NCBI GenBank assembly: GCA_965203095.1
Contig: OZ241877.1
Span: 1,408,001 to 1,472,000, forward strand
From: Bdellovibrionales bacterium
GTDB taxonomy: Bacteria; Bdellovibrionota; Bdellovibrionia; Bdellovibrionales; UBA1609
Direction of reading: 5' to 3'
DNA: 64,000 nucleotides
A program made the position numbers and the translations under genes. Numbering within the stretch: the first letter of the stretch is position 1; each line of letters begins with the position of its first letter. The notes under the pieces are model-generated. The model was not told the DNA's origin, did no database searches, and saw only the letters and a list, made by a program, of their open reading frames with translations. Below are positions 1 through 64,000 of the stretch, piece by piece.

Positions 1-1374
1 ATCCGGATCTTCGTCCTCTTTATGGTTCAGCCGGCGGGAGAGAGCCTCCCTTAGGGCGGAGTAATCATCCTCTCTCCTTGCAGATTTTAACTTATAGAGC
101 CGATACTCTTTTTTAGCTGGTTGCCCCTTTTCAAAAACCACTTTTGCACCAAAAGCCTCACTGCCTCGCCAATGGGAAATGTCAAAGCATTCCATTCTTA
201 AAGGGATTTTTGGAAGGGATAAGCGTTTTTTTATTTCCATAAGAGCGTCTTGAAGGCTTTGCTCCTTTTGAATTTCACTTTGTAAGTGGCTTTGAGCGTT
301 TTTTTCAGCAATATGAATGAGAGCCTTATCCTCATCATTAAAAACATGTAGGATCCGGCAAGGCTCGCCTTTTCTGGACTGTAAAGCCTGTTCTAAAATT
401 TTTAATTTGGAAACAGAAACCGGCATTTTAAGCAATAACTCATCGGGAATTAAATTTTCTGAATAGTATTGATTGAGGAAAGAGAGCAATATCTCCTCCT
501 CCACAAAAGAGGATTTAAAAAAGTGGAAGCGATTCCCAATAAGGCGACCTTTCCTAAAGTGCAGAACTTCCATTAGTGAGCCTTCAGGTCCTGGTTGAAA
601 GGCCAAAACATCTTTATCTTTTACACTTTTTTGAACCACAGATTGGCTTTGCTCTATCATCTCAATCGCCTTTAAGCGATCCCTTAAGCGACCCGCCTCT
701 TCAAACCTCAGTTGCTTGGCACGAAGTCGCATTTGGGATTTTAATTGTTGAGCTAAGTTTTTTGGATTCCCTTTTAAAAAACTTAAGGCTTTTTTGCAAT
801 TTTTTTTGTATTCCTTTGAGCTGATTTTTTTTACACAGGGGGCGGGGCATACTCCCATATCCCAGGAAAGGCAGGGCCTTTTGCGAGATCGAAACTCTGA
901 ATCCGAACAGTCCCTTAAATGAAAATTCTGATTTAAAAAATCCAAAAGGGAACGAACTGTCCAACCCTCTGTGTAAGGGCCAAAATAAACACTGCGGGAG
1001 TCTTTAACTCTTCTTTCAAAATAAAGCCGGGGAAAATCGTCTTGAAGGCTAAAGCGAATATAAGGATAAGCTTTATCGTCTTTAAGACGAATGTTGTAAC
1101 GGGGTTTGTGTTTTTTTATAAGAGAGGCTTCCAGTAAAAAAGCCTCCACTTCATTTTTTGTGACAATGTAATCTATATCCTCTGCTTGACGAAGCAAAAA
1201 CTCTGTTTTTAAGCCTGTAAGCTTTTTGTTAAAGTAAGAGCTGGCCCTATGCCTTAGGGATTTGGCTTTGCCCACATAGAGGATCTGATCCTCAGCTTTT
1301 TTTATCAAATAGACCCCAGGAAGAGGGGGGAATTTTCTGGCTTTGGCCTTAAGTGATTTTGTTTTGTCCTCCAT
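1..1374 (-). CDS. uvrC: Excinuclease ABC subunit C (3' end lies outside the window)
   Basis: Hand translation from ATG 1374: MEDKTKSLKAKARKFPPLPGVYLIKKAEDQILYVGKAKSLRHR (GIY-YIG), then PRYNIRLKDDKAYPYI and RMECFDISHW. Absent from the ORF track because it has no stop in the window. Confidence 0.95.
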   Translation of the reverse strand, partial: MEDKTKSLKAKARKFPPLPGVYLIKKAEDQILYVGKAKSLRHRASSYFNKKLTGLKTEFLLRQAEDIDYIVTKNEVEAFLLEASLIKKHKPRYNIRLKDDKAYPYIRFSLQDDFPRLYFERRVKDSRSVYFGPYTEGWTVRSLLDFLNQNFHLRDCSDSEFRSRKRPCLSWDMGVCPAPCVKKISSKEYKKNCKKALSFLKGNPKNLAQQLKSQMRLRAKQLRFEEAGRLRDRLKAIEMIEQSQSVVQKSVKDKDVLAFQPGPEGSLMEVLHFRKGRLIGNRFHFFKSSFVEEEILLSFLNQYYSENLIPDELLLKMPVSVSKLKILEQALQSRKGEPCRILHVFNDEDKALIHIAEKNAQSHLQSEIQKEQSLQDALMEIKKRLSLPKIPLRMECFDISHWRGSEAFGAKVVFEKGQPAKKEYRLYKLKSARREDDYSALREALSRRLNHKEDEDPD

Positions 1375-1543
1375 GTTGGAAAGTATAGCTCAGTAGGGGA
1401 GGGTTTGTCATGTTAAGTAAAAACTTTAAGGTGGGTTAGGCAAAAACCTCTGCAAAAAAACAGGGGCTATGCCAAGATTTTTAGGGAAAGATTTTTTAAA
1501 AATCCCTCTTGTGTTTTTCAAAAAAGTAAAATACAGTGCTTTG

Positions 1544-2080
1544 ATGATGGAAAAACATCAGCTGGCAAAAAAAATATATTCTAAATGTTATCTTAAAGGG
1601 GATTTTTTGTTGAGGTCGGGCCTTCGCTCTTCAGAGTATTTTGACAAATACTGTATGGAGTCGGACCCTGCCCTTCTGTCAGCCACAGTAGAGCTTATGG
1701 CCCCTCTCATTCCTAAAGGGACAGAAGTTTTAGCTGGTTTGGAAATGGGAGGTATCCCCTTAGGGACAGCTCTTTCCTTAAAAACACATATCCCGATTTG
1801 TTTCGTCCGGAAAAAGGCCAAAGCCTACGGCACTATGAGGATTTGTGAGGGGGGATCTGTTAAGGGGAAAAGGCTTTGTATTATAGAAGATGTTATCAGC
1901 ACAGGGGGGCAGGTTTTGCAATCCGCTCAAGCACTGAGGGCTGAGGGAGCTATAGTCTCTTCTGTTTTATGTGTGATCTTTAGGGGGGAGAGTTTAAAAT
2001 TGATAGAAGATGAGAGCCTTAAACTTTTTTATCTCTTCAGTAAAGAGGAACTGACTGGTTTTCAAACTAAAAAACCTTAG
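1544..2080 (+). CDS. pyrE: Orotate phosphoribosyltransferase
   Basis: GDFLLRSG, RKKAKAYG and IIEDVISTGG PRTase motifs; start at 1544/1547 preferred over 1469. Confidence 0.93.
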   Translation: MMEKHQLAKKIYSKCYLKGDFLLRSGLRSSEYFDKYCMESDPALLSATVELMAPLIPKGTEVLAGLEMGGIPLGTALSLKTHIPICFVRKKAKAYGTMRICEGGSVKGKRLCIIEDVISTGGQVLQSAQALRAEGAIVSSVLCVIFRGESLKLIEDESLKLFYLFSKEELTGFQTKKP

Positions 2081-2142
2081 GCGACCGTCGTTTTTTTTGA
2101 GAACGAGAATCCACTCCATAAAACCAATAAGGAAATTATTTT

Positions 2143-2270
2143 TAGTCGCCTGTGAAAAAGCTTACATTTAATGGATCGCCCAAGCAAAAAGTCCAGCTTG
2201 TTCGCGGGAAAAATACCTTGGACCATCACCGGACAGCCTGTAGGCAAAAGAAGTATGGGCAAGCGGTCAG
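2143..2270 (+). mobile_element. Chimeric/partial MITE-like hairpin element
   Basis: Left TIR TAGTCGCCTGTGAAAAAG and core AATACCTTGGACC; left arm as at 31344-31447, right arm resembles the 21850 type. Confidence 0.6.
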
Positions 2271-2310
2271 GTAAAAGGGGTTAAAAAGCATAGGCTTTGC
2301 AGGGCTTTGG

Positions 2311-2390
2311 TATAGATAGAGATTAGAGAGAAAAATAGAGAGTTCTGAGGCTTAATCCACCCATTTAATCTTGTCTGTGTTCAATGCTCC
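2311..2390 (-). repeat. Cassette 3' constant tail
   Basis: GGAGCATTGAACACAGACAAGATTAAATGGGTGGATTAAGCCTCAGAACTCTCTATTTTTCTCTCTAATCTCTATCTA, shared with six other sites. Confidence 0.9.
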
Positions 2391-3464
2391 TGGCAATTTG
2401 CCACGATATCTTGATTTCATGATTGCTCCTTGAAAGTCTGCTCCCCGCACATCCGCTCCCCGCATTTCCGCTCCCCGCAAGTCTGCTCCTTGCAACTTTG
2501 CGCCCTGGAATATAACATGTCGCAAGTCGGTTCCCCGCAAATTTTGCCTCCGCAAGTCGGCTCCCCAAAAATTCGCCACTTTATACTTCTTGACTTTTGA
2601 GGTAAATGCTCCCCCTGCCCACACTCTGGCTATATATTCAAGAGAAATTTTTGCTCCCTGTAAGTCTGCTCCCCGCAAGTCTGCATTATGGAATTGCCCA
2701 AACCATAGTTTTGCTCCTCGCATTTTTGCTCCCCGCAAGTTCGCTTTTGATAAGTTTGCATGATGAAAAACCGCAAGTCTCAAGTCCGCCCCTTGCAAGT
2801 TTGCTCCCTGCATTTTAGCATGTTGCAAGTCTGCCCCTCTCAAGTCTGCTCCCTGTAAGTTTGCTCCCTGTAAGTTTGCTTCCCTCAAGTCCGCATTTAG
2901 CAACATTGCTTTTTGTAAATTCACTTTTTCCAAGTTTGCTTTCCATAACTCTCCATTTCGCAAGTTCGCCTCTTGCAAGTTTGCTCCCCGGAAGTCCATC
3001 ATCCATAATTTAGTTCCTAACAGGTCGGCTTTTTGTAAGTCGGCTCTCTGTAAGTTTGCTTGTCGTCTGACAGCCGGCTTGACTTTGCTACCTAACATGG
3101 CATTAAATTCAATCTTACTATTTTCAATCACAAAATAGAATCTTACACCCCTTAAGTTTGTTTTTTGTAAGTTTGCTCCCCGCAAGTCTGCTCCCAGAAA
3201 GTCTGCTCCCGATAAGTTTGCATCTCGCAAATTCGCATTCCGCAAATCCGCCTCCTGGAATTTCGCCCCCCGCAAGTCTGCTCCCCGCAAGTTCGCCCCC
3301 CGCAACTTTGCATGCCAAAAATCTACTCCTCGCAAGTTTGCCCCCGATAGGTTTGCTCCCGACAAGTTCTTTTTCCCTTGTTTGATTTTTTTTATCAGCT
3401 CTGCTTGATTTTGAGCCTGAGCTGGGATTGCAAAACATAAGAGGATTAAAAACAGACCTTTCAT
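2352..3464 (-). CDS. Secreted pentapeptide-repeat protein (class A head)
   Basis: Signal peptide MKGLFLILLCFAIPAQA, many A(D/N)LxG repeats, C-terminus GALNTDKIKWVD. Confidence 0.92.
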   Translation of the reverse strand: MKGLFLILLCFAIPAQAQNQAELIKKIKQGKKNLSGANLSGANLRGVDFWHAKLRGANLRGADLRGAKFQEADLRNANLRDANLSGADFLGADLRGANLQKTNLRGVRFYFVIENSKIEFNAMLGSKVKPAVRRQANLQRADLQKADLLGTKLWMMDFRGANLQEANLRNGELWKANLEKVNLQKAMLLNADLREANLQGANLQGADLRGADLQHAKMQGANLQGADLRLAVFHHANLSKANLRGAKMRGAKLWFGQFHNADLRGADLQGAKISLEYIARVWAGGAFTSKVKKYKVANFWGADLRRQNLRGTDLRHVIFQGAKLQGADLRGAEMRGADVRGADFQGAIMKSRYRGKLPGALNTDKIKWVD

Positions 3465-3535
3465 ACTTATCTTATCGGGTTATTGTCCGGGAAAATAAAG
3501 GCTTTTGTAAATTTTTCACACAAAGGGCAGAGCTT
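3465..3535 (-). promoter_or_regulatory. Cassette 5' constant head/promoter
   Basis: CTCTGCCCTTTGTGTGAAAAATTTACAAAA...TTCCCGGACAATAACCCGATAAGATAAGT-ATG; parts are shared with the 27350, 28845, 60955 and 62844 upstream regions. Confidence 0.7.
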
Positions 3536-3571
3536 ATAGCAAAAAACTCAAAAGCCTTGCTGGTAAAGGCT

Positions 3572-4264
3572 TTAACATCCGTTATCCCTGGGTGCTATGT
3601 TTATCTTCTCTGGGTCAAAATTTTGAGGCAAAGTCCGTCTGGGGGTCTGGCTTAGTATTGCTCCAATAAAATTTTTTCTCTTATCAAAAAAAACTTCACA
3701 CTCTGTTTTAGATATTTCCCTCCCCAAAAAAGAATTGATAATGGCATGTTTTGTTTTATGATTGTTTTCTGAGTCTTCTAATAAGAAAGGGATTTTAAAT
3801 CTTATCGCTCTGCTATAATCAAAAACAACTCCCACACCATAAAACAAGTTTTTGTTTGGGTGTTCGTCTTCTCTGGTATACTTCTCATTGCTCCCTTTTG
3901 GCCCTACCCGCTGGGGGTCCCATGTGTTTGTGCTCTCAATATAATATCGGCTGGCACAAATAGTAAACATATCATCAGGATTGGATTCGCATTCTGTAGG
4001 ATTAGGGCTTTTAAAACTATCCTTAAAAAATTTAGAATGAAGTTTTTGATAATGATTTGTTAGGACAATGTTTTCAATAAAATCTTGAGATTTGTTCTCT
4101 GCCCCCAAAGCCAGTTTCCGGGAAGTGGAATAAGCCATGTATTGAGCCACACTGGCATGAACCAAAGTAATGGTTAATCTAAAAAAAGAGAGAATTAAAA
4201 ATAAAATAATGATTGAAACCAAAAGAAAAGGGATAGTCACAAAAGCTTTTGAATTTAAAGTCAT
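3572..4264 (-). CDS. TadE-like pseudopilin family protein
   Basis: N-terminal TM helix then AQYMAYSTSR; directly downstream of a Tad-domain gene; start 4264 (MTLNSK) preferred. Confidence 0.55.
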   Translation of the reverse strand: MTLNSKAFVTIPFLLVSIIILFLILSFFRLTITLVHASVAQYMAYSTSRKLALGAENKSQDFIENIVLTNHYQKLHSKFFKDSFKSPNPTECESNPDDMFTICASRYYIESTNTWDPQRVGPKGSNEKYTREDEHPNKNLFYGVGVVFDYSRAIRFKIPFLLEDSENNHKTKHAIINSFLGREISKTECEVFFDKRKNFIGAILSQTPRRTLPQNFDPEKINIAPRDNGC

Positions 4265-4286
4265 TGTTAAGGCTATGTCTTTAAGT

Positions 4287-6734
4287 CTACTGACTACAGT
4301 AAAATCTATCTCTGCCGGGGAAGCTCCCCAAAACATTGCATGAGATCAACTTAACAGAATAACCGCTCCGCCCCCCAGCAATACAGCCAGAAGTGTTGGA
4401 GCGATCTTTTTTTCTTACTGGGGCATGGCATCTCATAAATAGTTTTCCTGGGTCGTTTTTTTTATACTCTAAGTTATAATCTGAATAATCCATTTGTTCG
4501 CCTTTAGGGATAGCCGGTGCCCATGAGCTTAAAATGCTAAAAATCGTTTCTGGGCCTTTTAGGTCTTGAATGTTGGGAGGGGGAAAAGTTGCCAACCAAT
4601 TATATCCAAAATGATTTCCCCTTGTTAAGCCGGCCTGTCCTGTGGGGGGGGATGGATTAGATGACATTGAAGGGCCTATTGTTTTAAACCTTTGTCCCAT
4701 GGAATGGGGAAAATGTTGGGGATTATAGGCAAGAACTTTAATTTCATTTTGGTTTATTTGATCGGAAGGGCTGTTTTTTCTTAAAAAAATAGGAGCAATA
4801 GATATAGCCAATTTATTATCATTCTTTTCTAAGACATCAGGATAGGGCCAGCCCAAATCCCCCCGAATATAATATCCGCCCCCCTGAGCTTTATTGTTTT
4901 TGTAGGGATCGCAATTCTGCCCACTTAATAGTTTGCAAATCCTGGGGAAAAAAGTCTCCATATAATTCCCAGCAATGGAGTAATGGGATAAATCAAAAAC
5001 ATCGGGATAAATGGCCACAAGCTCCATCATCCTCATAAAAGATTGGCTGGGGTCACTTGAAGGACTTCGAGCAAAAGGCCAGGCTAAAGGGTCCCTTGGC
5101 TTACTATCATCAGGGTATAAATTCCATAAGAAAAAGGCGTCCATAGAGTAGGCTCTTTTATATTTATATTGACTGGATATTTTGTTTAAAAAACTATCTG
5201 GCCCATCATGCAGGGAGTATTCCACAAGCCCCCACGGATCCCCAGGATAGCGGGAATAGTTTGGTTGATTAAAAAAAGGATTAAATTCGCTTAGGTCTAT
5301 ATCTCCCGGCCTGTTAGGGATTTCAGGGATAAATCTATCTGCATTGAGGCCGGGGCCAAAAACTCCCCCAAAAGGCTTAGCCAAAGCACTGGCCTTAAAC
5401 CAAACCCCATTAGGCAAGTCAAACAATGAGTTGGGAGCATAATCAAATTGTTTTGTTAGCCCATAATAAATTATTTTATCTGGTATTTTTCTATAACCCA
5501 AAAGCAATTCATTGTCTTTATGAAAAAAAGCCCCTGGGTCATTGGAAAAAAGAGCCATCCTGTCCTTTACATATTGGCTATCTCTTAGATGTTGCCCTAA
5601 AGGATGGCCAGTCAATCTGGTTATAATCTTCTGATAATTTATATTATTGTCATAATGCAGTCTTACTTTGTCGGAGCAGGATGTGGGGGTGGGGTCGTTA
5701 TTTCCGTTTGATTCAAAATCTAAAACCTGTAAAACAGGGAGCACCCGGATAGGCTCAAAAAATTGATCAAACTTTTTATCGTCTTGTTTACCTTTTATAG
5801 TATTGAAACTGAACTCTATTGGTTCTTTTTTGCCTTCTTTTTCAATACTCTTTTGATTCCTTCTGCTTAAATTATGCCAAAAAACTTTATGTGCCCCATC
5901 CAAAATAGGATTCCCATCCAAGTCATTCATTTTATCTCTTTTATTTAAAGTTTTGTTCCAAATCCCTTCCATCATTTCTTTTCTATCTAACTGATCCTCC
6001 ATAAAACTGATTAAAAAAAGATGGGCCAACAATGCATTTAAAGCCCCTTCCATAGGACAACTGGAATTCATTTGATTTCTCAATTCTATTATAGCCCTGC
6101 TGGCAAGTTGGGGGACTCCCAAAGGCCCTCCGGGGATAGCAGGATCGGGAATGGGCGGAATATCAACCCCTTCAGTTTTACATAAGTTTTGATCGTCTTT
6201 TTTGTTAATCCCTCTAATCCATGCATTGCTTGAAATACAAACAAAATATCTATAGTCACAGTAATTTTTAGAGTCGGACCTTCTGGGGTTAAAATAAATT
6301 TTATGGTTTTGATCTTTATTGTAAAGGCGGTCAGCTTCTGAACACTTGGTTTTTAGTGCCCGCTTAGTTATCCTTTGAAAATCACAAGTGACTGTTTTTT
6401 GCCTATTTTGAGGACACCAATAATCTTTTTGCCCCTGATCTTTATGATAGCCTTCATTTTGGGTCAAATTCCCTAAAATGCGGTATCGCCAGGAAAGGAG
6501 TTTCCAGTTTTGTCGCATCTGATAATTAATGTGGGCCATAGCGTTTAAAACTTCTGCCTGTTGTTTTGCCCCATAATAAGTCGCAAAATCTAAGGCATTT
6601 TGAAAATTGATTTTATCATAAACCGTCATGGCAACATTAAGGGTCATGCCAAACAGAATAAAAAGAACTGAAAAAATCAAAACTATAAAAATAGCTATCT
6701 GGCCCTTACTATTCTCTATAATTCTCTTAATCAT
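4287..6734 (-). CDS. Tad (TadE/G-like N-terminal) domain protein
   Basis: N-terminus SKGQIAIFIVLIF...KINFQNALDFATYYGA is typical of the Flp-pilus TadE/G-like domain. Confidence 0.75.
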   Translation of the reverse strand: MIKRIIENSKGQIAIFIVLIFSVLFILFGMTLNVAMTVYDKINFQNALDFATYYGAKQQAEVLNAMAHINYQMRQNWKLLSWRYRILGNLTQNEGYHKDQGQKDYWCPQNRQKTVTCDFQRITKRALKTKCSEADRLYNKDQNHKIYFNPRRSDSKNYCDYRYFVCISSNAWIRGINKKDDQNLCKTEGVDIPPIPDPAIPGGPLGVPQLASRAIIELRNQMNSSCPMEGALNALLAHLFLISFMEDQLDRKEMMEGIWNKTLNKRDKMNDLDGNPILDGAHKVFWHNLSRRNQKSIEKEGKKEPIEFSFNTIKGKQDDKKFDQFFEPIRVLPVLQVLDFESNGNNDPTPTSCSDKVRLHYDNNINYQKIITRLTGHPLGQHLRDSQYVKDRMALFSNDPGAFFHKDNELLLGYRKIPDKIIYYGLTKQFDYAPNSLFDLPNGVWFKASALAKPFGGVFGPGLNADRFIPEIPNRPGDIDLSEFNPFFNQPNYSRYPGDPWGLVEYSLHDGPDSFLNKISSQYKYKRAYSMDAFFLWNLYPDDSKPRDPLAWPFARSPSSDPSQSFMRMMELVAIYPDVFDLSHYSIAGNYMETFFPRICKLLSGQNCDPYKNNKAQGGGYYIRGDLGWPYPDVLEKNDNKLAISIAPIFLRKNSPSDQINQNEIKVLAYNPQHFPHSMGQRFKTIGPSMSSNPSPPTGQAGLTRGNHFGYNWLATFPPPNIQDLKGPETIFSILSSWAPAIPKGEQMDYSDYNLEYKKNDPGKLFMRCHAPVRKKDRSNTSGCIAGGRSGYSVKLISCNVLGSFPGRDRFYCSQ

Positions 6735-6856
6735 AAGGTCACTTTGTTTGAGCTATCTTTTTTTGGCCCATATCCCTGATTGCAATTCAGTTGAAAGGGA
6801 ATAAGCTTTAGACAAAACTGAAGAAGAACAATTGATTTTTTTTAAGGCCGACTTTT

Positions 6857-6880
6857 CTGGATTCCCGTTTTCACGGGATT
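6857..6880. repeat. dRS3/REP-like palindrome
   Basis: CTGGATTCCCGTTTTCACGGGATT (ATTCCC-N8-GGGAAT type). Confidence 0.7.
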
Positions 6881-6916
6881 GTAAATGCTCTAAACTATTG
6901 AATTTACAGCATTTTC

Positions 6917-6934
6917 GGGGGGGGGGGGGGGGGG
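6917..6934. repeat. G18 homopolymer
   Basis: 18 consecutive G in the divergent intergenic region. Confidence 0.9.
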
Positions 6935-7196
6935 ATTTTCTGTGGGTGATTTGAGAGTCTGGATGACTGCTTTCGCGGGAGTTGACTTTTTTCGCAAGAG
7001 CTAAAAAGTCCGGGGGACTTTTAGGCAAAGTCTGACTGCTTTTGGGCAGGATTTGTAAAAAAACTCTCATACCAGTTATTTATATCCATTTTTTATCCTA
7101 AATAAAATCTTTTTTTGAAAAAAATATAGATATTCTTCCTTTTATAAGGTATAAACTAAAAGTGTTATGAACCGCAATTTAAAAAAACTTTAAAAA

Positions 7197-8216
7197 ATGA
7201 ACAAAGCTTTATATTTAATACCTGTTTTGTTTTTTCTTTCTCTCTTTTTCCAGCCTCTATGGGGCCTGAATGAAGAGAGCTTTCGTTCAAAAATCATCGA
7301 AGATCTCTATCCCTCTGTAGAGGAATGGTCGTGGACGGGTTTTTTTAAAGGGGTCTCTAATCTTCAAATTCACTATCGCATTTATGGGACTGCCCAGCCA
7401 CAAAGTCGCCCCGTAGTGATCTCTCCAGGTTGGACAGAGTTTTCCCTAAAATATATGGAACTGGCCCATGATTTGATCTCGCAGTCTTTTTCACCGGTTT
7501 ATGTTTTGGATCATAGAGGGCAGGGGGCCTCTGGCCGTCGCTTAAGTGACCCGGAAAAAGGCTATGTGGAGGATTTTGGCTTTTATGTTCAAGATTTTAA
7601 AACTTTTTTAGATAAGGTGGTGATCCCCCGCCATCCCGAAAAAAACTTGCACTTGATAGCCCATTCCATGGGAGGGGCTGTAAGCTTGCTCTATATGTTG
7701 GAGGAGCCTAACACTTTTCGTTCAGCCGCTATGACTTCCCCTATGTTGCAAGTGGCCATTCACTCCTGCCTTGAGTTTATAGCCTCCCTTTTATCTCCTC
7801 CGGTGGATTTTTTAATGCCTCATCAGCCCTTTCTTGTGAGCAGTCGCAAAAAGGAGATAACCTTTGACCCTAATAATAAAGTCAGCCACAGCCCGGCCCG
7901 TTATGAGTTCAACAAATTTCTTGAAAACGAACATTCGTTTTATATCAAGGGGGCCACTTTAAAATGGTTGAACGAGGCCACTGGCCAGCCCAAACAGTTG
8001 GTGGAACAAGCGGAAGGCTTTGCTGTCCCTCTTTTAATTTTGAGCGGAGGGCAAGATCAGGTGGTAGATAACAGTGCCATTTATTCCTTTTGTGAAAGAG
8101 CAAAAAATTGCTCTCATATCCCTTTTGCAGGAGCAAAACATGAGATTCTTATGGAAAAAGACGAAATCCGAACCCCGGCCCTGCAAAAGATTTTGCAGTT
8201 TTTTAACAGCCATTAA
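7197..8216 (+). CDS. Alpha/beta hydrolase, lysophospholipase L2 (PldB)-like
   Basis: DHRGQGAS, AHSMGG nucleophile motif, AKHEILME; signal peptide. Confidence 0.88.
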   Translation: MNKALYLIPVLFFLSLFFQPLWGLNEESFRSKIIEDLYPSVEEWSWTGFFKGVSNLQIHYRIYGTAQPQSRPVVISPGWTEFSLKYMELAHDLISQSFSPVYVLDHRGQGASGRRLSDPEKGYVEDFGFYVQDFKTFLDKVVIPRHPEKNLHLIAHSMGGAVSLLYMLEEPNTFRSAAMTSPMLQVAIHSCLEFIASLLSPPVDFLMPHQPFLVSSRKKEITFDPNNKVSHSPARYEFNKFLENEHSFYIKGATLKWLNEATGQPKQLVEQAEGFAVPLLILSGGQDQVVDNSAIYSFCERAKNCSHIPFAGAKHEILMEKDEIRTPALQKILQFFNSH

Positions 8217-8324
8217 AAGATCTTGACTTTTCCCTTTTTTTTGAACCTGTGTTTGAACCTGAAATTTCAAAACAAAACAGTATAAAAACAGTTTTTGAAA
8301 TTCCCGCAGAAGGTTAGGGAAAGT

Positions 8325-8849
8325 TTAAAGCCCCGCTTTGATTCGCTCTTTATCATCCACCACACTTAAAACACCGGAAGAACCCAGCTCTTTCCGGTAA
8401 GCCAATTTTTTAATGTCGTAGACTGTATCTTCACCGGAAAGTGCGGGGGTTTGCCACTGAGGCCCCATGCGGATAGCATCCACAGGGCAAGCCTCCTCAC
8501 AAAAACCACAAAAAACACAGCGAAGCATATCAATTTCATAAGAGATAGGATATTTTTCCACTTCTGGATCAGAGCTTTCCCCCGCTGTAATTTTAATGCA
8601 ATGGGCGGGGCAGTTGGTTGCACAAAGCATACAGGCAGTGCATCTTAAGGAACCGTCTTTTTTTACAGTGAGAACATGATTGCCTTTAAACCTCGGGCCA
8701 TAAGAGTAATATTCTTCCGGGTAGTTTAAAGTGATTCTTTGTTTTTTATTAAACCAGTTTAAAAAAAACTTTTTAAGTGTCAGCCCCATCCCTTTTAAAA
8801 TGGCAGGGAGGTAATGAGTTTGGCTGGCCTCTTTCCTTTGGACTTGCAT
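8325..8849 (-). CDS. nuoI: NADH-quinone oxidoreductase subunit I
   Basis: TLNYPEE and two CxxCxxCxxxCP motifs (CTACMLCATNCP, CVFCGFCEEACP). Confidence 0.92.
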   Translation of the reverse strand: MQVQRKEASQTHYLPAILKGMGLTLKKFFLNWFNKKQRITLNYPEEYYSYGPRFKGNHVLTVKKDGSLRCTACMLCATNCPAHCIKITAGESSDPEVEKYPISYEIDMLRCVFCGFCEEACPVDAIRMGPQWQTPALSGEDTVYDIKKLAYRKELGSSGVLSVVDDKERIKAGL

Positions 8850-9036
8850 TAAAAAACCCCCTTCTGATTATAAAAACTTCCTCTTTTACTCTTAAAAGTC
8901 AAGTTCTTCCTTCAAAAATCTTAAATTTTTTAAAAAATGAAAAAAATCTATTTTTAAAAAAAACAATGCATATCGATTGAGTTTTCAAAAAAAATGATTA
9001 AAAAAAAATGATTAAAAAATGAGCAATAAAAAAGTA

Positions 9037-9066
9037 TTGACAGAAGTCTTTTGTTTAAAATAGGAT
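9037..9066 (+). promoter_or_regulatory. Putative sigma70 promoter
   Basis: TTGACA-N18-TAGGAT about 100 nt upstream of the 9166 gene. Confidence 0.45.
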
Positions 9067-9165
9067 GAGGTCCTTCAAGCTAAAAGGTTAAAAAGGCACT
9101 TCAGGGACGAATTCCTTATAGACAACTCGGCAGGAAGCCTAACAAAACAAAAAGGAAGGTGAATC

Positions 9166-9660
9166 GTGAATACAGCAGATGTCCCTGGTGATAAAAAGCA
9201 CAAACCCAAAGTCATTAAAAAATATGGTAATAGAAAGCTTTATGATACAGAGTTAAGCTCTTATATTGTTCTAAAGGATATTGAAAAAATGATCCGCAAA
9301 GGGTTAGAGATTCAAATTATTGATAATGAGACCAATGAGGATATCACCATAGCCACCCTTACACAGATCATTTTCAGTTCTGAAAGAAAATCCAAGCTGA
9401 ACCCTCCTGTCAATATTTTAAGATCCATCATTAGGGAAGGGGATGGCAGTTTATCCTCATTTTTGGCCAAGTTGGGGCTTTTTTCTATTACAGGAGGAAA
9501 AAGAAGGAACTTTAATGCCCGGGGCGAAAAAGAACAAGTGCTAACAGCTGAAATGTTAAATCAAAACATTGCTCGTTGGCTCAGCTCAGGTGATGAGTCC
9601 AGGGTGAACCGAGTAGAAGATTCTATTCCGGAATTGCCCGGTAGCCATAACAATTTGTGA
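9166..9660 (+). CDS. PHA synthesis regulator (PhaR-type) DNA-binding domain protein
   Basis: VIKKYGNRKLYDTELSSYI...EDITIATLTQII. Confidence 0.85.
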   Translation: MNTADVPGDKKHKPKVIKKYGNRKLYDTELSSYIVLKDIEKMIRKGLEIQIIDNETNEDITIATLTQIIFSSERKSKLNPPVNILRSIIREGDGSLSSFLAKLGLFSITGGKRRNFNARGEKEQVLTAEMLNQNIARWLSSGDESRVNRVEDSIPELPGSHNNL

Positions 9661-9689
9661 GTTAAAATTCAAGGCAAGAAAAGCGGACC

Positions 9690-10211
9690 TCAGTTAAGGT
9701 CGTTCAACTGGGCGAAGTATCTAAAATTTCTGCCTTCATCACCATAGTCTACACCATAGCCCACAACAAAAGCCGATTGATCCACCTCAAAACCTTTAAA
9801 ATCAATAGTGGTTTTTTTAAGAGCCATTGGCTTTACAAGTAAGGCTGTTGTTTTTATGGAGTGAGGTTCCCTTTGTTGTAAATGCTTTTTAACATAATCA
9901 ATGCTCAGCCCTTGATCTGCGATGCAGTCCACCAGCAAAATCTTTTTTCCCTGGACAGAGCTTTTGACATCTAAAGATAAGACGGCCTCTTTTGAGGCAC
10001 TTTTAGAACCCCCATAAAAGGAGACAGAACAAAAATCACATGTCAGCTCCATATCTAACTGCCTGAGCAATTTTGTATAAAACATAAAAGCTCCTTTTAA
10101 GATCCCAATGGCCAATACCTCCTCTTTGCCATAAGTTTTGTTGATCTGCTGGGCCAGCTCAGTGATTTTTTCTTGAATCTGCTTTTCAGAAAATAAAATA
10201 GATGTGTTCAC
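9690..10211 (-). CDS. hpt: Hypoxanthine phosphoribosyltransferase
   Basis: ILKGAFMF, FVVGYGVDY; PRPP motif diverged (LLVDCIADQG). Confidence 0.85.
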   Translation of the reverse strand: MNTSILFSEKQIQEKITELAQQINKTYGKEEVLAIGILKGAFMFYTKLLRQLDMELTCDFCSVSFYGGSKSASKEAVLSLDVKSSVQGKKILLVDCIADQGLSIDYVKKHLQQREPHSIKTTALLVKPMALKKTTIDFKGFEVDQSAFVVGYGVDYGDEGRNFRYFAQLNDLN

Positions 10212-10454
10212 ATTTTCCCCTTTTTACCTAATGGCCCCGGAAAGCTCACAAAAGCTTTAAAATGTCCAAAGCGAAAAGGACTTCTAAAAAATGAGTTAAA
10301 ATAATAAAAACCCATACCTCAACGGATTAGTTTTTTGCTCAAGCCCAAAGTTTCTTTTTAAAAGAATTCCATTTTTCATGAGGTTTGTCAATAACTAAAA
10401 TCTTTGATAAAAATAAGTAATTTTTATACACTTTAGAATAAATCCATTTTTAAA

Positions 10455-10659
10455 TACTCGCTTGTGAAAAAACCCCTAAAAAGCATTATTCTTAAATTTC
10501 TTTATCCAAAGGCCACAGCATTTCGGGACGGCAATACCTTGGACCCTCATGCTGTGGCCTTTAGATAAAAGCAGTTAAAAGGATGGTTTTCCATAAATTT
10601 GCCACTGAGAAATCAGGAAGTGGAGATGAATGGCTAAGGGCTTTTTTCACGAATGAGTA
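10455..10659. mobile_element. MITE-like element with hairpin core
   Basis: TIRs TACTCGCTTGTGAAAAAA / TTTTTTCACGAATGAGTA; central stem around loop TTCGGGACGGCAATACCTTGGACCCTC. Confidence 0.75.
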
Positions 10660-10729
10660 AATAGTGGACTTTTTTCATTGAGAGATCACTTTTCTTGATT
10701 TTTTCTCCTTATTTAGCTATTTTTTTGTT

Positions 10730-11878
10730 ATGAAGTATTTTTTGAATTTTTTTTGTTTGAGCCTTTTTTACAGTCCTCCATCTTTTTCTTATATCCCAAA
10801 AGATCCTTTTTTAGAAAACCCCTTAGAGAGACCATATTCAGTTGTTCCGATTATGGGCACTGAGGAGGATCTTTCCCCTAATCAGCTTTTTTTTATGGGG
10901 CAAAAATACCTGTATGGGGATGATGGAGCACCTCAAAACTATAACAGGGCGGCGGAATGGTTCCTCAAAGCTACAAAAAGAGGACATGTAAAAGCTCAAA
11001 CTCAACTTGGGCTTTTGTTTCTTAATGGTATGGGGGTTCATTTGGATTACTCTTTGGCCAGGGAATTGTTTTTAAAATCTGCTGAGCGAGGCGACATAAT
11101 CGCCTATTTTAACCTTGGATATATGCAGTTCAAAGGGTTTTTAGGCCCTCAGAATTATAAGCAAGCTGAGCTATGGCTCAGTAAGGCCGCTCGCCAGGGC
11201 CATGTTCCAGCTCAAACCCTGTTAGGCTGGATATATTATGAAGGTCAAGAAGGTTTGTTCCCCAAGGATTATGAACGGGCTATGATGTGGATGGAAAAGG
11301 CAGGAAATCAAGGGGACAAGCTCGCTCAAAGTTATATGGCCACTGCTTTTTACTACGGATCATGGGGGGTGACTTTAAATCATGAGCAAGCCAGAAAATG
11401 GTATAAGAAAGTGGCAGAACAAGGGGATCAGACGGCCCAATCCAATCTGGCTCATATGTATTTTACAGGTCAAGGAGGACCGGTGGATATTGATCAGGCT
11501 TTCAAATGGTATAAAAAATCAGCAGAGCAGGGTTTTAGCCGGGCACAAAATGACCTCGCCGGCATGTATTTGTATGGCTTAGGCATTCCTCAGGACTATG
11601 AAAAGGCAGTGGAGTGGTATGAAAAAGCGGCAGAACAAGGGGACTCCAAGGCCGCCTACAGACTGGGGGACATATATAGCCAAGAACCTCTTTATGATCT
11701 TGTTCTTGCTTTTTACTGGTCCACTATTTCTATATCCCTTGGGCGAAAAGAAGAAGGCTTAAGCTTAAGGGACTATGTTTTGAGCCTGATGTCACCGGCA
11801 GAAAAAGAGATGGCCCTTCAACTCTTTACCCCTCCTACCAGATCCCATTTTTTGATGGATTCCCAAAAAAAGTTTTAG
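10730..11878 (+). CDS. Secreted Sel1-like repeat protein
   Basis: Signal peptide and several AQxxLGxxYxxGxG...A.xWyxKAAEQG repeats. Confidence 0.92.
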   Translation: MKYFLNFFCLSLFYSPPSFSYIPKDPFLENPLERPYSVVPIMGTEEDLSPNQLFFMGQKYLYGDDGAPQNYNRAAEWFLKATKRGHVKAQTQLGLLFLNGMGVHLDYSLARELFLKSAERGDIIAYFNLGYMQFKGFLGPQNYKQAELWLSKAARQGHVPAQTLLGWIYYEGQEGLFPKDYERAMMWMEKAGNQGDKLAQSYMATAFYYGSWGVTLNHEQARKWYKKVAEQGDQTAQSNLAHMYFTGQGGPVDIDQAFKWYKKSAEQGFSRAQNDLAGMYLYGLGIPQDYEKAVEWYEKAAEQGDSKAAYRLGDIYSQEPLYDLVLAFYWSTISISLGRKEEGLSLRDYVLSLMSPAEKEMALQLFTPPTRSHFLMDSQKKF

Positions 11879-11951
11879 CACTCAATTTAATAGTTGCATT
11901 TTCTTTTTTTCCCTCTTAGGCTGATTTCATAAACCTTAAGGAACTTCTTTA

Positions 11952-12425
11952 ATGAATAAAATGATTAAAAAAAAAGCCCCCAATTTAACACTTCCGGCCA
12001 CAAGCGGGAAGACAGTGAACCTTCAACAGACCCAAGGTAAAAATATAATTTTATATTTTTACCCTAAAGATGCCACTCCCGGTTGCACTCAAGAGGGAGG
12101 GGATTTTCGAGATCTGTATAAACAAATACAAGAGATAGGGGGGGAAGTTTTTGGAGTATCCCAAGACTCCCTTTCGTCCCATGAAAAATTTAAAAAAAAG
12201 CAAAATTATCCGTTTGAATTGATCAGTGATGGGGCCGGGGTGCTGTGCAGGGCTTTTGATGTTTTAACTGAAAAGTCCATAGCGGGGAAGATATTTAAAG
12301 GCATTTCCCGAAGCACTTTTGTTATTTCTAAAGAGGCTTTTATTGAAAAAGAGTGGAGAGAGGTTAAAGTCCAGGGGCATGCTCAGGAAGTGTTTGACTT
12401 CCTAAAAAGCCTCTCTATTATGTAG
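11952..12425 (+). CDS. bcp: Peroxiredoxin Bcp
   Basis: LYFYPKDATPGCTQE. Confidence 0.9.
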   Translation: MNKMIKKKAPNLTLPATSGKTVNLQQTQGKNIILYFYPKDATPGCTQEGGDFRDLYKQIQEIGGEVFGVSQDSLSSHEKFKKKQNYPFELISDGAGVLCRAFDVLTEKSIAGKIFKGISRSTFVISKEAFIEKEWREVKVQGHAQEVFDFLKSLSIM

Positions 12426-12428
12426 GTA

Positions 12429-12634
12429 ATGGATGAAAAAAAATCTCTCCCAAAAAAATCCAAAAATGGAAAAAAAGAAATGTCTCTAAATGATAATCTC
12501 ATCATTCATGGGGACAACCTTCCAAAATTTATTTTGGAATGGAGCTTGTTTCAGAAAAGGAACAAAAAATGATCTTTAAAATCCTTATGGAAAAAACATG
12601 GAAGGAAGATTTAGGTCATTTGATGAGGAAATAA
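12429..12634 (+). pseudogene. Remnant of a site-specific DNA methyltransferase (Mod-like), probable deletion scar
   Basis: 47-codon ORF 12429-12572 containing DNLIIHGDNL, joined to a different frame ending ...GHLMRK* at 12634. Confidence 0.55.
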
Positions 12635-12685
12635 TAAAATAAACTTTTTACTTAAGGACATGGATTAAAAAAACTTTTGTTTATT

Positions 12686-13576
12686 ATGGAATTGGAGATT
12701 CAACAAAACTTTTCCCATAAGCCTGTTTTGACAGAGGAGCTGTTGTCTTTGTTTTCCAAAAAAAATCCACCACAAAAAATTTTGGACTGCTCTTTTGGAA
12801 GAGGAGGGCACAGCCTGGCCTTTTTAAAAGAATTTCCCTTTATGGGAGTCATGGCTTTAGACTGTGATGAACAGGCCATTCAAAGTGGGCTTTCCCTAAA
12901 AGAAACAAAGGAGGGAAAAATAACATTGTTGAAAAAGAATTTTCATAACTTCCCCTCCTCAGCACAAAAAGAGGAATATGATATTATCATTATGGACTTA
13001 GGCCCCAGCTCTCCTCAAATAGATGATAAAAACAGAGGTTTTAGTTTTTATCAGGACGGCCCCTTAGATATGAGAATGGACAGGTCACAAAAATTTAAAG
13101 CCAGCGATATTGTGAATTTTTATAGCAAAAAAGAGCTGGTCCGGCTCTTTCAATCTTATGGAGAGATCAAAAGTCCCTATAAAATTACAGAAAAGCTTTT
13201 GCGAAGACGGCGGGAGAAAAAGTTTGAGCGGACTTTAGAGCTTTCCCAATGGATTCAAAAACATTGGCCTCGGAGGTTTAGCAAAAAACACCCCGCTACT
13301 CCTTGGTTTTTGGCTTTAAGAATAGAAGTCAACCGGGAGTTAGAGGGCCTTCAAAACTCTCTTCCTCAATTTGTGCCTCTGCTAAAACCCGGAGGTTATT
13401 TGGCTGTGATATCCTTTCATTCCCTTGAAGATCGCATTGTGAAAAAGGCTTTTCGCCAATTTGTGACTGCTGGGCAGGGGAGGCTTTTTAATAAAAAAGT
13501 GATCCGCCCTCAGCTTGAGGAAAAACAAAAAAACTATAGAAGCCGTAGTGCCCGGCTGAGGGTTTTTCAAAAATAA
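12686..13576 (+). CDS. rsmH: 16S rRNA m4C1402 methyltransferase
   Basis: HKPVL, GRGGHS, DGPLDMRMD, VISFHSLEDRIVK, RSRSARLR. Confidence 0.96.
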   Translation: MELEIQQNFSHKPVLTEELLSLFSKKNPPQKILDCSFGRGGHSLAFLKEFPFMGVMALDCDEQAIQSGLSLKETKEGKITLLKKNFHNFPSSAQKEEYDIIIMDLGPSSPQIDDKNRGFSFYQDGPLDMRMDRSQKFKASDIVNFYSKKELVRLFQSYGEIKSPYKITEKLLRRRREKKFERTLELSQWIQKHWPRRFSKKHPATPWFLALRIEVNRELEGLQNSLPQFVPLLKPGGYLAVISFHSLEDRIVKKAFRQFVTAGQGRLFNKKVIRPQLEEKQKNYRSRSARLRVFQK

Positions 13577-13582
13577 AAAACT

Positions 13583-13885
13583 ATGCCTAATAGAATTTTT
13601 AAAAACACAGATTTTAAACCTTTGCTGAGTCTTCTCATCATTTTGAGCACTCTTTTTGCGACTGCTTTTTTAAAAATCACTGGACTTCGCCTGAGCTATT
13701 CCCTCTATCAAGAAAACCAGACATTTGATCAGATTCAGGATAAGCACTACTCCCAACTCAAAATTTATGGGAAAATGACAAAGCCCAGCAGATTGGAGAG
13801 CCTGGCCAAACAACAGGCACTGAGCAAAAAGAAAAAGGGGCAGGTCATACAGGTTATTGATGGCAAAGCACTTATAGTGGATTGA
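13583..13885 (+). CDS. ftsL: Cell division protein FtsL-like
   Basis: Single TM plus coiled coil, PSRLESLA, located between rsmH and ftsI. Confidence 0.6.
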   Translation: MPNRIFKNTDFKPLLSLLIILSTLFATAFLKITGLRLSYSLYQENQTFDQIQDKHYSQLKIYGKMTKPSRLESLAKQQALSKKKKGQVIQVIDGKALIVD

Positions 13886-13993
13886 ATGCCCTTGTAATTT
13901 ATGGGAAACTTTAAGGGGTAAAAAACCTAAAGATTTTATGTAAAACTAATCCCCCTTAGTTTTTTTAAAAAATCCAAGGAGGGTGGGCAAAAA

Positions 13994-16000
13994 ATGCTTA
14001 AAGGGAAGTCCATTTCCGACAGAATCTCCGTAGTGATTTTAGTTTTTGCTCTTTTATGGGTGGGGCTGATTTTAAAAAGTGCTTCTCTCCAAATGGGAGG
14101 GCATAAAAAGCTTTCGCAACTTAAAAATAAACTTTTTGAACGGACAGTCACCTTAAAACCCCGGCGAGGGAGCATTTATGATCGATATGGCCGGGAGCTG
14201 GCCATATCCATTCCCTCACTTTCTTTATTTGCTGATCCTTATAAAATGAGTGAGCCTTATTGGGCTGGCAAAAAACTGGCCCCGCTTTTAGATATTCCAA
14301 AAAAAAAATTGATAAAAAAATTAATTGATAAAAAAAGACGATTTGTTTGGCTAAAAAGGCATTTGAGCCAGAGGCAGGCTCAGCAAATCAAATCATGGGG
14401 GATTAAGGGGCTTTATTTTATTAAGGAAAGCCAACGGTTTTATCCTAATGAAAGCTCTCTTTCCCAAGTTTTAGGCTTTACCGGAGTTGAGGGGCAGGGT
14501 TTAGAGGGTGTTGAGAAGCAATATGACTCAGCCCTTAAAGGGGAGACACAAAAAATTTTAATTCAAAGAGATGCCAGAGGTCGCCCTCTGTTTATGGATT
14601 TTTCGCCCTTCATTTCAAAAGTCAGTGGCTTTGATGTGCATTTGACTATAGATAGCGACTTGCAGTTTTATGTGGAAAAGGGCCTCCAGCGGGCTGTGGC
14701 CAGGTCCCAAGCCGAATCGGCTGTGGCCATTGTTCTTTTAGCTAAAAATTCAGAGGTTTTGGCTATGGCTAATATTCCCAACTACAACCCCAATCAGCCT
14801 AAAAAAAGCCCTCTCTCTTACCGGAGGAATCGAGCCGTTACAGATATGTTTGAGCCGGGGAGTGCTCTTAAAACTTTTACTGTGATTTCTGCCTTGCAAA
14901 AAGGTTTGAGTCCTACAGAGCTTTACTCCAGCCATCAGGGGCGGTTAAAAATTGGACAGTCGGTTATCACTGAGGCGGATGAGAAAAAAAAGTTCAAAGC
15001 TCAACTGAATATGTCAGAAATTTTAGCTCTCTCATCCAATGTGGGGGCCGGATCTATAGCCTTGAAGGTAGGCCCAGAGGCTTTGAGGAAAACCTTGAGT
15101 CGTTTTGGTTTTGGAGAAAAAACAGGTTTGGATTTTCCCGGAGAGGCCAAGGGGATTTTAAGGCCCCTGCCTTGGCGAAAGATAGAGACAGCCACCATTG
15201 GTTTTGGCCATGGTATTGCCGGAACGGCTTTGCAAGTGGCCAATGCTTATGCCACTATAGCCAGGGGTGGGGAGTTGAAAAAACCTTTTTTGGTTAAAAA
15301 AATCAGAAACCCTTATACTAATGAAGAAAAACATTTTAAAGGCCAAAGCCTTCGCCGAGTCCTTACTCCGGAAACCGCTCGCTCTATTGCCCTGTTATTA
15401 CTGCCCGTCACAGAGGAGAAAGGCACCGGCTCCAAAGCCGCTGTTCCGGGATATTTTGTGGCTGGCAAAACAGGGACAGCTCAAAAAGTGGACTTCAAAA
15501 ATAAAGGTTATAAAAAAGGGGAATATATAAGTAGTTTTGCCGGCTTTATTCCTGCTCATAAGCCCCAGTTTGTAATTTATTTAATGATTGATGGGGCAAA
15601 AGACAATTTTTATGCCTCCTCTTTAGCGGCCCCTTTGTTTTCTCAAATAGCCTCTTATGCTGTCAGAAGGGCAGGGCTTTCCCCTGCGGTTTTAGATAAA
15701 AAGCTTGTGCTCAACAATAGGGAAAAGGATTTGCCCTTAAAATCTGCCCAGAGGGAAACGGCTGGATTAAAACCGATTCCTAAAGCCGGAGGACCAGCTT
15801 TAAATTCACTTTTAAAAAACAGTGGGGAAAGATCACTTGTTCCCAACCTTATTGGTCTCAGCTTGAGAGAAGTTTTAAACCAAACGCAAGGCCAGGGCTG
15901 GAAGTTAAAAATTTATGGATCGGGCTGGCTCACTCAAACAAAGCCTTCTGTAGGAGAACCTCTTTTAGAAGGCAAAACCCTTCACTTGATTTTTAATTAG
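13994..16000 (+). CDS. ftsI: Penicillin-binding protein 3 with PASTA domain
   Basis: RGSIYDR, EPGSALK (SxxK), SSN, KTGTAQK; dcw context. Confidence 0.92.
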   Translation: MLKGKSISDRISVVILVFALLWVGLILKSASLQMGGHKKLSQLKNKLFERTVTLKPRRGSIYDRYGRELAISIPSLSLFADPYKMSEPYWAGKKLAPLLDIPKKKLIKKLIDKKRRFVWLKRHLSQRQAQQIKSWGIKGLYFIKESQRFYPNESSLSQVLGFTGVEGQGLEGVEKQYDSALKGETQKILIQRDARGRPLFMDFSPFISKVSGFDVHLTIDSDLQFYVEKGLQRAVARSQAESAVAIVLLAKNSEVLAMANIPNYNPNQPKKSPLSYRRNRAVTDMFEPGSALKTFTVISALQKGLSPTELYSSHQGRLKIGQSVITEADEKKKFKAQLNMSEILALSSNVGAGSIALKVGPEALRKTLSRFGFGEKTGLDFPGEAKGILRPLPWRKIETATIGFGHGIAGTALQVANAYATIARGGELKKPFLVKKIRNPYTNEEKHFKGQSLRRVLTPETARSIALLLLPVTEEKGTGSKAAVPGYFVAGKTGTAQKVDFKNKGYKKGEYISSFAGFIPAHKPQFVIYLMIDGAKDNFYASSLAAPLFSQIASYAVRRAGLSPAVLDKKLVLNNREKDLPLKSAQRETAGLKPIPKAGGPALNSLLKNSGERSLVPNLIGLSLREVLNQTQGQGWKLKIYGSGWLTQTKPSVGEPLLEGKTLHLIFN

Positions 16001-16250
16001 TCCTTTGTGAAAAAGTCTTCTTATGGAAAAACATAGATCAGATTCTTAAGTAAATTTTTCTTTGTCTTTAAATAAAGGATCATACCTTGACAGCCATAAT
16101 CCTAAAGAGTATCAGTCAAAATATGGCTTTTTATTGGCAGGAGTTCAGCATAATGTTAAAATTCCAAGGGAATCCTTACAGGGCTTTCCTCATCCTTCAA
16201 AATCTTGAGACTCAACACAAGTTTTTGCGAAAGTAGAGGGCTATATTTCC

Positions 16251-17327
16251 ATGATTTACAAATGGCTTTTTGAGCTTTCCTCTTCTTTTCCCGCTTTTAA
16301 TCTCTTCCAATACATTACTTTTCGGTCTTTTTTGGCTTTTTTCACCTCTTTTTTTGTCTGTCTGATTTTAGCTCACTTCTTTATTCGCAAAAGTGCGAAA
16401 AAAGGGATAGGGGAGAAGATCAATGCGGAAGGCCCCAGCTCTCACCACAAAAAAAAAGGCACGCCCACAATGGGAGGGAGTTTTATTTTGTTGGGCCTAC
16501 TCCCTGTCTGTTTGCTGTGGGTAGATATCTCCGAACCTCTGATACAGGCCACAATGATTTTGGTTTATGGCTTTGCAGGTATTGGCCTTTGGGATGATCT
16601 TTTAAAATTCAGAAGGGAAAACAGCCGGGGGATTAAAATCCGATGGAGGCTCTTAATGGAGTTCAGCCTGTCGTTTGCTGTTTTAGCTGGAATGGCTTAT
16701 GAAGGCCATATTTCCACAAACTTGTTTTTGCCTTTTTTTAAAGACTTGAGCCTAAATATGGGTTGGGCCTACTTGCTATTTGGTTCTTTAGTTATTACTG
16801 GTTCTGCCAATGCTGTAAATTTGACAGATGGTTTGGATGGTTTGGCTATTTTCCCCGTAATGATTTGTGCCTCCACACTGTTTGTTTTATCTTATTTGGC
16901 AGGCCACCATGAGCTGGCCGGATATTTGCATATTCCCTTTGTTGCGGGAGCTGGTGAGTTAAGCCCGCTCGCGGCCTCTGTAGTGGCATGTTGCTTGGGC
17001 TTTTTGTGGTATAACTCTTACCCTGCACAGGTCTTTATGGGAGATGTGGGATCTTTAGGGCTGGGGAGTTTTTTAGGTATTACTGCTGTTTTAACAAAAA
17101 ATGAAATTTTATTGTCTATTTTTGGAGGAGTTTTTACAGCAGAGGCCCTTTCTGTTATTTTTCAAGTTTTTTCTTACAAATTGACGGGGAAAAGAATTTT
17201 CAAAATGGCCCCTTTGCACCACCACTTTGAGCTGAAGGGGATGGAGGAGTCCAAAATTATTGTCCGGTTTTGGATTATCTCCATTTTATTGGCTGTTTTT
17301 AGCCTGGCGGCTTTAAAGATCCGCTAA
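16251..17327 (+). CDS. mraY: Phospho-N-acetylmuramoyl-pentapeptide transferase
   Basis: KKGTPTMGG, NAVNLTDGLDGLA, FMGDVGS, MAPLHHHFE. Confidence 0.97.
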   Translation: MIYKWLFELSSSFPAFNLFQYITFRSFLAFFTSFFVCLILAHFFIRKSAKKGIGEKINAEGPSSHHKKKGTPTMGGSFILLGLLPVCLLWVDISEPLIQATMILVYGFAGIGLWDDLLKFRRENSRGIKIRWRLLMEFSLSFAVLAGMAYEGHISTNLFLPFFKDLSLNMGWAYLLFGSLVITGSANAVNLTDGLDGLAIFPVMICASTLFVLSYLAGHHELAGYLHIPFVAGAGELSPLAASVVACCLGFLWYNSYPAQVFMGDVGSLGLGSFLGITAVLTKNEILLSIFGGVFTAEALSVIFQVFSYKLTGKRIFKMAPLHHHFELKGMEESKIIVRFWIISILLAVFSLAALKIR

Positions 17328-17375
17328 GTTGAAAGCTTGCAAAGTTTTTTTTTATATGATAGGAAGTTGATCATA

Positions 17376-18764
17376 ATGCCCGCTCCACTCAGTGATCTTG
17401 CAGGAAAAAAGGTAGCCGTTATCGGTTTAGGGAAAACGGGTAGGGCCCTTTCGCGTTTTTTGTTAAAACATGGAGCAGAGGTCTTAATCAGTGACCATAA
17501 ATCCGAGGCGGAGCTTTCTTCCAGTTTAGAGGCCGTTCAGGATTTGCCTCTCAAGTTTGAATTGGAGGGGCACAACCCTAAAAGCCTCATTCAACAAGAC
17601 TATGTTATCCTCAGTCCGGGGATCCCACTCCATCTCAAACTTTTTGATTATATAAAAAGCCATGGGGTTCAGGTCACAGGAGAATTTGAGTTTGCCTCTC
17701 GCTTTATTGAAGAGCCGATGGTGGTGATTACAGGCACTAATGGGAAAACCACTGTTTTAGAGTTGGCTCAGCTGTTTTTAAAAAAATCCGGTGTGAATGT
17801 TTGGTGTGGGGGGAATTATAAAACCCCGCTCAGCCAATACCTCTATGAAGGGGAAAAGGCAGATGTTCTTCTGGTGGAAGCCTCCAGTTTTATGCTGGAA
17901 CATGTCCAACAGATGGCCCCCACTAACATTGTATTTACCAACTTGGCACAAAGCCACTTGGACCGATACGCCAGTATGCAGGATTATATGCAGGCTAAAA
18001 GAAAGGTTTTTACAAATACTCATGAAAAAACCACCAGTATTTTGAATGCAGACAGCAATGCCATAATAGAGATGGCCCGGGATCCTTTGGTTCAAAGAGG
18101 AAAAATTTTTTACTTCTCCACCAGAAAAATTTTAAAACCGCAAATTATGAATATTGGGGGGGCTGTGGCCATTGATGGCGAAGTGCATGCACGAACCCGC
18201 CCGGAAATAGAGTTTTATAACTTAAAAAACACTCCTCTTAAGGGAAGGCACTCTCAGGAAAACATTATGGCGGCCATCCTTATTGCCAAAGAGCACGGAG
18301 GGACATGGATGCATATTCAAAGAGGAATTGATGAGTATAAGGGAAGTGCTCACCGCATGGAGTATGTTCGCCGTGTGGGCGGGGTGAATTTTTATAATGA
18401 TTCCAAAGCCACTAATGTTCATGCTGTTAGCCGAGCCTTAGAATCTTTTGAGGACAATGTAATTTTAATCATGGGGGGGAAGGACATTGGCTTAAACTAC
18501 AAGCCCTTAGCAGAAAGTATTCGCCGGAAAGTCAAAAGCCTGATTCTTGTGGGCGAAGCTAAAGAGAGCATCAACCGCCATATTGGAGATTATAGCGAAA
18601 CTTTTTTGATTGGGACTTTTGACGAGGCCATTTTTATCAGTTATCAAAAATCTCGTATTAAGGACATTGTGCTTTTGTCCCCTGGTTGCCCCAGTTTTGA
18701 CACCTTTAGCTCTTATGAGGAGCGAGGTAATTATTTTAAAAATTTAGTTCAAAAATTTAAATAA
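17376..18764 (+). CDS. murD: UDP-MurNAc-L-Ala:D-Glu ligase
   Basis: GLGKTG, ITGTNGKTT, NDSKATN, LLSPGCPSFD. Confidence 0.96.
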   Translation: MPAPLSDLAGKKVAVIGLGKTGRALSRFLLKHGAEVLISDHKSEAELSSSLEAVQDLPLKFELEGHNPKSLIQQDYVILSPGIPLHLKLFDYIKSHGVQVTGEFEFASRFIEEPMVVITGTNGKTTVLELAQLFLKKSGVNVWCGGNYKTPLSQYLYEGEKADVLLVEASSFMLEHVQQMAPTNIVFTNLAQSHLDRYASMQDYMQAKRKVFTNTHEKTTSILNADSNAIIEMARDPLVQRGKIFYFSTRKILKPQIMNIGGAVAIDGEVHARTRPEIEFYNLKNTPLKGRHSQENIMAAILIAKEHGGTWMHIQRGIDEYKGSAHRMEYVRRVGGVNFYNDSKATNVHAVSRALESFEDNVILIMGGKDIGLNYKPLAESIRRKVKSLILVGEAKESINRHIGDYSETFLIGTFDEAIFISYQKSRIKDIVLLSPGCPSFDTFSSYEERGNYFKNLVQKFK

Positions 18765-18782
18765 TTCTGTTATCTTTATTTT

Positions 18783-19466
18783 ATGAGATTTTTCTGTCTT
18801 TTATCGTTATCTCTTTTTTTGTTGGCTTGCGATGATCTTTATAGTTCCCCACCCTCTACAGTTTCTCCATATCAAACAACTCCATTTCAACAAGCTGAAG
18901 AAGATAAGGCCAGCTTAAAGAAAGCCCCTGCCGAAGAGAGGTTTGGGGTGGTCCGATGCAATAAGAGTCAATATTCCCACTTTAATAATGAATTGTTGGG
19001 TTTTTTATCCACTACAAAAAAACCTGAGGAGATACAAGGTCCTGTGAATTGTTTAAAAGACAGAAAAGATATTAAAGGGGGCATGTTGCTTACCGGTGAG
19101 ATCTTTTTTGAAGGTAATGAGCTTTTTGATCTTGAAAATCCCCCTTCTAATTTAGAACTTACTAAAAGTTCTTACTTAGAGATTCATATTGTAAATACAC
19201 ACAATAAGGCCATTGCGGTTTTGAAAATGCCTGCTGTTCCCACGGCCAGCACAGTTTCCGGAAACAGTGCGGTTTTGACTTTTGAAGACAAAAAAGGCCG
19301 GGTGTCCTTAGACGGAGTTGTTAATGAGAAGGATGTTTTCACAGGGCCTTTTAAATATGAAAACTTTGTGAATTGGCAGGGGGGAGCAGGAGCCAGCGGG
19401 ACCATTGGTTATTTTTATATTCCCGTTTGCCGTCTTTTTAAATGCCAGGTAGGGGATGAAGACTGA
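18783..19466 (+). CDS. Hypothetical lipoprotein
   Basis: Lipobox LLAC after a hydrophobic signal. Confidence 0.7.
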   Translation: MRFFCLLSLSLFLLACDDLYSSPPSTVSPYQTTPFQQAEEDKASLKKAPAEERFGVVRCNKSQYSHFNNELLGFLSTTKKPEEIQGPVNCLKDRKDIKGGMLLTGEIFFEGNELFDLENPPSNLELTKSSYLEIHIVNTHNKAIAVLKMPAVPTASTVSGNSAVLTFEDKKGRVSLDGVVNEKDVFTGPFKYENFVNWQGGAGASGTIGYFYIPVCRLFKCQVGDED

Positions 19467-19494
19467 CAATCCTCAGAAGGGAGGGCTGGCCTAT

Positions 19495-21774
19495 TCAATT
19501 CCCTCGCTCTCTATAAGCATGGGCTTTTAGGGCGGTTAAAATTAAGGTATTGATAATATCTTCCACGGTGCAGGTCCTTTGGACAATATTCACAGGCTTT
19601 TTAACACCCATTAAAAGAGGCCCTAAAACTTCACCTGCCCCTAACTGTTGAACCAGTTTATAGGCAATGTTCCCTGAATCCAAGTTGGGGAAAATCAACA
19701 CATTAGCTCCTTTTTTAAAAGTTTTATGAGGAAAAAGCTCTTGTGACAGCTCTTCGTTAACGGCAATGTCTGCCTGTATTTCCCCTTCCACTTTGAGCTT
19801 TGGTTTCCATTTTTGAATCAGCCGGACAGCCTTTTTTATTTTGAGAGGGGATGAAGGAGGGCTTTTTCTGTCAGTAAAATTTAAAAAACTAAGCAAAGCT
19901 ATCCGAGGTTCGATATGGAAATACTGAGCCATTCTGGCTGTGTAAATGGCTATATGGGCCAACTCTTTTGCTGTGGGATCAATGTTGACCGCAGTGTCAG
20001 CAAAAAACAAGATCCGATCCCTTAGCAAAACAATATTTACTCCGGCCACAGTTCCCCTCTTTCCAGTCCCTAAAACCCTTAACAGGGGCAAGATGCTGTT
20101 TAAGAAGCTGTCTGTAGCCCCAGTCACTAAACCATCTCCTAAGCCTTTTTGGACAGCCATGCTGGCAAAATAATTGTTTTGCCTCATAAGCTTTTTTGCT
20201 TGTTTTGAGCTTACTCCTTTAGCCTTTTTCATCTGAAAAAACTCCTCAGCAAAGGCATTAAAAGAACTGTGCTTTGAGGGCTGAATGATGGGAATATTTT
20301 TTAACTGCCTCCAACGATTTTTAGTAATGAGTTTTTGAATTTTATCTGTCCGGCCCAATAAAACAGGTTCTAAAATTTTTTCTGGAAGGACTGTGTTTAA
20401 GGCATTCAGCACTTTTTCACTTTCTCCTTCTGGCAAAAAAATCACTGGTTTTTTAAAACGGCTGTTATAAGCTGTGACTCTGTGGATGACATTTTTTACA
20501 AAAACTCGGCCTTCGCTTTGAAAAGCCTCCAACTGTTGAATGTATTTTTTAAAATTTTTTATAGGCTTTCTGGCCGATCCGCTTTTCATAGCGGCACGGG
20601 CCACTGCTGGGGCCACTGTGGTTAAAACTCTGAGGTCAAAAGGCTTAGGAATAATGTAATCAGGGCCAAAATGAAAGATCTCTCCAGAATAAGCCTTAGA
20701 AACACTGTGGGGAACGGTTTTTTTGGCCAAATCGGCTAAAGCTTGAACGGCGGCCAGTTTCATTTCCTTATTAATGTATCGGGCCTGAACATCTAAGGCC
20801 CCGCGAAACAAAAAGGGAAAGCCCAAAACATTGTTCACCTGATTAGGAAAATCACTTCGCCCTGTAGCAACAATCACATCGGGTCTGATTTTTTTGGCCT
20901 TTTCTGGATGAATCTCTGGATCCGGGTTGGCCATAGCAAACACAATGGGCCGGGGGGCCATGGATTTGAGCATGTCCGGCTTTAAGATCCCCCGGACACT
21001 GAGGCCAATAAAAACATCTGCCCCCTTCAGGGCCTCTTTTAATGTCATGCCGGTTGTGGCTTTAGCCCATTTTTTTTTGTATTTGTTCATCCCTTGTTTT
21101 CGCCCTTTATAAATGAGTCCCAGAGAATCACAGAGGCTAATATGAGCCTTAGGCACACCCAGCTCAGTGAGCAGTTGGGCACAAGATAGGGCCGCGGCCC
21201 CCGCACCGCTAAAAACCACTTTAATTTTTTTTATATGTTTTTTTTGAAGATAACAGGCGTTTAAAAGAGCTGATGAGGTGATAATGGCTGTCCCGTGCTG
21301 ATCGTCATGAAAAACCGGTATGTCCATTTCTTTTTCTAAAATTCTCTCAATTTCAAAACATTCTGGTGCCGCAATGTCCTCTAAGTTGATGCCACCAAAA
21401 GAAGGTTCAAGATTTTTGCAAACGGCCACAAATTCCTTAACGGATTGGGCTTTAATTTCAATATCAAAAACATTGATGCCAGCAAATTTTTTAAATAAAA
21501 CGGCCTTGCCCTCCATGACCGGCTTGGCCGACAGAGGGCCTATTCGGCCCAAACCCAAAACGGCACTCCCATTGCTAATCACAGCAACAAGATTGCCTTT
21601 GCCGGTATAGTTAAAAACCTCTTCTGGATGGCGAGCTATCTCCTTACAAGGCTCAGCCACTCCGGGGCTATAAGCCAAAGATAATTGTCGCTCGGAATCC
21701 ACTTTTTTAGTGGGCCGGATTTCCAACTTGCCGGGGGGCTTTTTCCGATGATAGTGTAAAGCTTCTTTCTTCAT
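19495..21774 (-). CDS. maeB: NADP-dependent malic enzyme with PTA domain
   Basis: LSLAYSPGVAEPC, KPVMEGK, FHDDQHGTA, C-terminal phosphotransacetylase domain. Confidence 0.95.
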   Translation of the reverse strand: MKKEALHYHRKKPPGKLEIRPTKKVDSERQLSLAYSPGVAEPCKEIARHPEEVFNYTGKGNLVAVISNGSAVLGLGRIGPLSAKPVMEGKAVLFKKFAGINVFDIEIKAQSVKEFVAVCKNLEPSFGGINLEDIAAPECFEIERILEKEMDIPVFHDDQHGTAIITSSALLNACYLQKKHIKKIKVVFSGAGAAALSCAQLLTELGVPKAHISLCDSLGLIYKGRKQGMNKYKKKWAKATTGMTLKEALKGADVFIGLSVRGILKPDMLKSMAPRPIVFAMANPDPEIHPEKAKKIRPDVIVATGRSDFPNQVNNVLGFPFLFRGALDVQARYINKEMKLAAVQALADLAKKTVPHSVSKAYSGEIFHFGPDYIIPKPFDLRVLTTVAPAVARAAMKSGSARKPIKNFKKYIQQLEAFQSEGRVFVKNVIHRVTAYNSRFKKPVIFLPEGESEKVLNALNTVLPEKILEPVLLGRTDKIQKLITKNRWRQLKNIPIIQPSKHSSFNAFAEEFFQMKKAKGVSSKQAKKLMRQNNYFASMAVQKGLGDGLVTGATDSFLNSILPLLRVLGTGKRGTVAGVNIVLLRDRILFFADTAVNIDPTAKELAHIAIYTARMAQYFHIEPRIALLSFLNFTDRKSPPSSPLKIKKAVRLIQKWKPKLKVEGEIQADIAVNEELSQELFPHKTFKKGANVLIFPNLDSGNIAYKLVQQLGAGEVLGPLLMGVKKPVNIVQRTCTVEDIINTLILTALKAHAYRERGN

Positions 21775-21849
21775 GATATGCCTTAAATCAGCATAAATCT
21801 TATAGAATTTATTTTCAAGTGGTGAAAGGGCGGAGTGTCTACTCTATTT

Positions 21850-22041
21850 TAGTTGCTCGTGAAAAAGCTCTATAATTTACAGGGGATTCTTCAGTTTCTT
21901 TGCCTAAAGGTCCGTCCCATTTCGGGACGGCAATACCTTGGACCCTTATGGGACGGCCTTTAGGCAAAAGTGATTGAAAAGTCTGCCCCTGTAAAAGTAG
22001 AGAATGAGAAGGGCTAAGTGAGACTTTTTTACGGGCGACTA
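21850..22041. mobile_element. MITE-like element with hairpin core
   Basis: TIRs TAGTTGCTCGTGAAAAAG / CTTTTTTACGGGCGACTA; highly similar to 42268-42460. Confidence 0.8.
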
Positions 22042-22256
22042 ATATGTAGTGAGATAAAGAAAACATAGTATGTCTAAATTTTCTGTCCGATTTTAAAAAA
22101 GGCTTGTTTCCAAGGGTTTCAAGCTTTTTTCCCTCCTCCAATAGGCGAACTCAAGGCAGAGATATTTTTTCATCTCTTTAAAAAAGCTCCTTTTTGAAGA
22201 GAACTTTTTCTGATTGTCCCGATTTTGACGCTTTGCAAGTTAATATTTGAGCTAAT

Positions 22257-22413
22257 TAGTTGTCCGTGAAAAACCTTTGTTTTTTAACTTTTTTTGTCCA
22301 AAGGACCATTCCATTTCGGGACGGCAATACCTTGGACCCTCATGGAATGGCCTTTGGACAAAAGCAGGAAAAAGAGGACGAGGCTTTTTGTCCAGCTTTT
22401 TCACGGACGACTA
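22257..22413. mobile_element. MITE-like element with hairpin core
   Basis: TIRs TAGTTGTCCGTGAAAAA / TTTTTCACGGACGACTA, extended by GAGCTAAT/ATTAGCTC; invariant 27-nt loop. Confidence 0.8.
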
Positions 22414-22592
22414 ATTAGCTCCGATTCAAAGGAAAAAGCCCATAAATGCTGTGTTTGTGAGGATTCTGTAGGCTTTTTCTCTTATTTTTCTGCTTGGGGA
22501 TTAAAAAAAAGTTATTTATTCCTATATTTAGGGCTTGCTCCCACATAAAAATCTTGATAGGTTAAAAATATCTTTTACATAGGAGGTCTAAA

Positions 22593-23027
22593 ATGAAAAA
22601 ATATTTCTCAATACTTTTACTGGCCTGTTTTGCAATATTGTGGACAGGTTGCGATAAGACAGACGAACCAGAGGGTGGTTCAGCAGATGAACAATCGGCA
22701 GAAGAGTCAACATCAGGTGCTGATTCAGCAGAGGAAACAGTGGCAGAAGAGCCAACATCACTGGCTGGAAGGGTCCAAGTCGCATTAACAAAAGCTACGG
22801 AACTTATCAGTGCCAACTCAGATTGTGCATATAAGCTTGAAGTTTTCACGGCTACGGCACCTGGCAGTGTTACGCAAGCAACTGTTTCAACTCTTCAACA
22901 GGAAGCTCAAACTAAAGGATTTGCCTATAGAGTTTCAAAAGATGGCACCAACGAATGTAGCACAAAAGTCATCAATAGCCAAGTTTGTCATAATAAGTTT
23001 AAGAAATTATGTACTGAGGCCAGTTAG
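22593..23027 (+). CDS. Hypothetical lipoprotein
   Basis: AGGAGG RBS, lipobox WTGC, acidic linker, Cys-containing C-terminal domain. Confidence 0.8.
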   Translation: MKKYFSILLLACFAILWTGCDKTDEPEGGSADEQSAEESTSGADSAEETVAEEPTSLAGRVQVALTKATELISANSDCAYKLEVFTATAPGSVTQATVSTLQQEAQTKGFAYRVSKDGTNECSTKVINSQVCHNKFKKLCTEAS

Positions 23028-23105
23028 ATCCTGACTTAAGTTTGCCGTTTAGAGAAGTGATTTGAAGAAGACTTAGATTATAAATTTTAGAGGATTCATA
23101 GTCAA

Positions 23106-23132
23106 AAAAGGACAGGTAAAATCTGTCCTTTT
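23106..23132. terminator. Putative intrinsic terminator
   Basis: AAAAGGACAG-GTAAAAT-CTGTCCTTTT hairpin after the lipoprotein gene. Confidence 0.6.
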
Positions 23133-23193
23133 AATAGAGCTTTTTGATAAATGAAAAGAGGTTTTTTTTAATTCAGCTCTGCCATGTGTCTTT

Positions 23194-25020
23194 ATGTTGA
23201 ATATTCTTATCGGGCACAGAGGGACAGGCAAAAGCCACTTTTTAAAGCTTTTGCAAGTGGCTTATGGCAATAAAGCCCTGGTTTTTGACTTAGATAAGGA
23301 AATCGAAAAATCAGAAGGCCAAAGCCTTTCCCTTTTATTTCAACAAAGTGAAAATAAATTCCGTAAAATAGAAAGCCAAACTTTTAAAAAGCTCATCAGC
23401 TCTATTCCAAAAAACAAAATTTGTTTTGTGGCTGTGGGTGCAGGTTTTATTTTTAAAAAAGATTTTTCTTGGAATATAATCCACCTTTGCCGTAACAGTG
23501 ACGAATCAGGAAGAGTGTTTTTTAATCGCCCACGGCTGAAACCCCATAAAGATCCTTTTAAGGAATACCATTTTTTTTATAAAAAAAGAGTGGGCTATTA
23601 CTTCCGACAAGCAGACGAACAGTGGTTCCGGCGAGAGCATTTTCCCGATCTGGAGGATTCTGATAAACTTTTTCTTTCTCTTAAAAAAAACATAAAACCT
23701 CATTTTGCTCTCCGGTTAGACCCTCAATTGTGCCCTAAAAATAAAAACCAACTCCGGCTTTTTTTGCAAAAAAGGCTGAACTGGGGGATAAGGTTTTTTG
23801 AGTTGAATGACCAAACCGCAAACAATGAGTTTGTTCAAGCGGTTCGATCTTTTGTCCCGGAGAGAAAAATTTTATTCTCTGCACAAGTTTCCAAAAAATT
23901 TTTATATATAAAAAACAAACAAAACTTCAGTTGGGATTTGAGTTTGGGCCGGCCCCCAAAATCAGCTCAATTTTTGAGCTGGCACAATAGGAACAAAAAA
24001 AGTTTGAAAGCCATTTTGCTGGAATTTTCCACTTACAAAAACCGTCATTTAAAATTAGCTGTGGAAATTTTTAACCTCAGAGAACTAAAAATGGCTTATG
24101 ACTGGCAAAAAGAAGATCCCAGGAACCGGAGTTTTTTGCCTCGTTCAAAAAAGGGCCGATGGCTTTGGTTTCGGCAAGTTTTTGGCCCTAAAATGCGACT
24201 TCACTTTATTAGGGAACGAGCATGTCATTTTAAAAAACCAGAAAAAGGCTCAAAGGATATTTTGGATCAGCCCTTCTTGTCCGAAGCTCTTCCTTATATA
24301 AAACCCTGGAAAGCTCTGGCCGGAGTTTTAGGCGATCCGGTCAGCCTTTCGGCCACACCGGCAGAGCAAAATCACTTTTTTTATGAAAAGAGATCAGTTC
24401 CCGTTTTGTCCCTCCCTCTCAAGCTGAAAGAGATGACAAAAGAGAATTTAAAAATTTTAAGTGATCTTCATTTTATTTTTTTTGCTGTCACATCCCCTTT
24501 AAAAAAGAAAGCTTTTTTATGTGTAAGTGCTACTGACAAAATCTCCCAGCAAGTGCAATCAGTTAACACCTTGATCTGGAATCAAAAAAAATGGTTGGCT
24601 TTTAATACAGACTTTGATGGCTCAAAAAAGTTAATCCCTTACTCTTCAAACACAACAGCTGTTTGGGGCGGAGGCGGTTTAAGGCCCGTTTTGCAAAAAA
24701 GATTGCCATTCGCTCGATTTTATTCTGCAAGGACTGGGCGAGAACTGCCCCGGCCAAAGCCCTCCAAAAGCTTTTCCCCAAAAACTGTGATTTGGGCTGT
24801 AGGGCGAGGGAGGATGAAAAAAGCCCTTATGCCACCTCAGCATTGGATGCCCACTCAAGTAATAGATATGAATTACACTGAAGACTCCCCTGGCCGTGAT
24901 TACGCCTTGAAAACTGGTGCCAATTACACTAATGGCTGGGCTTTTTTTAAGGAGCAAGCGAAAAAACAAAGGGATATATTTTTGCGAATAGAACGACAAA
25001 AGGATATACTCAAAAGATGA
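23194..25020 (+). CDS. Shikimate kinase / type I dehydroquinase-like / shikimate dehydrogenase fusion
   Basis: N-terminal GHRGTGKS + DLDKEIE (AroK); middle SWHN...KLAV (AroD-like); C-terminal GDPVSLSATP, VTSPLK, SVNT, NTDFDG, DMNY (AroE); followed by aroC. Confidence 0.8.
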   Translation: MLNILIGHRGTGKSHFLKLLQVAYGNKALVFDLDKEIEKSEGQSLSLLFQQSENKFRKIESQTFKKLISSIPKNKICFVAVGAGFIFKKDFSWNIIHLCRNSDESGRVFFNRPRLKPHKDPFKEYHFFYKKRVGYYFRQADEQWFRREHFPDLEDSDKLFLSLKKNIKPHFALRLDPQLCPKNKNQLRLFLQKRLNWGIRFFELNDQTANNEFVQAVRSFVPERKILFSAQVSKKFLYIKNKQNFSWDLSLGRPPKSAQFLSWHNRNKKSLKAILLEFSTYKNRHLKLAVEIFNLRELKMAYDWQKEDPRNRSFLPRSKKGRWLWFRQVFGPKMRLHFIRERACHFKKPEKGSKDILDQPFLSEALPYIKPWKALAGVLGDPVSLSATPAEQNHFFYEKRSVPVLSLPLKLKEMTKENLKILSDLHFIFFAVTSPLKKKAFLCVSATDKISQQVQSVNTLIWNQKKWLAFNTDFDGSKKLIPYSSNTTAVWGGGGLRPVLQKRLPFARFYSARTGRELPRPKPSKSFSPKTVIWAVGRGRMKKALMPPQHWMPTQVIDMNYTEDSPGRDYALKTGANYTNGWAFFKEQAKKQRDIFLRIERQKDILKR

Positions 25021-26063
25021 ATGCCAACAGTTCCGGTCATATTTTTAAATTTCACAGTTTTGGGGAGAGTCATGGCCCAGCTATGGGGGCAGTGATTGAG
25101 GGTTGTCCCGCAGACTTGCAGGTATCCACAAAGCTTTTGCAAGAAGAACTGAACCGCCGGCGACCCGGACGCCATCCTTGGGAGTCTTCCAGAAAAGAAC
25201 CCGATCAGGCAGAAATTTTGAGCGGGGTTTTTAAAGGAAAAACCTTGGGAACTCCTATAGCTGTCTTAGTTTTTAATAAAAATCAAAAAAGCAGAGATTA
25301 TCACTGGGCTGAAAAAAAACCTCGTGCAGGCCACAGCGAAGATCTTTGGAAAGCCAAGTTTTCGCATTATGATCCAAGGGGCGGGGGTCGCTCCTCTGGA
25401 AGAGAGACTGTGGCCCGTGTGATTGCCGGAGCCTTTGCACGAATGGCACTTCAAAAACTTTGCCCTGAGTTCAAAGTGATGGCTTTTGTCCGTCAGATCG
25501 GAAATATAAAGATCCTTCCCAAAGAGATGGCCACAGCGGAAATGCTCTTCCAAAAACAAGCCCTTTCAGAAACATTTAAAGCCTGTATCCCTCATAAGGA
25601 AAAATCAGAACAGGCGGTTCAACAGTTAATGAAAGCCAAAAAAGAGGGGAATAGCTTAGGTTCTCTTGTCCAGCTTTGGATAGGCAATTTGCCCAAAGGC
25701 TTGGGCCAGCCCCTATTTTGTAAGTTCAAATCGGATTTGGCTCAAAGGATTATGAGCCTTCCGGCCAGTATGGGCTTTGAGTTGGCTTTGGGCATGGATT
25801 CGGCTTCAGCTGAAGGAAAAGACTTTCACCGTTTTAAAGAAAATTATGGCGGTTTGAGAGGGGGTCTCACTACAGGAGAGAGGCTTTGCTTGAAAGTGGC
25901 TTTTAAGCCTCCTTCTTCTATAGGAGATATTTCTAAAAAAGGGCGACATGACCCTTGCATTGGCCCCAGAGCGGTCCCCGTTATAGAGGCCATTGCTCGC
26001 CTTGTCACAGTGGATCATCTTCTTTGGAAGCGATTGGACCGGATGGAAAAGCCTGTTTTTTAA
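25017..26063 (+). CDS. aroC: Chorismate synthase
   Basis: FGESHG, GGGRSSGRET, FKPPSSI, GRHDPCI. Confidence 0.96.
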   Translation: MNANSSGHIFKFHSFGESHGPAMGAVIEGCPADLQVSTKLLQEELNRRRPGRHPWESSRKEPDQAEILSGVFKGKTLGTPIAVLVFNKNQKSRDYHWAEKKPRAGHSEDLWKAKFSHYDPRGGGRSSGRETVARVIAGAFARMALQKLCPEFKVMAFVRQIGNIKILPKEMATAEMLFQKQALSETFKACIPHKEKSEQAVQQLMKAKKEGNSLGSLVQLWIGNLPKGLGQPLFCKFKSDLAQRIMSLPASMGFELALGMDSASAEGKDFHRFKENYGGLRGGLTTGERLCLKVAFKPPSSIGDISKKGRHDPCIGPRAVPVIEAIARLVTVDHLLWKRLDRMEKPVF

Positions 26064-26103
26064 AGATCGCCTAAGTAAAAACAAGCAATGAGGTCCAAGA
26101 GTG

Positions 26104-26131
26104 CTGGATTTCCGCAAAAGCAGGAATCCAG
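26104..26131. repeat. dRS3/REP-like palindrome
   Basis: CTGGATTTCCGCAAAAGCAGGAATCCAG. Confidence 0.7.
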
Positions 26132-26690
26132 AAAAGCCTGGAGATTTTTTCATTATGAACCTCATAGCTGTTTGACTTACAGACACAAAATGATAAACTT
26201 GCAACATCCATTGTTGGTTTATCATTTTGTGTTCTTATGTTGCTGGCCTCATTCCCTGAATGGGGCTTTTGACTATCCGAGTCCATAAGTGAAGTTTTTT
26301 TGTCAAGCTGACTGTCCCCTATGTCAAACTGGATTTTTCAGTAGGCAGAGTAGGATTATTTAAGTTTAGGATTTTGTTAAAAAAACTTAAAGCCTCCCGG
26401 CAAAAAAAGAGCCGTAAACTGTGGCCACCCCCTTTTGCTTGGGACTCCACACTTGTTTTTAAGGCTTATTTGCGTCTTGAAGGGCTGGATGTGGATGTGT
26501 TTTCAGAGGGATAAAGAACATATCGGCCACTGCCAATTCTGGTTTCGTCCCATTTCAATGTTTCCTTTGTCAAGTCTCTGCCTCTATCAAGCCATTTTTC
26601 CTTTGTCCAACTATCAGCCAGAATAGGCTTTTTTCCACAGCTGAGGCTTTTTGATAGAAGATTAGAGAGAAAAATAGAGGGGTCTTAGGC

Positions 26691-27350
26691 TTAATTCCCC
26701 CAGTTAATCTTGTCTGTGTTCAATGCTCCGCTGGCCATAATCATGTCACGATATGTTGAGTCTATAAAAACCCCCGCTAAGTCTGCTCCAGTCAGGGTTG
26801 CTTCTGTTAAGTTTGTTCCTGTTAAAGTCGCTCCCTCCAAGTTTGCCTCTGTCAAGTTTGCCTCTGTTAAGTTTGCTTTTTTTAAATTTGCCCTTGTCAA
26901 GTTTGCCTTTGTTAAGTCTGCCTTTGTCAGGTTTGCCTTTGTTAAGATCGCCTTAAACAAGTCTGCCCTAAACAAGTTTGCCTCTGTTAAGTTTGCTTTT
27001 TTTAAATTTGCCCTTGTCAAGTTTGCCTTTGTTAAGTCTGCCTTTGTCAGGTTTGCCTTTGTTAAGTTCGCTTTTATCAAGTTCGCCCCTTTCAAGTTCG
27101 CATTTATCAAGTTCGCCCTTTTCAAGTTCGCTGTCAGCAAGATCGCTTCCGCTAAATCTTTTTTCCCTTGTTTTATTTTTTTTATCAGCTCTGCTTGTTT
27201 TTTTCTCTCTTCTAAAGTGAGTTGTGGAATAGTCATATAAGTCCCCTTTTCAGTCTCTTCTAAGGTGATTTGATTAAGCTCTACCTTCCGTTGGTTTTGC
27301 CCCTGAGCTGGGATTGCAAACATAAAAAGAATTAAAATCAGACCTTTCAT
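26691..27350 (-). CDS. Secreted pentapeptide-repeat protein (class A head)
   Basis: MKGLILILFMFAIPAQG signal, ANLTK repeats, tail GALNTDKINWGN; exact internal 94-nt duplication. Confidence 0.92.
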   Translation of the reverse strand: MKGLILILFMFAIPAQGQNQRKVELNQITLEETEKGTYMTIPQLTLEERKKQAELIKKIKQGKKDLAEAILLTANLKRANLINANLKGANLIKANLTKANLTKADLTKANLTRANLKKANLTEANLFRADLFKAILTKANLTKADLTKANLTRANLKKANLTEANLTEANLEGATLTGTNLTEATLTGADLAGVFIDSTYRDMIMASGALNTDKINWGN

Positions 27351-27411
27351 ACTTATCTTATCGGGTTATTGTCCGGGAATATAAAGAAAAAAGAACCGTA
27401 AACTTTTGCGT

Positions 27412-27662
27412 TCATACTTTTCCCCATAGTTTTTTATAGCGTTCAAGTTCTTTTTGTGAGAGTTCTGCGTCTTCACTGTTGTTGGGTTGATTTTGTTGCA
27501 GTTTTTTGGCTTTGATTTTTAGTGCTTGCATTTCTGGGGAAACACCTAAGAAGTGGGAGGCCATAGTTAAAGCGTGATTGGGGTCAATATCGCCTTCTAA
27601 TGATCTTTGTTTGCCTTTTGGTTTTCTGGCTGTCCGGGATTTTCTTAGTATTTTTTTCTCAT
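27412..27662 (-). pseudogene. Possible small gene frameshifted in an A7 run
   Basis: TATAAT-N8-ATG at 27662; ATG AGA AAA AAA TAC TAA, but one extra A opens ~80 codons (ILRKSRTARKPKG...RYKKLWGKV). Confidence 0.3.
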
Positions 27663-27781
27663 AATGTGCTATTATAGGCCATTTTAGATTGTTTTTTGTG
27701 AGTCTAAAGTCTTGGGTTTAAAGAGGGATAGAGCCGTATACTGTGGCCACCGGGAAAAAGCAAATAAAGGGAATAAAGAGG

Positions 27782-28051
27782 CTATTTGTTTTTGTGTGCT
27801 TGCTTTGACGGATTGTGAGAATGATTTTTAAACTCATAAAACAGCTGTTTAAGCTCCGCTTGCCCCTCTTTTATGCTATCTATATCACTTGATAGCTTGG
27901 CTTGGCCAGCCTCAATCCTGTCTATCCTCTTATCAAGATTAACCTGATTAGCCTTAACCGGAGCTAAAAGGAGATTAAAGACAATTCCTAAGCCAGTTAA
28001 AATAGCCACAAAAGCAATAACAGCTTGAAATAAAGGAGTAAAGATTTTCAT
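27782..28051 (-). CDS. Small TM + coiled-coil protein (cassette-like)
   Basis: N-terminal TM, heptad coiled coil, perfect promoter directly upstream. Confidence 0.75.
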   Translation of the reverse strand: MKIFTPLFQAVIAFVAILTGLGIVFNLLLAPVKANQVNLDKRIDRIEAGQAKLSSDIDSIKEGQAELKQLFYEFKNHSHNPSKQAHKNK

Positions 28052-28057
28052 ACATCC

Positions 28058-28086
28058 ATTATATGGACATTGGCCGGGAATGTCAA
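28058..28086 (-). promoter_or_regulatory. Consensus sigma70 promoter, leaderless arrangement
   Basis: TTGACA-TTCCCGGCCAATGTCCA(17)-TATAAT-GGATGT-ATG. Confidence 0.85.
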
Positions 28087-28190
28087 GTTTTTATTTCAAG
28101 TGCTCAAATATCAGCCAGAATAGGTTTTTTTCCCAGCTGAGGCTTTTGATATAGATAAAAATTAGAGAGAAAAATAGAGGGGTCTGAGGC

Positions 28191-28845
28191 TTAATCCACC
28201 CAGTTAATCTTGTCTGTGTTCAATGCTCCGCTGGCCATAATCATGTCACGATATTTTGAGTCTATAAAAGCATACAATAAGTTAGCCCCTTTAAAATCTG
28301 CTCCTTCCAATTTCGCCCCATGCAATTTTGTCGCATTCAAGTTAGCTTTTATTAAGACTGCCTCTGTTAGGTCTGCCTCTGTTAGGTCTGCTCCTACCAA
28401 GTTAGCCTTTGTTAAGTTTGCCTCATACATGGTCACCCATCTTAAGTCTGCCTCTGTTAAGATAGCCTTTGTCAAGGTTGTTGCGGGTATTCTTATCAGT
28501 TCCATTATTGCCCTTGTTAAGTTTGCCATTGTCAAGTTTGCCTTATAATAAGTCTGCCTCTCTCAAGTCTGCCTTCGTTAAGTTAGCCCTTGTTAGGTCT
28601 GCCCATCTCAATTTTGCCTTTGTTAAGTCCGCATTTGTCAAGTCCGCCTCTCTCAAGATTGCCCCTCTCAAATCAGCCCCTCTCAAGATTGCCTTTGTTA
28701 AGTCCGCATTCGTTAAGTCTGCCCTTCTCAAGTTTTCCCCTTCTAAGTCTTTACATTCCCCTTGTCTAATTTCGTCAATCAGGTCTGAGTCTAAGGCCAA
28801 CCCCGGCAAGTTCATTAAAAGGATAAGGCTTAATAGTATTTTCAT
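28191..28845 (-). pseudogene. Secreted pentapeptide-repeat protein (class B head), +1 frameshift near 28546
   Basis: ORFs 28543-28845 and 28191-28535 join if one T is removed from GAC TTA T TAT AAG; head MKILLSLILLMNLP, tail GALNTDKINWVD. Confidence 0.85.
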
Positions 28846-29149
28846 TGTGTAGGGTTATAGCAGGATGGATCGGGAAGATAAAGTTTTTTTTAGTCTTTTG
28901 TAAAATTTTCACACAAAAGGGCAGACTTTATTGTGGGGCTTTGTCCTTTAAGCTGGTCTTTTGCTTATGCGATAACGGACAGAGCTTTTTCACGAGCGAC
29001 TTAATCGCCTGTGAAAAGCCTTGTTAAAAAGATTGCATTATTCTTCAATTTCTTTAAAAGCCATAGCTTGCTTTTCCATAAAAAGCACTTTATACTATTT
29101 TTTTGGATTCTCAGTAAGTTAAACACCAACTAATAAGGAGAATATACCA

Positions 29150-30121
29150 ATGAAAATCAAAACTCAAAAAACCAGAAAAGAACTTGGGGAGTTTTCGGTA
29201 TTAAAGCCCGGAAACCATCACGACAAATTTTTTAAAAGATTCTATTCTCAGCCTCAATTTGCTGAGGAGATTGTGAGATTGATATTGTCTAAAGAGGAGT
29301 TAAAAGCCTGTAATCTATCAAAACTCAAAGTAGAAAAAAGCCTTTTTAAAGATAAGCAAATGGACTTGGTTTTGTCTTTTCCCCTAAAAAACTTTCCTAA
29401 AAGCCAGATCAGGATAGTCGTCCTGTTTGAGCACAAGTCCAAATATGACAAAAATCTCTTTAAGCAGGTTTTAAGGTATCAGACAAAGCTTTATGAGCAG
29501 TCCCAACAGAGGATAGTAGTAATTCCTGTTTTGTTTTATCACGGAAAAGTCCCTTGGAGTTGGAAGTTGTCTTTTCAGGAGGCTGTTTTAGGAGAGTTTT
29601 TTTTAAAAATTCCTCGATCTTTTAGAAAAAACATGTTAAATTATGGTTTGAGGTTATTGAATACAGGGGATAGGAGGGTTCAGAGGGTTTTTGATGATCG
29701 GAGTTTTAAGACGGGTCGGGTTTTACAGTTGTTGGACCGTGTGTGGTTTTTAAAGGATAATGAGCGGGAGTTGCGGGAGGTATTATTTGCTTTTTTTAGG
29801 GTTTTTAAGCGTGATGAGTGGATATTGGCTGTGGCCAAGTATTTGAGGTCGGCGGGGGTGAGTTTTAAACTTTGGAACAAGTTGGAGGAAGAGGCTATTA
29901 AGAAGGCTTTATTAAAGAAAGGAGGCTATATGGACATAAAAGAGGAAATTCGGCTGGAAGGTCGCTGGGAAGGCGAAAAAAAAGGCTTTAGAAAAGGCCG
30001 GCAAGAGGGACGGGAGGAAGTTATCCGGAATATGTTGAGAGAAAAGGTAGATTTGGCTTTCATCTCTAAAGTGACGGGCCTACCTGTTCGAGAGATTAAA
30101 AAGCTTAAAAACGGTTCTTGA
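29150..30121 (+). CDS. Rpn/YhgA-family PD-(D/E)XK nuclease (putative transposase family)
   Basis: HDKFFKRFYS, MDLVL...LFEHKS, VIPVLFYHG, C-terminal EGREE...ISKVTGL; AGGAG RBS. Confidence 0.9.
   Translation: MKIKTQKTRKELGEFSVLKPGNHHDKFFKRFYSQPQFAEEIVRLILSKEELKACNLSKLKVEKSLFKDKQMDLVLSFPLKNFPKSQIRIVVLFEHKSKYDKNLFKQVLRYQTKLYEQSQQRIVVIPVLFYHGKVPWSWKLSFQEAVLGEFFLKIPRSFRKNMLNYGLRLLNTGDRRVQRVFDDRSFKTGRVLQLLDRVWFLKDNERELREVLFAFFRVFKRDEWILAVAKYLRSAGVSFKLWNKLEEEAIKKALLKKGGYMDIKEEIRLEGRWEGEKKGFRKGRQEGREEVIRNMLREKVDLAFISKVTGLPVREIKKLKNGS
29930..30121 (+). CDS. Internal in-frame small protein (RpnS-like antitoxin), 63 aa
   Basis: AAAGGAGG-CTAT-ATG inside rpn, in frame (offset 780 nt): MDIKEEIRLEG...KNGS. 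Confidence 0.7.
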   Translation: MDIKEEIRLEGRWEGEKKGFRKGRQEGREEVIRNMLREKVDLAFISKVTGLPVREIKKLKNGS

Positions 30122-30303
30122 TTCTTTTTTAGTTTGTTTGTCCGTGTTTTGTCACTTTAGAGATGGGCTTGTTTAAAAAGCCCCTTATAAAAAGCTCTTT
30201 GGCTTTGTCTTTTAAGCTGAATTTTTCGAGGTTTATTTTGTTGCCCTTCTGAGGGGAAGGAGTATAGATAAAGATCAGAGAGAAAAATAGAGGGTTTTGA
30301 GGC

Positions 30304-31043
30304 TTAATCCACCCAGTTAATCTTGTCTGCTTTCAATGCTCCTTTTAATGATCCAAGATATTGATATTTTGAGTCTATATAAGCTCCTTCCAAGTTTGCC
30401 TTTCTAAAGGTTGCCCCCCTCAAGATTGCCTCTCTCAAGTCTGCCCCTTTTAAGTTTGCCTTTGTCAAGTTTGCCTTTATCAAGCTTGCCCCTGTCAAGT
30501 TCGCCCTTGTCAAGTTCGCCTTTGTCAAGTTCGCCTTAAACAAGTTTGCCCTTCTCAAGTCTGCATTTGTCAAGTCTGCCTTATACAGGTTAGCCCATAC
30601 CAAATCTGCATTTGCAAGTTAGCCCTTCTCAAGGTTGTCTTATACAAGTTAGCCTTATACAACTTAGCCCCTTGCAAATTTGCCCCGGTTAAGTTTGCCT
30701 TATACAAGTTTGCTTGCCTCAAGTCTGCTCCTGTCAAGTCTGCCTCATTCAACATCGCCCTCCGCAAGTCCGCTCCCGCCAAATCTTTTTTTCCTTGTTT
30801 TATTTTTTGTATCAAAATCCCTTGTTTTTTTTGCTCTTCTGAAGTGAGGGGGGGCAAAACAAAAGCAGGGGATCCCCCACTATTTATCAAGTTAGCCCCT
30901 CTCAAGTCTGCTCCCGCCAAATCTTTTTCCCCTTTCTTTATTTGTGCAATAAGACTCCCTTGTTTTATTGGATCAACTGGTTTAAGCGACTCCCCCTGAG
31001 CTGGGATTGCAAAAAATAAAAGAATTAAAATGATTTGTTTCAT
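30304..31043 (-). pseudogene. Secreted pentapeptide-repeat protein (class A-like head), -1 frameshift near 30615
   Basis: AAC TTG (A)CA AAT GCA GAT TTG: one missing A splits ORFs 30570-31070 and 30304-30603; tail GALKADKINWVD. Confidence 0.85.
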
Positions 31044-31343
31044 GTTCCCTCCGTTTAAGGATTGTTTCATGTTTACTTTATCGGCTGGTTGTCCGTGTTT
31101 TTAAAGTCCTGTTTTTTAAAACTTGACTTTAGTTCTTTAAGTTCTTTTGAGAGGCTGTCTATTTTTTCATTGGCTGATTTTAATTCCTGTTTTAGCTGAT
31201 CGTCCGTTTTGCTGAGGGCTTTTAGCTCTGAGTTTTGGACTTTAAACTTTGCCTCTATTGTGGATTTGTTTAAAAAACTTTAGAAAAAAATGGCCAGATC
31301 AGGCAAAAAAACTAAAAAATTGCCTATAAAAAATCTCTGTTCT

Positions 31344-31447
31344 TTATCGCACAAGCAAAAGCCAGCGGTGAGGGTCCAAGGTATTTTTCCCGCGAACAAG
31401 CTGGACTTTTTGCTTGTGCGATCCATTAAATGTAGATTTTTTGCGAG
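31344..31447 (-). mobile_element. Hairpin element, variant 2 of the MITE-like family
   Basis: Minus strand ATCGCACAAGCAAAAAGTCCAGC-TTGTTCGCGGGAAAAATACCTTGGACCCTCACC-GCTGGCTTTTGCTTGTGCGAT. Confidence 0.7.
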
Positions 31448-31479
31448 AAAAACCCCTGTTTTTACGAGAACAGGCTTTT

Positions 31480-31680
31480 CTGGATTCCCGTTTTCACGGG
31501 AATGACTGGTTTTGCGGGAGCCAGAAAGCCTGGGGAGCTTTCTGGCAAGGTTCGGCGGGAAATGACTGTTTTTGCGGGAGCTAAAAAGCCCAGTGGGCTT
31601 TCGGGCAAACTCGGCAAGAACTAAAAAGCCTGGGGAGCTTTCTGGCCAGCTCGGCGGGAACGACTTGCTTTTTCACGGAG
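31480..31680. repeat. Composite palindromic repeat cluster
   Basis: CTGGATTCCCGTTTTCACGGGAATGAC followed by three AAAGCCTGGGGAGCTTT-like hairpin units; related modules at 6960-7050 and 56840-56886. Confidence 0.65.
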
Positions 31681-31776
31681 GATCGTATTAGAATAAAAGC
31701 TACATATCAGAAATAAGGCTTTTACTTGAAAAAGCTTTACTGTCTTTAAGACTGAAAATTCCTTAAAGGAGGGTAA

Positions 31777-33141
31777 ATGGGTTTAAATGCTATTGTTTTA
31801 GCGGCAGGTCGTGGAGAGAGAATGGCCAGCCCACTGCCTAAAGTCATTCACCCTGTAGCGGGTGAGCCTATGCTGGCTCGAATTTTAAAAGCCATTTCTG
31901 CCATTCGTCCTCAACAGATTCGTGTTGTGGCCGGGCCAGCAAGCCATATTGTCAGCTCCATTGCAGGAAGATTTAATGCTCTTTGTTTTCAACAAAATGA
32001 AGAAAAATGGGGAACGGCAGGGGCCGTTTTGGCCGCACGGCCAGAAGAAATGGAAGGAGATGTTTTAATTGTCAACGGAGATCATCCTTTAATTCAACCT
32101 GTTGATTTGTCTCAATTTATCCGCTCTTACAGGGAGCATTCTGCTGACTGTGCTGTGGCCTCTTTTAAAAATTCCCAAACATCTGAATACGGCCGTTTGA
32201 TTTTTGAGGGAGAACAATTAAAAGATATTGTGGAATCTTATGAAGTGGAAAAAACAAAAACTCTCAGTCCCTTCGTTAATGCAGGCTTTTATTTGGTTAA
32301 AGCGGATTTACTAAAGCAGAATTTAAAAGAAATTAAAAAAAATGTTAAAGAGGAATACAACTTTACTGATCTCATTTCCATATTGCATAAAAAGAATTAC
32401 AAAATAAAAGCCATAGAGATCTCTTGGAGTGCGGCTTTTGGAGTCAATAACCAAAGAGAGCTTTCCCTGGCCTCAGCCATTGCTTTTGAAAATAGTGCCT
32501 ACCGGCACATGGAAAATGGGGTTATGATCATGGATTTAAAAAACACCTATATTGAAGAAAATGTTTTAATAGGAAAAGGTTCTTTAATTTACCCTGGAGT
32601 TCACTTAAGGGGAAAAACAAGAATTGGGGCTTTTTGTGCTATTGAATCCAATGTTTGTATTTTTGACTCCCTTATAAAAAATTATGTAAATGTTAAAGCC
32701 GGCTCTTATATTGATGGGGCTATCGTGGGGGAAAAATCAGTGATTGGGCCTTACGCTCACTTAAGGCCGGAGACAGAAATTGGCAACAACTGTCGAGTAG
32801 GAAACTTTGTGGAGACTAAAAAAATCAAAATGGGAGATGGCTCAAAAACAGCTCATCTTTCTTACTTAGGCGATGCAGAAATAGGAGATAATGTCAACAT
32901 TGGTTGTGGGGTCGTCACATGCAATTATGGAGTAGATAAAAAAAAGCGAAAGACAAAAATTGGTAGTCATGCTTTTATTGGGAGCGGTGCTCAGTTGATT
33001 GCTCCTGTGGAAATTGGCGAATCGGCTGTAGTGGGTGCAGGTTCTACTGTAGCTAAAAATGTTCCGGAAGGGCATCTGGCTATAGAACGGGCAGAGCAAA
33101 AAAACATTAAAGACTACCATAAAAAGAAAGACAAAAAATAA
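31777..33141 (+). CDS. glmU: Bifunctional GlcNAc-1-P uridyltransferase/acetyltransferase
   Basis: LAAGRGERM, GPYAHLRP, GNFVETK, HLSYLGDA. Confidence 0.96.
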   Translation: MGLNAIVLAAGRGERMASPLPKVIHPVAGEPMLARILKAISAIRPQQIRVVAGPASHIVSSIAGRFNALCFQQNEEKWGTAGAVLAARPEEMEGDVLIVNGDHPLIQPVDLSQFIRSYREHSADCAVASFKNSQTSEYGRLIFEGEQLKDIVESYEVEKTKTLSPFVNAGFYLVKADLLKQNLKEIKKNVKEEYNFTDLISILHKKNYKIKAIEISWSAAFGVNNQRELSLASAIAFENSAYRHMENGVMIMDLKNTYIEENVLIGKGSLIYPGVHLRGKTRIGAFCAIESNVCIFDSLIKNYVNVKAGSYIDGAIVGEKSVIGPYAHLRPETEIGNNCRVGNFVETKKIKMGDGSKTAHLSYLGDAEIGDNVNIGCGVVTCNYGVDKKKRKTKIGSHAFIGSGAQLIAPVEIGESAVVGAGSTVAKNVPEGHLAIERAEQKNIKDYHKKKDKK

Positions 33142-34977
33142 ATGTGTGGGATCTTAGCTTATTCCGGACCTCGCAATGTGACGGAGGTTTTAATCGATGG
33201 GTTAAAAAAGCTGGAGTATCGCGGTTATGACAGTGCGGGGCTGGCTTTTTTTGGTAAAAAAAATATTCAGCACTTTCGGGTTTGTGGTGGGGTGAATGAT
33301 TTAGAAAAAAAGGTTCGCAAACTCTCCTATAAAAACTCTTCAGGTATAGGGCACACTCGCTGGGCCACTCAGGGTGCCCCTTCGGAAAAGAATGCTCATC
33401 CCCATCGCTCTCACTCTATTTATGTAGTCCATAACGGAGTGATAGAAAACACTGAGGAGATCCGGCAGATCCTTGGCCCCAACCCCCTTTTGTTGTCGGA
33501 CACTGATACTGAACTCATCCCCCACTTGATAAATCACTTCTGCAAGAAAAAGAGTTTCCTTAAAAGCACTTTAAAATGTGCCGGCCTTTTAAAAGGTTCT
33601 TATGCTGTTGTGGCCATACATGCAAAACATCCGGGGGAAATGATTGCCTTTAAATCCGGTCCTCCTCTTCTTTTTTGTAAAAAGAAAAATGAATTTTTTA
33701 TCTGTAGCGATTCACAAGCTGTTGGGAAAGGGCCTCTTTCAGCTCTTTTTTTAGAGGATGAAGAACTGTTATTTTTTAAAAACAATCAAGCTCAAATTTT
33801 TAACTTTAAAGGGGAAAAGCTTTCCCGCCGTTTTAAAAAACTCTCCCCTAAAAAAAAGAGCAATGGGAAAGGCCCTCACCCTCACTTTATGATTAAAGAG
33901 ATTTTAGAACAACCTCAAGCCATTTCCCGTTTAATAAATCGGCATATTGACAAAAAGAAGAAAGCTATAGCTTTAAAGCTTTCAAAAGGAAGCGAAAACG
34001 GGTGGAACTCTCTTTTGAAAAACTCTTCTGACTTGCTCATTTTAGCTTGTGGAAGCAGTTATTACTCCGCCCTATTTGCCAAATATATATTGGAGGAGAT
34101 AGGAGGGATTAAAGTTCATGCAGAAATGGCCAGTGAGTTTATTTATAAAAAATCCATCACAACTCCAGGTGCCCCTGCTTTATTGATATCACAAAGTGGT
34201 GAGACAGCTGACATTTTAACAGCTCTCAAGCAGACAAAAAAAAAGGCTTTGAAAAGCTTTAGCTTATGCAATGTCGCTAACTCTACTTTGGAACGAAAAG
34301 CCTGTTGGGCTTTAGACATGGAGGCCGGCCCGGAAATAGCTGTAGCCAGCACTAAAAGCTTTTCCTCCTCTATTATGTCACTAATACTGTTGGCCTTCCA
34401 TATTGCAAAACTTAAAGGTTGGCCGGTTAAAGAAAGGTTTTTTGTCCGATCCCTTTTGGCTTTTCCTTCAGATATGGAGAAGGCTTTAAACTGCCGATCA
34501 ATATTTTTAAAAATTATGAATAAGCTCAAAAAAGGCCAATCTTTTTTTTACTTGGGGAGAGGGTCTTATTACCCCATAGCTTTAGAGGGGGCTTTAAAGT
34601 TAAAGGAGGTGGCTTACCTTCACGCAGAGGGATACCCCTCTGGGGAAATGAAACACGGCCCCTTGGCTTTGATAGACAAAAACTCTATAATTGTCGCTTT
34701 ACTACCGTATAAAGGAGAGCTTTACAAAAAAAGCCTTATCAATTTAAAAGAGGCTAAAACTCGTGGTGCTCGTATCCTCTCTATAGGAGGCCCTAAAAAA
34801 GACAGAGAGTTAAAAGGGCTGAGTGATTATATTTTGCCTTTGCCGGAAAGCCACAAACTCCTTCATCCTTTACTCTCCCTCATCCCTTGCCAACTTATGG
34901 CTTACTCTATCTCCATAAGTAATAGCTTGAATCCGGACCGACCTCGCAACTTGGCCAAATCGGTGACAGTGGAGTGA
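33142..34977 (+). CDS. glmS: Glutamine-fructose-6-phosphate transaminase
   Basis: MCGI, LEYRGYDSAG, GHTRWAT, PRNLAKSVTVE. Confidence 0.97.
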   Translation: MCGILAYSGPRNVTEVLIDGLKKLEYRGYDSAGLAFFGKKNIQHFRVCGGVNDLEKKVRKLSYKNSSGIGHTRWATQGAPSEKNAHPHRSHSIYVVHNGVIENTEEIRQILGPNPLLLSDTDTELIPHLINHFCKKKSFLKSTLKCAGLLKGSYAVVAIHAKHPGEMIAFKSGPPLLFCKKKNEFFICSDSQAVGKGPLSALFLEDEELLFFKNNQAQIFNFKGEKLSRRFKKLSPKKKSNGKGPHPHFMIKEILEQPQAISRLINRHIDKKKKAIALKLSKGSENGWNSLLKNSSDLLILACGSSYYSALFAKYILEEIGGIKVHAEMASEFIYKKSITTPGAPALLISQSGETADILTALKQTKKKALKSFSLCNVANSTLERKACWALDMEAGPEIAVASTKSFSSSIMSLILLAFHIAKLKGWPVKERFFVRSLLAFPSDMEKALNCRSIFLKIMNKLKKGQSFFYLGRGSYYPIALEGALKLKEVAYLHAEGYPSGEMKHGPLALIDKNSIIVALLPYKGELYKKSLINLKEAKTRGARILSIGGPKKDRELKGLSDYILPLPESHKLLHPLLSLIPCQLMAYSISISNSLNPDRPRNLAKSVTVE

Positions 34978-35166
34978 GAGGCAAAAATCTTTCATATCCT
35001 TAAAAATTTGCTAAAAAGTTCATATCTTAAATTTTATGTCTTAAACCTTAAACCTTAAACCTTAAACATGAAAATTTTACATTTTTTTAAAAAAACTGTT
35101 GAAAAAAGTCTAACAGGTATGACATAACAACATGGTTTTTTAAATAAAATTAAAAGGAGGCTAAAC

Positions 35167-36180
35167 ATGAAAATCATAAGTTTTTTTATGTCATTTTTAT
35201 TTAGTGTATCTGCTTTTTCAGCAGAGAGACCCCCTTGCAATGGGCAAAAAGGGGCTGAGCACAGCAATGGTGGTGGCTTTGTAGCCAGAACGGCTAATGT
35301 GGATGAGTCGGCTTATATCGGGCCTTATGCTATGGTTTGTGATGACGCCAGAGTGGCTGATTTTGCCAGTATTGTTGACCAAGCAATGGTGGCTGGTTAT
35401 GCGAAAGTGGCAGACAGTGCAATAGTGGCTGGCACCTCGATAGTTGATGACTTCGCCATGGTTTTAGGCAATGCAATAGTTGATGATAATGCCATGGTCC
35501 TTGGCAATGCAATAGTTGATGACAATGCCATGGTTCTTGACAATGCAGTAATCACTGATGATGTCATAGTTTCTGATTTTGCAAAAGTTTATGGTTCTGC
35601 CGAAGTTGATCATTCTGCACGAGTAGCTGACTCTGCCAAAGTTTTTGGTTCTGCCAAAGTTTTTGGTTCTTCCGGAATTTTTGATTATGCCAGAGTTTAT
35701 GGCAATGCCGAAGTTTTTGATACCAGAGTGGTTGACTATGCAGAAGTTTATGGTTCTGCCAAAGTTTCTAGTTTGTTTTTCTTGGCCGAAATTTCTGACT
35801 ATGCAGAGGTTTCTGGTAATGCAAATGTCTTGGGTTCAAAAATTTCCGGTAGTGCTAAAGTTTCTGATAATGCCAAAGTTTATGGTTCTGCTTATGGTTC
35901 TGCAAAAGTTTATGGTAATGCAGAAGTTTATGGTAATGCAAGAGTTAAGGATTCTGCAAAAGTTTCTGATTTTGCAAAAGTTTATGGTTCTGCCGAAGTT
36001 ACGGGTAATGCAGAAGTTTATGGTAATGCAAGAGTTAAGGATTCTGCAAAAGTTAAGGACTATGCAGAAGTTTCTTACCGTGCCGGAGTTTCTGGTAATG
36101 CAAAAGTTTCTGGTTCTGCAAGAGTCACTGGCCATGCCAGAGTTTCTGGTAATGTAAGTTCTGGAACAATTAATAAATAG
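35167..36180 (+). CDS. Secreted hexapeptide-repeat (left-handed beta-helix-like) protein
   Basis: AGGAGG RBS, signal peptide, HSNGGGFVA then (V/I)YGNA(E/K) hexapeptide repeats. Confidence 0.85.
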   Translation: MKIISFFMSFLFSVSAFSAERPPCNGQKGAEHSNGGGFVARTANVDESAYIGPYAMVCDDARVADFASIVDQAMVAGYAKVADSAIVAGTSIVDDFAMVLGNAIVDDNAMVLGNAIVDDNAMVLDNAVITDDVIVSDFAKVYGSAEVDHSARVADSAKVFGSAKVFGSSGIFDYARVYGNAEVFDTRVVDYAEVYGSAKVSSLFFLAEISDYAEVSGNANVLGSKISGSAKVSDNAKVYGSAYGSAKVYGNAEVYGNARVKDSAKVSDFAKVYGSAEVTGNAEVYGNARVKDSAKVKDYAEVSYRAGVSGNAKVSGSARVTGHARVSGNVSSGTINK

Positions 36181-36206
36181 GTTTTGACAAATTTTGATAT
36201 AGAGGG

Positions 36207-36235
36207 ATAAGGGGGAGATAATATCTCCCCCTTAT
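36207..36235. terminator. Probable bidirectional terminator
   Basis: ATAAGGGGGAGATA...ATCTCCCCCTTAT hairpin between convergent genes. Confidence 0.75.
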
Positions 36236-36281
36236 TTTATTTGGCTCGTGAAAAAGCGAACACATACAGGAATGACTATTT

Positions 36282-37073
36282 TTAGGATCGTGGGTCAAAG
36301 CGTTCTCTTAAAAACTCTCCCAAGTAATTTAAGCTCAACAAGAAAAAAAACAGGGTCAACCCCGGAAACAAAATAATATGAGGGGCTGAAAAGATATAAG
36401 CTCTTCCCATACCTAAGAGACTTCCCCAAGAGGGATTTTCCAAAGAAACTCCTAAACCTAAAAAACTTAAACCCGATTCAGCAATTAAAACAGCTGAGGA
36501 TTGAAAAATCGCATGCACAGCCATTAAGCCAAAAAGGCTGGGCCATAAGTGTTTCCAAATTAAAAAAGCTGGAGAGGCTCCGGAGCCAAGAGCTTGCAAA
36601 ACAAATTCTTTTTTCTTTAAATGTTTTATCTCTCCCCTTACCAATCGAGCAAAGCCCGCCCAAGTTGAAAAACTTAAAGCAAAAATCAAATTGAGTGCAG
36701 ATCCCCCCCACATAGCCATTAAAGCCAAAGCCATTAAAAATTTTGGAAAAGCCAAAACTCCATCGGCTAAAGCCATGATGAGCCTTTCCAGCCACCCCCC
36801 CCAATAACCCGCCCAAGTCCCTAAAAACAAGCCAGACAAAAGGCTCAAAAACAGCACACTAAAAGTCACAGTGAGACTCACCCTTGATCCATAAATTATT
36901 TCTGAGAGAAGATCCCTTCCATCTTCATCCAAACCCAAAGGATGAGATAAAGACGGGCGAGATAAACTTTTTGAGAGATCAATATGATAAGGATCATAGT
37001 TAACAATTAAAGGAGCTAACAGGGCTGAAAAAACAACAACTAAAAGAAAAAACACAGAAAAATATTTCATCAT
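36282..37073 (-). CDS. Peptide ABC transporter permease (DppC/OppC)
   Basis: HPLGLDEDGRD, ARLVRG, ESGLSFLGLG. Confidence 0.92.
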   Translation of the reverse strand: MMKYFSVFFLLVVVFSALLAPLIVNYDPYHIDLSKSLSRPSLSHPLGLDEDGRDLLSEIIYGSRVSLTVTFSVLFLSLLSGLFLGTWAGYWGGWLERLIMALADGVLAFPKFLMALALMAMWGGSALNLIFALSFSTWAGFARLVRGEIKHLKKKEFVLQALGSGASPAFLIWKHLWPSLFGLMAVHAIFQSSAVLIAESGLSFLGLGVSLENPSWGSLLGMGRAYIFSAPHIILFPGLTLFFFLLSLNYLGEFLRERFDPRS

Positions 37074-37088
37074 TATACCTTTAAAAAC

Positions 37089-38015
37089 TTATTCTTCCTT
37101 CATGAAAGGGTTAAAAACAGAGTAAAGCCAGTCGGTCCAGCGGTTGATAAAAACATAAATTAAAGCAATAAATAAAACTAAAGCTTGAACTAAGGGGTAA
37201 TCTCGGCTCACAATTGATTGATAAAGTAAGTGGCCAATGCCCGGACGATCAAAAAGGCTTTCCACAATTACTGTTCCAGTAAGCAAAGCCCCCATCTGCA
37301 AACCTAAAACCGTTATTATGGGAATAACAGCGTTTTTTAAAACATGACGAAAGTAAACTTTTGTTTGAGAAAGCCCTTTGGCCTGAGCTGTGCGAACAAA
37401 ATCTGAAGACGAAACCTCTAAAATAGAAGCTCTTCCCACCTTCATTAAAACAGCTCCTAAAGGCAAGGCCAAACTGAGAGAGGGCAAAAACAGGTGAGAA
37501 AAACCACCATAACCACTGACGGGAAACCAAGCCAGCCTCTCGGCAAAAAACCAAATCAAGAGTGGGGCAGAGACAAAAACAGGAATGGAGAAAAAAACAA
37601 GAGGGAAAAAATCAAAAACTTTCTCCCAACTTTTAAAAAAAGGATGGGAAGACACAAGAGCCAAAGGCAAAGCCCAAGCCAAGGCCATAAATAAAGATAA
37701 CAGGCTTAAAGAAAGTGTCCAAGGGAACTGCTGAGCAATGGTTAGCACCACGAGATCTCCAGTATGAATGGACTGGCCTAAATCTAAATGAAGGGCACGC
37801 CATAAAAAACTCGCATACTGGCTAATAAAGCTTTTGTTTAGGCCCAACTCCTGCCTTAACTGCTCCTTATCCTCAAGGTTAGCTCCATCTTGCAAAATAA
37901 AATCTACAGGATCCCCCGGTATCAAAAACATAAGAAAAAACACAGCAGAGACAATAGCAAAAACAACCAGAACATTGGCTATTGTTTTTTTAAAAAAGCT
38001 TTGTATCTTTTTCAT
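37089..38015 (-). CDS. Peptide ABC transporter permease (DppB/OppB)
   Basis: IPGDP, DFVRTAQAKGL, RDYPLVQ. Confidence 0.92.
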   Translation of the reverse strand: MKKIQSFFKKTIANVLVVFAIVSAVFFLMFLIPGDPVDFILQDGANLEDKEQLRQELGLNKSFISQYASFLWRALHLDLGQSIHTGDLVVLTIAQQFPWTLSLSLLSLFMALAWALPLALVSSHPFFKSWEKVFDFFPLVFFSIPVFVSAPLLIWFFAERLAWFPVSGYGGFSHLFLPSLSLALPLGAVLMKVGRASILEVSSSDFVRTAQAKGLSQTKVYFRHVLKNAVIPIITVLGLQMGALLTGTVIVESLFDRPGIGHLLYQSIVSRDYPLVQALVLFIALIYVFINRWTDWLYSVFNPFMKEE

Positions 38016-38110
38016 ATTTTTAATCTTTATTTTTATGGCTTTTGCTTATGCGATCTATCAAATGTAGACTTTTTCACAAACAACTAAATATAAAGAGTAA
38101 ATATAAAGTA

Positions 38111-40576
38111 TCAAAGCAGTTTCCGGGAATCTGGCTTTTGATAAGGGTGAACAGCTGGTTTAGAAAAACCCGCTCTTTTAGGCCATGTTTTGTGTAGAGT
38201 TTTAAAAATTTTATCTGCTGAATCCATTTCCAAAGCCGACATTAAAACTTTATCCACTTGTTCCACAGGAAGAATTTGAATATCTTTTAAAACTTTTTGA
38301 GGAATATCTTTTAAATCTTTTTCGTTATCCTTAGGAATAAGAACAGTTTTAATTTTTGCCCGATGGGCCGCTAAAATCTTTTCCTTCAAACCTCCAATAG
38401 GTAAAACTCGGCCCCTTAAAGTGATCTCTCCGGTCATGGCCACATCGTTTCGCACCGGAATACGCAAAACAGCAGATACTAAACTGGTAATAATGGCCAC
38501 ACCAGCAGAGGGGCCATCTTTGGGAATAGCCCCTTCCGGCACATGAATGTGAAAATCATGACTTTTAAAATATTTGCTTTCCAAATGAAACAGAGGGGAA
38601 AGGGAGCGGACAAAACTCAAAGAAGCAGAACAAGATTCCTTCATGACATCCCCTAATTGGCCGGTCAAATTGTATTTTCCAGTCCCTGGAACAACTAAAG
38701 CCTCTACGGCTAAGGTGTCTCCGCCAGTTTCTGTCCAGGCCAAGCCATTGGAAAGGCCAATAAGGCTATCGCTTTCTAACTCAGTGAAACGGTATTTTTT
38801 TGGCCCCAGCATTTTTTCCAGCTGTTTTTTGTCAGTCAATTTTATAGTTTTTGATTGAGTGGTAGAAGACTCAGTTGCATTTTCCTTTTCTACAACAATT
38901 TTTTTGGCAAACTTGCGGAAAATTCTGGCCAAAGTTCGCTCCAACTGACGGACCCCAGCCTCTTTAGTCCAGTAAGCAATAATCTCTTTTAATATACTGT
39001 CTGGCAGTTCTAATTTATAATCTGTTAAACCATGTCTTTTTATTTGGCGAGGGATAAGATGCCTTTTGGCAATGTTTATTTTTTCCTCCTCAATATAGCC
39101 CTCGATAGGGATTTGCTCCATTCGATCCAACAAAGGCCCTTTTAAAGCTTGGGTAATATTGGCCGTGCAAATAAAAAGCACAGGGGAGAGATCATAATCT
39201 AACTCTAAATAATGATCCTGAAAAGTGTGATTTTGTTCCGGATCCAAAACCTCTAAAAGAGCAGAAGAAGGATCCCCTCTAAAAGAACCAAAGCCCATTT
39301 TATCCACTTCATCTAAAAGAATGACAGGATTTCCCTTTTTCACTTTTTTTAGAGCTTGAATGATTTTGCCGGGGAGCGAACCTACATAAGTTTTCCTGTG
39401 GCCCCTCAATTCCGCTTCATCTTGAATCCCTCCAAGAGAAATGCGAGCAAAAGGCCGATGGAGGGCACGGGCAATGGATTGAGCCAGGGAGGTTTTACCT
39501 ACACCCGGAGGGCCTACAAAACAAATTACTGGGCTTTTTGCATTTTTGCTGAGACGGCGGACAGCCAAATACTCTATAATCCGCTCCTTTACTTTTTTTA
39601 AGCCCCAGTGATCAGTCTCCAGTATCTTATGAGCCTCTTTTATACTGTTTTTCTCCTTAGCTAAGTCCCCCCAAGGCAGATCCAAAAGCCAATCCACATA
39701 ATTTCTTACCACAGTGGCCTCAGCACTCATTGGCGACATCATTTTTAGTTTTTGAATTTCCTTTTTAAACTTTTGATTCACCACCGCACTCCACTTCTTT
39801 TTAGCCCCCTTTGCAGACAGGCTTTTGATCTCAGTGTGAAAATCATCTTTATCCCCTAACTCCCTTTGAATGGCCTGAAGTTGCTCATTCAAGTAGTATT
39901 CTTTTTGAGAGCGTTCCATCTGCTCTTTAACTCGTGTGCGGATCTTTTTCTCCACTTTGAGAATTTGTATCTCTCTGGTAATGAGTTTTAAAACCTCTTT
40001 GAGCCGAGGGACAGGATCGATAATTTCCAAAATTTTTTGTTTATCTTCAAACCGTAAATTGAGCTGAGAGGCAATAACATCGGCCAACTCCCCACAGTCG
40101 TCAATAGTGGAGATTTTGGCCATAGCCTCTGAAGGGATATGCTTGTTGAGTTTTACATAATTTTCTACAGAAGTGTAGACAGTGCGTAAAAGGGCTTCTG
40201 ACTCCATACCCTCCTTTAGGGAAGATTCATCTAAAAGCTCTACTTCCACCATTAGACATTGGCTGGCCTCCACATATTTTTTTATGAGGACTCTTTGCTT
40301 CCCCTCCAAAATGGTTTTTACTGTCCCATCGGGAAGTCTCAAATGCTGGACAATAGAGGCTAAAGTCCCGATATCATAAATTTGATCGGGAGAGGGATCA
40401 TTAATTTTAGCCTCTCTTTGAGAAGCCAAAACAATATCTGTTTTGTTGGATATGGTTTCTTCCAAAGCGTTAATGCTTTTTTCCCTACCGATAAAAACAG
40501 GTATCATCATATAGGGGAAAATCACCAAATCCCGAAGAGGTAAAAGCGGTAGTGTTAATTTTGAAGTTTTATCCAT
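38111..40576 (-). CDS. lon: Lon protease
   Basis: [22 protein letters not shown]. Confidence 0.97.
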
Positions 40577-40814
40577 ATTATGTATTTTATAACCTTTAGG
40601 GAAACAGTTGTCAAATTTTTGAATTTATTTATTTATTTTTTGAGCTGGCTTTATGGTATTTTCTCAGTTTCATGATATTTAAGAGGCTTTTCTCAATATT
40701 TTGAGCTATTTTTCTTGTAAGGCCATCCTGAACAAGCTGGACTTTTGCTTATGCGATCTATCATAATGTAGACTTTTCCCAGTCGACTACATAGTAAATA
40801 AAGGTTTTTAGATA

Positions 40815-42248
40815 TTATCTCCTTGATAAAACACGAAAGGCTATGGGAATGCCGGACAAATCCCATTTTTTTTTCAAACTATTGATAATAAAACGGCGAT
40901 AAGAAGTGGTCACTCCTTGGGGATAATTAGCAAAAGCAATAAACTCCGGAGGTGCTTTAGAACTTTGGCTAACATAATAAAACTTGACATCACTTGTGCC
41001 ATAAACTGGGGCAGGGGCTTTTCTTATTGTCTTCATAAAAAAATCATTTAATTTGTGAGTAGAAATCCGAAAATAGATTTTTTTCTTAAGATTCTCAATC
41101 ATATAAAGCAATTTGTTTTTATTATAACCTGTTTTTGCACTCACAAACACTGTGGGCAGGTCAGGATAAAAATGAAACACTTTTTGAATTTCCTCTTGTT
41201 TTTTCTTTTTTTCCTCTACAGGTAAAGGCTTTAACAGATCCATTTTGTTTAAGACTAAAAGAACTGTTTTATGCTTGTCTAAACAGAGTTGGACTAAACG
41301 AGCTTCCCCTCGCCCCGGACTTAAATCCGCTGAGGCCACTAAAAGAACAATGTCTGCCTTTTCTAGTTCCGATCGGCTTTTGGCAAAAGATATTTTTTCT
41401 CTCTCTCTACGGTGACCCCTTCGGGAACCGGGATTGTCAGAGATAGAATACTCTTTTTTGTTGTAGGAAAAAAAATCCGTCACTGTATCCAAAGTGGTTC
41501 CCGGAAGAGAAGAGACAATCATTCTGTCTTTTTTTAAAATTTGATTGCAAAGCCGACTTTTCCCGCTGTTGGCTCGGCCGATTACAAAAAGCCTTGTGGG
41601 TTTATTTTGCAAAACAGGCTGGGGCTTATTCAAAAAATCCATCCGATCTGTGAGGGAAGAATCGTCCTCAGCTGATTTTTGTGAATTTTTTTGAGGTTCT
41701 GCCAAAACTCTCGGTTTTTTAAAAGAAGTGGGAACTGCTGGTTCTTTAGCCTTTGTTTTCTTTTTTTGAGAGATAATCCATTCTACAACATCGTCCACAC
41801 CGTAATTGTGTTCAAAAGAACCATGCAATAACTTATGATTTAAGCCAAAAAAATCAGCTGTTAAAATATCCGCCTGCCGGGGGTGGTCAATTTTATTGAC
41901 AAAAATAATAAAAGGCTTACTGGTTTCGCGAGCCATTTGAACAGCTTGAAAATCTCCAGGGTGCCGGCCGGTAGAACCATCCACAACAACAACAAATACA
42001 TCCGCCCAAAGAAGAGCTTGCTTTATTTTTTCCAAAACTTTAAAAGAGATTTCATCAAGAACAGGTTTTTCCATAAGCCCTCCAGAATCCATCACTTCAA
42101 ATTCATGTCCCCACCAGTTCACTTTTTCTTTTAAAAGATCTCTTGTAATTCCCGGCTCATTGATGACTAAAGATTTTTTCCTCCCAACCAAACGGTTGAA
42201 AAGAGATGACTTTCCCACATTAGCTCGTCCAAGGATAAGCACTTTCAT
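40815..42248 (-). CDS. der: Ribosome biogenesis GTPase Der
   Basis: Two GTPase domains (GRANVGKS, GRANSGKS) plus KH-like C-terminus. Confidence 0.92.
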   Translation of the reverse strand: MKVLILGRANVGKSSLFNRLVGRKKSLVINEPGITRDLLKEKVNWWGHEFEVMDSGGLMEKPVLDEISFKVLEKIKQALLWADVFVVVVDGSTGRHPGDFQAVQMARETSKPFIIFVNKIDHPRQADILTADFFGLNHKLLHGSFEHNYGVDDVVEWIISQKKKTKAKEPAVPTSFKKPRVLAEPQKNSQKSAEDDSSLTDRMDFLNKPQPVLQNKPTRLFVIGRANSGKSRLCNQILKKDRMIVSSLPGTTLDTVTDFFSYNKKEYSISDNPGSRRGHRREREKISFAKSRSELEKADIVLLVASADLSPGRGEARLVQLCLDKHKTVLLVLNKMDLLKPLPVEEKKKKQEEIQKVFHFYPDLPTVFVSAKTGYNKNKLLYMIENLKKKIYFRISTHKLNDFFMKTIRKAPAPVYGTSDVKFYYVSQSSKAPPEFIAFANYPQGVTTSYRRFIINSLKKKWDLSGIPIAFRVLSRR

Positions 42249-42267
42249 TTTTTTAACTCCTTAAATT

Positions 42268-42460
42268 TAGTCCCCCGTGAAAAACCTCTATAATTTACAA
42301 GGGACTCTTCAGTTTCTTTGCCTAAAGGCCCGTCCCATTTCGGGACGGCAATACCTTGGACCCTCATGTGACGGCCCTTTAGGCAAAAGTCATTGAAAAA
42401 CCTGTCCCTGTAAAAACAGGGAATGAGAGGGTCTTACTGAGGCCTTTTCACGAGGGATTA
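42268..42460. mobile_element. MITE-like element with hairpin core
   Basis: TIRs TAGTCCCCCGTGAAAA / TTTTCACGAGGGATTA; highly similar to 21850-22041. Confidence 0.8.
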
Positions 42461-42599
42461 TTTATCCCTAAAAGCAATTTATAGCATAAACTATTCCCAC
42501 TCAAGACATCAGCAAAAAAAGCCGAGAGCTTTTTAGTAAGAGTTTTTTCACAGGTGAGCAATTGTTGGCTTGAGAGTTTACTTGTTCATCATAAACCAG

Positions 42600-43109
42600 C
42601 TAACGGTTGATCCGGCGGGAACGGGATTGAATAGCACGAAGGCTTTTCTTTCTTTTATTTCGTTTTTTAAGCCTTAACCGGCGAATTTTTTGAAATTCTT
42701 TACTGGCTCTGTATTTTTCTCTCTCTTCTTTTGTGGGCTTAGGGACAAATTGATAATCTACAAATTCAATCAAAGCCTTTTGAGCTTGATCTCCTTTGCG
42801 ATAACCCAGTTTAACAATACGAGTGTATCCCCCAGGGCGATCCTTAAACCGCAAAGCCAAATCATTTATTATTTTGGCTACTGTTTTTTTGTCAGGGTAT
42901 TTTGCCAAAAGGGTCCGGCGAGCAGAGAGAGATCCTTTTCGCCCTAAAGTGACTGCTTTTTCCACCATCGGACGAAGGTTTTTGGCCTTAGGCAAAGTGG
43001 TTTTAATTCGTTCTTTTTCCACTAAAGAGCGAACTAAACCTCGAAAAAGGGCCTGGCGAGGGCCTGATTTTAAACCAAAAGAGCTGGTGTGTATTTTGCG
43101 GTGTCTCAT
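42600..43109 (-). CDS. rplQ: 50S ribosomal protein L17 with basic C-terminal extension
   Basis: MRHR, IKTTLPKAK, RPGGYTRI. Confidence 0.96.
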   Translation of the reverse strand: MRHRKIHTSSFGLKSGPRQALFRGLVRSLVEKERIKTTLPKAKNLRPMVEKAVTLGRKGSLSARRTLLAKYPDKKTVAKIINDLALRFKDRPGGYTRIVKLGYRKGDQAQKALIEFVDYQFVPKPTKEEREKYRASKEFQKIRRLRLKKRNKRKKSLRAIQSRSRRINR

Positions 43110-43127
43110 TATTCCTAAGAGGAAAAA

Positions 43128-44672
43128 TCAATTTTCCGAATCCTTTTTGGAGTCATCATTTGAATCTTTTGGAGAATCATCTCCTGAATCTTTTGGAGAA
43201 TCATCTCCTGAATCTTTTTGGGAGTCATCTCCTGAATCTTTTTGGGAGTCATCTCCTGAATCTTTTGGAGAATCATCTCCTGAATCTTTTGGAGAATCAT
43301 CTCCTGAATCTTTTGGAGAATCATCTCCTGAATCTTTTGGAGAATCATCTGAATCCCTTGAAGGATCTTCTGCCGAAGATTCCTTCACATCATCACGAGG
43401 GGCCTCTTGATTTTCCTTTTGAGCCTTTTCTTCTTCAGGCGAAGTGGTGGATGGTGAAGACGACTCTTCATTCAAAATTGAGGATTTTGGATCAAAAGAG
43501 GCCGTCACCTCATCAGGAAAGTGTTTAACAGAAGTGTCCTCAGAGTCATCAAAATCGTTATCAGACTCACTTGCAGGGGCAGGTGGTTTATCAGAGGCTT
43601 TAACATCTTCTCTACGAGGGCTTTTTCCCTCTCCCTCTATTGAAGACTGAAACTCTTTTCTATAAAGGTCTTTAGGTGGCCAGCCCTCTACTTCCATACC
43701 CAAACTCAAACCCATAGTTTTTAAAATCCCTTTAATTTCATTTAGCGATTTTTTACCAAAGTTTTTTGTCCGCAACATTTCTTGCTCTGTTTTTGTGACC
43801 AGATCTCCTATATAGCGGATCCTTGCATTTTTTAAACAGTTGGCACTACGGACAGAAAGCTCTAAATCATCTGCTGGACGGAAAAGATTTTCATCAAAAA
43901 TCTCGCTTTCTTCATCTTGATCATCTTTTACAGGCTCAATATTTTCATCAAAATTCATGAAAACTTCCAACTGTTCTTTTAAAATTTTATAACCTAAAGG
44001 AACAGCCTCCTCAGGTTTTAAAGAAGCATCTGTCCAAACTTCTAAAACTAAAGAATCATAATCTGTCCTCTGGCCAATACTGGCACTGTTGACCGTATAA
44101 TTTACACGGCGAATAGGACTATGGACAGAATCTATAGGAATAAAACCTGCGGGGAGATTTTTTGCCCTCTGCTCGGCCTCCACATAACCTCTGTCAAAAG
44201 AGACTATCATTTCTGCCTCTAACTGGGCTTCATGGTTTAAAGTGGCGATATGGGCTGAAGGGTTTAAAATCTCAATCCCATCGGGGAGTTGAATGTCACT
44301 GGCTCTCACTTCACCAGGACCTTTTTTTAAAATACTAAGATTTTTATTGTTTTCATCACTTTGGCGGAAACATACAGCCTTTAGATTTAAGATAATATCT
44401 GTCACATCCTCTAAAACACCCTCAATACTTGTGAACTCATGAAGCACACCTTTAAAACGAATAGCACTGATAGCAGAGCCCATCATAGAGCTTAAAAGGA
44501 CTCTTCTGATAGAATTCCCCAAAGTGAGGCCAAAGCCCCTTTCTAAAGGACGAACATAAAATTTACCGTAAGTGCTGGTTAAAGAATCTTTATCCACCTC
44601 AAAGCCTTTCGGGCGAATGAGATCTTTCCAGTATTTATAATAATGTTTTGGTAATTCTATTTTGTTTTCCAT
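43128..44672 (-). CDS. rpoA: RNA polymerase alpha subunit with ~180-aa acidic extension
   Basis: [42 protein letters not shown]. Confidence 0.96.
43140..43356 (-). repeat. 24-nt tandem repeat (DDSPKDSG), about 8-9 units, in rpoA
   Basis: GGAGAATCATCTCCTGAATCTTTT repeated. Confidence 0.9.
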
Positions 44673-44703
44673 ATTGATTTTCCCTTTTTATGAGTAGTTT
44701 GAG

Positions 44704-45102
44704 TTAAACCCGCCTTTTCTTTGGAGGACGACAACCATTATGGGGCAAAGGGGTAATGTCTTTAAGTAAAGTCACCTTTAAACCGACATGGGAGATGGCC
44801 CGAACAGCTATTTCCCGACCGGCCCCCGGCCCTTTGATAAAAACCTCTACATTTTTCACCCCCTGCTCTTTAGCTTTTTTAGCGGCATCCTCTGCAACCG
44901 ATTGTGCCACAAAGGGAGTTCCCTTCCGGCTCCCTTTAAACCCCAATAAACCAGAAGAGGACCAACAAAGAGTATTCCCCGCCGGATCCGTAAAAGACAC
45001 CATAGTGTTCCCAAAGCCGGAGTTAATGTAACAGTGCCCAGAGGGAACATTTTTTTTTGCTTTTTTTTTGAGTTTTTTTTTCTTTTTCTTTTCTTCAGCC
45101 AT
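44704..45102 (-). CDS. rpsK: 30S ribosomal protein S11
   Basis: [23 protein letters not shown]. Confidence 0.97.
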
Positions 45103-45125
45103 TTTTAACCTGTCCTCATTAAAAA

Positions 45126-45500
45126 TTAAACCGCTTTCTTTTTATTGGCCACAGTTTTTCGAGGGCCTTTTCGAGTTCTGGCGTTTTGACGAGAGCTTTG
45201 CCCTCTAACAGGAAGCCCTTTCCGGTGGCGGATCCCCCTCCAACAGGACAGATCCATCAACCGTTTGATGGCCATAGCCTTTTCCCTGCGTTTGTCGCCT
45301 TCCACTTTATAATTTTTTTCAATAATGGAGCGAAGGCTGACCACATCATCGTCCTTCAATTCACGAACTCTGAGAGAATCTTTAAACCCTGCACTTTTAC
45401 AAATCTGCCGGGCTGTTTGAGGCCCTAAGCCATAAATTTTCGTTAAGGCAACGACAAGCCTTTTGTCCTTTGGTAAATCCACTCCAGCCACACGAGCCAT
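45126..45500 (-). CDS. rpsM: 30S ribosomal protein S13
   Basis: [21 protein letters not shown]. Confidence 0.97.
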
Positions 45501-45503
45501 AAT

Positions 45504-45617
45504 TTAACCCTGCCTTTGCTTGTGTTTAGGGTTTTTACAAATCACCCTCAAAGCCCCTTTTCTCTGAATGACACGGCAATCCTTGCAAATTTTTTTTACA
45601 GAAGCCCTTACCTTCAT
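45504..45617 (-). CDS. rpmJ: 50S ribosomal protein L36
   Basis: Hand translation [37 protein letters not shown] (below the ORF-track length cutoff). Confidence 0.97.
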
Positions 45618-45687
45618 AATTCCGCCTTAAAGGTTGGAAACTTAACACCATTTGAAGGGCAAGTCTATAGTATTTTTAAAATTTATT

Positions 45688-46383
45688 TTAATTTTTTTTA
45701 TTCTTTCCTGGATTCTTGCTTTCGCGGGAACGACTGAGCTTTTGGGCAAGATGGCTCAAAATATGGCTAAAAACCTCATTTTCAGGCCGTCCGGCAGGAA
45801 TCACTTTTAAAAGATTTCTGTTTTTGTAATGTTCTAAAAGAGGTTGAACGGTCTTATAAAAGACCTTTAAGCGAGCACGCAAAATCTCTTCTTTGTCATC
45901 CGATCGGGCAATTAAGGCTTCACCAGACTTATCACAAACCCCCGCCTTTTTTGGGGGCCGGCTTTTGATATGATAGACTAAACCACTTTGAGGAGCAAAG
46001 CGACGGCCGGAAAGCCTCTCCACAACCTGATCTTCGGGGATTTCCAAAAAAAACACTTTGTCTAAAAGCCAATGCTTTGGCTGTAATATCTTACTTAAGG
46101 CCTCCGCTTGAGATATATTCCTGGGGTATCCATCAAACACAAAGCCTTTTCCCGGCAAGGCATTTTGTAAAAAAGCCTCAACCATTTCATTAGTAATGGC
46201 ATCGGGAACTAACTGGCCTTTGTCGATATACAGTTGAGCTTGCTGGCCCAGGGGGCTTTTTTCTTTTAAATTTTGCCGAAACAGATGGCCTGTGCTCAAG
46301 TGCTGAAGGCCCTTTTCCTCCACTAACTTTTCCGCTTGGGTCCCTTTGCCAGAACCTGGAGCACCAATTAAAAGAATATTCAT
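45688..46383 (-). CDS. adk: Adenylate kinase
   Basis: GAPGSGKGTQA, DGYPR, LID domain. Confidence 0.96.
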   Translation of the reverse strand: MNILLIGAPGSGKGTQAEKLVEEKGLQHLSTGHLFRQNLKEKSPLGQQAQLYIDKGQLVPDAITNEMVEAFLQNALPGKGFVFDGYPRNISQAEALSKILQPKHWLLDKVFFLEIPEDQVVERLSGRRFAPQSGLVYHIKSRPPKKAGVCDKSGEALIARSDDKEEILRARLKVFYKTVQPLLEHYKNRNLLKVIPAGRPENEVFSHILSHLAQKLSRSRESKNPGKNKKN

Positions 46384-47696
46384 TAAAAACGAACCCGCCG
46401 GCTTTTAATGCGAACACCTTTAACCATGCCCTCATAGCGAGCCGTCAAAAGATGAGACTGTATTTGCTGGGCCGTGTCCAAAGCCACACCAACCAAAATG
46501 AGCAAACTGGTCCCACCAAAATAAAAAGGGACTTTAAACTGATCAATCAAAAGATTGGGCATGACACACACAGCAGAAAGGTAAATCGCACCGGCCACAG
46601 TCAGACGATCCAAAATCTTTTTTACATACTCTGAAGTGGATGGCCCGGCCCGGATACCGGGGATAAAGCCCCCATGTTTTTTTAAATTGTCAGCCATTTC
46701 ATTGGGGTTAAATACGGCCTCCGTGTAAAAAAAGCAGAGAAAGATAATCAACACAACAAATAAAATGTTAAAAAGGGATCCTGTGAGCGAAAAGGACTCC
46801 TGAAGCTTTTGTGCCCATTCCGCTTGTGTGAATTGGGCGATTGTTGAGGGGAACAACAGCAAACTGGAGGCAAAAATAGGGGGGATCACACCTGCAAAAT
46901 TGAGTTTTAGGGGGAGATGGCTCATCTGGGCAGAAGGCTGTTTATTGCCTAAAGCCCTTTGGGAATATTGAACGGGAATTCGCCTTTGGCCTGTTTCTAA
47001 AAAAATAATCACCCCCACCATGAGAATCATAAATAAAACCAAGGCGATGGAAAACCCACCACTCATTTCCCCTTTTTGAACAATAGACCATAAGTTGGCA
47101 GTTCCTTGGGGAATACCTGCCGCAATACCTGCAAAAATCAAAAGGCTGGCCCCATTGCCAACGCCTTTCTCATTGATTTGCTCCCCAAGCCACATGAGCA
47201 GGCAACTTCCTGCTGTTAAAGTCATAATGGTAAAAAGCTGAAAAGGGATAAAACCAAAGTGGGTGATGGCAATAATGGATTCACTTCCGAAAAAACCACG
47301 AGAGAGGCCATAAGCTTGAAATATAGCCAGCAGGACTGTTGCGTAGCGGGTGTATTGGTTGATCTTTTTTCTCCCCGATTCTCCTTCTTTTTTTAACTGC
47401 TCAAGGTAGGGGACTCCCGTTTGCAAGAGCTGGAAAATAATGGATGCAGTGATATAGGGGATAATGCCTAAAGCCAAAATGCTAAACTGCTCCAAAGCTC
47501 CGCCGGTAAAGGTATTTAAGAGGCCAAAAACCCCTCCGCCCCTTTGGGCAAAAGCCTCCATAACGGCCTCCCGATCCACTCCGGGAGTGGGAATTTGTGC
47601 ACCCACACGGTAAATTACCAAAACTCCTATAGTGAACAGGATTTTGTTTTTTAGCTCTTTCGGAAAAGAAAAATTGGAGGGAAGTCGTGGTTCCAT
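46383..47696 (-). CDS. secY: Preprotein translocase SecY
   Basis: SILALGIIPYITASII, FIPGIRAG, FGGTSLLI. Confidence 0.97.
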   Translation of the reverse strand: MEPRLPSNFSFPKELKNKILFTIGVLVIYRVGAQIPTPGVDREAVMEAFAQRGGGVFGLLNTFTGGALEQFSILALGIIPYITASIIFQLLQTGVPYLEQLKKEGESGRKKINQYTRYATVLLAIFQAYGLSRGFFGSESIIAITHFGFIPFQLFTIMTLTAGSCLLMWLGEQINEKGVGNGASLLIFAGIAAGIPQGTANLWSIVQKGEMSGGFSIALVLFMILMVGVIIFLETGQRRIPVQYSQRALGNKQPSAQMSHLPLKLNFAGVIPPIFASSLLLFPSTIAQFTQAEWAQKLQESFSLTGSLFNILFVVLIIFLCFFYTEAVFNPNEMADNLKKHGGFIPGIRAGPSTSEYVKKILDRLTVAGAIYLSAVCVMPNLLIDQFKVPFYFGGTSLLILVGVALDTAQQIQSHLLTARYEGMVKGVRIKSRRVRF

Positions 47697-47707
47697 AATT
47701 TTTTACA

Positions 47708-48154
47708 CTATTTTTTCTGCAAAGTGATAGCTTGACCACCTGCTTTTTGGATCTGTTCTTTGGCTTTTTGGCTAAACTTATGTGCCCGGATCTGAAGAGG
47801 CTTAGTAATTTTCCCTTTAGCTAAAATTTTGATTTTTTTGTTTTCCCTCACATAGCCTTTTTGCACTAAAACTTCTGGAGTCACTTCCCCCTCCATTGAG
47901 TTGAGCTGAGCTAAGTTTATAATTTCATACTCTTTTTTAAAGGGAGCATTGGTCCAACCCATCTTAGGGAGCCGTCGCGATAAAGGCATAGCCCCTCCCT
48001 CAAAACCAGCTGGCAAGTTCCCGCTCTTTCTGGCTCTCTGGCCTTTATGACCTCTTCCCGAAGTCCCACCTTTGCCAGAACCTTTTCCCCGTCCCACTCG
48101 CTTTTTCTGTTTTTTAGATCCTGGATAAAAACTCAATTCCGAAAGCAAACTCAT
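47708..48154 (-). CDS. rplO: 50S ribosomal protein L15
   Basis: [20 protein letters not shown]. Confidence 0.96.
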
Positions 48155-48651
48155 GTTTCCTCTTTTTTGTTAGGTTGAGCCTCTTCCTCAGAATTTTTAT
48201 CAGGAAGAGCTGACAGTTGAGAAAGACCAGCAAAAGCCGCCTTGACCACATTGTGAGGATTGCGACTCCCCACCCTTTTAGACAAAATATCCTTCACACC
48301 CAAACACTCTAAAACAGCTCTCACCGGGCCTCCGGCAATCAGTCCAGTTCCCGGTCCTGCTGGTTTTAAAATCACTTTTGCCGCCCCAAAAACGCCCGTC
48401 ACCTGATGAGGAATAGTCCGGCCATCCAATAAATTATAACAAGATAAAGCCTTTTTAGCCGACCGGCTGGCTTTGCCAATGGATTCAGGAACTTCCCCAG
48501 CTTTACCCATCCCTACGCCGGCCTTGCCCTTCCCATCTCCTGCCACAACTAAGGCGGAAAAGGAAAAGTGACGGCCCCCTTTAACCACTTTAGTCACGCG
48601 GTTAATGGCCACCACTCGTTCATTCAATTCTTGTTCATATTGATCCTTCAT
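48151..48651 (-). CDS. rpsE: 30S ribosomal protein S5
   Basis: [12 protein letters not shown]. Confidence 0.97.
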
Positions 48652-48686
48652 GTTTTTCCTTTCGTAAATTTTTTTACAGTTTGCCC

Positions 48687-49061
48687 TTAAAATTTAAGGC
48701 CAGCAGATCGTGCTCCCTCTGCCAGGGCCTTTACCCGCCCATGATAAATAAAACCTCCACGGTCAAAAACCACTTGAGTTATTTTTTTATCTAAAGCTTT
48801 TTTTGCCAAAACTTGACCTGTTTTTTTTGCCTGATCCATCGGAGACTTCTTCTTCCCCTTTAAACTTAAAGAGGAGGAAGAACAAAGAGTAATTTCCTTT
48901 GTGTCATCAATAATTTGCCCGTAAATATGTTTTCCACTTCGGAACACATTGAGGCGAGGGGCTGAAGGGGTTCCAAAAACCTTTTTCCTCACCCGTGCTT
49001 TATTTCTCAAACGTTTTTGAATTTTTAAAGCCTGCTTTTTTTTAAATTGGATCCGTATCAT
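48687..49061 (-). CDS. rplR: 50S ribosomal protein L18
   Basis: [21 protein letters not shown]. Confidence 0.96.
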
Positions 49062-49612
49062 TTCTTTTTATCTCCTCCACCAGATTTTCCGGCCTTCCGG
49101 CGAACCCGCTCATCAGAATAACGAACCCCTTTAGCCAAATAAGGCTCAACGGGCCTGTAGCTTCTTATCTGATGAGCCGTTAGGCCCACAAGCTCTTTAT
49201 CCACTCCATGGATATGGAGTCGAGTTTGCTTTTCCACTTTAATTTCAATCCCCTGAGGAATGTTATAGACTATGGGATGAGAAAAGCCAAGATTTAACTC
49301 TAACTTAGTGCCGGATAAACTGGCTTTATAACCCACACCGTTTAACTCTAAAGACTTTTTCCAACCTTTAGAAAGCCCTGTGACCGCATTTTGGATTAAA
49401 GCTCTACTCAAACCGTGAAGAGAGCGAGTCCTCCTATCCTCTTGAGAACGAACAATAAAAGCTGTGCCTCCTTCCTGCTTTAACTTCAAATTTTGTGGCA
49501 AAGGGATTTTAAGAGATTTCCCGTTCCCTTGAATGAGGACTTGCTGGTCTCCTTCCATACTCAACTGGATTCCCTTTTCTATTTTAATGGCCTGATTCCC
49601 TATTCTGGACAT
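49058..49612 (-). CDS. rplF: 50S ribosomal protein L6
   Basis: MSRIG, GVGYKA, LGFSHP. Confidence 0.96.
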
Positions 49613-49705
49613 AGTTCCCTCTGTAAAAAATGTTTTATTGACGAACTTCCCATTGCATTTTTAAGTTCTCTCCAAAAAGATCCTATTTGTAAAAATTTAA
49701 AAAAA

Positions 49706-50095
49706 TCACCAAACCTCACACAAAAGCTCTCCACCTACTTTTTTCTTCCGGGCTTCTCTCCCGCTCAAAATTCCCTGATGAGTGCTCAAGATAGTCAAGC
49801 CATAGCCAGAGCGAACATCTTGAATATCCTTAGCTTTAACATAGCATCGGAGAGAGGGCCGGCTGAGCCTTCGGATGGACTTAATGGCTGAGACTTGCTT
49901 TTCATCATATTTCAAATAAACCCTCATTGTCCCCTGTTTGCCATCCTCCACAAAGCTATAACCACGAATATAACCATATTGCTTAAGCTTGCCAGCAATA
50001 TTTTTCCTGATATTTGAGCTGGGAATATCCACTTTTTGTTTGCCAGCAGAAATACCGTTTCTAATACAGGTTAAAAAATCTCCAATACTATCCAT
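49706..50095 (-). CDS. rpsH: 30S ribosomal protein S8
   Basis: DSIGDFLTCIRN, SRPSLR, GGELLCEVW. Confidence 0.96.
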   Translation of the reverse strand: MDSIGDFLTCIRNGISAGKQKVDIPSSNIRKNIAGKLKQYGYIRGYSFVEDGKQGTMRVYLKYDEKQVSAIKSIRRLSRPSLRCYVKAKDIQDVRSGYGLTILSTHQGILSGREARKKKVGGELLCEVW

Positions 50096-50110
50096 AAAAA
50101 TCCCCCTCCT

Positions 50111-50650
50111 TCATCCTCTAAAAGGAAAAGTTAAAAAAGAAAGCAAATCTTTGGCCGGCTCGTCCGTAGTGGCCGAAGTGTTGATGGAAATATTCATCCC
50201 ACGGATGGACTCCACTTTGTCGTAATTGATTTCTGGAAACACGATATGCTCCTTCAAGCCCATATTGTAATTGCCTCGCCCATCAAAACCCTTAGGGGAA
50301 AGCCCCCTAAAATCACGAACCTTAGGCAAAGCAAAGTGAGTTAAACGATCAAAAAAAGACCACATAAGAGCCCTTCTTAAAGTCACCATCGCACCAATAG
50401 GCATCCCCTCCCGCAATTTAAAATTGGAGATGGCTTTTTTAGCCTTTGTGATTACAGCTTTTTGCCCGGCAATCAAACTTAAGTCTTCTTGAACTGCATT
50501 TAAAATTTTAGGATTTTTTACCGCCTGGCTAACACACATACTTAAAACAATTTTTGTGATTTTAGGGATCTGCATATCACTTTTGTATTTCCATTTCTCC
50601 TTCAACTGGGAACGGGCCTTTTTTTCATAAAGATCTCTTGAGATAGACAT
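50111..50650 (-). CDS. rplE: 50S ribosomal protein L5
   Basis: [23 protein letters not shown]. Confidence 0.97.
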
Positions 50651-51019
50651 TTACACAAGCTCCGGTGCCATGGAAATAATTTTTACAAAATTTTTATGCC
50701 TCAACTCACGAGCTACGGGACCAAAAATTCTTGTCCCCACAGGTTCTTTGTTGGCACTAATCAAAACCGCTGAGTTTTCATCAAAGCGAAGGGCTGTGCC
50801 ATCCGGCCGGCGGATCTGATGAGTTGTCCGGATAATCACCGCACGGGCCTTGTCCCCCTTTTTCATCTTGGAGTTGGGCATAGCACTTTTGACAGAAACC
50901 ACCACAATATCACCCACACCGGCTGTCCGGCGACGGGTTCCTCCTAAAACTTTAATACATTGCACCCATCGGGCTCCTGAATTATCCGCCACTTTTAATT
51001 GACTCTGCATTTGAATCAT
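50651..51019 (-). CDS. rplN: 50S ribosomal protein L14
   Basis: [19 protein letters not shown]. Confidence 0.97.
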
Positions 51020-51055
51020 TATTTCTCCTTAGTTTAAATCTTTGTCTGGATCCCA

Positions 51056-51325
51056 TTATGACTTCCCTTTTTGAGATGAAATAATATTCTTTAGTTTCCA
51101 TCTTTTGGTTTTACTTAAAGCTCTACTCTCAAAGATTTGAACAATATCCCCTGTTTGAGCCTGGTTCTTTTCATCATGAACCTTAAAGACAGAAGTCTTT
51201 TTTATATATTTTTTATATTTGGGATGCTTAACAAAATGATGAATTAAAACAGAGATGGTTTTATCCATTTTTGAGGATAAAGCTCTGCCTGTAAAAATTC
51301 TTTTCCGGCCCCTGAGTTGGTTCAT
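51056..51325 (-). CDS. rpsQ: 30S ribosomal protein S17
   Basis: KMDKTI, HPKYKK, LSKTKRW. Confidence 0.95.
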   Translation of the reverse strand: MNQLRGRKRIFTGRALSSKMDKTISVLIHHFVKHPKYKKYIKKTSVFKVHDEKNQAQTGDIVQIFESRALSKTKRWKLKNIISSQKGKS

Positions 51326-51531
51326 TTTGACCCTCCGGACATATTATTTCTTTTTAAAGAAAGAACGGTTTGAACACGGGCTATATCTCTCCTTAAAGAG
51401 CGAAGGATTAAGGGGTTGCTCAGCCTTTGCATTTTGAGTTGCATGCGGGAGTCAAAAAGCTCTTTCCTCAGTTGAGAGAGGCGGATCCTCAGTTCTTTTT
51501 CCTCTAAATGGGCTATTTCTGAAAACTTCAT
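51322..51531 (-). CDS. rpmC: 50S ribosomal protein L29
   Basis: RRDIARVQT; position in the operon. Confidence 0.92.
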   Translation of the reverse strand: MKFSEIAHLEEKELRIRLSQLRKELFDSRMQLKMQRLSNPLILRSLRRDIARVQTVLSLKRNNMSGGSK

Positions 51532-51542
51532 TTATATTACCC

Positions 51543-51953
51543 TCAAATATTCCTTTCCACAAACCGGCACTTAAATGGCAATTTGTGACTGGCTAAACGA
51601 AAGGCCTCTTTGGCCTGCTTTAGTGTGACACCACTAATTTCAAATAAAATTCTTCCAGGGTGAATGGTGGCTGTCCAAAACTCCACATCTCCTTTTCCCG
51701 AACCCATACGAGTTTCCAAAGGCTTTTTAGTGATAGGGCGATCGGGAAAAACGCGAATCCAAAGCTTCCCCCCCCTTTTGACATGGCGGGAGATAGCGAT
51801 CCGGCCAGCTTCAATTTGGCGATCGGTCATCCGGCCCGGGCTGAGACTCGCCAGGCCATAGTCTCCAAAAGAGAGGCTTGTCCCCCCTTTGGCCAAACCT
51901 TTGAATTTTGCACGGTGTTGCCTTCTCCATTTGATTTTCTTAGGGCTGAGCAA
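51543..51953 (-). CDS. rplP: 50S ribosomal protein L16
   Basis: [13 protein letters not shown]. Confidence 0.97.
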
Positions 51954-52608
51954 TGTTCTCCTCCTTTTTTATCTCTTTACTTCTATAAAAATCCGCATGA
52001 TAGATCCAAACCTTTACCCCTGTAGTTCCATAAGTTGTAAAAGCGGTAGCTGAGCCATAATCAATGTTGGCCCTCAAAGTGTGTAAGGGCACTTGCTTTT
52101 CATTATACCATTCGGCCCGGGCAATTTCCGCCCCGTCCAAACGGCCCGCCACCCGTGCTTTAATACCTCGGACACCTCGCCGGGTCGCTCCCGCTATGGC
52201 TTTTTTTACAGCTCTCCTCCAGGAGACTCGCTTTTCCAACTGAAGAGCAATATTTTCTGCCACTAACTGGGCATCTATATCGGGTTTTCTCACTTCATGA
52301 ACATCCACTATCACCTTATTAGGGGTTTGTTTCTGAATGTCTTCTGTAAGCAAGTCAATACCTGCCCCCTTTTTTCCAATCACAATGCCCGGGCGGGATG
52401 TATAAATGAGCAATTTGACATGATTGACTGTCCTTTCAATTTCTATCCTGGAGACCCCGGCTCCTTTGAGCTTTTTTTTCACATAAGCCCTTAAGAGATA
52501 ATCCTCTTTAATGTTAGCAGAAAACTTTCTGCCTTTCACGAACCATCGGGATCGCCAAGTAAAAATCACCCCCAGCCTCAATCCAATAGGATTTACTTTT
52601 TGACCCAC
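51940..52608 (-). CDS. rpsC: 30S ribosomal protein S3
   Basis: [24 protein letters not shown]. Confidence 0.97.
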
Positions 52609-52611
52609 AAC

Positions 52612-52944
52612 TCACCTCTCCGCTAAAACCAGTTCAATATGGCTTTGTTTTCTTTTATAAGGGGAGGAAGCTCCCTTAGCCCGCGGGCGATATCTCCTCA
52701 AGTGTGGCCCCTGATTGACAACTATGGACTTAACATAAAGCTGATCCACATCAATCACTTTTTTTTGCTCTGCCAAAGCCACAGCCGATTTTAAAAGTCG
52801 CTCCATCAAAACACTCACCTTCCTCCGGCCAAAGGAAAGGATACTTAAGGCACTGTTAATGTCTTTCCCAGAGATGAGCCGAGCCGTCTCTCTGGCTTTC
52901 AAAACCCCTGTGCGGGCATATCTTAATTGAGCTTTAATCTCCAT
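52612..52944 (-). CDS. rplV: 50S ribosomal protein L22
   Basis: RYRPRAKG...SHI. Confidence 0.95.
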   Translation of the reverse strand: MEIKAQLRYARTGVLKARETARLISGKDINSALSILSFGRRKVSVLMERLLKSAVALAEQKKVIDVDQLYVKSIVVNQGPHLRRYRPRAKGASSPYKRKQSHIELVLAER

Positions 52945-52961
52945 TATAAAACTCCTACCTT

Positions 52962-53243
52962 TTATTTTTTAACAGGGGCTTTTTTATCCCCTGAGTGAGC
53001 TTTAAATTGCCTTGTGGGTGCAAATTCGCCCAACTTGTGCCCTATCATATTTTCAGAAATAAAAACAGGGATAAACTTTTTGCCATTATGAACGGCAAAA
53101 GTCAAGCCCACAGATTCTGGAGTGACTGTGGATCGGCGGGACCATGTTTTTATAACTTTTTTGTCGCCCGATTGTTTGGCTTTTTCAATTTTTTCCATTA
53201 AGTGATAATCCACAAAAGGGCCTTTTTTTACTGATCGAGACAT
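52962..53243 (-). CDS. rpsS: 30S ribosomal protein S19
   Basis: [21 protein letters not shown]. Confidence 0.97.
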
Positions 53244-53246
53244 TTT

Positions 53247-54077
53247 TCACTTCCTTTTTTTACTGCGACTGAGGATCCATCGCTCAGTTCGCTTGTTATT
53301 TCTGGTTTTTAAACCTTTACAATATTTCCCCCAAGGTGTCATGGGGTGATTCCCTTTACTCACGCCTTCTCCCCCACCCAAGGGGTGATCAACGGGGTTC
53401 ATGGCCATACCTCGGACACTGGGCCTTTTACCCCTCCAGCGGTTCCGCCCGGCCTTCCCCCATCGAATGTTTTCTTGATCTTCATTCCCTAATTGGCCAA
53501 TAGAAGCCCGGCAGGAAGATAAAATCAAGCGGTTTTCCCCCGATGGCATTTTGACTTGGCAATATTTCCCTAACTGTGCCGCAATGACTGCCTGTGCCCC
53601 TGCACTTCGGACCAACTGGCCTCCTTTTCCCGGACGCAACTCAATATTATGAATGGCAAGCCCTGTAGGGATTAAGGATAGAGGGAAGGCATTTCCCGGT
53701 TGAATGTCCGCTTTTTTATCGCTGGATATCACCTGATCTCCTTTTTTTAACCCGATTGGGGACAAAATATAAGCCTTTTCCCCATCCGCGTAATGAACCA
53801 AAGCGATACGGCAAGTTCTGTTAGGGTCATATTCTATGGAAAAAATCTTTCCCGGAACAGAGAGCTTTTTTCTTTTAAAATCAATTAGGCGATAGAGCCT
53901 TTTGTGTCGCCCACCATGGTGGCGAACAGTGATTCGTCCACGGTTGTTTCTGGCAGAGGCCCGCTTGAGACCTTTTGTGAGAGATTTTTCCGGTCGCGAT
54001 CGAGTGAGAGCTGAAAAGTCAGAAACAGAGCGATGCTTAGAAGAGTTTTTTCCTCCTTTGTAGGGACGAACAGGCAT
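53247..54077 (-). CDS. rplB: 50S ribosomal protein L2
   Basis: [19 protein letters not shown]. Confidence 0.97.
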
Positions 54078-54078
54078 A

Positions 54079-54357
54079 TCAATTCCCCTCAAACACAGTG
54101 ATTTGCTCGCCCGAATGGAGACGGACGAAAGCCTTTTTCCAATACTTCACTCGGCCCGGTCGCCCTCTGACTTTTCGGGACCGTTTCCGGCATATTGCGG
54201 TTTTTACACTATGCACCTTAACCTTAAAATATCTCTCCACATGGTCTTTTATGGCCAATTTATTGGCCTGGCGACTCACTTTAAAAACATAAATGCCCTT
54301 TTCTGCCTTGAGATTGTTTTTCTCTGTCACTAAGGGTTTTTTTATTACATAAGACAT
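54079..54357 (-). CDS. rplW: 50S ribosomal protein L23
   Basis: [14 protein letters not shown]. Confidence 0.95.
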
Positions 54358-54983
54358 CAAGATAACCCACATTTTTGATAAACTGTCTTTAACAGATGAG
54401 GAGTTAAAACCACAAGATCAAATTTCAAAATATCATAAACATTTAAAGCTTTAGCGGGAAGAAATTTAAAGTTTCTTAAATTGGAACAAGCTCTCTTAAA
54501 TTGATCTTGCAAGCTCTCATCCACTAAGAGGGCCTTATTCCAGCCCATTTTTTTAAACCGAAGGCTCAGCTCTTTAGTTTTTCCTTCCGGAGATTTCATA
54601 TCTTCAACAAAAAGCAGTTTTTTTTGTTGAAAAAGGTAGGACAGTGCATTTCTCAAAGCCTTTTGCCGGATTTTTTTGGGCAAGTTGTATTTATAGGATC
54701 GGTTTTTTGGGCCATGAGCTGTTCCTCCACCTCTTAAAAGAGGAGAGCGGATAGAACCTTGCCGGGCACTCCCAGTCCCTTTTTGCCGAAAGGGCTTTTT
54801 GCCTCCGCCACGGACTTCTCCGCGGGTTTTGGCCTTATGGCTCCCTTTCCGCCGGCAGGCCAACTGCCAAACCACTACTGAATGCAAGAGGGGGCGATTG
54901 AGTTTTTCACTCAACAAAGAAGGCTCAAGCTGAATCTCAGAGATCTTTTTCCCCTCCCAATTTAAAACTTCAACGGGTGTCAC
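54357..54983 (-). CDS. rplD: 50S ribosomal protein L4
   Basis: KPFRQKGTGSARQGS. Confidence 0.96.
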   Translation of the reverse strand: MTPVEVLNWEGKKISEIQLEPSLLSEKLNRPLLHSVVVWQLACRRKGSHKAKTRGEVRGGGKKPFRQKGTGSARQGSIRSPLLRGGGTAHGPKNRSYKYNLPKKIRQKALRNALSYLFQQKKLLFVEDMKSPEGKTKELSLRFKKMGWNKALLVDESLQDQFKRACSNLRNFKFLPAKALNVYDILKFDLVVLTPHLLKTVYQKCGLS

Positions 54984-54986
54984 TTT

Positions 54987-56285
54987 TTAATTCTCCTTTT
55001 GAATTGAAGTGGCCGGCATTTTTTTGAGAGAAACTAAAGTGTTTCTCGCCCCCGGCACAGGCCCTTTGACAAAAATAATGCCCTCTTCAGGTAGGACATC
55101 CACAATAGGAACTTTTAAACGGCTATTTCTTTTAAAACCGTATTGGCCCGGCATCCGGCGGCCCGGAAAAACACGGGAAGGCTCTGTGTGTTGGCCAATA
55201 GCACCAGTGCGTCTGTGGCTTTTAGAGCCATGGGAGGCTTTTCCGCCGGCAAAATTCCATCGTTTCATCACACCGGAGAAGCCACGACCTTTTGAAAAAG
55301 AGGATATTTTGACCTGATCCCCTTTTTTTAAGCTGTTAATGGAAAGCTCCTGACCCAGCTTGATCCCTTCAGGAATTTTTTGACGAATCTCTCTTAAAAA
55401 ACTCATAGAACCTTCCTTTAAATCAGCAGGCTTTAAATGCCCTTTTAAGGCTTTGGATCCTTTTTTTCGAGGTTTAAAAGCCACTTGAATAGCAGAATAG
55501 GATTCCTTTTTGTCTGGATTTTTAATTTGAGAGACAATGGCTGGTTCGTATTTGAGAGCCGTCACCGGGAGACTCTTCCCCGACTCATCATAAAAAGTGG
55601 CCATGGACATTTTGAAAGCAAAAAGCCCCTCTAAAAGGACCGGCTCTCTTTTTGGGAGTGTTTTATCCGTGGCTTTTTTTGACTTCACTGGGGATGGGCT
55701 GGAAAGTTTTTTGTCCGGTTTTTCCTTTTTTATATCTGGTGGGACTGTTTTTTCCTTCAAAGCTTTTTCCCCTTCTTTAGGAGGCGAAGTAGTGGCTATT
55801 TTTGAGGAAGGCTCAGGTTTTTTATCAGGAGTTTTAGGAGTAGTTGTTTTTGAGGAAGGCTCAGTTTTTTTATCAGGGGTTTTAGGAGTAGTTGTTTTTG
55901 TTGAGGAAGACTCAGTTTTTTTATCAGGAGTTTTAGCACTGCTTGTTTTTGAGGAAGGTTCAGCTTTTTTATCAGGAGTTTTGGTGGTAGTTGTTTTTGG
56001 GGAAGGCTCAGCTTTTTTATCAGGAGTTTTGGTGGTAGTTGTTTTTGGGGAAGGCTCAGCTTTTTTATCAGGGACTGTCTCTTTTTTTGTGTCTTGTGCT
56101 AAAGTTTTTTTGTCCGGTGCTGGCTTTTTTTTAGAAAAAGCTTTCTTAACCGACCGAGCACCAAATAAAGACTTTATTTTAGAAAAAGCTTTTTTTCCCG
56201 ACGGGCCAGAAGAAGGCTTCTGCTCTTTTGTGGATTGGCTTTTTTGATCTTTAAGAGATTTTTTTTGTTTTTTATCTTCAGCCAT
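54987..56285 (-). CDS. rplC: 50S ribosomal protein L3 with ~215-aa K/T/P-rich N-terminal extension
   Basis: L3 core [29 protein letters not shown]; start MAEDKK at 56285 just after the rpsJ stop. Confidence 0.92.
55795..56075 (-). repeat. ~45-48 nt tandem repeat (PDKKxEPSxKTTTxKT), about 6 units, in rplC
   Basis: GAAGGCTCAG...TTTTTATCAGGAGTTTT units. Confidence 0.85.
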
Positions 56286-56304
56286 TTTATCATTTCCTGA
56301 AAGC

Positions 56305-56643
56305 TCAAGCTTTTTCCTCTTCTTTGTGTTGTGTAGCGATAGAGACATCCACTCCAGCAGGAAGATCTAACTTCATCAGTTGGGATATGGTTTGGGCACT
56401 GGGTTCAGAAATCTCTAACAACCTTTTAAAACTGCGGATCTCAAACTGTTCTCTGGATTTTTTATTGACATGAGGTGACCGTAAAACAGTGTAACGGCTG
56501 ATTTTCACCGGAAGAGGAATGGGGCCGATAATGTTAGCTCCTGTTCTTTTAGCTGTGTCCACAATGCCTCTGGCCGATTGATCCAAAAGCCTGTGGTCAT
56601 AAGCAGTTAACCGTATTCTTATCCTTTGATTTTCTGTATTCAT
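56305..56643 (-). CDS. rpsJ: 30S ribosomal protein S10
   Basis: [24 protein letters not shown]. Confidence 0.97.
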
Positions 56644-56970
56644 TACCTCACCTAAAATTTAAACCCCGCTTGGCCTGGCCAACAAAACCCCAGCGGGCCT
56701 TTTTTGACAGGAAAAGAAGTCAAGTTTTGCGATTATCTTCAAGAGATTTGCTTTTGTCAAAATAAAAAAAGGTTTTTTTTAAATCCTTCCCACAAACTCA
56801 GTCCTTCCACAAAGATTTTCGGCTGGATCCTGGCAAATGTGCCAAAAAGCTCCCCAAGCTTTTTGCCTGCCTTGAGCGGGAATCCAAATTTGACGGGTAT
56901 TTTACGATGAGGTGGCCCCCAAAGCTTTTGGAGTAAAAGGTCTTTTAATTCTTTTTGTCCAAAACCTCTG

Positions 56971-57711
56971 TCATTTCAACCCCGTCCATTCCTTTTTTTC
57001 AAAAATGATCCATTTTTTTTTGCGGGCGAATGCCTTGAGCTTTTCCTCTATAGGAAATAAAAAAGACTCTTTTCCGGCAGAATGAACTACAAACGGGATC
57101 TGTGCCATTTCTAATAAGGGGAGGTCGGTTTTTGTATTTCCTCCAGCTAAAAGGCAATTTTCCTCTAAATAGTATTTTAAAAAAACCTTTTTTTTATTGT
57201 GTATTGGAGATGGCCTTAAAAGCTGTGGGCTGATCTTGCCATTTTTAAGAAGGGTCTCCGCCCCTAACACCTGATCTACAGGAAGATTATTGAACTGGAT
57301 GGCTATTTCCACAAGCCATTTTATAGAGGCCGTCACCACACAAATTTTTAATCCTTTTTGCTTTAAATATAGCAAAAGCTTTTTTTGAAAAGGAAAAACA
57401 TGAAGAGGGTTTTCCTTTAAAGCCTGCTGGGAGTGGAGTTTAAACTCTTCCAAACTAAAACCCGCTTGCCGGAGAGTAAAAAGCTCACAATATTTTTCCC
57501 TCTGCCTTCTATAGTAAGGCTTAAAGAGATCACTGAGATCCCTTAAACCTTTTTGTGTTAAATAGTTTAGAAAAACATCATTTATATCCTCTGGCCAGAG
57601 TGTCCCGTCCGCATCAAAAACAACGATCTTTTTTTTAAAAGGAGTGGCTTTGTCTATCCGGCCTTTCAGTTGTTGTAATAATTCGTCTTCCCGATAAAAA
57701 CTCAAAATCAA
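56971..57711 (-). CDS. HAD-IB family hydrolase
   Basis: VFDADGTLW, VVTAS, GNTKTD. Confidence 0.85.
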   Translation of the reverse strand: MILSFYREDELLQQLKGRIDKATPFKKKIVVFDADGTLWPEDINDVFLNYLTQKGLRDLSDLFKPYYRRQREKYCELFTLRQAGFSLEEFKLHSQQALKENPLHVFPFQKKLLLYLKQKGLKICVVTASIKWLVEIAIQFNNLPVDQVLGAETLLKNGKISPQLLRPSPIHNKKKVFLKYYLEENCLLAGGNTKTDLPLLEMAQIPFVVHSAGKESFLFPIEEKLKAFARKKKWIIFEKKEWTGLK

Positions 57712-57715
57712 ATCC

Positions 57716-59167
57716 TTATTTAGATGATTTTAAAGCCTTCATATACTCTTTCATTGATTTTTTAACTTTCCCACTCAGTATTAGAGCACCCAATAGATTG
57801 GGCAAAGACATGGATAAAATCATTAGATCGCAAAAATTCATAATGGCTGTGCTGGTGGCCACAGCTCCAAGAAATATTAAAAGGAGGACGGAGAGTTTGT
57901 AAATAATGGCTCGTTTTTCCCCAAACACAAAAGACCAACATCTCTCCCCATAATAAGACCATGAAATAATAGTGGAAAAAGCAAACAGAAAAACAGAGAT
58001 GCTCAAAATATAGGGGAAAATCTCATGGGCTTGAAACAGAGCTTGTGAAGTGAGAGCCGCCCCTTTTTGTTGCTGAACCAGATCGGCATATTCTGGAAGA
58101 GTATGAACCCCTGTCACCAAAATCACAAGAGCTGTGGTGGAACATATAATCACTGTATCTAAAAAAGGTTCTAAAAGGGCTACAGCCCCTTCCTCCACTG
58201 GGTGATTCACTTTGGCCGCTGAGTGGGCAATGGGGGAAGATCCCAAACCCGCTTCATTTGAAAAGGCCGCCCTTTGCAAACCAGTCACTAAAACCCCAAT
58301 AAAACCTCCGTATCCCGCATCAAGGGAAAAGGCACTCTGCCATATCAATAATAAAGCATTAGGAATCTGATCATAATGAATGATTAAAACAGCAAAGGCC
58401 ATCATCATATAAATAAAAAACATTAGGGGGACTATCCGGCCAGAAACTTCAGCAATCCTCTTAATTCCACCAATAATCACAATGGCCACTAAGACAATTA
58501 AAAGCACTCCGTAAAGCCATTTAAAATTCTGCAAAAAGGGCAGGCTGACCGATATAGCATGTAGGGATTGATTGACTTGGAAAGCCACCCCCCCGCCAAA
58601 ACTCCCGCCAATACAGAAGATAGAAAAAACAATGGCTAAAATTTTCCCCAACTGGGGCCAGCCCATCTGAGATAGACCCTTTTGCAAATACTCCATAGGG
58701 CCACCCATAATTCGCCCATCTGCTCGCTTTTCCCGAAACATAAGAGCTAAAGAGCATTCTGTAAATTTTGTGCTCATCCCTAAAAAACCCATAACCAACA
58801 TCCAAAAAACCGCCCCTGGCCCTCCTACAGAGACAGCAATGGCCACGCCGGCAATATTGCCCAAACCCACAGTGGCAGAAAGAGCGGTAGTTAAAGCCTT
58901 AAAATGAGAGATTTCCCCAGACTTGTTTTTGCCTTTATCTAACAGGCCCAAAGTCATTTTAATAGAATGAGTAAAAAGGCGAATGTTTACAAAACCCATT
59001 TTAAAAGTGAAAAAAATGCCACAGGCAAAAAGGGCAAAAATCACTAAGGGGAATTGGATGCCTTTTATGAAAAAGAAAACATCAAAAAAGAAAAATTGGG
59101 CCAAGAAGCCGTTGATAACTTCAAAAAAAACATTAACAGAGTGAGTGATCTTGTCAAAAAAACTCAT
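57716..59167 (-). CDS. Alanine/glycine:cation symporter (AGCS)
   Basis: LSATVGLGNIAGVA, GGPGAVFW, FSNEAGLGS. Confidence 0.93.
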   Translation of the reverse strand: MSFFDKITHSVNVFFEVINGFLAQFFFFDVFFFIKGIQFPLVIFALFACGIFFTFKMGFVNIRLFTHSIKMTLGLLDKGKNKSGEISHFKALTTALSATVGLGNIAGVAIAVSVGGPGAVFWMLVMGFLGMSTKFTECSLALMFREKRADGRIMGGPMEYLQKGLSQMGWPQLGKILAIVFSIFCIGGSFGGGVAFQVNQSLHAISVSLPFLQNFKWLYGVLLIVLVAIVIIGGIKRIAEVSGRIVPLMFFIYMMMAFAVLIIHYDQIPNALLLIWQSAFSLDAGYGGFIGVLVTGLQRAAFSNEAGLGSSPIAHSAAKVNHPVEEGAVALLEPFLDTVIICSTTALVILVTGVHTLPEYADLVQQQKGAALTSQALFQAHEIFPYILSISVFLFAFSTIISWSYYGERCWSFVFGEKRAIIYKLSVLLLIFLGAVATSTAIMNFCDLMILSMSLPNLLGALILSGKVKKSMKEYMKALKSSK

Positions 59168-59234
59168 ATTCCACTCTTTATAACGGCCCAACTATGAGCT
59201 GTCTACAAAAAACCAACCTTATGCCTGTATTCTA

Positions 59235-59996
59235 TTATGCAAAGGCCCTCTCTATAGTATTCAAATACTTTGCTATAGCCTGACTTAAACCTTCCTCTAA
59301 AGCTAAAGCGATTAAAGCCTGCCCAATGGAGACCTCTTTAATTTCCGGCAAGCTTTTTAAAAGATCAAAAAGATTTTTATGATTGAGGTCATGTCCGGCA
59401 TTAACTTGAATACCTAAAGATCTCAAGTGGGCGGAGCTTTTTTTATAAATGGATAAAACATTTTTTTGCTCAGGAAGGCCCCAGCTGTTGGCATAACTTT
59501 CAGTGTAAAACTCAATGCGATGGGGCTGAACTGCCTTTAATGCGGAGTATTGCTCTTCGTTCATAGAGAGAGGATCTAAAAACAAACTCAGGCGAATGTT
59601 TTGAGATTTCAGATTTTTCACAACCTCCTTGAGCCTTGTTTTGTGTTTTTTGAAGTCCCAACCAGCATTGGAGGTGAGCACATCTGGAGGGTCGGGAACT
59701 AAGGTGCACTGCTGAGGCTGAATTTGTGTGACAAGATCTAAAAACTGCACTGAAGGATAGCCTTCAATGTTAAACTCTTTTTCAGGATATTTTTTAAAAA
59801 GGTTTTTGAGTTGTCGGACATCCTCATAGCGGATATGCCTTTCATCTGGACGGGGATGAACAGTCAAGCCATGGACTGGAGTTTGCAGGACAATATTAGC
59901 TATATGAAGGAGATCAGGGGTGTTTTTGCCTCTGGCATTCCTTAAAGTGGCCACTTTATTTATATTCGCACTCAGTTTTGTTTTTTCTAAATTCAT
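59235..59996 (-). CDS. pdxJ: Pyridoxine 5'-phosphate synthase
   Basis: NINKVATLRNARG, TVHPRPDERHI, NAGHDL. Confidence 0.96.
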   Translation of the reverse strand: MNLEKTKLSANINKVATLRNARGKNTPDLLHIANIVLQTPVHGLTVHPRPDERHIRYEDVRQLKNLFKKYPEKEFNIEGYPSVQFLDLVTQIQPQQCTLVPDPPDVLTSNAGWDFKKHKTRLKEVVKNLKSQNIRLSLFLDPLSMNEEQYSALKAVQPHRIEFYTESYANSWGLPEQKNVLSIYKKSSAHLRSLGIQVNAGHDLNHKNLFDLLKSLPEIKEVSIGQALIALALEEGLSQAIAKYLNTIERAFA

Positions 59997-60069
59997 TATG
60001 AGTTTTTTTCTTCATAAAGCCATATTTTTTGCCTTTTGTCCAAAAGCTTGTTGTTCCTGCTCATTTTTT

Positions 60070-60330
60070 GGCTGACTTTTGCTTATGCGATACATTTACA
60101 GAGGTTTTTCATGGGAAAAATACCTTGGATCCTTATGGCAGGGCCTTTAGGCAAAAACAGCTAAACAGTCGTTCCCGCCTTGAGCGGGAATCCAGAAATC
60201 TTTTTCCTTTCTGCAAAGCTTGTTAAAAAGGCAAAATTCTTTAGTTTATTTGCTCAAAGGCCACAGCATTTCGGGACGGCAATACCTTGGACCCTCATGC
60301 TGTGGTTTTGGGCAAAAGCAGTTAAACAGT
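60070..60330. mobile_element. Cluster of MITE fragments, dRS3-like repeat and full hairpin core
   Basis: Partial arms at 60070-60170, GTCGTTCCCGCCTTGAGCGGGAATCCAG at 60168-60195, full stem-loop at 60249-60317. Confidence 0.7.
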
Positions 60331-60582
60331 CATCCCCTTATTATTGGAACGGGATCGGTTTTAGCTGGCGGAGGCATTGGTTGCCTTATAGGAAACCTTA
60401 CAAGAGAAGGCTCGGTTCTTCCAACTGTGCTTCTCGGAGGAACTACCATTATTATACTTACGAGCAGTGCTCTCAGACATTTTTTCCCGCTACCACTTTT
60501 TACAACGGGAGCTTTTTTCGGATCCTTGTTTTGCATGGGGAAAAATTTTGATATAATCCATTTTTTTGAAAACATTTTTTAA
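60330..60582 (+). pseudogene. 5'-truncated Gly-rich membrane-protein cassette
   Basis: Open frame IIGTGSVLAGGGIGCLIG...HFFENIF followed by the cassette tail TAAGCCTCAAAACCCTCTATTTTTCTCTCT; 5' part occupied by the hairpin element. Confidence 0.45.
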
Positions 60583-60954
60583 TTAAGCCTCAAAACCCTC
60601 TATTTTTCTCTCTTCTATCTATACAAAAGCCCTCAGCTATCAAATAATCCTTAAAAACAAGTGTGGAGTCCCAGAGAAAAGGGGGGGGTCTGTTCTCTAA
60701 GGGTGCCCCATCATCTTTTTCCAAGAATCAGGGAAAAATCGCCTATAAGCCTTGTCTATATTGCCTTTCAGCTGATTTTTTTTAGGTTTTTTTTTGCTTT
60801 TTTTGTTAAAAACAGGCTCCGGGGGGAAAATGTCCTGCCCCCCATTGTGATTATCATGCCACCCCCTTTCCTTTGGGACTCCGCTGTGTGAAAAATTTAC
60901 AAAATGCTTTTAAAGACTTTACTTTCCCGGACAATCCTGCTACAACCAAACACA

Positions 60955-61260
60955 ATGAAAATACTATTAAGCCTTATTCTTTTTATGAGCTTGCCCGCTT
61001 TTGCTAATAACTGCCATGATGCTTTTGATCCTGAAACTGAAAAGGAGGCAGAATGGAACGAAAAAGAATTTAAGAGAGGATATTTGTCTGGAGTTAAGAA
61101 GACTAAGAAGACATTATTGAGAGATTTTTTGATATTCGGAGCGATAGGATCGATAGGAGCGATAGGGATGGGAGCAGGGTATTTAGTAGGTCAAGAGATG
61201 ATCGATGTTTTGGATAAAAAAACAGAACTGATGATACTGGAAAGCCAACAAAAAAATTAA
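60955..61260 (+). CDS. Small secreted/membrane protein (class B head, Gly-zipper-like TM)
   Basis: MKILLSLILFMSLPAFANNCHDAFDP...GAIGSIGAIGMGAG; constant tail follows the stop. Confidence 0.75.
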   Translation: MKILLSLILFMSLPAFANNCHDAFDPETEKEAEWNEKEFKRGYLSGVKKTKKTLLRDFLIFGAIGSIGAIGMGAGYLVGQEMIDVLDKKTELMILESQQKN

Positions 61261-61557
61261 CTGAAGCATTGAACAAAGACAAGATTAACTGGGTGGATTA
61301 AGCCTAAGAACCCTCTATTTTTCTCTCTAATCTCTATCTATATTCCTTCCCCTCAGAAGGGCAACAAAATAAACCTCAAAAAATTCAGCTTAAAAGGCAA
61401 AGCCTAAAAACTTTTAGGGAAAGAAACCTTGGTTTCACGAGGTCCAGCTGTTCTGGATTCCTGCTGTCACAGGAACAACGGTTCCCTGTGTCTAAGAAGC
61501 TTTTTAAACAAGCCCACCTCAAAATGACAAAATACAGACAAACCAACTAAAAAAGAA

Positions 61558-61761
61558 TCAAGAACCGTTTTTAAGCTTTTTAATCTCTCGAACAGGTAGG
61601 CCCGTCACTTTGACGATGACAGCCAAATCTACCTTTTCTCTCAACATATTCCGGATAACTTCCTCTCGTCCTTCCTCTCGTCCCTCTTGCCGGCCTTTTC
61701 TAAAGCCTTTTTTTTCGCCTTCCCAGCGACCTTCCAACCGAATTTCCTCTTTTATGTCCAT
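61558..61761 (-). CDS. Internal RpnS-like small protein, 67 aa
   Basis: AAAGGAGG-CTAT-ATG in frame at offset 780. Confidence 0.7.
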   Translation of the reverse strand: MDIKEEIRLEGRWEGEKKGFRKGRQEGREEGREEVIRNMLREKVDLAVIVKVTGLPVREIKKLKNGS

Positions 61762-62541
61762 ATAGCCTCCTTTCTTTAATAAAGCCTTCTTAATAGCCTC
61801 TTCCTCCAACTTGTTCCAAAGCTTAATATTTACCCCCGCCGACCTCAAATACTTGGCCACAGCCAATATCCACTCATCACGCTTAAAAACCCTAAAAAAA
61901 GCAAATAATACCTCCCGCAACTCCCGCTCATTATCCTTTAAAAACCACACACGGTCCAACAACTGTAAAACCCGACCCGTCTTAAAACTCCGATCATCAA
62001 AAACCCTCTGAACCCTCCTATCCCCTGTATTCAATAACCTCAAACCATAATTTAACATGTTTTTTCTAAAAGATCGAGGAATTTTTAAAAAAAACTCTCC
62101 TAAAACAGCCTCCTGAAAAGACAACTTCCAACTCCAAGGGACTTTTCCGTGATAAAACAAAACAGGAATTACTACTATCCTCTGTTGGGACTGCTCATAA
62201 AGCTTTGTCTGATACCTTAAAACCTGCTTAAAGAGATTTTTGTCATATTTAGACTTATGCTCAAACAAGACGACTATCCTGATCTGGCTTTTAGGAAAGT
62301 TTTTTAGGGGAAAAGACAAAACCAAGTCCATTTGCTTATCTTTAAAAAGGCTTTTTTCTACTTTGAGTTTTGATAGATTACAGGCTTTTAACTCCTCTTT
62401 AGACAATATCAATCTCACAATCTCCTCAGCAAATTGAGGCTGAGAATAGAATCTTTTAAAAAATTTGTCGTGATGGTTTCCGGGCTTTAATACCGAAAAT
62501 TCCCCAAGTTCTTTTCTGGTTTTTTGAGTTTTGATTTTCAT
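61558..62541 (-). CDS. Rpn/YhgA-family PD-(D/E)XK nuclease, second copy
   Basis: Near-identical to 29150-30121; differs at SF/NI, an extra GREE and AFISK/AVIVK. Confidence 0.9.
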   Translation of the reverse strand: MKIKTQKTRKELGEFSVLKPGNHHDKFFKRFYSQPQFAEEIVRLILSKEELKACNLSKLKVEKSLFKDKQMDLVLSFPLKNFPKSQIRIVVLFEHKSKYDKNLFKQVLRYQTKLYEQSQQRIVVIPVLFYHGKVPWSWKLSFQEAVLGEFFLKIPRSFRKNMLNYGLRLLNTGDRRVQRVFDDRSFKTGRVLQLLDRVWFLKDNERELREVLFAFFRVFKRDEWILAVAKYLRSAGVNIKLWNKLEEEAIKKALLKKGGYMDIKEEIRLEGRWEGEKKGFRKGRQEGREEGREEVIRNMLREKVDLAVIVKVTGLPVREIKKLKNGS

Positions 62542-62843
62542 TGGTATATTCTCCTTATTAGTTGGTGTTTAACTTACTGAGAATCCAAAAAAATAGTATA
62601 AAGTGCTTTTTATGGAAAAGCAAGCTATGGCTTAAAGAAATTGAAGAATAATGCAATCTTTTTAACAAGGCTTTTCACAGGCGATTAAGTCGCTCGTGAA
62701 AAAGCTCTGTCCGTTATCGCATAAGCAAAAGACCAGCTTAAAGGACAAAGCCCCACAATAAAGCTCTGCCCTTTTTGTGAAAAATTTACAAAATGCTTTA
62801 AAAGAGTTTGTTTTCCCGGACAATCCTGCTATAAACAAACACA

Positions 62844-63113
62844 ATGAAAATACTATTGAGCCTTATCCTTTTAATGAACTTGCCGGCTTTTGCTAACTGC
62901 CGGGATGTTTTTGATCCTAAAAAAGAACAACTGGCAGACCTGATCACCCCAGCGAATTATAAAGACTTTAAGAGGGGATATAATCGGGGAGGATTAGAGA
63001 TTGGGATTGTGATGGCGATAGGAATTGTGATAGGGACGGTAGTGGCGGATTTTTTTCCGCCGATGGAGGTATTCTTTGAAGACAAGGAGAGCATTGAACA
63101 CAGACAAGATTAA
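62844..63113 (+). CDS. Small secreted/membrane protein (class B head), homolog of the 60955 protein
   Basis: MKILLSLILLMNLPAFANCRDVFDP...KDFKRGY...TM; ends in the constant tail read in a shifted frame (SIEHRQD). Confidence 0.75.
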   Translation: MKILLSLILLMNLPAFANCRDVFDPKKEQLADLITPANYKDFKRGYNRGGLEIGIVMAIGIVIGTVVADFFPPMEVFFEDKESIEHRQD

Positions 63114-63481
63114 CTGGGTGGATTGAGCCCTCAAAATCTCTATTATTACATAGCGTTGTGCGAAGTCAGGATAAATCTTGTATGGCCATAAGCAAACAGC
63201 CCGGAGACCGGGCTGAATGCAAAAACAAAGGAATTAATATGTCCGTCATAGAAACAGACATAAGCATTATCGGCCAGCGATCAACAAAAGTCAATTTTTT
63301 TTATGATTGAGGCTAATTTAACGGGGAATCTTATTTTTTTTCAGAATCTTTAATCTTTCCCATAATAAACCAGGTTCATGGTATTTTAATGGTTTTTTTC
63401 AGGCTGTTTCACTTTCCCTTGGCACTATCAAAGTTTGATTGTAAAGCTCAACTTAGCTTATTGGGGCAATGGCAGGTATTT

Positions 63482-63898
63482 TTAGCAGAAGGGAAAAACA
63501 AGGCATTTTTTTGGGAAACATACTTGTCTTGCTCGAATATAAAACCGCCTGGCCCTCTCAAAAGCACTTAAGCCGGGGTGCAATTTACAGGCAAGAGCAA
63601 ATTCTTCTCTGGAAAATGGAGTAAGGCCAATAGCCTCAATTAGCTTTTCTTTTTTGTTTCTGAGAACTTTAAAAAAGTTAACTACTTCCCCGTCTAAGTC
63701 ATTGTAGGTTTCCACCGGAGAAGGTTTCCGATTGAGTAAAACTGCTCCAGAACCGGCAAAAGGTTCGCAGTAATGGTGGCATTCTGGCAATAATGGGAGG
63801 AGCCAGTCTAAATGGCTGAATTTCCCCCCATACCAACCAAAGGGGATAAGTTTTTTCCCTTGAAGAATCTTTATTGGAGAAGGTTTATTTTTACCCAT
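63482..63898 (-). pseudogene. Truncated Dam-type (D12 class) DNA adenine methyltransferase
   Basis: WYGGK, YCEPFAGSGAV, ETYNDLD; similarity ends at RARQ and there is no DPPY motif. Confidence 0.8.
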
Positions 63899-64000
63899 AA
63901 GTGATCTTTTTCAACAAAAAAGGATACCTGTCAAGTATAGTAAAAAAATTTAAAAGTCTTCAATGGTTTTTAAAGGGAGGTTTAAAGCTGTAGCTACAGG

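Follow-up and report, generated by a model that had tools for sequence, protein, structure and literature searches.

The window, viz. the whole 64,000-nucleotide stretch analysed here, belongs to a reduced 1.8-Mb Bdellovibrionales genome (90% complete by markers) and carries gene cassettes, each consisting of a head (~100 nt; a promoter-like block and a signal peptide), a variable middle and a tail (~100 nt; codons for a C-terminal cap, or C-cap, and a pyrimidine tract). Within one array every unit has the same orientation, with heads and tails on one strand. The host is a probable sponge-associated relative of predators. The features of the window are as follows.

26659..26727, minus strand: cassette 1 tail module, made up of a 39-nt core for ALNTDKINW and the stop (26689-26727) and a CT-rich tract (26659-26679)
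26691..27350, minus: cassette 1, intact gene for a 219-aa putatively secreted pentapeptide-repeat protein with MKGL-type signal (PF00805, E 4.7e-50)
27351..27385, minus: promoter-like head of cassette 1 (core TTCCCGGACAAT, 27368-27379; -10-like hexamer 6 nt before the ATG)
27782..28086, minus: block with the "D-type" gene (27782-28051; membrane anchor and coiled coil), of a dispersed family
28058-28086, minus: D-type promoter, TTGACA-17-TATAAT, a 12/12 consensus match with the same core inside
28159..28227, minus: tail module of cassette 2 (module match)
28191..28845, minus: cassette 2, pentapeptide-repeat gene of MKILLS type whose frame breaks near 28545
28846..28913, minus: cassette 2 head, with palindrome U at 28899-28913, a degenerate core at 28865-28876 and an extended -10
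28937..30219, plus: rpn block (19-nt direct repeats, 28937-28955 and 30201-30219, flanking rpn, 29150-30121)
30272..30340, minus: tail module of cassette 3 (module match)
30304..31043, minus: cassette 3, MKQII-type pentapeptide-repeat gene with Shine-Dalgarno sequence and no promoter core, frame broken near 30620
31076..31267, minus: 3' remnant of an S74-like fibre gene, coiled coil (63% identity, E 1.7e-14)
2320..3520, minus: single cassette with U and core, a gene for a 370-aa pentapeptide-repeat protein (2352-3464) and a tail
60330..60618, plus: 3'-terminal piece of a type-C cargo gene and part of a tail
60887..61333, plus: type-B cassette with U and core, a gene for 101 aa (60955-61260) and a tail out of cap frame
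61386..62752, minus: another copy of the rpn block, with 19-nt direct repeats on both sides of rpn (61558-62541, 327 aa)
62776..63128, plus: type-B cassette with U and core, a gene for 89 aa (62844-63113) and a tail core

The shared 3' module which the initial annotation had proposed for six of these genes is present in all six, the 39-nt tail core having 0-2 mismatches; its CT-rich tract follows five of them and is degraded behind the gene ending at 63113. The partial tail reported for 60330-60582 is also found and comprises just the final core bases and the tract. However, the shared 5' module does not extend to 30304-31043, which is without the TTCCCGGACAAT head and begins with MKQIILIL after a Shine-Dalgarno sequence at the 3' remnant of the fibre gene. 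Further, 28191-28845 and 30304-31043, which were listed as genes, are both split into two frames (near 28545 and 30620, respectively), and a fourth gene of the array (27782-28051), with its 12/12 consensus promoter around the same core, was overlooked. What was described as a 5' spacer is the 17-nt stretch between the -35 and -10 elements of a promoter of sigma-70 type, and a good part of the 3' module is coding (C-cap). The D-type gene has paralogues and matches no Pfam family above cut-off; D-type-like promoters number 21 genome-wide.

That the arrays are chimeras of co-occurring strains could be suspected from a mixed-sample genome whose short-read contigs break at every module. However, the depth in run X1 is 21-26 for the unique parts of the cassettes and 19-20 for the flanks, with 0 differences, and that of rpn is about four- to five-fold, as its copy number predicts, making such an artefact extremely improbable. 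Contigs of X1, X3 and X4 span the break near 28545 with no differences, and contigs of X1 and X3 likewise span that near 30620; because X1 and X3 are possibly the source sample, this comparison checks the letters and copy number and not the order of the arrays. The contig joints are mostly present in all runs and fit paralogues, and no given locus showed a rearranged allele in the reads. The holes of X4 over rpn and cassette 1 should not be interpreted as strain differences, as an X4 hole is also seen in glmU and the rpn hole reflects the extent of one contig. Likewise, a tail variant of X4 (26644-26658) is one edit away from a paralogous tail (C1:962726) and is therefore not assignable to this locus, and since the aroC-glmU synteny is not conserved in the relatives there is no empty site to compare.

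Genome-wide, 45 cassettes are present at 16 loci, 9 of them multi-cassette; 35 encode pentapeptide-repeat proteins and 10 belong to three orphan families. An open frame runs from head to tail in 39 of the 45, and 35 have their own promoter-like head. A search with the modules gave 34 matches for the tail core, 31 for the CT tract and 58 for the head core, as compared to 0, 0 and 7 in shuffled-genome controls. The earlier observation that the modules occur on unrelated middles applies to the entire genome, where pentapeptide repeats and orphan types carry the same ends, which are shared in their non-coding parts as well. As DNA, the modules were not found in 30 relatives. The tail pattern had 0 matches in metagenome and viral contigs, from which near-identical records are possibly missing; the type-C protein pattern gave 32 candidates in genome contigs, of which 0 were confirmed, and the repeat-family protein pattern gave 16 in metagenome contigs, also with 0 confirmed, in sets which may omit near-identical records. 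Literature searches, which covered few subscription papers, brought up no account of arrays of this kind.

The pentapeptide-repeat cargo (35 copies, 85-370 aa) has pI values from 4.7 to 10.6, above 8 for 19 of 32 proteins, and matches the PF00805 profile with E as low as 1e-52. PF00805 has 141 matches in this genome and 0-20 in nine congeners, which suggests strong diversifying pressure on exported proteins. One example of such a protein is that of cassette 1, which shows an MKGL-type signal (called by eye), an N-cap helix, a beta-solenoid and a C-cap, and whose model (pLDDT 87.6) places the helix at 46-60, the solenoid at ~64-194 and the cap helix at 198-206. Judging the export signals by eye, the cassette products are predicted to be exported. 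Qnr and MfpA are cytoplasmic gyrase protectors, and an assignment of the cargo to DNA mimics of this type was rejected based on family scores below cut-off (48 vs 240 for Qnr and 42.9 vs 360 for MfpA, neither reached by cassette proteins), the signal peptides seen by eye and the 19/32 basic proteins. The right-handed beta-solenoid is held in common with Rfr-type pentapeptide-repeat proteins (PF00805; e.g. PDB 3DU1, 2J8K), from which the cassette proteins differ in their signal peptide, lineage-specific caps, 35 copies and wide pI range. Having the same caps but differing in length and charge, they may serve as a natural panel to find the binding partners of secreted pentapeptide-repeat proteins. 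Type C matches no Pfam family, its model (pLDDT 40) is unusable, its Atlas score is no better than 0.76, and its relatives elsewhere carry different N-termini; type E has no Atlas match.

In the head, a phased palindrome is followed by -35 and -10 elements around the TTCCCGGACAAT spacer and then, with no leader, by the signal peptide. The distance from palindrome to core is 37, 27 or 38 nt (31 heads), and the gap from -10 to ATG is 6-9 nt in 33 of 34, a gap that is also enriched genome-wide. Palindrome U is additionally found upstream of three unrelated secreted genes. If the ends were constant due to protein constraint on the signal peptide and caps, then the family could be explained by plain recent whole-gene duplication, and it is indeed the case that the tail core encodes a structural cap in the cassette 1 model, that two loci are simple duplications beside IS1634 copies, and that capped repeat families are common. 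However, protein constraint permits silent change, which is present in the N-cap and not in the C-cap: among 18 non-duplicate cassettes picked by protein motif, silent differences number 46 in 175 codons of the N-cap and 2 in 178 of the C-cap, which indicates that the tail is homogenised as DNA. The sharing of non-coding parts, the unrelated cargo and the four-gamete and mosaic evidence also speak against this explanation, which we regard as most improbable; the crossover mosaics and silent-site count largely refute it.

Seven groups with shared middles take in 20 of the 45 cassettes (19 by clustering, 1 by partial sharing), identical middles recur across arrays in differing orders, and one middle is present in three arrays with both neighbours differing each time. 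In a four-gamete test on 17 cassettes, 15 of 20 head-versus-tail column pairs showed all four gametes. Heads, tails, middles and rpn copies are all mosaic. Based on the four-gamete, silent-site and mosaic data, the proposal that the constant ends are DNA-level modules with unrelated cargo between them, and that cassettes are reshuffled between arrays, is supported. However, its further part, that the ends act as specific recombination sites, is not borne out: the 27 inferred crossover windows, whose exact-match ends could instead be point mutations, have no core in common, and GATTAAGC is present in 3 and the head core in 1 of them. Of these windows 7 fall in heads, 6 in tails, 4 in middles, 8 in the rpn block and 1 at a fibre-gene end, while 1 runs from tail to head; the overlaps measure 1-276 nt (median 23 nt). 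The points at which cargo joins the tail also vary (~39, 21, 14 and 8 nt before the end of the core).

These data are best accounted for by a lineage-specific exported family whose constant ends probably serve as substrates of ordinary homologous recombination and so drive its diversification. Where these ends are nearly identical over 20-100 nt, gene conversion of the RecA type and unequal crossing-over would multiply or remove cassettes, change their order or location and keep the tail uniform; slippage would alter repeat number, and rare short-homology events would have grafted a head and part of a tail onto unrelated secreted genes (types B, C and E). The ancestor may have been a small locus of two repeat genes and a coiled-coil gene that was later amplified; the congener G007 would retain such a locus, as it has a gene pair and a coiled-coil gene, but without the DNA modules and without a nearby rpn. 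The weakest step concerns purpose: the products could form a variable set of binding rods, at the surface or in the periplasm, by which prey or a host is recognised, with one promoter each. The genome, which contains recA, mutS and mutL, would hold 35 variable secreted pentapeptide rods and several orphan families in one exchangeable format. Loss of mismatch repair is without support as an explanation, mutS and mutL being present, and the short overlaps (median 23 nt) despite mismatch repair count against shuffling by homology only, as do the serine recombinase behind one array, the 19-nt repeats around rpn blocks and the nominal excess of rpn loci near cassettes.

It is also to be noted that, with 26 silent differences over 28 x 17 codons, the signal-peptide region is less uniform than the tail, so that the uniformity of the tail is not explained by plain homology alone. 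One could consider programmed diversification, in which the tail is a cis-acting hotspot (cf. Borrelia DHS). A trans-acting factor, for which a GIY-YIG nuclease, the only serine recombinase and Rpn in trans are candidates, would recognise or cut the tail and start conversion or the excision of cassette circles, with RecA finishing the process. Silent change is nearly absent in the tail, the tail is retained out of frame behind type-B genes and likewise in protein P0009 of another public assembly, and some lone tails sit behind unrelated genes. Further, the sole serine recombinase of the genome lies ~250 nt behind one array (1 of 16 loci; 51.6 bits vs the Mpi cut-off of 272), and there are two GIY-YIG genes besides a UvrC-sized one. 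However, the tail has no invariant core and numerous non-silent variants, and 13 of the 27 crossover windows lie outside head and tail. None of 8 spacer strands folds better than shuffles (z 0.17-1.45), the 3 Rfam matches are all far below gathering level, no Chi-like word is found in the tail (the strand-bias test is without support, GC skew being too weak), and dRS3-like hairpins are not enriched near arrays (3/18 vs 2.19 expected). Programmed diversification is thus rather unlikely. In its broadest form, an integrase-free system would use a selected, factor-bound 3' module and a portable, regulated promoter/signal-peptide head to capture, co-regulate, export and shuffle unrelated genes via circles or conversion, at a rate set by Rpn breaks or the serine recombinase; this too we hold to be improbable, and the arrays would carry greater weight if a tail-acting factor exists.

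An rpn gene does lie inside both arrays of the window on the opposite strand, as had been stated (PF04754 above cut-off; TIGR01784 54.4 bits vs a cut-off of 52.1). However, arrays "around an Rpn" hold for this window and not genome-wide, where 3 of the 9 multi-cassette loci are of this kind. Of the 15 rpn loci, 4 are within 2 kb of cassettes (0.99 expected, nominal p 0.014), but the four are copies of one block and hence not independent in this test, so that the suspected co-location stands in nominal terms only; the other 11 lie away from cassettes. No rpn is found within 2 kb of 12 of the 16 cassette loci, including the three largest arrays (6, 6 and 12 cassettes), nor within 20 kb of the single cassette at 2320..3520. 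In three well-assembled congeners, 0 of 13 pentapeptide loci lie within 18 kb of an rpn match, and rpn has expanded across the genus regardless of cassettes, one congener having 48 rpn and 0 pentapeptide matches. An internal ribosome-binding site and start, the layout of an intragenic antitoxin, is present in all 15 copies (RpnS of 55-76 aa; in 29150-30121, AAGGAGG-ATG at 29919-29932 for a 63-aa RpnS), and three RpnS-only loci and 4-aa repeat variation were also observed. RpnL/RpnS toxin-antitoxin genes (PMC10400941; PMC5350276) share the domain, a ribosome-binding site and start codon inside the gene, 4-aa repeat variation in the first helix of RpnS, RpnS copies standing alone, variable copy number and hitch-hiking movement, and the rpn block is most likely a gene of this kind. 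It differs in the fusion of one clade with a cassette head and in the 19-nt direct repeats that flank 3 of the 4 array-linked blocks, a feature of rpn not mentioned in PMC10400941; no empty site for this repeat exists in this genome, where 8 of 8 matches adjoin rpn.

The initial annotation had suggested Rpn as the engine of shuffling. For a dedicated cis-encoded nuclease that uses the constant ends as sites, it can be said that all four intact copies of one clade occupy the same position, divergent from a head, that the enrichment is nominally significant, and that overexpressed E. coli Rpn increases RecA-independent recombination (PMC5350276). However, the same paper reports that RpnA has little or no sequence specificity and that a deletion strain retained basal recombination. 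Together with the loci lacking rpn, the RpnS layout and the mosaicism of the rpn copies themselves, this makes a dedicated nuclease very unlikely. Based on one copied block at 4 of 16 loci, its absence from the largest arrays and the toxin-antitoxin hallmarks in 15 of 15 copies, Rpn is probably a hitch-hiking passenger; under homologous recombination between the ends, the block would have been captured once between a tail and a head and then copied by the same route. The presence of rpn beside variable genes thus need not mean Rpn-driven variation.

The earlier view that this is not an integron, DGR or shufflon is supported, with the serine recombinase beside 1 of 16 loci as the one candidate for a shufflon-type enzyme. 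The three tyrosine recombinases best match XerC, XerD and a phage-like enzyme, scoring 109.8, 97.1 and, for the third, no listed value against the IntI cut-off of 265 (TIGR02249; genome 90% complete). No reverse transcriptase was found (PF00078, 0 matches in this genome; control positive in 3 of 14 genomes), nor were shufflon-type inverted sites or both orientations within an array. Integron arrays are alike in their same-strand short genes, the repeated element between them and the recurrence of a cassette in different positions, whereas here there is no IntI and no attC-like hairpin, promoters lie in the cassettes (35/45), the repeat overlaps coding sequence and crossovers are not at one base; an integron-like layout may thus arise without an integrase. 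On our best reading, the system would resemble the UHS/DHS conversion of Borrelia hermsii minus the single expression site. In vlp/vsp conversion, according to PMC6011951 and PMC4534519, many surface-protein genes are swapped through homologous recombination between a 5' start block and a 3' block, and mosaics also occur among archived copies, as in the cassettes. Comparable 5' and 3' homology blocks are present here, their use for exchange being inferred from the mosaics of one genome. However, the sequence shows no single expression site, since 35 of 45 cassettes have promoter-like heads of their own and 39 of 45 read as open, the cassette tail is without an inverted repeat in the folding test, and cassettes are also reordered and moved between loci.

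The Ehrlichia/Anaplasma outer-membrane multigene families, as described in PMC4534519, similarly comprise full-length paralogues in tandem, conserved at the ends and variable in between, within a small host-associated genome, whereas here the ends are common to unrelated families and pentapeptide solenoids of 85-370 aa are the main cargo. An S74-like fibre gene heads several arrays; its partial protein matches PF13884 with E 5.6e-4 (20.6 bits vs a cut-off of 22) and has no sequence match in PDB, and in 4 of 9 congeners the gene is single-copy with no repeat genes after it. The mosaic adhesive trimer (MAT) fibres of Bdellovibrio, as described in PMC10769870, are an expanded mosaic exported family with one conserved end and a proposed role in prey recognition; the cassettes themselves are not fibres, and it is the array-heading fibre genes that end in an S74-like domain (score below cut-off).

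Matches to the constant parts of the cassettes in the source Bdellovibrionales genome (G000; 1.80 Mb in two contigs, 38% G+C, 90% complete by markers) outnumber those in shuffled sequence for the tail core (34 versus 0), the CT-rich tract of the tail (31 versus 0), the head core (58 versus 7) and the palindrome upstream of it (55 versus 6.5). The window corresponds to C1:1408001-1472000 of this genome. When only cassettes with both start and end are counted, with fragments and lone modules excluded, 45 are present at 16 loci, viz. 35 with pentapeptide-repeat cargo, 4 of type B (small, with a Gly-rich membrane segment), 3 of type C (about 220 aa, the N-terminal half constant and the C-terminal half variable and hydrophobic) and 3 of type E. 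The open frame is unbroken from head to tail in 39 of the 45, and the remaining 6 comprise three broken repeat genes and three type-B genes ending outside the cap frame. Read along the minus strand, the array at window positions 26600-31105 consists of a fibre-gene remnant, broken cassette 3, a tail and the rpn block (plus strand), followed by a head, broken cassette 2, a tail and a coiled-coil gene with its own promoter, and then by a head, cassette 1 and a tail. In contigs of two runs (X1 and X3) that may be the source sample itself, the unique parts of this array show no differences and a depth equal to that of the flanks, and rpn shows a depth about four- to five-fold higher. One rpn piece in X1, at window 29950, runs on into 154 nt absent from G000, which represent either a variant or another organism. 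The features found around the arrays are:

Window 26109, 31484 and 61457: dRS3-like hairpins, either side of this array and in the rpn 3' flank (no overall enrichment near arrays)
Window 63482-63898, minus strand: truncated D12-class adenine methyltransferase gene, adjoining the second array (about 60330-63128)

The proposal in the initial annotation that such cassettes are shuffled is upheld by the sharing of middles among different neighbours, by four-gamete patterns and by mosaic windows. The middles include seven shared groups; one of 155 aa occurs at C1:477298, 965599 and 977897, with different neighbours each time, and another is found four times with varying repeat number. Among 17 cassettes, all four gametes are seen when head columns are paired with tail columns (15 of 20 pairs) and also within modules (19 of 46 pairs). 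Tiling of the loci by exact matches of at least 50 nt gave 27 switch windows, 1-276 nt long; heads or tails account for 14 of them, the rpn block for 8, repeat middles for 4 and a fibre end for 1. They have no core in common, and the junction of unrelated cargo with the tail varies in position. The type-C head was probably grafted on, because the other members of its wider family (23 matches) have different N-termini. The type-C relatives P0011-P0031 have a signal or lipoprotein start, a conserved domain with a GTQ.A motif at its end and then a tail that is Gly-rich, variable and hydrophobic; none of the 8 tested matched Pfam, and their layout may be like that of precursor-like or glycine-zipper proteins. 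A run from a different sample (X4) contains 3,317 nt, in eight listed pieces, identical to G000. Among the 24 of its 531 loose ends that were listed, it also carries a head with the MKGL-type signal peptide that continues into cargo, at least 255 nt long, unmatched in G000 (up to 5 mismatches per 30); this head may come from this or another locus or strain. Proteins P0004 and P0009, from other assemblies, are further variants, and these differences between samples are suggestive, though not proof, of ongoing turnover.

The cassettes do not have the make-up of integrons, DGRs or shufflons; no reverse transcriptase was found in G000, and none of its three tyrosine recombinases scores near the IntI cut-off. 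They resemble the homology-block gene conversion of Borrelia vmp (PMC6011951, PMC4534519); however, the single expression site of vmp is not seen for the cassettes. No published account of these arrays was found in the literature listings searched. The genes recA, mutS and mutL are present in G000, together with the following:

G000:C1:975831-976589 (L054:16331-17089), minus strand: serine recombinase, 252 aa, the only one in the genome, separated by about 250 nt from the final tail of the array of three cassettes that precedes it (C1:976.8-978.5 kb)
L054:11715-13493 and L056:7679-9469: IS1634 transposases at junctions of two tandem duplications, one of the genes splitting a murG copy

The promoter-like head is present in 35 of the 45 cassettes, and in it TTCCCGGACAAT forms the start of a spacer, 17 nt long, that separates a -35 hexamer (TTGACA or TTTACT-like) from a -10 hexamer. 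The promoter at window 28058-28086 matches the consensus at 12 of 12 positions; under a strict promoter scan most other heads fail the filter and the region overall shows no enrichment. In 33 of the 34 heads measured, the -10 sits 6-9 nt ahead of the ATG, so that the cassette mRNAs would be leaderless. Over 843 first-in-run long ORFs of G000, -10-like hexamers gave 30, 23, 34 and 23 matches at gaps of 6-9 versus 5-19 at other gaps, which suggests that leaderless mRNAs are common in this Bdellovibrionales lineage. The palindrome TGTGAAAAATTTACA lies 37, 27 or 38 nt upstream of the core in 31 heads, i.e. with 10-bp phasing, and also 32-33 nt upstream of TTGACA at three unrelated secreted genes; it is probably a regulator site, and these genes and the cassettes possibly share a regulon. 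A Shine-Dalgarno-like sequence is present in 9 of the 10 cassettes without the head core, and most cassettes of this kind sit after the 3' end of a fibre-like gene (six copies plus remnants in G000), whose product has a prepilin-like start, Gly-rich repeats, an S74-like end and a coiled coil. The six copies are mosaic with one another, and the gene is single-copy in 4 of 9 congeners. The genes concerned are:

G000:C1:94341, 134677 and 603344 (L165-L167): three paralogous secreted proteins, 327-349 aa, of no known family, with the palindrome upstream of TTGACA
L052:2841-5288, L056:3026-5689 and C1 near 111, 189 and 979 kb: fibre-like gene copies, 800-950 aa, each heading a cassette array
Window 27782-28086 and about 25 other G000 sites: dispersed short membrane-anchor and coiled-coil genes, most with a near-consensus TTGACA promoter and the spacer core of the heads (no family match above cut-off)

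The first part of the tail is predicted to encode a solenoid C-cap (model pLDDT 87.6). Same-residue codons differ silently in 2 of 178 cases in the C-cap versus 46 of 175 in the N-cap, in 18 non-duplicate cassettes picked by protein motif, whose relatedness precludes a formal test. The tail is conserved at the DNA level and persists out of frame after type-B genes, the same being seen in P0009. Searches of the tail for a fold, an Rfam match or a Chi-like word found none.

Judged by their signal peptides, the cassette proteins would be exported. The pentapeptide-repeat proteins (85-370 aa, pI 4.7-10.6) score far under the cut-offs of the Qnr, MfpA and PipB families, and their most likely role, with perhaps an even chance of being correct, would be a variable binding repertoire like the MAT fibres of Bdellovibrio (PMC10769870). 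None of 30 relatives searched gave a match to the DNA modules. By GlmU, the nearest relatives are two MAGs of Bdellovibrionales (73% and 63%). In the congener G007, a tandem pair of MKGL-type repeat genes, with the -10-like word of the heads ahead of the ATG, is followed by a coiled-coil gene, and this is a plausible ancestral unit. By eye, the type-C family has a native segment similar to the N-cap helix, the profile match depending in part on the common signal peptide. A run labelled sponge metagenome (X5) contains a related strain, which covers 22 of 30 bins and is about 90-99% alike in its longer pieces, and reduced Bdellovibrionota are reported from sponges (PMC9944714), on account of which a sponge-associated lifestyle may be inferred.

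The further suggestion that Rpn drives the shuffling is probably wrong. Of the 15 rpn loci in G000 (16 matches), 4 are no more than 2 kb away from a cassette locus, where 0.99 are expected (p 0.014). As 19-nt direct repeats flank 3 of these 4 array-linked blocks and their orientation is fixed, the proximity may be more than pure accident. Rpn breaks may also contribute in trans. However, rpn is inside only 3 of 9 multi-cassette loci and absent from those with 6, 6 and 12 cassettes. The four array-linked copies are near-identical (14-36 mismatches) and mosaic among themselves, and in all of them one shared upstream region of 230 nt is joined to a head, for which reasons they are best read as one capture followed by copying. 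PMC5350276 reports that RpnA cleavage has little or no sequence specificity and that deletion of rpn paralogues did not reduce basal recombination. In PMC10400941, RpnL/RpnS are described as anti-phage toxin-antitoxin genes and non-autonomous hitch-hikers, and the G000 genes are like these: at each of the 15 loci a ribosome-binding site and an ATG lie inside the gene, the products (55-76 aa) show four-residue repeat differences, and three loci are RpnS-only. One such remnant is:

L058 (C1:1346900-1347900): internally deleted rpn, with only the upstream region and RpnS remaining, present in X1, X3 and X4

Among the matches listed, none of 13 pentapeptide loci in the congeners G002, G007 and G008 is within 18 kb of rpn. 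Matches to rpn number 2-48 in 8 of 9 congeners, G009 having 48 PF04754 matches but no pentapeptide match. Many of the G009 matches fall within open frames that span 400-547 aa and exceed the usual Rpn in length.
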